Assembly: GCA_036172245.1 (NCBI GenBank)
Contig: JAYWIR010000034.1
Coordinates: forward strand, 1,736,001-1,800,000
Reading direction: 5' to 3'
DNA from: Raillietiella orientalis
Taxonomy: Eukaryota
Length of the DNA: 64,000 bases
The notes under the pieces are model-generated. The model was not told where the DNA came from. It saw only the letters and a program-made list of their open reading frames with translations, and ran no database searches. Shown here piece by piece: positions 1 through 64,000 of this stretch (its first letter is position 1; each line of letters opens with the position of its first letter). The translations under genes were made by a program, and so were the position numbers.

Positions 1-2341
1 CGCCTGGCATCCACCAGGATCTCGCCTTCTTCCTTCTTCACCTCCTTTCCTTTTCCCCTTCCTTTTTCCGCCCGGCCAGCTTCGAATCGGCGCCGCGACC
101 CTGGATGTGGAAGGAACTGTAGGGAGGTCGACTGCAGCCGACCTTTCTCGCGAGGTTTCCGAGGTTCCGGAGCGCGGGCGAGTGAGCCAGAGTGCCAGTA
201 CGGCCTCCGCAAGAATTCGCTCGCCCGACCCTGCGCTTTTTGCCAGAGTGCTGCCCATTCCGCGTGTGTTCCCGAGAATCCACAACCGACAAGATGGCGC
301 CCTTTTGACTTTCGGCACCACGGCGAGCGGCGAGAGTGAGCTCACCAGGAACGTAACCTGGTACTCTTCAACCGCGCAACAGACGGAACGGATGCTTTAT
401 CCTCCTCTCTCTCTCCGACGTAATCTTCCTCATTTGTCCTACCCTCGGGAGGTGGTCACGCAAAGAAGAGGAATCGTGACCTACTGCACGCGAAGCTCAG
501 AAATCGTTCCCTGTCCATGCACCACCATCTTTACCGATCATTACCAGGGATTAATCCTTGATCTTTCGTGGATCCGACTTTCATTAGGATAATTGGATCC
601 AAGGGTTATGGGCAACACAACACACTCGAAGGTGTCTCATTACACGCGACGTTAGGTGCTTAGTGCACTGTTTAAACTTTCGACGAGGAGAAATTCAAGC
701 CGTTCGACTGGTCAGTTTCAACAGGTAGCCGTTTGTTTTCTATCACAAGCAGCTTCCCTCCTTAATTTGCTTCGCAGATGGGCCGGACAATGGGCGCAGC
801 ACAAATAAGCTCGTGATGGCGCGGGCGGATTTTTTTGCCCGTTCTTCTGTGGAAGAAGCAAATGGGTTTCAGCTCGTGATGACGCGCGAATTTCGCGGAA
901 ACGATTTTTCCGCACCGCCATCTTTCCTTGGTTTCATCTTTTGGGGCGTTCGTGCGTGTTTTCGTTCCCTTGGCCACCGCGCCGCTGCAGGACTGGAGCG
1001 CGTGCGAACCCGGGTCGCAGCGACGGGAAACGCGCGCCGCGGTCCAAGCGAGCGGTCGCAAGTGGTTCTCCGGATGGACTGCAGGGAGCAGTAAGAGAAG
1101 CGAACGCTCCCAGCGGACCCTGGCGGATAACGCGCGGGCAGCCAACGTGCACCGGGGCAGTCACCCGTGCACCAACTGCGTAGGAGCCAAGAACCACAGC
1201 GTTTTTTTAAAGTGGTCTCGCGCAAGCTCCGTCCCGCTGCTCTCGCATGCTCGTTTCCGGGAGCCTGCAGCAGCCGGCTCCTTCCCTGCAGGGTCTCGTT
1301 GCATCAGAGAACAACCGGAACAAACAGCAGAGGGTGCAACACGAGCGAGGAGAGAAGGTCGAGGGCGCCGCATACCCCTCACCCCCCCCTACCTCCGCTC
1401 TTTTCGTGCCGCGTCCGCTTTTGCGGCCGGCTCTTGGCCACGCGCCACTTGGCGCGCTGCTGCTGCTGCGCTTCGCGTTCCACCTTGGTTGGCTGACGAG
1501 TGCTCTTCGCGCGAGGACGCCGCTCGGTTGCTCTCAGTCGGGCTGCTGGCTGCTCGCTACAAGAGCGTGGCGGGTGTCGCCGATCTTCATGGCTCCGCGG
1601 TGCTTGGAGTCGAAGGGCACACCTTTCCTGACGACAGCAGTGGGCTTCTTACAGGAGGCAAGGTAGCAGAAGACCATGTGACTGCGAAGAAATGGAACTA
1701 CGGCTCTGTTTCCTCTTCGGGGTCTTCCGGCTCGCTCTCCTGATTGGTGTCGGGAAATTTATGGGGAGCTCTACTGCAAGCGCTTCGGGATTTTCCCGTT
1801 CTTTGGAGTTGTTATCGCTCCTCCTTCGGTTCAGCGCGCACTTTCTGTTGCGACCAGCCTCCAGCCGACAACTGCGGGTCGGCGTTTCAGGCTCCACTCT
1901 CGTTCTTGCCCGACTGGATGGTTGAGGATGAGGACTTCTTCGTCCGTGGCTTCCCTAGGGAGCCACGTGCTAGCGTGAGGCTGACCTGGCCAAATGTTCA
2001 CGGTTCGGCAAGACGCAATTCACTCTGGAGGGTCGAGGGCCGCGTGTGCTCCGCAGCGTGGAGTCCTCCCTGGCTGGCGTAGGGTTTGCCGTGCCTGAAG
2101 TTGAAAATTGCCCGGCAGATGCCTGCCAGCGCGGACTTGCAAGTTCTGGCGCACTGCGTAGCACGTGTCTCCCTCCTCCTCGGCCGCTCCTACAAAGCCC
2201 TGAGTTCCGACTCCGTGGTGATGCGGGGCTGCTGAATGCAAGCCGATCGTCCATGTGCCCGGCGTGTTGCTCGCTGGGGGGGTGGCGTTGGTGCGGGCGC
2301 GAGCAGGACTTCATCCTGTTGTTGGCGAAGAGACCGCTTAC

Positions 2342-2556
2342 CAGCGAGGCGGGCGCACTTATACGAGGGAAGGGCGAGTCGCCCCTCCCTCGTGGCGACA
2401 GCCACGTGCGCCCCGAGAATTTCCCCCCGGAAGCCTTTTTTCCGCGAGATCTTCAGCAGCATCGCGCAGGCAACCGCGCCGGAGACCTCGCCATCAAATG
2501 GGAGGTCCAGCAGCAGATCGCCGCCCACGATCTGCAGCTGGTGGTGGATCTGTATC
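2342..2556 (-). CDS. Candidate downstream C-terminal-tail exon of the class C GPCR
   Basis: A consensus donor AA|gtgagt at 4086 overlaps the in-frame TGA. This 215-nt segment has a cctag acceptor, a G|gtaagc donor and GC3-rich codons, and is open only in the phase-2 frame (KIQIHHQLQIVGGDLLLDLPF...). A further phase-1 exon 1954-1887 would end ...GKNESGA*. Confidence 0.35.
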
Positions 2557-2719
2557 CTAGGACAAGACCGGGCGCACACGACATGACCCGTCGCGTGTCT
2601 CTCAGGTGCCCTGGGCACTGACGTGTGCGCGGGAGGAGTCGCCGATCCCACACTTCTCCTCATCCGCTTCGCCCAGATCTCGCCCGTCTACTTGGCGTGG
2701 GGACTCGGGGTAGAGGCGG

Positions 2720-2824
2720 CTCTCCATTCGGATACTGACCTTGCGCACGGGCAGTATCATAGGCGAGGAAGGCGACTGAGCCGTGAGTATTGCTAGTTGA
2801 AAACTCTCCATTCGGATACTGACC
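2720..2824. repeat. Perfect 21-bp direct repeat CTCTCCATTCGGATACTGACC (2720-2740, 2804-2824)
   Basis: Read directly from the sequence; the copies are offset by 84 bp. Confidence 0.9.
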
Positions 2825-4081
2825 ACAGGTCACTGCCGTTCGCGAGGACGTCCACCCTGGACCCTCGCGTGTTTGGGGAACAGGGAAAGTGGTCTCCACG
2901 CTCTCGGCTACGAGGGCTGGGGATGCATCGGAGTGGCACGAAAACTCGTGCGGCCGCCAGCGGGCGGGCGGAGGGAGGTTCTCGTTGGCTCCTTTTCCCT
3001 GCTCTCCTGGAGTGAGGAGTGCACGTTCTCTCTCCTGAAGAAGCCTAGGGTGCCATCTAGAGGAAAGCGCCCAAACTTTCCGCTTGGTGGCATTTTCCAA
3101 GTCTTTCTCGGCGATTCAAAAGCGCGCGGAACGAGCCGCCGAGCGTAACCATGGGAGCGGTGACCTTGTGATATTCTTCTGCCGGCTCACCCTCCCCTCC
3201 TTCCTCCCCACTCTCTATTTATTTATTTGTTTTGGCCCCTGACGTTGGCCCTTGAGAACGTCCGGGGAGCGCTGCTTTTTCGTGATGCCTAGAAAGAAAG
3301 TGCCGAAGTCGAACCAGGGAGGGCAGCAGCGGCGACGACAGCAGTACGATCATCTCAGGAGGCTGCCGCCAGAGGAGCCGGCTCCTGTCTCAACGGAAGC
3401 CCCTCCAAAGGGAAGAACGACCAGAGATCGCCCTTCCGCGCGCTTGCGGGCGTCTGCCACCGCCTCGAAGGCTCTTGGACCATCGGAGGAAGCGTCCAAG
3501 GAGGGGGAGACGGGAACGCTGCCCTCTGCGTGCGGCGCGTCTCCTGCTGGCTGCCTCCGCCGTGGAGAGGGAGGAGACCGGCTAGGCAAGGGCGTCCGGG
3601 AGAGAGGTTGCCGCAGAGTGAAGTTCCTGCTCCCTCCATGACAAGAGAAATCTCTGTGGCGTTGTCGCCGAATGACGCCAGAGATGCTCCTCATGCCCCT
3701 CTGCCCTTAGACCCTCCACTCCCACCTGCCTACCCCTCTGCGTGGGAGAGCAAAGGAAACGTGCAGGAGCGAGCGTCATCCGATACACCCCGCCCCTTTG
3801 CCTCTTTTTTTTTTTTTGTCCTTCCCTTCCCTCACCCCCCCTTTATTTCTTTCCTTCCTTCTGAATGTGCCTCGGGTCGAAGGGGGGAAGGGGAGGAGCA
3901 GCAGGACAATGATGAGGGCATGTTGTCCACGTCGCACCCTCCGCCTGCCTGTTGGTCGAGGAGGAGGGAGACACTGGGATTGCCGCTGCTGCTCCGCAGC
4001 ACTGCTGCCGACGGGGAAGAGGCGGGGAAAAACGGCGGCGGAGGGTGTGGGCGGGCGGCCCGCTCCCCCCCCCCTCCCAAC

Positions 4082-12813
<8,732 letters not shown>

Positions 12814-12837
<24 letters not shown>

Positions 12838-12875
12838 GGCTTTCTGGTTTTCCCCGTAGGCAGGCCGAGCGCTCC
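12814..12875 (-). CDS. Probable first coding mini-exon of the class C GPCR (5'UTR + MLGLGIIQ, start of signal peptide)
   Basis: On the minus strand a long polypyrimidine tract and cag acceptor precede 12875. GCCATG lies at 12837, and the strong phase-0 donor CAG|gtaagg at 12814 matches the phase-0 acceptor at 8581. The joined N-terminus is MLGLGIIQGVWILCHVPARSSG. Confidence 0.6.
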
Positions 12876-13792
12876 CTGAAGTGCCGGCAGTGTCAGGAAG
12901 GGAGACGGAAAAGGGGGTACGGGGAGGGAAGGGGGGGTGAAGGGAGGCTGCGCTTGGGAGTCGTGGCCGCCGTCCTGGAAGGATTCCCGCGTGGAGGCGA
13001 AATGGGTAGGGGAGAGCAGGGAGCAACGTCACGCCGCGAGTACCGGCCCGGCCCGCTCATGCGCAAACCGCACTTCGGCCGAGGAAAGCCGCAAGCGGTG
13101 CCCGGCCGAAGAGGCGCCCTCCAGTGGGGGACCTTCCGTCCCCACGGGCGGGGGAAGGCGGTCGCACCTGCAAGAAGAGGGCGCCGGAGCAGGAAGCCTC
13201 AGATCTTCTCCCCCTCCGGCCAGGAGGAGGAGTCGACTGAGAGCCGCTGCAGCCCCTAAGGGCTCGGCTGGGGTCGTGCGAGCCCGCCCTTCCAGGTCCT
13301 CGTGACCTCGTGACCCACGCCTCCTTCCCGCGACATTTCTGGCGCGAAGACGCGCCCGGGCAGCGCCTTCTGCCATCCCGCCCAAGTCCCCACCCGGGCT
13401 GTTGGCCCTCCTGTGGTCCGGAGGGCGAAAATGGAGGCTGCGGAGGAGAAGCGCGGATGGGGTCGCCGTCCCTTGGGAAGGCCCTGAAGCCATTTTTAGC
13501 AGAGCGAAGAGGTATGAGGTGTGTTCGGAGAGGTCTCTCTGCAGAGCAGCCCGAGGCGGCGAGCTCGTTTTCCCTCCTCGCCCCAGCAGCCAGGCTTCCC
13601 CAAGTACCCCGCGGACACGGGCTCAAACCCCGGACCCTCTCCTACTCGGCAAACAACCCTGCTTTTCCAGGAAGGCATTCCTCGCGTCAAGAGGCGGTGT
13701 CCTTCGCCAGTTGGTTTCGCAAGAACTTCCTCCTCGAAGCGGTTCTTTTTTCTTCTGCTCCCTCCCCGCGGGGTCGCTCGGAAAAGCGCCAG

Positions 13793-13811
13793 CCCCCCCC
13801 CCCCCCCCCCC
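13793..13811. repeat. poly-C homopolymer (C19)
   Basis: Read directly from the sequence. Confidence 0.9.
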
Positions 13812-16800
13812 ATTGCAGGCAGATCTGCTCCTCTCGGCTTCGCAATAAGCGTTTGGGTTGGATTGTTGCGAATCGGTTACCTGGAAACCGCAGGGACGCG
13901 GCAGCGAGCGCACGGGGAGCATGGACCGATTGTACGGTGTGTGGCACTCTTTTCTGGATGTTACCCATCCTTCTCCGAACAGGACAGAATTTGAAATCAT
14001 CACAAGTGAGAGGACTGAAAAGGAGGACGAAGGTGCCACTTCGGCAGAGGTAAAAAGAATCTGCGCACGCGCGCGTGTGTGCATGCATGGAGAAAATGAC
14101 AAGCGACCCGGTGGTTGCAATGCAATTGTGAACTTCCTGTCGCATCTCCGCACTATCGACAGAACGGGTACCCTTTCAATTAACAGCAATGGAGAAATAG
14201 GGAATATATTGATTAGAATAACCTTTTGAGAGCACATAACTCACGCTATAAATCCGCGATGAGAGCTGCTTGCCAAGATGGAGCTCTCTGAAAATTCGCA
14301 ATTCCCGTATTTTCGAGTTTCCAATCCTTTTTTCTCCTCTTATCATTTTTTTTTTTTTTGAGCATTTCGTTCTGAACGGAAAGAACGCACGCGGAAGTGC
14401 CACGAAGCCTCGACTGTGGAAGTACCAAGGCTGTCTACCGTCCCACACATCTTAAGTCGCCTTTTTTCGAGAGTTGGAAAAAAGTTGAGTCTCAGATGAA
14501 CGTAGCTCAAGAACCACGTTCGTTTTCCGCAGCACACCGTGCCAGGTCACTGAGCTCGTAGCTGTCATCCCTCAGAAAATTTTGACCACGCCAGCTCGTT
14601 CAGATTTTTGCCTTCCCAGCTGGCGAACACAAAACGGAAAAAATCACAACATGCCTTGTTCTGCCTTCGTTTTTAGGCAGATCTTCTGAGATCATCTCAA
14701 TAAACAATTCGTTTTCAACTCCTGAGAGCTAAGTTCGGAAAAAGCGAGGAAATTTCCACTTCCGTTCAGCTACATCTTTGTGTGAGCAGCTTTCATATTC
14801 GCAGCCTTGGACCTTGCATCCCTTCTCCACACGGAAGATGTTCTGCATCCCAGTTTGCTCTGCAGATCGCTTCAATTTTTGTGGCTGACTCTCTATAAAA
14901 AATGTCTGACTCTTGGCATTACGAGTGTCCAAACTATGCTCAACGTGGGAGAAGATCCTGTTGACTCATTAGCCAACGTTCGAAGTCCAGAAAGGGAGAA
15001 CCAACGAATTTTCAAAAAAGACGGGACGTTGGACATTACTAATAGCCAACAGTGCTTGCATTGGCTTGTCCAGATAAGTTAACCGCACTGCCTCATATCA
15101 GTATGCAAAATATCTATCTGTCCTTGAGTCCTGGAAATCCCGATCTCTTGCGTATCTTATGCCATCCTGCTTACACAGTACTGTCAACACTGAAACCCCA
15201 TTATTTCGCTCCCGGAAAATGTGCAAAACTTCTGGCACGTTCTATCGAGTAACACGTTGTCGTGAATTCGCACTACTCAAGCGAAGAGGAAGAGCAGCCA
15301 ACGAAAATCCACGACATTCGCTGGTAAAAAAAGACGTGAAAGATTCACCACAGCAAATGCCGAAGATGCAAATGCAACAGCCAGGACCCAGGAGAAATGC
15401 TCGGCTATGTACTGGATGAAAAAAGGGAAAGAAGGAAGGGAAAGGGAGAGGAGGGTGAGGGGGAACATAGAAATGGCAGGGAAGGTATCAGTCAGACTTT
15501 ACAAAAGTCCGAACTTCGTGCTCAAAGGGTGCTTAAACTTTCGCAAGGCTTGTTGTGTCCGAGTTAATGGAACCCGCTGCTCTTCTCACAGAGCGCGCCG
15601 GTCTTAATGCGCCGTCTCACTTGTGGCTTCTTTACGACGCTCACTTCATCGAGTTCCATGAAATGCAAGAGCCAACCTTAAAGGAGGGAAGTTTTAAAAG
15701 CGAATGCTGGCAAGAGTACAATTTGTGAAATTTTCGTGTAGCGTAAAATGGATTCGTTGACCCTCCAACTCTTCACTAATTCGCAGGAAAACATTTTTGC
15801 AAGCTTTGAGGCCCTCCGAAATAAGTCAGAGGCAACACGATGTGGCTAAGCATTGTTTCAGCAAATACGTTTTCCTGCCTGGGGCATATTCAGCATAGTG
15901 GAGGGGGGAGGGGGAGGAGTGACATGATGGCTCAGTGCAGGATTCCCTGCTCACACGCCTGAGGAGAGCATCCAAGAAAAGCTGCATCCGTAGCAACAAA
16001 GCAAGTGCTTGTGATCGGGGCGGGCCCTTGACTCCCCCTAGAACCAAGCCTAAATTTAGCTAGTGGCATTTGGGATTTGTGCCGGCAGGGGCCCTCCTGT
16101 GATTTCTGTGCGTGAATGGGAGCTTTCTGAACCACTTCGAAGTTGGTGTTTTTGGAAAGAAGAAGAAAAACCTTTTGCAGGGCACAAAGGTCCTTCCTTC
16201 CTGCCCTCTGAGTTCTCCTTGCTCCTTTTCATCGGCTACCCTAAGACGTTTTTCCTTCCATTTCACTGCCAATGCGCCTTTCTCGAGAAAACGAAAAGTT
16301 TTGCTAATTTGGTGGCTCTGAAGAAGTCCTTCGCTTCAGGCCGGAATTCCACCAGTGACGGAGAGGCGATGCGTCTGCTCCATAAACGAATTCCACCAAC
16401 GCGAATGCAAATTTTGTTCCCACTTTCCGTTCTCGTTTTAACACGGTTTCTTAGGATGCTTTGGTCGTTCCAAACAACGACTGTGCAGCGATTCGATCTT
16501 TTGGTCGCTGGAAATCTCAGGGTCAAAAGCGCAAAATAGAGCGATACACCATTCCTTGCATCCTTTGTGGATGCCTGGGCATTACTGCATGCCTTGCATC
16601 CTGGGTAGATCCGTTCCCCTTTGCAGGAGCTGCTCACAGATCGGTGCGACAGATAGGTATCGAAAAAATTACGGGTTTATTACCAGGTGTGAAAGTTGCG
16701 AATAGGATGATGGACGCTCACTAAATACAAATTTAATTACAGTTGGCACCAACGCTAATTAGATTGGTTTTTAATTGCTCTAACAGAGCAAGCATTCTTT

Positions 16801-17706
16801 TGCACGGAAAGCGTGCTTTCCGACAAAAAGCGTCATTCTGTGAGCAGGGCATTGGAACATCAGACGGGATCCCATTTCCCCTATTAAAGCCCTTTCCTAT
16901 CACAAAAGGACTAACCGTGTCAATTCGTGCATTATTTGCATTTTATTTCCAAGGCTTCTCTCCAAACGATCCAGAAAGTTTGCTGATTTACTTTTCAGAT
17001 AATTAAAGCGAGCACGAAGTCGCAGATCTTCGAGTTGCCTTCGCTTTCGTTCGAAACAGTTGGGGGTGTAACTTTAATCAGCACCCCTCGGCGGGCCCTC
17101 GTTTCGGATTCTATTACGAATTCAATATTGTATTCTATCGCCGAGAAAAGTCAAGACGCTGATTCTTGGTTCTTTATGCGCTGCGCTTGCAAAAAAGGAA
17201 AGCACGCGCGCACACACATAAGTCCGCCCTGGGAGGGATATCTTGGGATTTGAGGCGAGTTTGAGCAGCTGGAGGCGGCAGCGGGTTCATTGGAGCCGAG
17301 TCATTTGTCCCCGAAATCCTGACAAGAGAAGTAAGGATTAGAAACGCCGGCAGCAGTTGACAAGTTCCATTCCAGAAAGTGAAACGAAGCTTGCATAGAA
17401 CTCCGCGGAGGTGAGTAGATGGAGCCAAACGTAGCCTGAAAGATATGTGTTTCCACGGCGGGTTCTTTCAAAGAGGAAAACTTTCAATCATCCTCTTCTG
17501 CATGGACGAATGTCGGAAAAAGTGGATCACGCCATAATACACACATCGCGCGATCGTGACAAAATGGAAAGATAAAAACTCTTCCCCTGGAGATAAGAAG
17601 ACAACAAGAAGCAAGAAGGATAAACCTTCCGCCTTTTCTTATGAAAACACAACCTCTCTCCAGTGCACGTTTTTCTTCGAAGACTGGCAAGTTGGGATGA
17701 AAGAGC

Positions 17707-18056
17707 ATGAAAGGAATTCCGCTCCTCAGGGAAGCAGCATCGCTATTCGGTGTCTCCTCCCACGAACGACTTGGGGAGAAGTCCATCATGCTATTCACTA
17801 CCAGAGTCGCAATCCGGAACCTGAGCGACGCGACTATGGGAATGCCCGGGACGGTCACATCGGTTCGTGGAGATGTCGATAAACTGCGAAGGAGACGTTC
17901 TTGCTGGACTTTGCTCTCCAGACGAAACCCATGCAAAAGCGACACGAGTTACAAGAAGACCGAGAAGTTCCTGCATCGTCCGGGAGCGATCAGCTACCTG
18001 ATGTTCCTTCTGCTCGTCTCGATTTGCCATTATGCCTCTTGGATGGCACTTGGATG
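17707..18056 (+). CDS. Candidate upstream N-terminal exons of the anoctamin (17707-17862, 17922-18056)
   Basis: Two open segments joined by a 59-nt GT-AG intron. The second ends at a phase-0 donor (ATG|gtgggc), compatible with the phase-0 acceptor at 18592. There is no family motif, so support is splice geometry only. Confidence 0.35.
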
Positions 18057-18591
18057 GTGGGCGTTTCTTACTGCTCTGGGACGATAAGCTATGTTTCATT
18101 TCTCTTGACTAAACTTTCACAAGGAAAACAGGATTTCCAACGGATGTGCTGCAGGTCGCTCCTGTTTCCCCTCATCCCCGGTTCCGATAATCTGTTGCAT
18201 ATGTTTCACACTTTCAAAACATCCATAAGCTTTCAAGAAACTGCTCTTTGCTTTTGCAGCAGCAAGTGTCCTGCTTGAACTCCAAGCTCAGGTTTCCCTA
18301 CTACTTATAGTTCCCCAAATTTTACTCGTTTTTCGCCTGCCGCGCTCTTTAAGAACCAGAGCAACTTGCAATCTTGCAAATCTCTTTCTTCTTTTCCTAA
18401 TCATTGTGGACGGAAGTTTCCAGGTAATTAGGCTGAACAAGTTGATGCACTTGGGAAAGCACGAACTGGAAAACAAGTTGAGCAAAGTTTTGCTCAGTAA
18501 TTTGAAATTTTTTTTCTTTTTTAATTTTTTGAAATTTTTAACTCGTCCTGCCTCGTTCACAAAGATTGGAGCAAGAGATCCACTATTTTAG

Positions 18592-21500
18592 GAACACGAG
18601 GGTTTCCCGAATTTCATTTCCGATACTTCTACGAGATTGAACTGCGATCCTTCCTGCTTCCACCCGGAAACGAAGAAAAAAATTGATTTCGTCATCGTGT
18701 GGACTGAAACAAAGGGAAAAAGTATGTGGAGATCTGCCGAAGACAAGCACGTGTTTCCAGAAGAACGAATTATCAAGAGAAAAATATTTCTTGAAAACTG
18801 CGTAGAAGCAGGGCTCTTTTTATGGAATGTAAGAACAAAAGAGAGAGATTTTTCGATGAGACATTCATTCAGGATCGTTTGGAGGACAAGGATGAAATCC
18901 GTAATTACGTCCTGGTGCATTGCCCTTTTCGCCTCCTCGTGGCGTACGCCGAGTACCTACATTACGTTGGGAACTTGAAGATTTTGCCGCCCGAAAACTA
19001 CAATTGGTACGACTCTTGCATCATGAGGGAGGTACCTCAGCGACCCAAGAGATACTTCTGCTGTCGGTTCTCTGCCGTGAAATACAACATGTGAGAACGC
19101 TCATTCCCCTCCTACTCTACTTGCCAAAAAGTTTCCTAGGGAGCGGCAACACCGAAACCTTCTTCTCTACTGCCCAGAGAACTCATCTCGCTTACAACAT
19201 ACTGCAGCAGATACGGTTCGGAGACGTGCGGAAGGGAGAGGTGGGCATTGAGAGCCTTGTGTTCAACAAGTCCATCACAGCAGCCTACCCGATACATGAC
19301 GTAAGTTTGCAAATGCGCGAGCTCAACAAGCGGACTTGGGTGTGCTGTTACTGACGCTCACATACCAGCCTCATTTTTGGTCTTTCTTTCTTGAATCATT
19401 TCTCATCCTTCCGGGTAAGGGATTGCGAGAATCCATGATTGTAACTCCATCAGATCTTCACGTGCCATCATTTTTTCTCTTGTCGATTTCTCATTTCGAG
19501 ACAGTCTGGAAGCAGCTTCGTAGGTCGTGCGTCAATCATTAATTGCCAGTGCTACTTACGGTCGCTGGAGAGACTCCGTGATGAGGACGTTCCGCGCGTT
19601 GCAGAGCGGGTGGAGAGATCTCAGACTGCAGACAGTTCCGGCGTCCTCAGTGTGGTCCCAAGGGAAAACGTCTCGTAAGAGGTGTTTTCAGAGTTTGAGG
19701 AAAAAGGGTGCGGAAGAGTTAAACCACTTCTTAGGGTTACTCGGGGGATAGCCAGTTCCCTCACGAGTGAATCTCCCGTTGCCAGAGTGCTCAGTGGTCT
19801 AGGCTCCTCGCAAGAGCCACCTCCCATATGCGGACCAGCAGCACGCGTTTATCCCATGAGCTTTGGCAGGAGTTCCACGGGGAGGGAGATGTGCGCTTCC
19901 ACCAGTTGGTGGAATGGTCTCTGGTTGATACCTATTCTTCGTGTTCCCGGCGGCTAGGATGAGCTGCAGGTCACATCCCTAGAAAATCTTCGGAAAACAT
20001 CTGCAGCAGTTTGAGCTTTCCTTTGGCGAATTGCACTGAGTATTCACACCTGGGAGGTGGGACTTCGGTTTATTTAAGGGATGTAGTAGACGTGCTGTGA
20101 GAATTACAAGGTTCTGAGCAGAATGCTGACTTTTGTCATACGACGGCGGGAAATCAGTGGATTCCGAAGAGAATCCAACGCAGGCCCACGAAAATCAAAT
20201 AAGCCGTTTCATTGCCCACACCTATCCCAATCACGGGAATCAGGTTTCGTCGCGACAATCCCTTCCAAAGCTGCTCAGCAAGCAGCTAGGAAGAGGCGAC
20301 GTCATGCTGACAAGAACGGAAGAGAGAAGACTTGTATTTGCCTGAATAGGAAAAAAGTAACTTTACATTTATGCACAGCAACTATCAAAAATAGAACAAG
20401 GACATGGGAAATGAGATCCGGAACTCAACCAGGAGATGATAAAAGGTTTGTTGTTGTTGAAAGAAAATCACGGATGGTGTCTGAGGGACGGTTGTTGAGA
20501 AAAGAAGGGACGAAAAAATAGAAAAGATTCAACACTCATCGAAACATCGAATTTGGGTAGCAAGTCTTCAAGTTTCCATCCGCCTTAGGGCGGATGGAAA
20601 GAGGCCTCATGGTACGTGAAGTGCTAACCGAAGATTCGTTGCGAGATTCCGATGGGCAGAGATTGCCAAGATGGAACCAGGAGTCGGTCGGCAACAGCAG
20701 TGCGGAAAAAGCCTCATAAGCAGAGTCCTGCAGATGGAACCTGTTGTGTGTAAACAGCGAACCAGGAAACACCGGATGGTACGATGGAACACCTTTGATT
20801 CTAAACCCAATATCATCAACATGGTTACTAAAATGCCTTGGAGCTCTGCAGCAGAAAAGGGAACGACAAGAACACGACGACAAGAACCGATGGCTGCAGT
20901 CCGTACTGCAAGAAAGCAGTCTTTTCGGATCTTAGTGAGGCAACCACGGCAGGTTGCCGGATCGCAAAGGGGAAGGAAGTGACTCTTGGAAATGGAGACC
21001 AGGATGGAACGGAAGCCTGTTTGAGGGATACACCCACACTGGATACACTTCTGAAGCTCTGGGTAGTCTTCAGAGAATGGTAGACTGCGTCCAAGGATGA
21101 ATGCCTTAGAAGTAGATGTCGCTAGTGAGCAGCGAAGTGACAACAACCGATCGCAAGGAAATTTGTATGCCTCGACATTTTAGGAAGAAGTGTCACGAAG
21201 GAGACTAGAGCCTCATTCTCTGGTCCTGAAGTCTTCCATGCGCAAGGTGGAATCTGTTTGTCTGTTGAACCCAGAAGGTTTCCAAGTTGAAGAAAAGTTC
21301 CCCTCCGGATATAATGCCGGAACATTCCGAAAGCATTCGCTGGATATCTCCATAAAGACTAAATCGGAATCTGAATAATGAAAATTAGGAACACAGTAAT
21401 CAACTAACCTGCCAATGCCACGCGCGCACACACACACACACGCACACACTCGTGAAATGTTACACAACTATACAATTCAATTTCTGAATGTAACTGTAAG

Positions 21501-24500
21501 CTCCACTACGCAATAATGGTGACACGTAATTCTCTGAATGTTAGGCTGGATTTCAAAACACCGTAAAAAATGTACCTTGCAGAAATGGTCGGAAGATGAT
21601 ATCACAACCAGATTTTGCAAGAATTAGCTCATACGCATGCATAATTATACGAAGCACTCTATTTGATTGCTTACTGCATAATAACATGTGTGACGCAACT
21701 TAAATATACAAAGGATCGATTGATGCTGCATCCGATGCAAGAATTATTTTATGAGGAAGGAGAAAATGTAATTCAGTTTATAAATATCACATATGCACGT
21801 GGTGCTCTGTAGTTTCGAAGCGTTGATCGTGTCAGAACACTTTCCAGACTCACTTTAAGTGGCCAGAGCGATTCCTGAATCAAACTTTAAGACGAAATGA
21901 CTGCTCATCCGAGTAAACCAAAGCAGGGGTGGACCATAGCAAGACCGGATGGACATTCTTGTCATGCACAGAAACATCTCAGACCATCATCGTGCTGCGT
22001 TCCGAATTCCAACATGAAATAAGCGTTCGCTGCAAAGGCACTTTTCGTAACAAGAGTGTAGAAAGAAGCAAAAGAGGAGACGGAACTAGCTTTTTCCTTA
22101 ATGCATTAGAAGCATCCTGGGAGACTGACAGGCTGTTCCTTGCCTTTCTCCTTAAAGATGAAACAATTCGTTTGAAAGAAGTGCAAAGTCTAAATTCTGG
22201 GGACTGTGCAAAAAAGGCACTCGCAAAAACGTGAAACTTCAGTTGCGCCCCTATTGAGAGCCAGGACAGAGCATACCGTGCAACGATTTTGGAGGGATCT
22301 CTTGCGGACAGTTTCTCTTTTATTTTATTTTTTTTGTAAACTATGAATGGATTCTTTTTGATTTATAAGTCCCATTTTTTTTTTTTTGCCACGAAAAGGT
22401 TCGTGGTCAGGTGCACAAGTTTGCATGCAATGAGGAGTTGTCACTTGTCACAACTGTTCCAACTTTCAGAGAAACTGCATCACAAGCAGTGATCAAACGG
22501 GTGCTCCGACTTCATTCCATGCAAACTCGTAGACCCTTTGCCGTTTTAGCACGTGAATGCTCTGTAAAGACGTGTTCTCAGGGGTCTTTCAAGATCCCGA
22601 AGAAACACACTCCTTACGAACAGTGGAACATGCGCCAAATTCTGAACAATTACTGGTCCAGTATGGGCAACCTCTTCAACAGCCAGCCTGTCGAACACAT
22701 CGCCTTCTACTACGGAAACAAGCGCGCTTTGTTCTCCGCTTTCATCGGTGAGTCTGAAAGAGCGGGAACAAAACCATTCGCGGTTCCCACTCAGGGCACT
22801 ACACGATGTCCCTGATACCGCTGGCTTTGCTCGGGATCTTCTGCTCCGTGTATTCCATCGTCACAGAGAAGGAGGTCGTTTACGATATCTGTGACAGCGA
22901 CCAGGTCATGTGTTCCAACTGCATGGATAGCATCGCGGTGAATGTATCTGCAAATAATTATGAGATGTGGAACATCCAGTGCTACGGGCAGACTCTCAGG
23001 TCTCAGTGCACGACTGCAAAGAGGAATTATCTCTTCGACAATTCAGGGAATTACGTCTTCGGCGTCATAACATCTCTCTGGGGTAAGCCATGAAAGGACG
23101 ATCACCTTGTTATTTTTGGAAGCAACCTTCTGCTTCCAAATGCTTTCCACGCACTACCTCTTTCACGTCTGTCACGACATTACAGAAGACGTTTCTGAGG
23201 CTTCCATGCGCGGATGTCTTTCGATGAGGAGACGAAAAAACAGATGGTGAGAGAAAAGCAACAGAAAAACAGTTTTCTGCTTCTGAAGAGGAGAGATGGC
23301 ATTCGTCGAACAAACTGCGTGATAGGAAATTTTGGAAAGCAAAACCAAAACATAGGAACAATGGGATTAGGAATGATCAGTTATCACGCAATGACGGGGC
23401 CAGCCAGATGTCCTTTCTGACCATTCTTTGCCATTTCCATCATGGCTACTTATTTGAAAAGAATGCATCTGCTGGACTTGTGTGATATGCTTCAATCTGT
23501 TGGTAGTCATCTATGTCTGTCGATTTGTTCTTGAAAGTCAATAGCATTAGTGTCCGTGCTTATCGCTTTCAGGTAACTTGTGCTCAGTTTGGATATTTCT
23601 TCATGAAACACGACGCTAGTGCACTCGCGATTTTCGCAATAATCAAAGTGATTTCTTCTTTTTCTTGCTATGCCCGTTTTTTGTCTTCAGCATGAGGAAT
23701 GCCAGGATCCGAATTTGCAACTCGACAGGCGGAATGTCCACTTCGCGGAAGGCCAAAGCACTCCCCAAACACTCACGAAACGTGGCGTTTCAGATGTTTG
23801 GCTTGTTCCTTTCCATTCGGACTCAGCGTGGCAACAACCCGTGTCCTTTCGCATACGCTCCAGCATTCCGTGGACGTCTACGAACCTTTTCCGTGATCAT
23901 GCGCTCTCCATCCTAAAATCTCATTCCTAAAGATTCGCAGTCTTGGCTCCTCTCAAGCTCTCTAATTTTCGAGTTCTCGTCTCCTGGTTACGATCTGGTC
24001 GAGAGGTACATGTCGTACGTTTCCGCATTTCTCACAAGAGGATGCGCCAAGACAATGGAGGAGATCAGCGCGACAAGTTTTGCCGAAGGCATCGATCCTC
24101 TGTAGAGGATGCCTAGTGCCATCGATGGAGTCAGTTTTCCGTAAAAAAGCTTCATTCATCCATCACAGGCATCACAAACGTCGTTGCTGTCTATACATCC
24201 GAGGAGGTTCGTTTGAGACTCGCACTATCGAAGCAGACCGCGGATGGCTTCTTGCTGAAGCTGTCCAGTGATGGAGGTGCTGTGCCGCTAGGTAGATAAA
24301 TCTGCTTGCTGTCTGATAGTTCACTGTCCAAAATGGTCACAGTGGCTGTGCAAGGGAGAGAATAGTCTGCGTAAACACTTAGCAGCAGACGAGTATCCAC
24401 CAGAAAACAGATATCTGGTTGCGAATTCATTGCACTCAGGCAAGGGTTGCACGTTCGAAGAGTCGGAAGAGTCCGTTACAGCTTGAGCGGTCGAATCTGG

Positions 24501-27500
24501 AACGCTCGAAAAGAACTCTCCGAGTGGAAGAACGAGTCGCGCGAAGATCGGGAAGCGGACATTTCGACAACACGCCTTTGCGCACCAAGTAAACGGAAAA
24601 CGGCCATTTCGACGAGAACATGGCGGCGACTCATCGGAAGCTCACCTGTCGTCCACCACCAAATGCAAGTGCAGTTTGTTTTCGGGAGGGAGCTTAATTA
24701 AAGGATGGAGCGCGCAATGCAGGAACCACGGAATGTCAACAGACCGGAAAATTGACTCCTTAGCACGCCATGCTGCAAACACGTAGCCGATGGCTGCTGC
24801 GTAATCGCCGATTTGTCAGGCCGCTCTGGACGTCCCCGCGCCGAGCTACCCGAGAACCTTCCTGTGAAAATCTTTATTGAAAAATTCTTAATTTTTGCTG
24901 TCTCTGTTTGCTTCTTTGGCGCTAACAAAAAGTCTACAACTGTTGTCACATGCAAGCTGTGGCCATGATGGAGTTCTGGAAGAACAAGCAGAGTGCGATG
25001 AGCCACAACTGGCATGCCGTGGAGATGCCGAGCATTTTCCAGCACACGAGGGCCCAGTACTCGAACCGATGCAAGTACTTTTTAAAGGACCCATTCAGCG
25101 GTAAGCGTTTCCGGTCACCGGACGTCCTCTCCTTCCGTCAGCAAGCGGCGTCCGTTTGAGCGCGAGGGGATGTGCCGGGGGAAGGAGGCGGAATCCCCAC
25201 CTCTCTCCGATTGTCGACGGGCGGAACGTTCGAAACCGCTGACTGGAAGCCCCTAAACCGACTGCATTTCCGTCTGCGGGCTCGCCTCTCAATCCAACCG
25301 ACGATTGCGCGCCAGCGCTGCAGCGAGTGGCGCCGTGCCGGAACGGCGGCGGCGGGGATCACTCTGTGAGACGGTTACGGGCCAAGCCTTGTTGTGCGCA
25401 CCCGTGCGCTCCCTGCTTTCGGCGTACACAGGTAGGGAAGCCACCCGGTCGCTGCCAGGGTGATGGCACAGGGCACGGCGAACGCGCGCGAATCCAACGG
25501 CCCACCAATCACCTGCTTGTCGTCTCTGCCGTGCACTCCCCCAGGACCGAGCGGGGTGACTCACTAGGTGTAGGCATCGACACAGAGGTCAGTCATAAGC
25601 GGACACAAAATCTCTCCTGCTCCGATCTCCGCGGACGCATCGATCCCCAGGAAACTCCCGTGCTGCCTTGCTTACCGTCGGCATTGCGTGCGATGTTGCG
25701 CCAAGATGGCTCCACGCGTTTCTGGCGCAGAGACAAATCGGTGATCGCGAAGGCAGAGCGTTTTCCGCTGCTTGGGGACCACGGGTGCGCGCAACCACCC
25801 GAGGGCAGACAGGTCTCACTCGGCCGGCTGGCGGGCGTGGTTGTCTGTGGCAGACCGTAGGAGGGGAGCGGCGGCCTCATCCAGCTGGTGGGTAGGTCCA
25901 TCATATCATCCATCTGTTCGGAAGGCCCCCCAGCTGCTTACCACGAGACCCTGTGATGCTTCCTCCCTGGCCGTGGCGAGACGGGAGGCATCAATCTTTC
26001 GAGACGAGGCTGCTGGGTGGAGAGCTCGCTCCACTTGGCCCGCGTGGGCTGCGAGCCTCAGCCGAGAGATGTGCGGGTGAGGCAGCGGAGCGAACGTGCG
26101 CGAGCCGAGACGAAGCGGCCCAGGTGAGCGAGCAGAGGGGAGGAGGGAGCTTCTCCAGGCATCCATGAATCGAGGTGGATCGGCAGGGTAGGTCCGGAGA
26201 ATTCTTAAGAGGCCGGGACGCGTTTGGAAGCTGCGGCCTCGCAACAGGGAAGGGCATGACCTACCGCATGCGGAACCGCTTCTTGGCCAACAGCCTCGCG
26301 GGCTTCTTCAGCGTCCTCATCCATATGTGCCTCATCCACATGTGCCTGCCGGAGGTTTCTTCCTGCGGAAGTCGCAGCAAGAAACCTCCGTACAGCTCAG
26401 TGGGCGGAAGTGGACGGAGCAGAGGGAGCTTTCGCGGTGCAACGCCTGCCAGTCGGAGCCGTCCAGTATCAGCATCAGATGGGCGGAGATGAGAGAAGGC
26501 GGAGCTCCCGCGTTCAGTGCGGGGCCTCGGGCGATCGACCGCACGCGCAATCACAGAGGGCGCGCCGCAGCGCGAACGGCTGGGGAGCGGCGGGGGGTGG
26601 GATGATTGGGAGGAAGGAAGGAAAGACGTGAGCGCCGCGTTTGACCCCGACGGTGCAGAGCTCCTTCCGCTCTCGCGCCGCGCGGGGAGAGCCTCATAAA
26701 TCGCCAGGGCTGAAAGCGAACCGGCCGGGAGGCTGCGCAAATAGACATCCGCGTAAGTGGAAGGGCTGCTGCTACTGCTGCTGCTCTTTTCTATCTTCCC
26801 GCGCACCTCCCTGGGAAACCCGAGGAGGGAAGAGGGAAAGGCGCGCGGACAATCCGCCGCCACCGGCGGCGACTCTTCGTACTCTCTCCGCCTTCTCGGT
26901 CTGAGAGGGGCCTTTGGGGATAACTCCGAAGGAAATCGGCAGGTGGAGAAGGCTACGGGAGCGCACGAGGAAGGGGTGGGGAGGGGTCGACTCTCTCACT
27001 TTGAGAGCATCCGCGTCGAAAGTCGCGCTTCCCAAGAGCAGCGGTCGGTCTTCGGCGCCTCGGACCGCTGAGCCGACAGCTGACCTGGCTGACTTGCGCT
27101 TTCGCCGCTGCAGCCCTTCGCATCCCGGAGGGAGGAGAAGCCATCGCTTGACCTGGGGACGCGAAGCCCGAGGGCGCCTCCAAGAATCCTCCGGCACCAT
27201 CCCGGAGTGGTGGCCTCGCAGGGCCGGCGGCGCGCGGACTTTCACCTCTCCCTCCCCTCTCATTTTTGTTCTCTTTGAGGGGGCGGCCACTGCGATCCAC
27301 TTCGCTTTAGCGAGAGAGGCAGGAAGCGGCGACGTTGAAGACGGAAAGGAGAAAGGGGCGAGAGCATCCCGGAAGCAGCCGCGAGAGGGCTGGACGGGTC
27401 TTGGGGCCACTCCGAGGGAAGGGAAGACGCCGCGGAGAATCCCGGAGCTCTCTGGAGGCATCCCCTGCTCCGGAACAGCGATAAGGACCGTCGCAGCACC

Positions 27501-30500
27501 GGTGTTCGCGCGCCGCCTCGGGGTGCGTGTGAGGTGGGGGGCGCTCGCCAGGGAAGGCACGAGAAATTTCCGTCCCGGCTTCCTGGGCGAGCAGCGAAAG
27601 GCGAGGCAAATAACCGCCTCTCAGAGCGGTCATCCCCACCCCATCCCTTCCTGCTGCTGCTACTGAAACGCGTGCCCTCTGCGCTCACTCACTTGCTCGC
27701 AACGCGGGAGTTCCTCGAGATGGACGGAGGATGAGGGCGAGAGGTCCGGCGCACTCCTCGTTTGGCTGAGGAGAGCCCTCCTGCATCCTGGGTTCCCGCC
27801 TTGCTTGCGGCCCCACTCGTCCCCTCGGTCCGACGCATCTGTCAGCACTGCTCCCTTCCTCTGCTCCCAGGGGCAGAGGAAGAGAGCAGGGCGGGAGTAC
27901 AGACCCCCCATACCCCCTGTTGCACGCGCGCAAGGACGTCCCTACCGTGAGAGAGAGCAGGCGGGAGTAGGATGGTCGCCTTGCTCACTCCAAGGGGCAC
28001 GCCCGCCCTCCAGCGGTGCTCCGCAGCTCTGACCTCTCCTGCTTCTAGGACGGAACGAGCCCTACTTCCCCGAAACGGATCACCTCCTGAGGAGGTTCGT
28101 GGCCATGATGGGCGTGCTGTTCTTCGTGAGTGGGCCGGGGTTGAGTCGCAGGAGTGAATGGCGCTGCGACCGGGCCGCAGACCCTCTTCGTGCTGTGCAT
28201 GCTGGGCATCGTCCTCTTCGTGCGCTGGTTGCTGCTCAACGAGATGACCTACCGCATGCGGAACCGCTTCTTGGCCAACAGCCTCGCGGGCTTCTTCAGC
28301 GTCCTCATCCACATGTGCCTCGTGCAGCTGCTCAACTTCGTCTGGAAGAAGATGGCGTACCAACTCACCGAGTGGGGTCAGTGAGCGCCCGGCGCCTTCA
28401 GACGATCCCCGGAGTAGGCAGACACGACCGCAGGTCTGAAGGCAGCTCCGTGGCAGCAGCCTGCAGTTCCCCTGACTGCCCAATCCGTCCTCCCCGGAGG
28501 AGGCGACGGCAGTGCTGGGCGGCAAGGGAAAACCCAAGGGGAGAGACGCCTTTCGACTCGTCTTTCCCCGGAGGCACGCCCTCTGGATGCGGTCGGGGAC
28601 CCCTGCCTGGAGTCGCTGGCCGACCCGCGGCAGGCCATGACTCTTCCTCCGCACTCAGAGTCGGGAAAGAAATCGCTTCTCGGCCTTTTGGCTAAGATCA
28701 AAGTGTAGAAACCGTCAGCGCCCCGGTGATAGTCTCATGCCCTCGTAATCCTCGGAGGTTACACGGCTGCCCGTAGCCCCAGAGACGGCGGCGGCGAACT
28801 GCGCCAACTCTCGGATCCGCCGTGTGCGCTCAGGTCCCTCGCGCTGCCCGTGCGCTTTCCCACCATCTTTCCCCTCCCTCCTCTTCCTCTGTGATGGCGT
28901 CTGGCGCTCGCTGTCCAGAACCTCCGGTGATGATGCACTGCCCGCTCCACGCAGAGATGTACCGGACGCAGATCGACTTCGACGATGCCTACATACTGAA
29001 GCTGTTCGTCGTCATGGTGATCAACACATTCGACATGATGCTGTACGCGGCCTTCTTCATGGGTCAGCACCTGGGCACCCCGGACAAACCCACGAAGCTG
29101 CTGGGCATTCGGCTAAGTTGGGTGAGCGGCTGGGCCGGGGGGAGGGCGGGGGGGCAAGGATCAGAGCGCACCTCAACGCCCCTCCTCCTCCTCCACAGTG
29201 CAACATGAGCTGCCTGTACGAGCTGTCCTCGTACATGATCGTGTACCTGAGCCTGACCCAGGTCGGCAAAACGATCCTCAGGATCGTGCTGCCCATCATC
29301 ACCGTGAAGCGCTTCCGAAACATCAGCAAGATGCAGTCGAGTGGTGCTCCCCAGTATGAGAAGGACTACTTCCTCCTCGAGTCCAAGGATGTGCACCCGG
29401 AGTTCATAGGGATCGGTGGGTCCTCCACGCTCCTTCCCCCAGCCCCCCCACCCTATAGCCCTCCGCCTCTCCCAGCAGCCTTGCAGTTCACGTGCATCAG
29501 CCTGTTCGCCACGGCATTCCCAATGGGACCGACCTTCGCCCTCATCCACAACATGGCGCTGATCCGCACGGTGGCCCACGAGGTCAACTCGCTGGCGAGG
29601 CGCGCCGTCCCCCACCGACTCGCCAACATCGGCATCTGGCAGACCATCTTCACCATCCTCGCATACACCGCCTGCCTAGTGAACGTAAATCTCGCGCTCC
29701 CTTTCGGGCCAGACCCTGTCTGGACGACGCCGGGAGCGCATCCCGAGCAGCAGATGGCAGCTCCGTTTGCCTTACCGCTTAGACGCGCCCCTCGATGCCT
29801 AAAATGGTGGCGCAGAACGAAGAGACACCTCCAGGAGCGCATGGCCTACTCACGGACTCCTGCGTGCGAAGCGCGCGCGCGCAATTCTCTGCATGGGGAG
29901 AGCCCCGGGGAAGCCCCGGCCGCGCTAGAAGAAGGAAGGGGGAGGGGAGAGAAGGAGACTTGGTTTGCTGGCTCCCGAACGGCGCACTGCAAACGCCCCA
30001 CGATCGCACGCGGCTGCTTTCCCTTCATGCGGCAGTGGTTGAGGCGGTCTCCGCGCAAACTCGCATCGTCGGGCGACCAGAATGAGGGGGAGGGGGGGGG
30101 GCAATCTCGGCAGACGCTACCGCGCGCGCGCCAGGGATAGGGCGAGCGAGACCGACGCATCTTCTTGACCCCCTCCTAGGGAGTGCTGTTGGCGTTTGGA
30201 TCGGAGTGCATCACGAAGGCCTACTACAGGTTCAAGTACGGCACCCTGGAGGGGTTCTTCAACTTCACGCTCAGCTACGCCAAGAAGTACGACTGCTACT
30301 ACCGGGGCTTCCGCGACGAGCACTACGATCTGAGCATCGTCCATTATGAGCTGCTCTTCTACAAAGTTCTCTTTCTGATCTGCATGGAGGTAGCGTCGAT
30401 GGCCACCCATTGCTTGCGGGGTATCCGTTCCCAGCACATCGTTTTCATCATCAACATGATGATCAGAACCCTGGTCCCCACGATCCCGGAGCACATCAGG

Positions 30501-30696
30501 CGACTGAAGAGGCAGGAATGGCTGATGGAGAAGACCATCTTGATGTCGGACATCGCGTCGACCATGGTGAGCGGCCGCAAACCCGTGGGCTGCCCAGGCG
30601 GCACGGACTTGCGTACGCTTCCAGGAATCCGAAGCGCTGGAGTCCATTCAGAGCATAGATGTGTCGGTGCCGCAAACCGTCCAAAAGATGCAGTGA
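18592..30696 (+). CDS. Anoctamin / TMEM16 family protein (divergent, 5' end unresolved), >=832 aa
   Basis: Exons: 18592-18828, 18873-19090, 19132-19300, 22582-22747, 22795-23082, 24957-25100, 28049-28125, 28181-28376, 28955-29121, 29199-29415, 29479-29684, 30180-30389, 30435-30566, 30625-30696 (TGA). All introns are GT-AG and in phase; total 2499 nt = 833 codons. Motifs: KIDFVIVW, FFSTAQR, GIESL..AAYPIHDG, QPVEHIAFYYG, MEFWK, EPYFP, LTEWEMYRTQ..F...YILKLF, CLYEL, FATAFPMGPTFAL, RRAVP...NIGIW, CYYRGFR, ICMEHIVF. Confidence 0.93.
20030..21380 (+). mobile_element. Highly decayed non-LTR retrotransposon (RTE-like RT) remnant in an anoctamin intron
   Basis: Frameshifted fragments in the expected order: LFKG..CENYKVLSRML..EISGFRR (cf. 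PLFKKG..C.NYR..K..SRIL..EQ.GFR), GVGRQQQCGKSL (cf. GVRQGC..SP), KCLG (cf. KYLG), TPTL..SEAL, RMNALEV (cf. RMNA.EM), VTTTDR (cf. VTR.DR). Confidence 0.45.
21427..21449. repeat. (CA)n microsatellite
   Basis: Interrupted CA run just 3' of the LINE remnant. Confidence 0.75.
26256..26347 (+). repeat. Intronic partial duplicate of anoctamin exon 28181-28376
   Basis: 26256-26333 matches 28244-28321 at 77 of 78 nt, followed by a tandem second copy of the 15-nt unit CTCATCCAYATGTGC. Confidence 0.95.
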
Positions 30697-30715
30697 AAAA
30701 TGGCGGCGGCGACGT

Positions 30716-30721
30716 AATAAA
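30716..30721 (+). promoter_or_regulatory. AATAAA polyadenylation signal of the anoctamin
   Basis: AATAAA begins 20 nt after the predicted TGA at 30694-30696. Confidence 0.55.
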
Positions 30722-31238
30722 ATATGGAATCGAGTGCTCGGGTCGGAGCGCCTTCGCACACACGCGTCTGCGCGAGAGGCGCGGGAATGGGGTGATCACC
30801 CGTTCACCCTTCCCTTCTGTCTCTCTCCCTCCCCCTCTCGCGACCGAACCGCCCTCCTGCTGTGCGTACGCTGGGTGGTGGTGACTCATGGCCGAAGAAC
30901 AAGAGGGGCTGAAAGGGAGGGTGAAGAGGGGCTGCCCCGGAGAGCTGAGCAGCGCCGCGAGTCCGGGGTGAGAAACGCTTTTCTCCACTGCCTCTGACCC
31001 CAGTGTCACGCGGGCGCTCCGCGAGAAGGCGCTAGGCGTGGAGGAGAGGTAGCAGTTAGGGGACCGCCCGCGCGCCCCGCGTTCGACTCAGCACCAGGCG
31101 GGAGGCGAAAGGAGTCTCCACGCTCCCGGAACTGCACCCGCCGAACTCCCATCCACGTCGCCTCCCGCGAAACGAGAACACAGGGATTCGCACGCCCCCT
31201 ACTGGTGTGCGCTGCGTGGTTCATCTGGGGCGAAAACT

Positions 31239-31244
31239 TTTATT
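31239..31244 (-). promoter_or_regulatory. Candidate AATAAA polyadenylation signal of dpr
   Basis: TTTATT on the plus strand, ~650 nt downstream of the dpr stop, in a locally AT-rich patch. Confidence 0.4.
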
Positions 31245-31887
31245 GACATTCCAAATAAATCTGAGCCGAAGGAAAGTCCTCATGAAAATTGATGGCGGCG
31301 CAGCGAGAAATTCCCACGGCTGCTCACGGTGGAGATGCAGCGCAAATGAATTTTTAATCGGTCGTTTTTCGGAATCCAAGCGGCCCCCGCCCGTCTCGGG
31401 AGCAGGTTCCGACCGAGTAGTGACCTCTGCCCGGGAGCAAGACACGCATCTGCGAAGGGTACGCATGGGGGCGAACATTCTAGCCGCCACGTGTTCTTTG
31501 CAAACGGCCAGTTCATCATGTCTTGTAGGAGTCACAGGAGCACGCGCGGGCTCGCTCCACGAGTCCGGCGAGTGGACGGCACTGCACTCGAATCCACCGT
31601 CCACCAAAGCAGAGGCGACTCGGGAAATCGCGCACCCCACCATCTGGGTGCCGGATTGTTTTCCACCGCACATCACCGGGTGCTGTTTCCGGAAGCCTAC
31701 TCTGCCATCCTCCTCCACGTGGGGCGAGGGGAAGACATCCGTTCTGCCGCCGCAATGGGGAGCTGCCGCTGTCTGGACTCCCTCATGCCTCCTTTCCGCT
31801 TCCAAGGGCTGGCGAAGGCATCGCACGCGTTTCCAGTGCCGTGCTGCATAGAAGTGTAGGAACCTCCTCTGGGCGGGGAAGGGTTTC

Positions 31888-34800
31888 TCAGGTGTTGAGA
31901 AGCAGCAACACGGGGCAAAAGACCGCCGCCAGCAACATGGAAGGGCCAGCACGGCGGGCAGGACTCAGTTCGTGGATCGCAGCCATCTTGTCACCTAGTG
32001 TGTGTGTGGGGGTGGGGAAATTTCCTTGTAGTGTGGGAGCGCCACTCTGATGGACATAAAACGGAAAAACTACGTACCTTCGGACACGTAGACGGCCACA
32101 GAACTTTCCCGAACGTTGGGGGCTCGGCACGTGTAATTTCCCGAGTCCGAGACAACCACGTTCTTCACTGTTAGCCGGCTGAGCATGCGCGGGGCGCTCT
32201 CGGCCCTCAAGAACACCCGGGAGCGGCTGAGGTCGTAATTCAGGAGCTGTTCGTCGTGATACCACAGCAGCACCGGCGGGGGAGAGAAGGCCTGGAAGCG
32301 AAAGGAGGCATTAAGCGCGGGGGCGGCGTCCACCCTTGCAGCCGGATGTCTCCAAGTAGGAAGAGCTTGCTTCAGAAGGCGCTCGCTGCCTTCGCCACGG
32401 TCTGCTTCCACCCGAACCCCCCCCCAGGAAACGCTCCTGGCCGTCTTCGAGCCCGCAGGGACTGCGGACTCGATCGATCGCACCCTTGGCGAAAAGGTGC
32501 TGTGGCTGCGGCTGCACTACGCTTGCATCGTTGGTGAGAAACGCACCCTTCATCGCACCAGGCGCGAGCAAGGAGGGGGAGGAAGAGGGAGGAAACGCAC
32601 TTTCCCGGAACGGGTGTTTTGTTTCTATCGGGTCACTCGCTCAGGTCCGGGGGATCCTGGCGTTACATGCGCGGCAGCGGCACCTTCCGACTTTGATCCT
32701 ACTCCCCCCGAAAGAGGCTTCGAGGGGGAAAGAGGCTGACAGATTGCCGAAAGATGGTAATGCGCCAGCCCCTCCGACGAAACGTGGAAAACAAGGAGGC
32801 GCGAAAAATCGATCGGCGAAATCAAACCGCTCGCGATGAGGAGGCGCACGTAGTGCGCGCGCGCGCGCTCGGAGGAGCGCGCGGAGGAACCTTGGCGACT
32901 TTGTTCGGGACGCAAACAGCCCTTTCGGAACCCGACCATGCTTTCCCAGTCGACGATTAAAAAAAAAAGGAGGAAACGGGGGGGGGGGGAAAGAGGTGGT
33001 GGAAAGAGGCAACGCTCATCATGTGAGCGTTGTCTTCTCTCTCCACGGCTCTTCGCCAACGTGTCTAGGCAACCCTTCAGCGTTCTCCCAAGGTTTGCGA
33101 ACGATGCAACTGCCGGCGCGGACCAAACGACTCCTGCCGACGGCGAGCATCGAGGCAGCTCCTTGAGGAGAGCCCGCTCGCAAGGGACAGCGTTTCTGAA
33201 CCAGGGGCCGAGGTCCCTGACAGGGCGGCCGCCCCTGAACTCGAGGATGAAGGCGCCTATGGAACGCCTTCGCGCTCTCTACCGACCAGCAACCTACGCC
33301 CAGAGGAGCGTAGGTCGCTGGTGTCCCGGCAGGTCCGGTATTGCGTGGCCGTCAGTGGGGCCTTGTACCACGTTCTTGAATGACGGAAGAAATGTTTTTT
33401 AATAAACGTCCCGGCGTACCCGGGTGGCATCGCCCAGAGGAGCGGGGAGGAGGCGGACCCTCCGCTGGGAACACGGGCGAGGCGAAATGGGCACCAGACA
33501 GGCCAGGAAGAGCCCCCGGTCTTTCCGCCACCCGGTCTCTCAGGTCGCTTCCTCGAGAGCCGTTCGAGAGGTCGGGAGACGGGGATCACGTGGGAGGGAA
33601 CTTTCGGTCCGATTCTTCGGCGGCAGAGGACGCACAGACTCCGCGCGACTGCTGCTCCACCGGACTGCCGCTCGAGGACGAAGCGAAGCCACGGAAGCGG
33701 GGACGGAGGCAGCTGAACCATGCGAGTCGGCCCGAGGCCTCGGGGAGACGGCGGAGGAACCGTCCCGTCGCCGTCACCGAGGCCTCCAGTGTCCCCTCGG
33801 CCTTCGCGCATCGGGAGGTCCGAAGGCGTCACCGGCCCGGGAGCAAGCAGCAAGGGAGCAGCGGAGCCCCTCCTCGGGTCGCGGGGTGCAAGAAGTGGCC
33901 CGGCACCGCAGGGGCCACTCGTGTACGGACCACGGCGAGCGTACCGGACGCAGGCGACGGGGTCGTCAGCCAAGGCAAAGACGGGTGCGGCGCGTGAGGG
34001 CCTCCCCGACCTTCGACAGAGCCCCTCCGGCGGACCCTGCCCGACACGGCAAGTGGAGGCCGCCGCTGCGCAGAGCGACGCAGGCGAAGTGGAGGAGCGC
34101 ACGTGCCCACCCGCCGACTGAGATCCGCTCTACTGGGCGGCGGACGCCGTGCGAGGCCACTCGACAGACCGAGCACGCGCGCAGCAATTGGCTCCCCTTC
34201 GTCTTACCAACCAATGAAACGGAGGTTTTTCCTGGCGAGGCCGGTAGGCACCACGGCGCCGCACCCGTTCCTTCGCGCGGGTGCCGCCCTTCGGTAGGCA
34301 GCGGACGGGCACTCGTGGGGAGGGGAAGGGGGGGGAACTCCCTCGCAACGTTCGGCCTCCCCTGAGGACCAGGGAGCTCCGGGGTGAGCCTGCCAGGGCC
34401 TCCCAGAGGTCTTCTTGAGTCAGCCGGGGTCCCTACGCAGCACATCCGGGCTGCCCCACCAGGAGGGCGCCTCCATCATGTTTGGACTGCCTCACGTTGT
34501 TCTCGGCGCGCGTGTGTTGGAAGCACCGCGCCGCCGGTCGAAGGCGCCAGCGGGAGCAGTCGCCCCGGAGTCGTGTTCTTCTCTGGTAGCCTCCTGGACC
34601 TGGCGCTGCCCGAAAGGAGAAGAGAGGCCACCCTGGACGCCGCCTGATCCTTCGGCACAACCCCTGACGCGCACGGAAGCGGTTCAGGAAGGACTCTTTA
34701 GGAAAAAGCGAAAATTTGAACGAAACGAAAATTCAAAGTGCTGCAGCAACAAACCGAAGCAATCCAATAAAAACTCCACATGCATTCTTCAGAAAATTGA

Positions 34801-37800
34801 CGAGGAGACGACCGCCTGTACCAATAAAACAACGGAAAAACAGGAAGGAGGGAGACCTCGTTGCGGCCTTTGCAGACGAGGGATGTTGGGGTAACCGCCC
34901 GAGCCCCAAGATAGCTGAGTACCTTGAGCCGTGGAGACCGGACGTTCCCCTTACAGTGAAAGATCATGCGAGAACTGCAGAATTCGTCCCACGGTCGCCT
35001 CCGGCATCGGATGCAGCTGCGGTACGTAACGAACATGCAGAACCGGGGGGGACTTTTTCCCGATGGAGGAGTCTCTGGAAACACCGGTGCCCGTGGCAGG
35101 GCTGGCGACCTCGCAAGGAAGGAACGGACGGCATCAGGGTGGGCCCTCGGCCCCTTTTCTCTCCCCAGAAACAGAAGTTCGTAAATGTTCCTGGCATTTC
35201 CAGCTTCTGCAGAGCACCCTCGTTCGCGGAATCCCAACGAGCTGAGGGTGGATCGCTCGAGGTTCCAACGTCATCCCTCTTGTCGCCTTGCGGGCATCCC
35301 GGCACACCGCCCACGCCCTATCGAACGAGCAGCGCGTGCCCGGCAGAACGAGACGGCTCCCCTTCCACCAGGACGAGGCCAGTTTTTCCTTTCTCTTCTT
35401 TTCTTCCCCCTCTCCCTTCTCTGTGGCTCGCCACGCACTCCAAAACCACCTCCGCTTCACCCCCCGGGGGCATCGGAGCGGCTCCATGACGCCAGCACAC
35501 GGGGTTCTTCCGCTGCCGCGCGCACCTCGAGTGCGCGCAAAGCGATGGCCGGGAGTCCCGAAGTGACCCCCGCAGTTCCCGGATGCTGGTGGTTCCACGA
35601 GCCGAGGACGCGATCGCACCCTACCCGAACGCGGCCGACGCCGTCTGCTCGTCATCTCAAAGGGAGACTGCGAACCCAGGACTCATCGCAGCCGCCAACG
35701 ACAACGGCATTCAGCTGGCCCGGAGCTGCGCTTGTGGACGCGGACCAGGGCCGGCCTCCACGTTGCAAAGAGCGTCCCCGGGGCGGTCACACTCGGAAGT
35801 CTCAGGGAGAGAGGCTGCAATTGCCCCCGTGCTAGCGCCGCGGTGACTTCGCGTGCCAGCAGTCCCCCCTCTCCCCCACTTCATGATGCAGACCGGCGGC
35901 CCAAAAGGTGCGCAGGTCGTCCGGGGAGCCGAGAAGTGGTCGGCGCGGTCGCCAGGGGTGACGCGACCTCGGATCTGCCTCGTAAACCGAGGACTGGCTC
36001 CGAAGTGCCGCGCGTCCGACTGCGCGGGGAGGTCCTCTGGGGAGTGGCGGCAGCTCGGAGGCTGCGGTGGAAGCGCACGCCTCGGGCGCGGAGGAGCCAT
36101 AGACACGCCCCGCCGACGTTTCCGCTCCATGCGGTCCCCCGAGTCTCGCGGGATCCTGACGCTTCCTGACTGCCCGTGAGCACTCGTCTTTGCCGTTCCG
36201 ACTACCGCTCCTCGACGGGAGCTCCTCAAGGGTGCGGTCTGCGCCTGCGGCGTGGGAAGGACGACCCGAGCGCTGCCGTGGAAGCCCCGCACTTTTCCCG
36301 GGGCGACTCCACCTCTCGCACGCGGCGCGGAATCGCGGGACGTGACCACGTCGGCGAAGGCATTCCGTGACCCGGAAACGACGGCCCGACGAGCAGCTGC
36401 GCGGCATCGGAGTGGCCAGAAGGAGTTCCTCCATGACCTGCGCGCTCGCCAGCGGGTAGGCGGTCCCTGGCGGCAGGACCAGAAGATCGGGGGAGAACGG
36501 CCATGAGAGCGGGGACAAACCCGGCGGCGCGCCTCGGCTCGCTGCACCGGCTGCAACTACTCGAGGTGCGCCGACGCGCTCACCTCTTTGCGCACAAAAG
36601 GCTGACCGCCGGCAGGTGGCGACATTTGTGGAGCCTTCGCCCTGCACCTCGGCCCTTCCGCGTCTGCACCGACTCGCCGCCGCCTTCCCGCGGAAGCCCA
36701 CGGAGCCCGTCGCTAGCCGCGCGCTGGAGAAACCGGAGGTCCTCTGCTCCGTTTGCCGGAGGCGTCGTCGGAAGCGAGCCCCTCCCCCTCCCTCCCGAAT
36801 CTTCCTCGTGTTCCTGGTGATCCGCTGCTGAGAGTGGGCCGGAAGCAGCCTCACGCCTCTCCGGCCCACCCTCGGGAGCAAAGAGGGATAGGCGTGCAAG
36901 GGGTATGCGGCGCCACCCGGCAAAGCAGGACTCTGAGCAGCTGCTCCCACTCCCCCTGCTCCACCTTCTCCCACCTCTCGTCCCTTGCGGCCGAGGCCTT
37001 CCGCAAGAAGGGCCATGGGAAGCGGCACGGAGAAAAAGTCCCTCTCCCCCCTTGGCTGCTCTTCTGGATGGTGCGCGTCGGACGTCCGCGCAGGCGTCCT
37101 CCGACGCGGGTGTCCCGTCGCGCGCTCCAGGAAAGCCGGGAAGCGGTCGATAGGAGCGGGAATTCCTGCTGAGGGCACGGGCCAGAGTTTGGAGCCGGAA
37201 CAACTTTCTCCCCGTGCGCCCCTCATGCCCCTCGGCGCCGGGAGCGCTGCGACGCACGCCGATCTCTTCTGCCCGGCGGCGAAGGGGCTGCCGGTCCTCA
37301 GCAGGCAGAAGGAGAAACTCCCGGGGGCGTCGCGCCTCGTCACCTCCAGGTGGTTCTGCACCCGACCTCGCCGACCCTGAGCCCGAGGGGCTGGAAGCTT
37401 TACAGGCCCTGCCCCCTCTTTGGTCCGCTCGCCGGCCGCGAAGGCGACCACGGGGGCGCCCGTCCCTCGCTGCTATGACAGGGGCAGCGGCACCGGCAGT
37501 TCCCGCTGCGGCGGGCAACCGCATCCCCAGCGTCCGTCCCCTCCCCCCGCCTCTCAGCTCGCCACGTCAGCTTCCCATCGACTCCCCCCCCCCCCCTTAC
37601 GACTCGCCACGCGGGAAATACCCGAAAATGTGGAGGCAGAAAGCGGGCGACGAGGATCCTCAGGAGAGGGCGACCGGGGTGCAGGGCCTCTTTGGCAAAA
37701 TGCGCAGCAGTGGCGGAGGTGGCCGCGCGCCCTTTGCCGCCCCCACCCCGGCGCAGAGGCCCATCGATCTAGCAGGCGACTAAGAGCTATTCGGCAGGAG

Positions 37801-40800
37801 GTGCGGCCGAAGGGAAATCCAGAAAGAAGGGCGGCGCCTTCCGGCTTCCGAGGAAGGCCCTGCGACCCTTAAGAGGAAGACGCCGCGCTGCGGCCGCAGG
37901 GCGGAAGGGGTGGAGTTGGCCCCGCAGTTCGAGCGAAAGCTGAGGGGTATGGAAGGGGACTGCGGGAGGCGAGGAGGTTGAGAGACCCTCGGCTCCGCCA
38001 CCTCCTCCTTAGGACGGAAGGGGACTTCAAGAAAAAGGGGGAGGCGTCAACGTGCGCCCACGAGGCAGGCAGCAACCCTTCTGGCGGTGAAAACGCCTTC
38101 CCACTCCAAACGGGGGACGCAGTCCTCCGTCCCCACGGCCCGGACGGACTTTCGCAGAACTCGATAACACAGCCGGGGAGTCCCACCGGCTCCCATCCGC
38201 CCGCGGCGGTACTGGACGGAAAGCGAAAGCCAAACGAGAGGCGCCAGCGTTGCCGAGGGGACCTGGCAGATCCAGCGGCGGCGCCCCTTCCTCGCCTGAG
38301 GTTCCTCGGGTTGTAAGTCCCCGTCTCAGGAGAGCAGGCGCATCTGGGAAAAAGAAAAAAGGCAAAATGGCGGTGATCTGGGCTTCCCGGGGCGCCTGCC
38401 CCCTCTTGGCTCGGGACCTCCCTTGTGCCAGAGACACTGCCCCGGCAGGGTCATGCAGGTCAGGACGGACTTTCGGACCACCGGGTGACGAGAATCGAGC
38501 GCGAAAACGGCGGTGGTGAAAGGGGGGAGTGGGGACTTGCCTTCGGCCGGAAGCGCCCTCTCCCTTTCCGACAGCAGAACCCCCTCCTCCTCCACGACAG
38601 CACGCAGGTGGTCCCGCCCGACCCACTGGTCGACATCACGTGGCCTACTTTTCTGCTGTCTCTCAAAGTGACCGTCGACCGCACGTGTATGCCGGGACGC
38701 CCCATAGCCCCCGCAATGTGCGGGGACGGTGACCAGACGCAGACGGGACGACGGGGCTGTGCGAGGTCAGGTCACACGGCTCGCTCTCAATGCCAGGAAA
38801 CTTCAGAAAGTCCACGGCCACTTCCCCTTTCCCCGGGCAGCCGGACGGGCCCCTGAGCGACGGGAATTCCGCGTGTCCCGGCTGCCCCGCCCTGGCAGCC
38901 ACGGCGCGGACCGCTCGGGGCCCCCAGCCGCAAGCACGTGACGCCGCGAACCCCAAGCAGATCCGACGACCAGGGGCGGGCGACGACGGCGCTCTCTTGC
39001 GAATCGGTGGCTGGCGTGGGACCCCCCACTTGACTCAGGGCAGCCACGAAACGGCACCAAGGGTGCCTGGGCGGCAGCTGCAAAGGGGTCGCTGTGAACA
39101 TTGTGCCCGCGTTGGGCCGGCCGCAGGACGAACTCCAAGACACCCCCGCGCGCGCTGGGTGTGGCCGCTCCGCGCAGGAGCAGAGACGTACCTTCTCGAT
39201 GACGCAGACCAGCGTGAAGGTGGACGACTTCTCCACGTGGTACTCCGGGCTGCCCAGAATCACCGCCTCGGGCACGATCACCTTCAGGTAGGCCAGGTAG
39301 GACAGCAGCCCCTTCTCGGTGGACACCTGCGGAAAGCGGCGGGGATTAAGAGCCGGCGGCGAAGAGGGACAGCAGCAAGGGACCTCGCTGTCGCCCTGCC
39401 TTGCCCTGCTCTACCCTCCGGCGGCGACCGGGGATGCACGCGAGTCGGTAAACCAAGTGCTCCCTCGAGCAGCCATAAGCCCCTTTCCTCCCTTGAGGTG
39501 GCGCGCGCGCAGAGGAGGAAGCCCGGCAGGTCAGCTTTGGGGAACCCCGCCCCTGCGGCTGGTTGTCTTCCGGCAGATGCCCTTTAGCTGTGTCCATTCG
39601 CCCAGATGCTAGCTTGACCTCGCCAGTTGCCGCTGCCACCTCCCGCCCTCGCTGGCTCACGCGCCGTAAGGCCCGGCCCATCCTCCCGCAAAGATGGGTG
39701 GCTCCTTCCGGCTTTCCGGGCCCAGCCCCGCCGGCAGGTCAGCTTCGGGGAACGAGATCACCTCAGGTGAATGCGTCGACCCGGACCGCGTTCACCGCCT
39801 GACTCTCCCTGCGGTGGGCCCCCCAGCTCCGCGAAGGGATTCCCGCACCCCGGCCCACGTTCCCTGGGATCGGTCACCTCTCCCGCTTTCCAGGGTCCGG
39901 GGACGACCTTCTCCCCAGAGACCCTTTCAGAACCCTCCGAGGACACCCCTCGCAAAGGAGACTACTCCCTGGGTCCTGTGGAAACGGGGAGCGGGATGCC
40001 CCTCGCGTCCCCAGGATCCATCTGCGTGAGAAGGGGTCCCCATCCTTACCCTCTCCGCTCCTGCCCCTGATCGCTGCAGCGGCGAGCGCCGCCACGAGAG
40101 CGACCGAGAAGAACCAGGGGCAACAGCGCCCGCTCAAAGAGGGCATGTGGCGGTCAAGAGGGATCCGAAGGGGGACCACGCCCTTCCGTCGAGAACGCCA
40201 GAATCGGTCCGGATGCGACCATGGCCAGGGGGCTTCCAATGACGCCTCAGGGCTCGCTCCCACGGGCGCCCAATGGCCTCGACGGACGAGGACATCGGGA
40301 AGCCGACCGAGGGGCCTCGGGCGAAGGGTTCCGCACAGGTGATACTGTGTGTGGGGGGGGAAGCCACCCGGAAAGGGTCTCCCCTCTTCAGGGTTCGGAA
40401 CGCCGCAGCGACCCCCAAGCGAGGTGGGGGAGTCCCCGGAGGGAGGAGGCTCATGAGCACCGGCATTCGCTAGTCCCCGGGCAGCCTGCCGGCTTCCGCG
40501 TGTGGCGAGTGTCAGCAGGGGGTCGTGACGCTGGCGTTCTCGCCGAGAGGACTAATTTGGCGGACGTCCGGGATGCGAGCCTGGGTGCGTGCCCGACAGA
40601 TCGTGCGCGCGCTCAGATGCTACCGCTCAGGTGCACCAGCACGGGTGTCGCCGCCTGCGGAAGGCGGGGAGGCGCACGAGTGGCGGCCGCGCAGCTGGGG
40701 TGACCGCCGCGTCCCCCCCACGGGCGCCGGAGGGTCCCCCTCACCTGGCACTCGTAAACGCCCTCGTCCGAGGGATCTACGAATTTGACCTGCAGGACCC

Positions 40801-41747
40801 AGTCGTCGCTACCGTCCCTATGGAAGACACGGAACCGCTCGTCGTTGGTGTAGGTCATCAGCCCCGAGGTCAGGATGTGGAAGTCACGGCGGCGTATCCA
40901 GGAGACCTGCGTTGGAGGGAGGAGAAGGGGCGTGCTTGTGATCGCGGGCGGCACCCTACCGTGCCGTCCGCCTGCTGAGGCACGTGGCAGTGCAGGAACG
41001 CCGTCAGCCCCGACTGAGCGGTGACGTTGCCACAGGCGCTCCTGTCCAGGCTCGGCTCCGTGGCTGAGCACGCAACACCCGATGCCCTTCCTGGAACAAC
41101 GGGCGCGTTCGCGCGCTGCTCCCTGCACGCAAGTGCGCTTGCGGGCGAGCGAGCGATGGGCAAGGGCAACCACCCGTCCCACCTGCAACGCGGGAGACCC
41201 CAACTGGTAGCTCATGGAGCAACTGCAGGGCGGGTGGAGAGCGGCGCTCCGGGCGGCCGCGGAGCAAGCGACCGGCTTCCGTGCGCGCAGGCGCGGTGCC
41301 GCGCTGCGCATTTCGCGAGCGGCTTCCTGGGTCCGGGTCACCCTTCCCCGGGCGGAGCACTCGGCCCCCGGGAGGCAGACAACACGGCCGCTCTTGCACG
41401 CGTCCGCGGAGTTCCAGTCGCGCGACGGCGTTTGGCAGGAGTCCGCGCAAGGCGCGACGGATAGCCTCCGCCAGAGGGGGAGGGAGGGTTAGCGCAGGGG
41501 TTGCCGCCGGCGGGCCGCGACGGTGGGCGGATCGCACGAGGGAGAGGGAGGTGGCGGTGGTGGTGGCGGCGGCGGAGGAAGCGGACGAAGAGGAGGTGGA
41601 AGGAGACTGGCAGCACACCACCCGGACGGGAGAAGGGAGGGGGTGCGGCGCGCGCGCGCTGTGACGCGCGGGCTTACCCCAGAAGGTGACCACCAGCAGG
41701 ACCCGCAGGAGCTCAGCGTCCAGGCTGGTCCATCGTTGGAGCGGCAT
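31888..41747 (-). CDS. dpr: Dpr (defective proboscis extension response)-family two-Ig-domain cell-surface protein, ~272 aa, likely GPI-anchored
   Basis: Exons: 41747-41678, 41090-40960, 40906-40745, 39326-39192, 32291-32078, 31994-31888. All introns are GT-AG and in phase; total 819 nt = 273 codons. Ig1: NVTAQSGLTAFLHC..VSWIRRRDFHILTSGLMTYTNDERF..WVLQVK..DEGVYECQVS. Ig2: VPEAVILGSPEYHVEKSSTFTLVCVIE..WYHD..LNYD..DSGNYTC. The N-terminus is hydrophobic and signal-like, and the C-terminus is hydrophobic. The specific paralogue is not assignable. Confidence 0.92.
39900..40450 (-). repeat. Possible third, more decayed copy of the same repeat (dpr intron)
   Basis: Short colinear matches to 55980-56290: GACC(C)TTTCAGAA, AAGGGG..CCATCC, CCGAAGGG, CCCC.GAGGGAGGAGG. 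Confidence 0.3.
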
Positions 41748-44700
41748 CTCTTCGGATGAGAAGACACGAGAGGTCAGCATCAGCGCCACGGCCCGCCCTT
41801 CGCACCATCCACGCGCCGCGAATCCCCCAGGAGGCCAAGCTGTTGGGTGGGATCGTCTGAGGAGGTGCTCGGGATGTCTCCTCTCCTGGACACCCCCTGG
41901 GCAACCCAGCGAGGAGCAGTGCCCCGCCATGGGCGGCCTTCTTCCTCTCTGGGGAGGAAGGGGGGCGACAGGCGAGAATGCGGGGGCGGAGCCACAGGGT
42001 GGTGGGAAGCAGGACCCTCGGCTCTGCTTCGCGCGCGGCCGCCCCAGTGCCCCTAACAGCCGCGGGCCCAGCTGCCGCGAGCGACGAGCCAGGCGGCGAA
42101 GCGGACCAATCAGAAAGCGCCAGCGTGGGCCGGGGGAGGAAATCCCGAGGACGCCGGAGCCGCGGATTGGTCCACGGCTAGACCGCGAGAATCGGAGGGG
42201 AAGGGGGAGGGGACAACCGCTCGCGGTCATGGAGACCGGGTTTACGCGGAGGAAACGACGCACCAGGTGGAAGCCCAAGGTGCGCATCAGGCGAGGATCC
42301 TGCGAGCAGGCATCGTGCGCGAGGCCAGAAGAGGCATGCAGCCTCGCTCTGCTGGGCCCGCGCGCGACCTCCCTCCCCTGTGCGGGACTTGGAGGTGCGT
42401 GCCCACCGGGCACCGCCGGCGCGGAGAACCTGCAGACGAGGCACTGCGCTGCAGCCAGCGACGACGGGCAGGAAGGGCAAAGGCAGCGAACGTCCGTGGT
42501 CCTCCGGGGCCGAAAGGTGGAAGTCTTGCGATCGGAGACGCCACGCCGGCTCGAAGGCAAGGGAGAGTGCGAGAGCCTGAGGTCGCCGCCAGGCTGCGCG
42601 GAGCGGCGTCGGGTGGGCAGCAGAGCGACAAGGGGAAAACCGTGGGACCGGGGTTCCTCCAGGGGTCAGCAGGCGGAGGCGGATGCCCCGCACCGACTGG
42701 CTCGCGGACGCGGGTAGCATCTCCCCGCGCAGCCGCGGGAGGGCAGAGCACGCGGTCTGCGCTTTCGGTTCCTCCCGATTCGCAGGGGGAAGCACGCCGG
42801 CGTTTCCTGCAGTCCGCCATCTTGTCTTTCATCCCCCTCAGCCGCTTCCGCGCCCCCTGGGCCTCCCCTCCAAACCGGACGGCTCGGTGCGGCGCCGGTC
42901 GAAATCCCGAGGGGGTGGAAAACCCCGAAAAGGACTGTCGTCCATCGTTGCGAAGAGCACACGCCATACGCACACTCTGCATGGATTCGTGTACAGCTGT
43001 ATTCCCATACTCAAAGTCAATCATTCACCATGTACGTACGAATACAAACACGCAGATGAACGCGTACTCCAATGCGTATTTATTCATCTTCATCACTTCC
43101 ATGATGCTTGATCATTCACGTGTCCATGTTTCTATGAATTACATCTCTTTTTTGTAATCTTCACGATGCTCATGAATCCTTCACTCATAAATTTACGTGC
43201 TCGTATACATGATGAGCGTATACCTTTATTTACCGTAATATTATTTCATATACACGCACGCCAACAACGGAATCGACGGCTCGCTGCTTTTATAAATAAA
43301 CGCGGCCGTCACGGAGGCGTAATAAATACATCAAACAGGAATCACAACTGCGCACATTATAATAAATTTGGACATAGGTGCCCACATCAGTGGGACAACT
43401 AAAGTACATACGCGCGAACGTATGTACTTTAGTTGTCTTTGTTTTCGCGATCTTTGAATGGAATCTGTGGATGTTGGGGATCCTCCCCCGGACCCATCTC
43501 CGCGCGGCCCGCGGGCGCGCTGCCACCCGAAGAGGTTCCGCCACAGCTCCCTCGGCGCAGCTCCCGCAACAGCGAATCCCGAACCAAAAGCCGGGGCCGG
43601 GAAAAGCCCAGGGCGGGGGCCGGGAAAGGCTCACTGAGGAGCCGAATCTTCGGAGGTCGACCCGCGTGAGGGGACGTGGCGCACGAAGGCTGGAAAACTC
43701 CGTGTTTGTCTTCGCGAGCTTCGGGGTCCCAGTACAGGGACACGACGGGAAAGCACACTTTCCCATTATTAAATAGACCTCAATTTCGTGGAGGAACAGT
43801 TTGGATTACATCGGGAAGAGGCAAAACGACCGCACCGGAAAAAAACAGGAAAAAACCGCTGATGGAGTTTCGTTTTCTCCGCAAACGACGCGGCGCAAAC
43901 CGACGAACGAAGCGAAGAGCAAAGTGGGCAATCAGAGAGCGCCGATGTGTTCACCTCGAACGGAGGAAACCGTCCGTGGGGAGGGGAAGTGGTGAGCCGA
44001 TCCGATGGCCATGGTCAGCGATAGGTCGCGAGGCAAATGCAAGACCGGACGCCTGCGGCTCACGATTTGAGCAAGGGAGAAGCGGCATCCGCTGGACCGC
44101 GATGTGAGGGTACCCCTCAAGAATCCGATGGCGTGGCCCCTGTCCGGAGCGCCCCGGGTGGTTCGTGGCCGCAGAGCGCATCCGCCGGGAGGATCCTGGA
44201 CGCTCCCACGGCTCCCGGGCCCCTCATTGCTTGTCGGTCCGATCCGACCTCTCCCACCGCGTTTCGGCCTCCAGGCTCGGGGCAACCTCGCGGGAAGATG
44301 TTCCTCCCCGCTGCGCGCGTGCAGGTGATGCAGGAAACAGGTGCGTGGCCATCCATGTACGTCAGCGCGTACATCCGTCTGCGCGATCTGCGCACCGACC
44401 GTACGAAAGGGTGCCGTTCACACGCATAGGAGCGAAACGAAACGCTCTGCCGAGCTTCGCATCTGACGCCCACACGTAGTAATTATTAAAAAGACGCGAC
44501 TACTATACTCACGTGCAACACGTAACGACGAGAGTAAGCTCAACCACGTGCGCCCTTCCCTCCCCGGTCGATTCCGACCAATCCATTACCCGTTCATTCC
44601 TTTTCAATTTAATGAAATGAATTGCGGGGACCGTCAGCCGCTGACCTTTACCCTCTTGCAGAACGCCTCCCGGGCCTGCTTGCCATCGTCGGCTGGAAGG

Positions 44701-47700
44701 ATATTTTTACCCCCTCCGAGCTCTATAAATAGAAGCGCGCCGTTTTCTGCCAGCTGCGACACAAATAGACCCCATCAACCGGCGATCAGCTAATTGGGGG
44801 CGCTTCCGCCAGCTAACGACGGCGAGCGTCCACTCGAAGCAGAGGGAGAAGCCTCTGGAACGTTCTTTTCAAAACTCTCGAGCCGAGTGCGACGAAAACC
44901 CGAAGGGGGGGGGGGCTCGGGCCGGGACTCGCGTTCCGCGGCCCCGCTGAAGGACCCTGAGGAATGCACCTGGCCGCGGACGGCTCGCAGCCGCTCCTTC
45001 GTCTCCCGCCGCCCCAGAGCTCCCGCGGACGGCGGCCTCGTCGCGAGCGGGCGGGGTGGATCGTCCCGAGGACGAGTCGCCGCGCGGCGACCGGATGCAG
45101 CCTCCGCGCGAGGCCTGAAGGGGGTGGCCTCCTACAGGCGACAAAACGCCCGCTGACCAGGCAAGCCTCGGGGGTAACCGGTTCCTCCATGCATGGCCAG
45201 CCGTCCCTCGTAGAACGGCTGCGTCTCGGCAAAGTCTCCGGGACGCAGCGGTGCTCGGAGTGAGTGAGCGGACGGAGACCATAGGACGCGTCGCCTTGGG
45301 GTGCCGCCCCACACGAACAGTGGGAGAAGTGCTCAGCACGGATCGGCAGCAGGAGAGGACGCGGAGGACGGTCTTGGCGGGAAAGGAGGCGACCCGCCCT
45401 TCGTGGATGCTCTGGGAGACCACGCGCGAGAGGGGCGGCTGGCTGCGTCCCCAAGCCCAAAGCACGCCGGAGGGCAGGAAGACCGCCTCCGGAGGAAGAC
45501 CAGTGCCCGTCCCCACCTCCGCCGAGCGGCAGGGGCTGGATCGCTGCTATCCCTCCCCACATCCGTGAGGCGCTCTCAGGAGTGTCGGCTAGCGGAAGAT
45601 CGCGCCTCTGCCCCAGGGTCGGCGCCGCTTCGTGCCCACCCCTCCGCGGGAGTGCGGGGAGGTGCCTGCCGGTCGGGGCGCCCCGTGGAAGGTACGCGCG
45701 CGTCTAGGAGGGCAGCTGGGTAGGGAAGCCCTCTTGGCTGAGGCTCGCCCCTCCCACCGCCACCCTGTGACGAGACAGACGAGCGCTCCTCCCCCTCTGC
45801 CCGGAGGCCACGTGGCAGATTCCGGTTCCGACGGCAGGGGAAAGAGCGCAGGAAAGCGAGAGGGGCATCTTTTCCCCTCCCTCCCCTCCTCGGCGCTTCG
45901 CCCCCTCAGCTCGGCACGCCCACCCTCGTACCTTCATGGAGCAGCGCCGCTACATCTCGCTCTGCGAGGGCGGGCCGGTGCACCGAGCTGGAAAACAAAG
46001 AGCTCGGAGTGAGCGCGCGAGGCGTGGAAGGCGCGCACGCTTTGCCGCCACGGGCGAGGCCGAGGGACCTACCCGTCGTCCAGAAAGCGCGGATGGCACG
46101 GGGAGGAGGGAGAAGGAGCAGTCAGTACCGCCTGCGCGGACCACCCACCTCTGCCTGCCTGCCAATGTCACCATCACCCATCGTCCGAAGGTGGATGCCC
46201 TCGTCCTCTTCGAAGATGGGCGCAGGAGGGGCAGCCATCTTTGAGCCTTACGGCAATGCCAGTTTGAACAGCTCGCGCTACCCCCATCGTTCCTGACCCC
46301 GCTCGGGACTCTTCAAAGACGCAAGAAAACTTGCGAGGGCGCTCCCAGCGACGCAGCAGGGGAGCCGGACCGGGCAGGTGACCTCGCAGGCGACTGCGGG
46401 GACCTGCAGGTCGGGAAGGTGCAACTGGGTAACCGTGCCACCGGCCCGGAGGACACGGGATTGAGCAAGGAGCCTTGGCCGGTTCGGGACAGTCACCCTG
46501 CAGACGAGTGGACCCTACGGCGGCGCTCCGAAAGAGGAGAGGAGGAGACGCTTCGCTCCCAGAGGTGCTGGGGAGGGCGCGGAACGTGCCGATCGCTCGA
46601 CCTCTCTGTCGCCAGAAGACGAGCCCATGTACACGAAGAGATGGAGGGAGGACAGTGTTGCTCCTGCGGACGCCTACGGGGGCCTCGGAGAAGGAGAGCC
46701 TTTCTCACCATTTCTCGCCCGGTAGCCGACTGACCACCCGAGCAGCGGCGGATGGGCCCCTCGCTACGCTGTCGCCGCCGAAGGTCAGCCCAATCCGTCT
46801 CGAGCACCACTTCCTTTTTCATGCTTGTGCTGTGCGAAAGGCGCAGGGGGTCTGGGAACTGTGGAAGACTCGAGACGATGCGGAGGCGCTCGGCTCCTGA
46901 GGACCAGAGTCAAGCGCTATCTGGAGATCATGGTGGAGCCGCCTACACCGAACTGCCTCAGCAACGAGGCGACACCTTCGCTTTCGCAGTTGTGCGTGTT
47001 CCCATGCGCCTCCCCCCCTTCTCGCGTCTGAGCTTCGCTGTTCTGCGACGCGAGGACGGCCTGCGCTGCTCTGCAGACAGAGCGTCTTCGTCCGGTCCTG
47101 CAAGCTGCTGTTTCCAGCAGCTTCACCGGATGCACCATGGAGCGAGCCAATGAGAGACAAGCAAACAGAGACAGCAACGGCATCCGATGGAACGGTGGCG
47201 AATGCGCCTGACAACAATGAAGACGCCAGAGATGGACAACAATGGCGACAGAAAACAAGATGATTGGCTCGTTTTCCGAGCTGCTCGTCAAATGACGCCC
47301 AGTGGCCGGTGCATACTGGAACGCTGCCAGCGACCATGCGCGGCTTCTGATCGGGGAAACCGTGGCGCCGCTTCGCAGCAGGGGTCGCCTCCCGGCCCGG
47401 CCTGAACATGCAGGGAGTTCTCCCTGCTAACCCACGTCGGTCACAAGGCCCGAGCCGAGTGGTTTCAAGGAGGCCTTCCTTTTACACCGCCCTCCAGGCG
47501 TGTGCGTGAAGGACCCGCATTACCCCTTGGCAGAAGCGTCGCATCGGCGGGCTGAGCAGCAGGAAGGCTTGCCCACCACTACCCGGAGAAAAAGGACCAT
47601 CGGGTTTGAGAGTCCCACGACACCACGACGGCTCCGCTGCTTGAGCTGCCCGGCAACACGGCGATCGCCTGCGCGCAGGAGCACTCTGCCACCACCGACG

Positions 47701-49339
47701 GTGGGGGAACTCCGCTAGTCCGAAGCGGAGGCACGGCGGCGGCTCCCTCGTCCCGGGAAGGCGCCGCCGCCGCTCCCGAGCCTCGAACGACGGTTCCTTG
47801 GGGCGGGGGGAAAAGGAGTCGAGACGGCCGTTACGGCATCCGGGGGCAGCTCCTGGGCACACGACCACTCCCTGCTCACGGACGGAACCTCCGGACCCCT
47901 TAGGCATGTCGCCAGAGGGAGTCCTCACTTGACCACCTGGATCCGTGGACGGTGTCCTCCTCATCATCGCGCTCTCTTTGTCCTTCTCTTCGGGCGCTGG
48001 ACCACCAACGGAAACTGCAACGACCGATCTGATGGTATCGAGGAAGAGAAGGAGCACTGCGGTGCCTCGCAGAGCGCCCTTTCCCCTCTCCCGGTCTGCA
48101 GAGCACCGCTGTCATTGAGGTCAACTCATTCCCCACCGAAGAGGCTTCGCGGCAGTCTACGAGGGAGGAAGAGGGAAGGGGAGACGAAGAGGAGGGGCCT
48201 GTGTCTCGCACTGCAGTGGAGACCGTCCCCATCCCTCCGCGCCAGCGGTGGAGGAAGAGGGGTACGAGCGGCTCTCAGGGGTTCCCTGCGAGGGGTTGCG
48301 GGCTGAGATTCGCCTGCCCGGAGGGATACGGTTCATGGAGAGCTCGATTTTCGGCTCCGGTGCTTGACGCGAGGGGGACTGAGAGGGGGGGATCTTTCGT
48401 AACGGGAGCCACGAAAGGCAGGATGGCAGACAGAGGACGATCCTCCCGCGGGAGCGCTGCTGCCGTCTCCCGGCACCTTGGAACATCTCCTGTCGTCGGT
48501 CGCGCCGGCCCACGTGAGGCAGAGGAACCCGCGCGCCGCATCGTGTGAGAACGGAGAAGCTGCAGCTTCCCTTGCAAGACGCGAGATGACAACGCGCTCT
48601 GCGGGCGGCCGTCTTTGATTCGGAAACGCAAGGGAGGGGGGCGGAAACGAAAGCCCACCCACACCCTCGTACTCCCGCACGTACGCACAGCAGCGCCAGA
48701 AAGGCACGTGGTGGTTTGTGGCGCGAGATTCAAGTCGTCCGGACGCGGCAGGCCGGGGCCGCCGCTGCGCACGGCATCCCTCGGGGCTTTTACAGCGCGG
48801 AAGGAGGGGGGGGACCCGCTGCACAGGTCCAGGGGCGAGGGGAGGCTGCTCCCACGAGAAAGTGCCCTGATGCTCCCTGGAAGCGACCAGCGACCCGGAA
48901 GAACCCGCTGGGCTCTCGGGCAGGCGAGCGGCAAGGCACCGCAAGGGAGCAGCGGGGCCTTCCAGGGGTCCGACAGCCGGCTTCTGCAGAAAGGGAACGC
49001 TGAGCCTCTGCCCCTACTCGGGACGCATTGGCGCCTTCCACTTTTGCTCCGACCTTTGCCTTCACGCCCGGTAAGCAGCGACGGACAGGCACGCAAAGGC
49101 CAGCCCGACCCAGCCGCCATCGCGGACGTGCTCGAAGAACAGAAGAACGGGGACCAGTGCCGACATCGCGTGGACGAAACCGGGAAGGCGGAGGCCTCCC
49201 GCTAGGATTCCCCAAACCGACCGGAAGAAAAGAGGAAGAAATTTCAGCCCTAGATGCGATCGAGGGCGGAGGCGCCTCCGTGGAATGGAGCGGCGCTCTC
49301 GCGGCGCGTCGGCGCGCATGCAGCACATGGGAGTTCAAG

Positions 49340-49560
49340 GGATCCAAATGAAAAGAAACAGGCGCGGCGGGCCAGATCAAGACATGGCAGCCTTGAGCCA
49401 TGGACGAAGGAAGTCTGCCTGCCAAGGGCAGCAAAGTCATGGATGTCCATCTACCCGGGCGCCTGGACCAAGTAGCAAGTGAGAAAGACCAAAATGAAGA
49501 TGGAGGACGGGGCGTTGCTAAAAGGGAGAGTGGACGACAGACAGAGCGAGCAAAGGCGGA
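49340..49560 (+). mobile_element. Decayed RTE-like LINE 3'-end fragment
   Basis: MDEGSLPA..KVMDVHLPG followed, after a frameshift, by RPK*RWR. This resembles the RTE C-terminal pattern RM.E.RLPK.V....G.R..GRPK.RW.D. Confidence 0.35.
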
Positions 49561-51812
49561 GCTGCGAAACGCCATTCCTCCGTCCTCATCCCCCTCGGAC
49601 GACGTGCCATTCCCTCCTGGCGCTAATCTGCGGAAATCCGGCCGGGATGTTTTTGGGGCTGGATGGACATATGCTGACCCGGCGGCGGAGAGTGAATAAA
49701 GACATCCGAGAACGCTGCTCAGCCTCTGGACCGGTCCTTTCTCCGCTCCTCCTGGGTCCCGAACATCACGCGGGCTGCGGTCGCCTGCGGGAGTCTCAGC
49801 GAACCGCCAGCTGAGCGCTTCGCCTCCACTACCGCAGGCTCCGCAAAGACGTGTCCAAGACGACGGCAGTTCGGCTGATCCGTGGGGGATGCTGAACGGA
49901 TAGCGTGGTCGCTAAGGGAGCGCCCGGCGTCCCACCCGGATACGGTGCCACCCGAGCCTCTCTCCCTTGTGCAGGAGGGATGTGGCGCTTCATCGGGCCC
50001 CGAAAGAGGAACCAACGCTCGTCCGGGCCCAGGCAGTCTGCGCCGTGCAGTGCCCTGCAGTGCAAGGAGGGGGGGTCGACCCTGGTCGTGACCCTTTCCG
50101 GAAACGAAGGGGAGGTCCCTCCCTCCTCCATCCGTGGCAACCGAGGCTCCGGCCTCAGCCCCCGCGGTCCCGCTCCACCGGTGAGACCACGGGAACCTGA
50201 CAGAAGCACGCGTCGTCGCCATGGATACCGCGGTATTCGCCAGGATCCCTTCTTCTTTCCCCCGAGTCAGCGCCCGGATCACCGGACCGGCCTTCAGCCG
50301 TCGCGGGTCAGGCCGGGTCAGCAACCCGGCGGAGCGGGGAGGGAGGTGCTCGCATCCTCTGGGGGTTGCGGAGGTCGACGCGAGGGGGTTCTCGTGCCGA
50401 AGCCGTCCGCCGAGGGGCACAGGCTGGAGAGCAGGGGCTGTCGAAGCGGAGGCGCACCCGGGCGTGCAAGGGCCCCTCTTCCGAAAGGGTTGAGAGAGCG
50501 ACCCCGCCATCCTCCGCGTGGGGTCCGGCCCGCCCCTTCCCTCCCCTTTTCCGGAGGAGGGCGGGGTCCCGCGAAACGAGGCGGGCGGAGGGGGCTGAGG
50601 GTAGGGAAGAGGTCGTCCCGTCCTCCCCGCTTCCGGTTAGTCATCCCTGCCCCGGGGTGCTCCTTCCCGTGGACTCGCGACGTTCCGGGATTCCCGCCGG
50701 GAGCGAGCGCAGTGCCTCTCCCCTCCCTCCCGAAAAGGACAGGGGCGGAGGCGGGAACGTGGCTCAGGGGGTTCGGGAGCCAAGCGCGAAGGAAGGGGAG
50801 AAAAAAAAAAAAAGGGAAGGGAAGGGAGGGGGGGGGGGGAAGCGCGGAGACAGCGGCTGGCGGGATGTCACCTTTCCCTTCCCTGCGTGGGAACGCGGGC
50901 GCGTCCCGCCTTGGAAGGGGGAAGACGACGACGACGCTGCGTCCCTCTTGGCCCCATTCCTGCCCGCCTGCCGCTCCTGCGCCTCCGTCCCGACTCCACG
51001 CGGACTAGGGCCGAGGACGAGAGGCGATCCGGAAGAAGCCCGCACCCCCCACCCCCTCTCTGGCCCACCTCATCCTCCCGGTCGAACGCGCGCTCAGCGC
51101 GTTTGCACGACGGGACGATTGCGCCTGCTGCCACCCCTCGGCCGGCGCTGGGATCCCAGCAGCGCGTTTTTGCACACTTCGAGCGACGGGGATCGTCTCG
51201 TAATCGCCGTCGCCGCCCCCGGCAACGTCCCCTCGGTGCTCCTACGGCTGCTGTCGTGACGACGCGCGCACTCCACAGCGCCACCTGCGTGCACTTTGGC
51301 CACTTCCATCGAGTGCGACGGAAGTGCACGTGCACCGTGGGCCGCAGCGCGAGAACCGCCGCCGGCGACACACGAGACCCCCAGCGCGACGTCACGGGGA
51401 ACGGCACGTGTGGGTGCGGATGGGGACCTTCCTTCCAAGCGCGCGACACGCGAGCGGGAGGGGGGCTCCCCTCCCGGCTACAGGGGCGGCGCACCAGCGC
51501 CCGCGGAGAGCCTGCGACGCCCCCGCCTCGAGGGGCGCGCGACCAGGGCCGTCGCCGTCGTCTGCGCCGTTCCAAGAAGAAGAAGGCGTGACGGAACCGT
51601 TCCCGTTACCAGGCTCCGTCACCCGCAGATTTATGGTCGTCGCTCGTGCTCAGCGATGAAAGACGCAGCCCTGCGAACACGAAAGCACGGATGTTGACAC
51701 TTTTTAAAACACGCCGTGAGTGAGGGGAACCGCATTAACCGGTTGGGGCGCTCGCTCCGTTGCTAAGATGAAGTGGGAGTACGGGAACCGCGACGGCGGA
51801 TCAGCGCCTTTT

Positions 51813-51832
51813 TGTGTGTGTGTGTGTGTGTG
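51813..51832. repeat. (TG)n microsatellite
   Basis: (TG)10 read directly. Confidence 0.9.
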
Positions 51833-54658
51833 CTGTTGCTTAACAGCCCTCCCCCCCCCCTCTCCCCTCCCTCCCTCCCTCCCGACTCGCAGTTTCTGAA
51901 GGACCGGAAAGGATGCCTCGCAGAGACCGCGAGCGCGGCGAGCTGGAGGGTTGCCGTAAAGCGGGAGGGGCAGGGGACAGCCGAATTGATTTTGCTCGAA
52001 AACGACCTCATTCTCATTAGAGCCGCTCATGTTTGCAAAAGCGATGAGCGGGGGCGGGAGGGGGGGGGGCAGGGAGGCGCCGCCGCTGCTGCTGCTGCCC
52101 TCGTCGTTTGTCGCTCCGCGAGAATCGCATTTTTTTTTTCTTTTTTTTCTTGCCTTTGTTGTTGTTGTTCAACAATGAAGCGGGGAAATGACGGACGCTC
52201 CGAGCCTCGTGACGGGCGTCGAAGTCACGATCGCGGCTGCGCAACGGACGCCTTTTGAGGCAGAAGGCAATTTCGGAAGGAGGGAAGAACGGAAAGGAAA
52301 AAATCCTGCGCGACGCCGAACAGCGACGAGCGAACGGGCGATGCCTTTTCTTCCCACCCTTTTTGCTTCTTGCCGAGGAAAGGGGCAACGCGGCGGGTTC
52401 GATTCTGGTTGCCCGGGGCGGCAGGCAGAGGTACCTGCCCCCCCCCCCCCCGCCGATCCTCGACTCCGTCGCAGGAGCGGGAAAACCAAGCGTCCTGCCC
52501 TCCCCTTCCCATGGGAACCCCTCCACGCCACAGGGTTGGCGGTGGCGGGCTCGACGCGGCCGCAAGGGCACGCGCACGCAGCCGCGGCGTCCCCATGGCG
52601 CCACAGGAGCGTAGCTGGCGAGCGGCCCAGAGCAGCCGCCCGTGACGGACGACCCCGAGGGACCGTTCCCGCCTCACGGTCCACGTGACGGGGCCTCGGA
52701 ATCCCCAGGAGCACTCGTCGGCAGCGGGCGGCGTCGCCATAGTCACACCAGCCCCCTGGGTGCTCCGGGAGCTCTGCCGTGCAGGGAGAGCGCGTCGGGG
52801 AAGGGAGGAGGGGCGCAGGAGGAGCAGCGTCTGCCGAGCCTGGAGCAGGCTCCCTCCGCTCCCTCCCGCAGGTCACCCTCCCGGGTTGGCTTTCGGGATG
52901 CACCTCCAGGAGGGACCCGGAAGGAAGGGCGCAGGGCGGGACTTCCTCCTAAGAACGACCTTCTCGGAGTCACAGTAAGTGACCGGCACAAGGGGGGAGT
53001 AAAGTTCGGAACTCCCTCGGGTCGGCTCTCCGCTCCTCGTGCTGTCAACGCGTGAGGAGCCGCGCGGGAGACCAGAGGCGGCGCCACCTTGCGGAGGCCA
53101 GCGGGAAAAACCACCGCCATTTCGGTGAGCCAGCCGGAAGCTGCTCCTCGCGACTCTGGTGAACGACGACCAGGACGGCCCGGCTCCATCTCCGCTGCTG
53201 CCCGCCTCGGCGCCCGCTCAGCAGCACGCGAGGGTCACCCCGAGCGGGCCACTTTCCGCACGGACGGCGCTCTCCCCTCTGGCGATGGTCCCCCGTCAGA
53301 GGAGAGGAGAAGGGGGGAGGTGAAGTTCTCGTCCCGGGTCCAAACTGCAGGGAGGGGCTTGAGGTCTCCCGGGAGACGGAAGGCAGGGGTCTCCGGCGGG
53401 GTGATTCCCGCCACAATGCATCCGGTAGCAGCAGGGAGGGGCGGAGTCGGGCGCCCGCGGAGGACACGAGCCCCCACCCTCCCGCTGTCCCTCCGGCTGG
53501 ACCCTCCTCACCTACCCGACCGCCTTCCGCCTGCGGCGGTGGCCCTCAGAATGGACGAGGACGACTCCAGCCCGACTGCGCTGAAGAGCGTCCCCGTGAC
53601 CACTTTGCCCTGCCCTCGGCGACCGAAGGGAAAGACTCTCGCCCCGGCGTCTAGAACGGAGCGTTTCCATGGCACCCACACAGCGACTGCGCTCGCGCGG
53701 CAGGGGGAAGGGGAGGGGAGGAAGAAGAAAACAGTGGGAAGAGAGAGAGGGTGGAGGCAGGAGCTTCTGTTGCAGCAGCAGCAGCATCCCCCCCCCCTCC
53801 CGAAGGCGTGAGGCGATGCCGGGACCCCCGAGGCGGCGGCGGCGAGGCATCACGCGATGCGATGGATCTGCGAGCGACGCGCGCTTTCGATGTAAGAGCT
53901 GCAGGCGAGGACGACCTCAAGTGCACACCTGGAGTCACGCGAACACCTCCAACGTTAGAACATCCCCTGGATACCCAGGGATGCTCCAGCTCCAACTATT
54001 ATCATCATCATCGCCTTCCAGGAGGGAAAGCAAGGAAGCGACGGCGCTGGCCTTGAGCGGCCGGGAACGGGAGGGTAGGGGCGGGAAAGGGGCTGCCGCG
54101 TCCCACGGGAGCAGCCGAGTTCGGGGCCGCGAGTACTCTGGAGAATCCCGCCGGAAGTCAGGCGGGCGCGCCCACCCGAGCTCTTCACTCGCGACCCCGC
54201 GATCCCTGCCCGAGTCAGAGGACCAATGGCCAGTGCTTCGTCGTTCCTCCCCCCCCCCTTTTCCCAGGCTTCAGGGAACGGGGTCTCTCCCTGATCGCGA
54301 CGACGATCGTCTGTCTTCCTGGCGCGTCTCCGTGTTTCGCGAAACACTGGGGAGGCCGGCCTTCCTTCCGCCCGCCAGACGGGCGCGCGGCATGGAGGGG
54401 CAGCGCCGTGACGTCACCGCACTCCGCCGCGGACGTGTCGAAACGTGGTAGTGGATTCGCGTGGCCTCTGACCGCCGCCTGGAGACTGCAAGCAAGACCG
54501 AGGAAGGCTGCATGCTTCTCTTCCTCCCTCCCCTCCCTCGGTGTCTGCGGACGTCTGCGAGCACACTCGCGGAGCATCACCCGGCAAGCAGCAGCGCTTC
54601 ACGCGAGCGATGCCGCTTCCCCGATTGAAATGCGCGCGAAAAGTGTAAACTCCTCCAG

Positions 54659-54694
54659 GCACGCACGCACTCACGCACGCACGCACGCACGCAC
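54659..54694. repeat. (GCAC)n microsatellite
   Basis: About 9 GCAC units with one interruption. Confidence 0.85.
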
Positions 54695-55979
54695 GTACTC
54701 GCGGATCTCTTCGTTTCATACCACGCCGAACAGGGAAATGAAATCATGGATCTCTCCAAGGCCGCAACGCCGTTGTAGGCGCTCTCCTCCCGTTGCCGAG
54801 CAACTGGGGACGTGCGAGAGAACGCGCCGCCTGGAGGAAACCGTACACTGCTGAAAATGTACGACGAAACACTACGTCCGTAATTTACGGTCACCCGCTG
54901 ACGAGCAAGTCCCCATCACCGGTGGCAGCGGGAAACCCACTCGAGCTCGTCCAAGAAATCCGGGGGAAAAATGCCTAGCAACGGTAGCGCAGGCAACGGT
55001 TACCCGCCCTCGTCGGCTCGAAGACGCATCACCCGCAACTCTCGCAGCTAACGACAAGGATACAAATGCATGCAGGAATATTTCCGGTGGCGTGGCGGAG
55101 GAGGGGGGGGGGAAGAGCGCTCTTTCGGCGGATCTCATTAGCGAGGCGCTCCCAGAGGGAACAGCGGGAAGCGAGAGGACCCCGAACGGAGGGGCGCTGC
55201 GGCCATGGAGCAGTGAGCCTGACCGAGGCGCTCCGGCCTCCGCACATGCGCACCCCTCGGGCACAGCTGACCACGCAACACGTGCGGCTTGGGCGAAATC
55301 CCCTCATGGGTCACCTTCCTTCCTTGGCGCCACACGGAGTTCGGGCAACCCAAACTCCATGGGGCGATGGACCGCCTCTCGGGGGGCGGCTGTAGGAGAG
55401 ACACCTCTCCATCTCTGTTTCCCCACCCCCTCGCCGCCACGGGAGGGAGCTAGATGTCTTCCTCTGGCGCCGGCACCGGAAGTCTTTTCTGCCGCATGCG
55501 CGGGCGCTGCCGGAGGCGTTGGGGCGCACCTCCTGGTTGCGCTGGTGACGTGACCGTACGCTGGAGGGGTCCACCGCAACACTCTGCGGATGGAGATGGC
55601 GAAACTCTCCTTCTTCTTCCTGCCTTCATCTCTTGGTGACATTCTAACGCGCCTTGCCAGCCTCCTTCGCTGCTCCCCTGCTGCCGGGCTTCGGAGCCAT
55701 CGCGGATCCACACGATGACGTCATCGCACCCGCTGGTGCGGGGCCGAGGCATGGAAAATGTCCCCGGGCAAGCACGCAGTTTCGCAGCTGAGTGGGGAGA
55801 GTCACCTGGCAACCTTCCCAACGACCGGATGGCGAAGCTCTCTCCCCCACCCCATCCTCTTTATCCTCTTTTTTTTCCGGGTTCTCTTTGTCTTTCGGAT
55901 GATGAGGAACCCTCAGCCTCCTCAAGGGGTAGGGGGAAAGCAGTGAAGCTCTTTGACGCTGTCCGCAAAATCTAGGGGT

Positions 55980-56520
55980 GACCTTTCAGAATGGGAAGCA
56001 CCCCGAAAAGGACCCCCCTGTGGATCCGGGAAGGCTCAAGAGGAAGGGGCCATCCCTCCCTGGCTTCTGGGAGGGACCCCGAAGGGAACCCTCGCTCTCA
56101 TTTCTTCTCCGGAGGGAACCCCAGAAGGGGTCGCTCCTGCTTTCCTCCCCCTCTGAAGAGAACCCCGAAGGGACGCTGCCCCTATTTTCTCCCAGAGGGA
56201 GCGGCGCGCTCCTTGATACTCTGAAGAGGCCTCGGTCGACCAGCTCTATGGAAAGCAACGGAGGGTCACCCCCAGAGGGAGGAGGGGGACGGCCGCATCC
56301 TCACAACCGGAGGGGAACAATCCCGGAGGGTTCTTCGGTTCGAACGAACCCGGATGCCAGACAACATGGGCATCCGCCAGTGCCGCCGAGTAGGCTAACC
56401 AGCTCCACCGTGCGGGGGCACTCTAAACCCACGGCGCTTCCCCCTCCTCCTGCCCCCGGACGGGATTCGAACCTGCGACGCCGCGTGCAGAGACCGCAGT
56501 GCCGCGCGGCCGGCAACGAG
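55980..56520 (-). mobile_element. tRNA-derived SINE-like dispersed repeat, copy 1
   Basis: The minus strand carries a B-box/T-arm GCAGGTTCGAATCCCG (plus strand 56461-56476). The body has repeated CCCGAAGGG-type units and is colinear with 10090-10460. Confidence 0.6.
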
Positions 56521-59500
56521 AAATTTCAAGGGCGGCGATGGCGGCCCTTCGACGTCATCTCCGGACGCACAGCCAGAAGTGCGGAGGAGCAGCCTCGGCA
56601 CCTTCGCCACCGGCGGAGGTGCCGCAGCCATGAAACGGCGAGGGTCAGAAGGTGGCGGCGGACCGGAGCTGTAGCACGGAAACCACAGGCGATCCTGTGC
56701 GGCGGAGGCGTCCAGGGCAACAGTTTGGAATTTCCTGACTACCCCGGGGAGGTTGCAAGGGCGGTGAGCTGCGAAGCGACCGCCGCGGGTCCTCCACTGT
56801 GTCTCGAGCTACGAGCGTCCCAGCGAAACGAAGGGGGGGGGGGGGGAGTGAGAGGGAGGGAGGAAGCCAGCGATGAATGCTGCTGCGAGGCCCAGGTCCC
56901 GCGCGGGGCGGCTGGAGCGGCTGCCGCGACCACCACCCCGAACGCCGCAAGTGGCAACCTGGCCACCTCTGCGCCCTCGTTCGCGGCGTCCTCCCCTCAT
57001 CGTTAAGAATGGATCTCCCCCTCCCTGCCCTCGCCGCTGCCGTCGCCTCCGCCGCGAGCCCCCTTTCGGCTCGGCCGGTGACGGCTTCAGCCGCGCTGCC
57101 GGACGAGACGCCCGCGCCAGCTGGAGTCGCTGCTGCTGCGGCCTTACAGGGAGGGGGCAGAAACGCACGGCGCGCCGAGGGAGCGAGCCGCGGGGAGCGT
57201 TGTTTTGGTTACGCGGGCGGTTCCCCCGCCAGCCGAACCTGAAACCTCCAGGGAAACGGCGTTCTCCGGACGGCTCCTCCCGGAGTGACGGATGACGTAC
57301 GCGGCGGCGGCTTCGATTCCACTTGTTCGCGACGGGTCCGCCGCCTCTCCGGAAAATGGGAAGGCGCGCGCTTCCCCCTTTCCCGAATTCTCGGGGAGGG
57401 TTGGCGCGCCCGCTCCCTTCCGCGCGCCCGTCTAGCGGAGGAGTCGCTCGCTCGCAGCGCGCGGGAAGACCTCGAAACGCAGCGGCTGTTAACAAGACGG
57501 ATGCTGCCGTCGCGGGCTCTCGCGGCGAGGGGAACCCACTCCTCAAGCAATGGCGTTGTCAGGGAAACGGGAGAGGAAGGAGATCGCGGAAAGGATTTGT
57601 GCCCATCGCTCCGTGGGAATAATTTACGATTATTGTGCTGGGTATTTCCAGAAACGTCTTTAACTTTCGACACGCGGAGCGACGACACTGGTCTGGCACC
57701 CGGCGAAGGGCAATTAGGAAGGGCGGATACGATTGGAAGGGGGGGGGGAAGGGGGAAACGCTGGACGCGATTGCCGCGGGCGAGCAGTCCACATCCAGTC
57801 ACACAGTGGCCGATCGGCAGCCGGCGGCTCAGGGAGGCCAGCAAAGAGCGCCCGCCGAAGCTCATCCTCCCGCCCCCGGGAGAGCGGACGCTGCACCCGC
57901 GAGGCGAGGGACGCCCAAGCATCCGGAACGGCCGTCCCCACCCCACCCCTCCGCACCGCGCCGCAATGACACCGTTCCTCCCGACGTCCTTATCGGTCCC
58001 CCCTCCACCTTGGTTCCCGCCTCGTGGGAGCGCTGCGGGGAAAATCCGGAAATCTTGGAAAATGCAACGGACGCAGACGAGTGGAGGAAGATGGGACAGC
58101 GAGAGCCTGGCTGCCCCTGGCAACCCTAGCGAGGCAGCGAAGATTTTCCGGTCCCGGATCGAAAAGCGGCAAGCAAACTCCCGGAAAGGGCACTCCGGGA
58201 CGTTCCCGTCCCGGCGTTCCGAGTCGCGAATCGTCGGGAGGTGCCGGCGAACAGGAAACGCCGCAGAGGAACGAGTCGCGAGCGCCCCTCTCCGAAAGCG
58301 GGAACGGGGGATGCGGAAGGCGGCGGCCCCCGCTCGATAAAGGTCCCGGGTGACTCGCGGAAAAGTCCGCCTCCGGCCCCATTAACAGTTCGACCCGAAA
58401 GCCCGGAGAGACCAACGCGAGGTCAACAATCCGCTCCTAATTATTGCGTGTGCGTATATGTTTATTTATTTTTCCCGGAAATCATAAAAGCGCGGAGACG
58501 CCAATTCCGGCTCCTGGAGGCAGATGCAGCCGCCCGCTGCAGAGCCGCTCCCGCTTGGATGGGAAACCTGATGAGGGTGAGAGGAGGGTTCCACTCCCGT
58601 TCGACTCTTCGGCGAAACGTCGCCCTGCCAACGAGCGCCGACCGCCCCGTAACAATAGAAAACACGCGTCACCTTCGGCTATTTTTAGCGCTCTGCAGCG
58701 GAAACGCTAACAATTCTGCCTTCCCGCGAGGGCGCGCGCAAAGTGTCTGACGACGACGCCCCCCAGCGCCCGCCGGGAGGCGTTCCCGACGCGCGCGAAA
58801 GTCGGGAAAGCGCGCGGGAGCGATGACGCCGCCCGGGGAAGCACGGAAGACCTCGCGGTCCTCGGACGCACCCACTCCGGTCAGAAAGAGGTCGCCGACG
58901 GAGCTCGCTCGCGTCCACAAAGGCAGGCATCTGCCAAAGATCCGGCGCGCCCTTCCGCAGCGTCCGGAAGGCGCCCGCCGAGGAACACCGCCGGTGGACG
59001 GATGGATGCGCGAGTGCACCACCCAAGAGCAGACGGTCGAGGTGAGGGCACGGATTCGAGCGCGGGTCAGGAAACGCCTCGGCAACTTCCGGCCTGCTCG
59101 CGAAGAGCTGGAGTGCACGTGTTCACGGGGGCGAAATCCAGGAGGCTCTCCGGCCTTCCAGGCGAAGAACGAGAAGGTGATGATGCTCCGCGTACGCGCG
59201 CGCGAAAAAGAAAAAGAAAAATGCAAAACACCGCAGGGCGGGAACGACGTGTTTCATTGCTCAACCGCGTCGTTCTGGGATAAATAATGGTGGCTAGGAG
59301 GCGCCGTTGGAAAAGGAGCACAAAGAGCGGAGTGTTCGGAAAAACAAATCGGCACCGCTGTCGATCCCTGATTCGGAATTCTCGAAGGGAGCGGCACTGG
59401 AGCGCTGTCTCGGGCGCTTGCCGAGCGCATCAATAAAGAATAATGCAGAGGAGCACGGAGGGTAGCATCTTCGAATTCCACGGCAAGAATGATGGGTCCC

Positions 59501-60699
59501 TTCCCGACATTTACGCCCAGAGAAAGTGTGCAGAATGTCTTTGAGAGCGTTCCTGGCTGCGAGCGAGGAGCGACTTAATTCTCGGCGCGCGCAAGAAGTC
59601 CTTGCTCGCTGCCTCCCCCCCCCCTCTCCTCCTCCTCGTCTTGCACGTTGCTGCAGGCAAAGACCGGGGTCATGGTGCTTGTATTGCAGAGTCCACAGAG
59701 CTTGTAGGACGCAGGCTGACGAACAGCAGCGTCCCGCGGTAGTTGCAAAGCACGATCGAGGAGCAGGGGGAAAGGGAAGGGGGGTAACTCCGTATTGGGG
59801 TTGAGCATCTGCCGAAAAGCAAAGAGAAGGGAGGCATGTGGACCTTGTGCGTGACAGACTCCGTCGGGGAGCCAACGTCTGGTCCCGACCTTTCCCGTCG
59901 TCAGGAAACGCTCGAAGGGAGTGCGGCGTGCAAGAACAAAAGAGGAGACGCGGTCAACACGCAGGGGCTGTCCTCGGGGCAACACCATCACTACTCGGCT
60001 AAGCCACTCGTGAGCCTCCACCGACTGGTTCCTCAAGAGTGGAGCCACCGTTCGAAAGGTACGTGTCTTTGCAAAAAGCGGCCCAGAACGCCAAGCATTC
60101 TATGAATTGTGGGAGGGATCTTTCGGGTTGATCGAAGGGCAATGAAGAACGAACGTCAGATTCATTGCGCGCAGAAAGATGGCCAATACCTCGCTAAAGT
60201 GAAAGAGAGCTCATCGATGGAAGGCAACTGCCCTCCCAAGTTTGATCCAATAGAGCAAAAGTGGTGCCATCGTTCTCCGGTGGTGATGGAATGGAAATCG
60301 CGCTGCCAAGACTGGAAAGCGCTGAGGACGAAACTCGAAAAGTCTTCAGCCTCTGCCTCTCGAAGGTCACAGTCAACCGACCTCTCCTCACCCCCACGAC
60401 CTCGCGCTGCACGGGACCGCGCCGGAGCGCGCGCTGCATCGCCCCTCCTGCTAACAGGCCCTATCGAGCACGCAAGCCGCCGCGAGCTGGCCCGTGCGGC
60501 CCGCAGACGCACGCATGGGTCGTGACTGCGTCGGGGGGAAACCATAAGCCTTCGATGGGATTCGGGACTTCGACAGAGAAACCCCAGAGACCTGATGCCT
60601 TCCAAGAACGAGTCGATCCCGAATTTCTTCGCATGCTGCTCCGCATAAGCGACTCGTCCCCTGCGTCGGACCTACGAGCTTGACCCAAAATGACCGAAT

Positions 60700-61330
60700 C
60701 TAGCTGCCACGAGATGATGCCATGACGACACAAAAAAAAAAAAAAACACGAGGGGACGTACAGGGGACTCAGGGACCACACTTCCCGATGGAAGTGGGCC
60801 CCTTTGTCCCGCTGAATGGCCCACTTCCATCGACCCCTTCTCCGTAACGAGGATCGCCCTGTGCTCCAGCATGAACCACCCTTCAACCGACCATTCGCCA
60901 GAGATTCAGCCCAGCGACCACTCGAAGTACACGACAGCCTGATATCCTCACTGATCGCCACGATTTCCCCTGTCTCCACTGACCCCCGAGGGTCGAATTC
61001 AATTTTGATAATAATCATTGCCTTGAGAACGCTCCAAGCATGGTCTGAGACGCCACTCAGTTCACCACCCGCCCATAAATCGTAATAATAATTGATTCTG
61101 ACGTTTCGCCATGCGAGCAGCGCAGTCTGAATAACGAATCGATCGGTGGTCAGCTCAGAACCCACACCTCGTCTCCCATCCAGGCGAAGCAGTTTGATCC
61201 CAGGTCACTTCCCCATGTTCCGTGGCTGACTGAAAGCCGCGAGACTGAAGAAATGGGGCTTTGGCCAGCGAAGGGGGACGCCCGCTGGCAGTGAGAAACG
61301 CAGCGTATTGGAACCCACAAACACGCGCAC
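60700..61330 (-). mobile_element. Possible decayed Penelope-like element GIY-YIG endonuclease remnant
   Basis: The minus-strand ORF 60461-61165 contains RNVR..SGVSDHAWS..KIEFD..EIVAISED..AIQRDKG...W, resembling the Penelope endonuclease pattern EH.R.VR..SAVAEHAW..H.I.F..ILA.E..NRD.G...W. Upstream, in other frames, are IRC..C and WMG/ETR (cf. IPC..C..YIGET.R). Confidence 0.4.
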
Positions 61331-61637
61331 GCAAGCGGGCCGTTGCCCGGCGACTCGGACGGGCCGCTCAACGGATTTCGCAAGCAGCTGGGGAGAGCCA
61401 TGGGATCGCGTTCATGCCTTTCTCACGTTCCCCGCTGACCACGAATCACGAAAGAAAGCCCGTGGGTCGCTCGGGGAATCGACGGACCACCATCGCCGTG
61501 GCCACAATGCCCCGAAAAGATCGGAGGCTTCGCGTAGGGCCGTAAGTGGGACCCCAGAGCATCCGTCCCGAGAGCGGAAAATCAAGACCCAGATTCCCGC
61601 ACTTTGTGCCATTCGTAAAAAGGAGAGAAATCTTTTG

Positions 61638-61680
61638 CAACAATGGTATCCATGGTTTGTCAACAACGGTATCCATGGTT
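61638..61680. repeat. Tandem duplication with a 23-bp period (CAACAAYGGTATCCATGGTT x2)
   Basis: Read directly from the sequence; one mismatch. Confidence 0.85.
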
Positions 61681-64000
61681 GCGCCTACCAACACTTGAGC
61701 GTGCCACTTCGCCACTGTTTGCTAAAAATAGCGAAGCGATTTCTCCTCCTTCCTTCCCTCCCCTCCCCCTCCTCCCCGCTCGGCACGCGCACCTGCATCT
61801 ACTACGCACAGCAGCAACTCCTTTCTGTCCCCTCGAGCATCCGACGTGCGACACTCGAACTCCGGATTTATCCCTCCTCTTTAATCGACACGTCCCTGAG
61901 GTGCTCCAGGAGGATCTCCGTCTCTACGTGCGCGCGCGGACGGCCTGCCTGCTCCAGCGCCGCTGCCGGAGATTCATCCCAGGCATCTGTCAGGCGCCCG
62001 GACGCCGCGTCACTGTCCCGCGTCGCTCTTTAATCACGAAAGCTGCCAGAGGGGAGTCAAAAAAGGGAAGGAAAGGCGGCGGGGAGGCCCTCCCTCGCAT
62101 CCCCGGCCGCACGGACCGCGACCGCGACGATCGATGAGGAGCAGACCCGCGTCCAGAGAGCAGCCTGGCCAGCTGGCGCGCGCGCCCGGCGAGGGGGATA
62201 GCGCACGCCCGCGGTCGCCGCGATGGCGAGGAGCAGCTGCACGCTGAAGAGCGCACACACGAGGCGGGAGTTTGGGGGGGCACTCCGGCGCCCACGCCCA
62301 CGCCCCGCCAAGCCACGGCCTCCGGTGACCTCTGCTCACCGAGAGACCCCTTCCGGAGCTGGAGCCAGCAACTTAAGGAGAAGGGAAGGGGAAGGGGGAA
62401 GGGACGGACGACGGTTCCCAAGTGGGACCCCCCAGGTCCGACCAGGAGACGTTACGTTCCTAGACGAGCCGACGTGCCCTCCCTGGGAGGAGCGGGGAAG
62501 CTGCAGCGAGTCTCTCCGTCCGCCTCCCCCTCTCCAGCCCCGAGTGCGCCCTCTCAGGACCAAGGAAGGGGGATGTCCGCGCCGAGATCGCGGCTCGACT
62601 CGAATGTTCTGGCAACCGTGCTCACGTCCCCGGTGCAGCCGCACTCACCCTAGGCTCGCCACGAAGTCAGGCGCTCTTTCCTCCCCCTCGGTCCGTCTCC
62701 ACAGGTCCGCCACCCGGCGGGCCGCGTCGGTCAGGCCCCAGGAAGAGCAGCGGCCGGAAGAATCGATCGACACCCGCCAGATGGCAGAAGGGGAGAGCGG
62801 CAGCGGCGGTCTGCATGCTACCAGCCTCCGCGTTTGCGCAGGGCGTGGCCGTGGCGCTCTTCGAGTCCCCCGGAGCCGTGGGCTCGAAGAGCCGGCGGGA
62901 AGGCAGGCCGCTTGATTCCTTCCGGGACATCGAGTGCGTGCGCGCCTTCCACCTGGAGTAGCCCGGGGCGGTGGGCGGCCTCTCGACTTCCGGCCTCTCC
63001 GGGTGGCGGCGCGCCCTCGGTGAGGCGGTTCACCAGGGGTTATATGGGGGAAGATGTGCGGCGCATCCTCCCTGCAAACACAGGTGGTGGTGGGGAGGCG
63101 TCGCAGGAGGGGCGCGAGGTGTCAACTGCCTCCGGCGCGCGTGCGCATCCCCTTTCGAAAGAGGGACCGCCGGAAGACGTCGACGGCTCCCCCAACCCAG
63201 TGGGCGTCGCTCCTGGCGAGGGCGTGCCGGGCTTGAAGAGCCAGGGATCTCCCCCTTCCCTTCCCCTCCCCGAGTCAACAGACGGCCCGGACCGCGGATC
63301 GATCAAACGTCGGGGACGCTGCGCGTTTGGACGGCAGCGCCCGACCCTCCCGCGGGCAGAGGAGACGGACAGGGAAAGGGGAAAGCGATGTCTCTCGGCA
63401 GGCCCATCGAGATTTCGCGGGGAGGGCGAGGTGCACCGTGGGGCGGCGGCCACCCCGGCCGAACGCTGCCAACTTTTGGCAGCCCCTTTGTCCCACGTCG
63501 CTCCCGCCCACATCGGCCCTCTCCCCTCTTCCCGAAGCCACGGGGGCGAACGCGGAGGACCCGTGCGAGAAGCGCCCGCCCGAAAAGCCCATCCCCGTGA
63601 CGACGGCCGCGCCGAGGAGGACGCGCGCAGGAGCGACTGCCTCGAAGAACACACCCTGAGAAGAGAGACGCTCCGCCCAGCACCGGCACGCGGGATTGTC
63701 TTTTTTTTCCATCTGGAGGGGGAAAAGGAGGGGGAGAGACTCCTGGTACAGAGTATAGGGGGGCGACGAGTTTTTCCCACACGAGACGAAGCGGTCGGCA
63801 ACGAAGCACCCGTAACCACGGCAACCGGCGGAGACCTCGACGGCCGCGATTGTCGAGCCGCGAGCGGAACAATCGGCGGAAACCGGAAACGAGTCCTCTG
63901 GTCGAGGAGAAGGGAGAGACGGGGGTGGGGGTAAGGGTGCGTGTGTGTGTATGTGGGGATCAGGGGGGACGTCGCTAACTGCCGCAAAAGGTTCGGTCCA

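Follow-up and report, generated by a model that had tools for sequence, protein, structure and literature searches.

A very divergent ANO7-like anoctamin gene of Raillietiella orientalis with predicted basic and neutral residues at Ca2+-ligand positions

Introduction

TMEM16 proteins are generally regarded as Ca2+-activated channels and scramblases. Yeast IST2, a member of a distant fungal branch that was structurally characterised only in 2025, is the one well-studied exception. Proteins of the OSCA/TMEM63 and TMC families have a related fold and are mechanically gated, without the TMEM16 Ca2+ site.

In IST2, acidic ligands are substituted and K443 takes the place of Ca2+, and the protein is described as a constitutive, Ca2+-independent scramblase (available text of PMC12618243). 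In mouse TMEM16A, the G644P mutant is constitutively active, and E654R was added in that background to give the site a positive charge; G644P, G644P/E654R and related mutants with a neutralised helix-7 Glu conduct without Ca2+, and the authors link positive charge at the site to a lower anion barrier (available text of PMC6195346). The principle that a basic side chain can stand in for Ca2+ is therefore not new, being known from IST2 and approximated by TMEM16A G644P/E654R. A third Ca2+ site, between TM2 and TM10, consists of E425, K428, D879 and D884 in mTMEM16A. According to the available text of PMC7786149, D879A/D884A abolishes Ca2+ sensing by this site, D879K favours Ca2+-free activation, and D884A or D884K lowers the activity of TMEM16A.

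Here we describe a predicted anoctamin gene of Raillietiella orientalis in which both sites are altered. The gene lies in a stretch of 64,000 nucleotides of contig JAYWIR010000034.1, which was analysed as a whole and is called the window below.

Results

Structure of the predicted gene

The predicted gene consists of 14 exons between positions 18592 and 30696 of the + strand, all of them in frame and with GT-AG borders (Table 1). It forms a single open frame of 893 stop-free codons, and the phases of its 13 GT-AG introns match. The original prediction had described an intact anoctamin with every exon in frame, and this model, with its collinear Pfam domains, bears the description out except for the start exon. 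The search for a start-codon exon found none, the ATG-to-donor candidates, such as 15407-15454, being speculative.

Several introns are very short. The junction of exons 4 and 5 aligns without a gap once an intron of 47 nt (GTGAGT...CAG) is taken out, and the in-frame intron of 45 nt before exon 13 was inferred from a gap-free alignment. Because removal of the tiny introns yields gap-free alignments in conserved blocks, we regard them as a trait of the locus and not as patches over frameshifts. An alternative acceptor for exon 4 is possible 15 nt downstream, also in frame. Exon 14 is the least certain exon of the model; an AATAAA lies about 20 nt past its stop. Intron 6, between exons 6 and 7, measures 2948 nt and contains a short partial copy of exon 8 (Table 1), which ends in a 15-nt tandem repeat and casts some doubt on the quality of the local assembly.

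Table 1. Exons, related features and Ca2+-site codons of the predicted anoctamin gene, in window positions. Residue numbers are those of TMEM16F for the main site and of mTMEM16A for the third site.
Feature	Position	Strand	Content	Basis
Exon 1	18592..18828	+	Cytosolic N-terminal domain, IDFVIVW motif; no ATG, not the first coding exon	Pfam Anoct_dimer profile 4-44; AG acceptor, GTAAGA donor
Exon 2	18873..19090	+	Anoct_dimer; preceded by a 44-nt intron	PF16178 profile 53-101
Exon 3	19132..19300	+	Anoct_dimer, ends ...AAYPIHD; preceded by a 41-nt intron	PF16178 48.7 bits (cutoff 22), profile 134-187
Exon 4	22399..22747	+	End of cytosolic domain, up to pre-TM1 motif QPVEHIAFYYG	PF16178 profile 194-221; tblastn and profile matches
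Exon 5	22795..23082	+	TM1 and Cys-rich extracellular loop	PF04547 profile 18-57
Exon 6	24957..25100	+	TM2	PF04547 profile 60-95
Third-site Glu (TM2)	24971-73	+	Retained	
Third-site Lys (TM2)	24980-82	+	Retained	
Exon 8 partial copy	26256..26333	+	78 nt, 98.7% identical, within intron 6	blastn, gene against remaining window
Exon 7	28049..28125	+	RNEPYFPE..., TM3 region	Weak profile matches in the right order; phase-matched splice
Exon 8	28181..28376	+	TM3-TM4 region, ends ...LTEW	PF04547 profile 131-190
Exon 9	28955..29121	+	EMYRTQIDFDD..., TM5	PF04547 30 bits, profile 190-239
Exon 10	29199..29415	+	TM6, start of TM7	Aligned to mTMEM16F 600-656 (HMMER) and to ANO7 (hmmalign, MAFFT)
TM6 hinge	29253-55	+	G615 to L	
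TM6 ligand	29268-70	+	N620 to K	
TM6 ligand	29271-73	+	N621 to T	
TM6 ligand	29280-82	+	E624 to R	
TM7 ligand	29400-02	+	E667 retained	
TM7 ligand	29409-11	+	E670 to G	
Intron between exons 10 and 11	29416-29478	+	63 nt	GT-AG
Exon 11	29479..29684	+	Remainder of TM7, TM8; RRxVP...IGIW motif retained	PF04547 63.8 bits
TM8 ligand	29559-61	+	E699 to L	
TM8 ligand	29571-73	+	D703 to V	
Exon 12	30180..30389	+	TM9 and extracellular loop, to ...FLICME	tblastn and profile matches
Exon 13	30435..30566	+	TM10	Aligned with ANO7-like proteins
Third-site Asp (TM10)	30465-67	+	D879 to R	
Third-site Asp (TM10)	30480-82	+	D884 to T	
Exon 14	30625..30696	+	C-terminal tail, TGA stop	Sequence reading, without homology support

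Relationship to ANO7

Pfam scans were done on separate exon pieces. The Anoctamin domain (PF04547) was recognised above its cutoff of 28 bits in exons 11 and 9, and its matches across exons 5-13 follow one another in order along the profile (18-57, 60-95, 131-190, 190-239, 250-293, 334-401 and 433-459). The Anoct_dimer domain (PF16178), which members of the ANO1-7 type usually carry, was recognised in exon 3, while exons 1, 2 and 4 gave sub-threshold but ordered matches. The scans recognised no Pfam domains other than these two, and no sign of an added sensor domain. Judged by this architecture, the protein is a very divergent metazoan TMEM16/anoctamin of the ANO1-7 type.

Its closest named relatives are anoctamin-7 proteins of molluscs, crustaceans, fish and mammals (E about 1e-129, 27-30% identity). 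In a quick maximum-likelihood tree of 50 rows, it fell with the ANO7 rows in a clade of 28 rows (99% SH-aLRT), outside and adjoining a clade of 25 bilaterian ANO7 rows (99% support). Its end branch measured 2.62 substitutions per site, compared with 0.2-0.6 for the named ANO7 rows, and its placement was flagged as unreliable by the program. Owing to this long branch and the position outside the 25-row ANO7 clade, orthology to ANO7 is not established. P0105, a transcript-sized contig from a copepod-like clade, paired with the window protein as its sister in a tree of 28 rows, but the pairing was lost with the wider sampling of 50 rows.

Orthologues were sought with a 162-residue read-through of 29199-29684, a query that includes 21 intron-encoded residues inside helix 7. 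A word-based search with it gave no match. An exhaustive phmmer search of 1.84 billion representatives gave 721 matches at E <= 0.001; no orthologue was among the best of these, the best having 34% identity over two matched query stretches. Among the 150 of these matches that were listed, identity reached at most 46%, the higher values coming from single short stretches.

Substitutions at the Ca2+-binding sites

For the main site, we take the ligands of TMEM16F to be N620, N621, E624, E667, E670, E699 and D703, with the hinge at G615, a numbering that fits the aligned motifs. HMMER alignments to mouse TMEM16F chains (for example 6p46_A) were gap-free across the ligand positions, and exon 11 aligned to mTMEM16F 673-739 without gaps. 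TM7 could be followed across the splice junction, where E-F-I-G-I-A-L-Q-F stands against E667-Y-L-E670-M-V-I-Q-F of TMEM16F. The TM6 stretch 600-628 scored only about 6 bits by itself and was anchored by a CLxEL motif and a Pro. PDB searches with exon 10 alone and with exons 12-13 alone returned nothing, TM6 being aligned as a weak second stretch of a longer query. The same site assignment was obtained with hmmalign, using two custom profiles, and with MAFFT L-INS-i together with ANO7 sequences.

The main site thus lacks the full set of five acidic ligands and Asn residues of the Ca2+-activated TMEM16 class, and the first Glu of helix 7 alone is kept. All the replacements listed in the original prediction recur in this analysis: Asn-Asn to Lys-Thr, Glu to Arg and hinge Gly to Leu in TM6 agree between the alignments with TMEM16F and with 119 ANO7-like proteins, the same alignments place the retained first Glu and the second Glu to Gly of TM7 across the splice junction, and the gap-free alignment to mTMEM16F gives Glu to Leu and Asp to Val in TM8. 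The resulting count, four of five acidic ligands gone, was identical with HMMER, hmmalign and MAFFT, and no alignment method used put an acidic residue back at the substituted positions. An alternative or mutually exclusive exon carrying the canonical TM7-8 motifs (EYLE/EIRxD) could also have restored the site; a profile scan of every six-frame ORF of at least 30 aa in the window found a single TM7-8 exon and none of this kind.

This pattern is rare. In 180 other anoctamins covering all five columns, 167 keep five acidic ligands, nine keep four, two keep three, and one each keeps two and one. Among the ANO7-like proteins, 117 of 119 have the full series G-(N/S/G)-N-E-E-E-E-D, in place of which the window protein has L-K-T-R-E-G-L-V. 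In other degenerate anoctamins (19 sequences, not all independent), a basic residue accounts for 10 of 31 non-acidic ligand replacements. Like the window protein, the 244-aa fragment P0049 retains one of the five acidic ligands and has its helix-6 Glu replaced by Arg. We treat it as convergent because the two are not close kin, the window model ranking 133rd among the matches of P0049.

The third site, too, differs from that of the Ca2+-activated class. The window protein retains both the Glu and the Lys of TM2, and both Asp residues of TM10 are replaced, so that one of the three acidic residues remains; the TM10 numbering was bridged through an alignment of P0105 to 6bgi_A. Among the ANO7-like proteins, the TM2 Glu and Lys are each present in 118 of 119, and the TM10 Asp residues in 117 of 118 and 118 of 118.

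Conservation of the remaining protein

Where at least 80% conservation was required of a column, 71 of 100 non-ligand columns but 0 of 3 ligand columns were kept; with the threshold lowered to 70%, the counts were 99 of 140 and 1 of 5. The extracellular Cys framework, including the conserved Cys columns of exon 5, and helices 7-8 are well conserved. Exons 7-13 have a GC3 of 0.86-0.98 and a GC2 of 0.29-0.46, with a GC content of 0.62-0.74 in the flanks. The gene looks selectively maintained from these features. Divergence is greatest in exon 10, which scores 7.8 bits with the ANO7 profile, and this would also fit relaxed constraint on that part.

Discussion

The window protein shares with bilaterian ANO7/TMEM16G the architecture of Anoct_dimer and Anoctamin domains and the Cys-rich extracellular loops, and it resembles IST2 in being a natural TMEM16 protein with substituted acidic ligands and a basic residue at a ligand position, although its contacts in the window protein are putative. 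The two differ in several respects. IST2 belongs to a fungal, TMEM16H/K-like branch and tethers the ER to the plasma membrane, whereas the window protein is ANO7-like, and an IST2 chain was not among the matches of PDB searches with the window protein. Three of the five acidic ligands are lost in IST2 and four in the window protein; the basic residue is a Lys on helix 7 in the former, and an Arg and a Lys on helix 6 in the latter. The long disordered C-terminal tether of IST2, with its basic cluster and OSH6-binding stretch, is absent from the window model, which ends about 45 residues past TM10 in an uncertain last exon. The available text of PMC12618243 notes neither a lost third site nor a lost hinge Gly in IST2, both of which are seen in the window protein.

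The mutants of TMEM16A share with the window protein the replacement of the hinge Gly and the change of the helix-6 Glu to Arg. However, they were made in the laboratory, keep the other ligands and have Pro at the hinge, whereas the window protein has Leu at the hinge and has lost its helix-8 ligands. Within the ANO7-type branch, P0105 and P0151, another transcript-sized contig of the copepod-like clade, have the second Glu of helix 7 replaced by Lys and the third-site Glu of TM2 by Lys or Val. Unlike the window protein, they still have four of the five acidic ligands, retain the two Asp residues of helix 10 and are nested in the crustacean ANO7 clade. These sequences show that acid-to-base swaps at these sites also arise elsewhere in the ANO7-type branch.

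We consider it very probable that both Ca2+ sites have been lost in a real gene. From the residues that replaced them, we infer that the protein would work independently of Ca2+. Each site is left with one Glu and a basic residue on the facing helix: the helix-6 Arg and Lys opposite the helix-7 Glu in the main site, and the helix-10 Arg opposite the helix-2 Glu in the third. That the helix-6 Arg faces the first helix-7 Glu is our assumption from the membership of both positions in one Ca2+ site in canonical structures. Bound Ca2+ would be replaced by built-in charges, through putative salt bridges that hold helix 6 against helices 7/8 and helix 10 against helix 2, and the main site, which in its empty canonical form has a net charge of -5, would shift to +1. 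The protein may then adopt an activated-like state and move lipids, ions or both without Ca2+. The precedents of IST2 K443 and engineered TMEM16A make such charge substitution more plausible and less novel. On the other hand, the Lys of IST2 can pair with two acidic residues, those kept in helices 6 and 8, whereas the window protein offers one acidic residue for two basic ones, which weighs against charge mimicry. The change of D884 to Thr could also be inhibitory, because D884A and D884K lower TMEM16A activity. We assign a probability of roughly 0.4 to a charge-mimicking, constitutively active protein. The full proposal, in which all three bound Ca2+ ions are exchanged for Arg/Lys-Glu pairs at both sites and the hinge is gone, giving a permanently primed animal ANO7-type scramblase or channel with any control shifted to another signal, is tentative and somewhat unlikely to hold in its entirety.

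Loss of both Ca2+ sites tells nothing of what opens the groove, and the protein may instead be Ca2+-insensitive without being constitutive, gated by membrane tension, voltage, lipids (PIP2) or a partner, with basic residues that simply neutralise an empty site. OSCA/TMEM63 and TMC would provide a model for such gating, although they are separate families and the window protein has collinear matches to the Anoctamin domains of Pfam. Ca2+-independent mechanoreceptor currents are reported for C. elegans ANOH-1 and human ANO1 (available text of PMC11830769), and TMEM16A opens Ca2+-free at strong depolarisation (available text of the review PMC8835819). We nevertheless regard gating by another stimulus as unlikely, since Pfam shows no extra sensor domain and the combination of hinge Gly to Leu with helix-6 Glu to Arg recalls the engineered, constitutive TMEM16A. 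The protein may also transport nothing and have a structural or tethering role, or form the silent or dominant-negative half of a heterodimer with a canonical anoctamin. This would account for the retention of the dimerisation domain and fold motifs when the regulatory sites are gone, and the very long branch and the low conservation of exon 10, which encodes the groove-lining helix 6, point the same way. The well-conserved Cys framework and helices 7-8 speak against it, as does IST2, the best-studied TMEM16 without the site, which proved to be an active scramblase (available text of PMC12618243); a protein without transport is thus quite unlikely.

Ca2+ regulation could also persist indirectly or elsewhere, through the Glu left in each site together with backbone or water ligands, a site in the cytosolic domain, or a Ca2+-binding partner. 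This is very unlikely, because TMEM16A with an otherwise wild-type background is no longer activated once even a single ligand is mutated, as in E654Q (available text of PMC6195346), acidic double mutants abolish sensing by the third site (available text of PMC7786149), and the sites here are occupied by basic residues. The missing initiator exon, the lack of an orthologue among the best matches in 1.84 billion representatives and the near-identical exon fragment in intron 6 would fit a recently dead or never-expressed copy, a young unprocessed pseudogene, or a partial assembly or annotation artefact. We give this explanation little credence in view of the 893 stop-free codons, the phase-matched GT-AG introns, the strong third-position periodicity with GC2 far under the surrounding GC, and the retention of 71% of strongly conserved columns. 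Over a branch as long as 2.6 substitutions per site, neutral decay would have wrecked the frame.

If Ca2+ is indeed replaced by built-in charges, the window protein would be an independent and more complete animal counterpart of IST2, suggesting that the exchange of acidic for basic residues offers evolution a general way out of Ca2+ dependence in the TMEM16 fold. A maintained ANO7-type member with both sites rewritten would represent a natural experiment on holding helix 6 active, its Arg occupying exactly the position of helix 6 changed to Arg in engineered TMEM16A. It would offer a Ca2+-free template for open-state structural work and would test whether charge substitution alone activates the fold. 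Its present value is limited to that of a single predicted gene.

The neighbourhood of the gene yielded two minor observations. The adjoining gene carries the label 'vomeronasal type-2 receptor' in the Atlas, which would suggest a vertebrate source; we rejected this in favour of an arthropod-like mGluR (50-54% identity), and the genome is probably that of an arthropod. A gap of 49 nt between adjacent collinear tblastn matches in this gene (7760 to 7710) is consistent with a short intron, in keeping with tiny introns as a trait of the locus. An Rfam scan of the window gave a single U4-like match, unrelated to the anoctamin gene.

Results

The predicted stretch covering TM6 to TM8 contains one read-through open frame, and consists of two coding pieces split by a GT-AG intron; Anoctamin (Pfam PF04547) matches both pieces and the adjacent ORF pieces. 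To build the exon model, we combined tblastn with full-length relatives, two scans in which every six-frame ORF was compared with a profile, and inspection of the borders base by base. All introns of the model are GT-AG with matching phases, and the 893 codons contain no stop, in agreement with the 14 in-frame exons and intact splice sites of the original prediction. The Pfam domains are collinear over the exons: Anoct_dimer covers exons 1–4 and Anoctamin exons 5–13. Exon 1 begins at an acceptor and lacks an ATG, so that the model must be short of one or more 5' exons; a search of the window yielded no initiator exon, only speculative candidates.

If the gene were dead, its introns of 41–47 nt could simply be masking frameshifts. 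However, their donors are near consensus (GTAAGA, GTGAGA, GTGAGT), and excision of the 47-nt and 45-nt introns gives gap-free alignments within strongly conserved blocks, with the junctions AFIG/HYT and ICME/HIVF (ANO7, AWLG/LYT and VFEH/VVF). In addition, the gap between adjacent collinear tblastn matches in the neighbouring minus-strand gene fits a short intron. Introns 10 and 12 are multiples of three without an in-frame stop; their retention would add 21 residues to helix 7 and 15 residues to helix 10, respectively, without truncation.

Features of the anoctamin gene and its surroundings
Feature	Position	Strand	Details
U4 spliceosomal RNA match	2737-2813	+	Rfam, 49.2 bits; gathering score 46
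Class C GPCR gene	4091-8540	minus	Pfam ANF_receptor, NCD3G, 7tm_3; about ten tblastn pieces
Gap between tblastn matches in GPCR gene	7760 to 7710	minus	49 nt
AT-richer island	~14-25 kb		GC 0.45-0.48
Anoctamin gene model	18592-30696	+	14 exons; TGA at 30694-96; introns 1-13: 44, 41, 3098, 47, 1874, 2948, 55, 578, 77, 63, 495, 45, 58 nt
TM2 Glu	24971-73	+	retained
TM2 Lys	24980-82	+	retained
Copy of exon 8 fragment in intron 6	26256-26333		78 nt, 98.7% identity
Tandem duplication ending the copy	26315-26347		15-nt unit
Duplicated part of exon 8	28244-28321	+	78 nt
TM6 to TM8 stretch (exons 10 and 11)	29199-29684	+
Intron 10	29416-29478	+	63 nt
Intron 12	30390-30434	+	45 nt
TM10 Arg	30465-67	+	D879 position
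TM10 Thr	30480-82	+	D884 position
V-set immunoglobulin match in long GC-rich ORF	40616-41488	minus	Pfam, sub-threshold, 20.3 bits; cutoff 26

The best PDB matches were anoctamin-6, followed by anoctamin-1, anoctamin-10 and nhTMEM16. The best named proteins were anoctamin-7 or anoctamin-7-like proteins of molluscs, crustaceans, fishes and mammals, all at 27–30% identity with no outstanding taxon. In a quick ML tree of 50 rows, the protein fell within a 28-row clade with the ANO7 rows (99% SH-aLRT); the 25-row bilaterian ANO7 clade (99%) excluded it, and its branch was flagged as too long for safe placement. These data point to a divergent ANO7-type anoctamin, a placement short of ANO7 orthology. 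A sister pairing with the relative P0105 in an earlier tree dissolved under wider sampling. The nearest anoctamin cluster in the Atlas is mostly arthropod, which serves as a lead only.

The HMMER alignment of exon 11 with mouse TMEM16F 673–739 is gap-free and places Leu on E699 and Val on D703. A longer query aligned TM6 to residues 600–656 with no gaps over the helix, G615 being matched by Leu, N620 by Lys, N621 by Thr and E624 by Arg; taken alone, this TM6 segment scored only about 6 bits, but a CLxEL motif and a conserved Pro frame it. TM7, which spans the splice junction, has E-F-I-G-I-A-L-Q-F where TMEM16F has E667-Y-L-E670-M-V-I-Q-F. The TMEM16F ligands, which we take to be N620, N621, E624, E667, E670, E699 and D703 with the hinge at G615, agree with the aligned motifs. 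Identical columns were obtained by hmmalign with two profiles, one built from 27 diverse full-length anoctamins and the other from 119 ANO7-like proteins, and by MAFFT L-INS-i. Therefore, the ligand alignment originally made by eye was right at every position. By our own arithmetic, the main site has a nominal charge of +1, compared with −5 when a canonical site is empty and −1 when it holds two Ca2+.

Among 180 other anoctamins covering all five acidic columns, 167 retained five acidic ligands and nine retained four, while three, two and one were retained in 2, 1 and 1 sequences, respectively. The ligand-loss pattern is thus rare, not unique.

TMEM16A, F and K are reported to have an additional Ca2+ site between TM2 and TM10, formed by E425, K428 (TM2), D879 and D884 (TM10) in mouse TMEM16A (PMC7786149). 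In that report, the D879A/D884A double mutant abolished Ca2+ sensing at this site, and Ca2+-free activation was promoted by D879K and reduced by D884K. We bridged the TM10 numbering through the alignment of P0105 to 6bgi_A and alignments with ANO7-like proteins, in which Asp occupies 117/118 (D879 position) and 118/118 (D884 position) rows. The R. orientalis protein retains both TM2 residues and has substitutions at both TM10 positions. Taken with the main-site substitutions, both kinds of Ca2+ site are therefore broken, each with one surviving Glu opposite a newly basic residue.

The window has a GC content of 0.57–0.69 outside the AT-richer island, and the anoctamin gene straddles the island boundary; its GC3, 0.47 in exon 1, reaches 0.98 in exon 8. 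The exon 8 fragment copied 2 kb upstream may have arisen by a recent local duplication or by gene conversion, or it may be an artefact of the assembly. The best named matches of the class C GPCR neighbour were arthropod metabotropic glutamate receptors (50–54% identity), which makes an arthropod genome probable. The U4 match, 77 nt against a 138-position model, may be a truncated or degenerate copy, and the V-set match may be another gene or chance.

Discussion

Canonical TMEM16 proteins bind Ca2+ between helices 6, 7 and 8, and the bound ion holds lower helix 6 and opens the pore or groove, as described for nhTMEM16 (PMC12618243) and TMEM16A (PMC6195346). In the R. orientalis protein, helix 6 carries a Lys one turn below the Arg, and one Glu is left on helix 7. 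We propose that the helix-6 Arg/Lys would pair with this Glu in place of Ca2+ and, by the same logic, that the helix-10 Arg would face the helix-2 Glu at the third site. Such built-in salt bridges would hold the protein in an activated-like state, making it a Ca2+-independent scramblase and/or channel; we tentatively give this reading a probability of about 0.4. The natural hinge Gly-to-Leu and helix-6 Glu-to-Arg changes resemble an engineered mouse TMEM16A, in which G644P at the hinge gives constitutive activity and E654R was made in this background to add positive charge, in work showing that a more positive site lowers the anion barrier (PMC6195346). However, the main site has a single acidic partner for its two basic residues; TMEM16A activity is lowered by substitutions at D884 (PMC7786149), and Thr stands at that position here; exon 10, encoding helix 6, is the least conserved exon in the profile scan; and the local assembly contains the odd near-identical exon fragment in intron 6.

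Gating may instead have shifted to another stimulus, as a C. elegans anoctamin is reported to have Ca2+-independent mechanoreceptor currents (PMC11830769). The protein may also be a silent or structural subunit, or be Ca2+-regulated by other means. Another alternative is a young pseudogene, recently dead; a word-based search with the translated TM6 to TM8 stretch gave no hit, and no orthologue stood among the best 150 of 721 matches of an exhaustive phmmer search of 1.84 billion representatives. Nevertheless, indirect signs favour maintenance of the gene. The protein keeps 71 of 100 non-ligand columns with ≥80% conservation in relatives, compared with 0/3 ligand columns at that threshold, and the retained features include the extracellular Cys framework, QP..YFG, EFWK, TEWE..RTQ, AFP..P.FAL.N and RR..P...IG.W. 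In exons 7–13, GC3 is 0.86–0.98 and GC2 0.29–0.46 within flanks of 0.62–0.74 GC, with the first and second codon positions holding out against the composition of the locus. The family tree gives the protein an end branch of 2.62 substitutions per site, over which unconstrained sequence would not be expected to keep 893 open codons and 26 splice sites.

In principle, IST2 already provides a case in which a Ca2+ site is lost and a basic residue substitutes for it; its lipid scrambling is reported to be equal with and without Ca2+ (PMC12618243). Searches of a limited literature library turned up no animal ANO1-7-type member in which the main and third sites are both lost. In 19 other sequences, mostly fragments and not all independent, one or more acidic ligands are replaced by non-acidic residues, and Lys or Arg accounts for 10 of the 31 replacements; basic cases include the relatives P0105/P0151, P0049, P0064 and P0118. 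P0049, a 244-aa short-loop anoctamin fragment, retains 1/5 acidic ligands (R-K-A-S-D); Arg replaces its helix-6 Glu, and helix 7 carries a Lys. As this fragment and the R. orientalis protein are not closely related, the ligand loss appears convergent. Such recurrent acid-to-base swaps fit the idea of a common way out of Ca2+ dependence.

A second natural lineage of animal proteins in which the Ca2+ site is remodelled is represented by P0105 and P0151, both having Lys at the second helix-7 Glu, an IST2-like swap. These ANO7-like sequences, 53% identical to each other, come from contigs of about 3.4–3.8 kb and are nested in a copepod-like clade. Neither has the helix-6 Asn pair, and the TM2 third-site Glu is replaced by Lys or Val.
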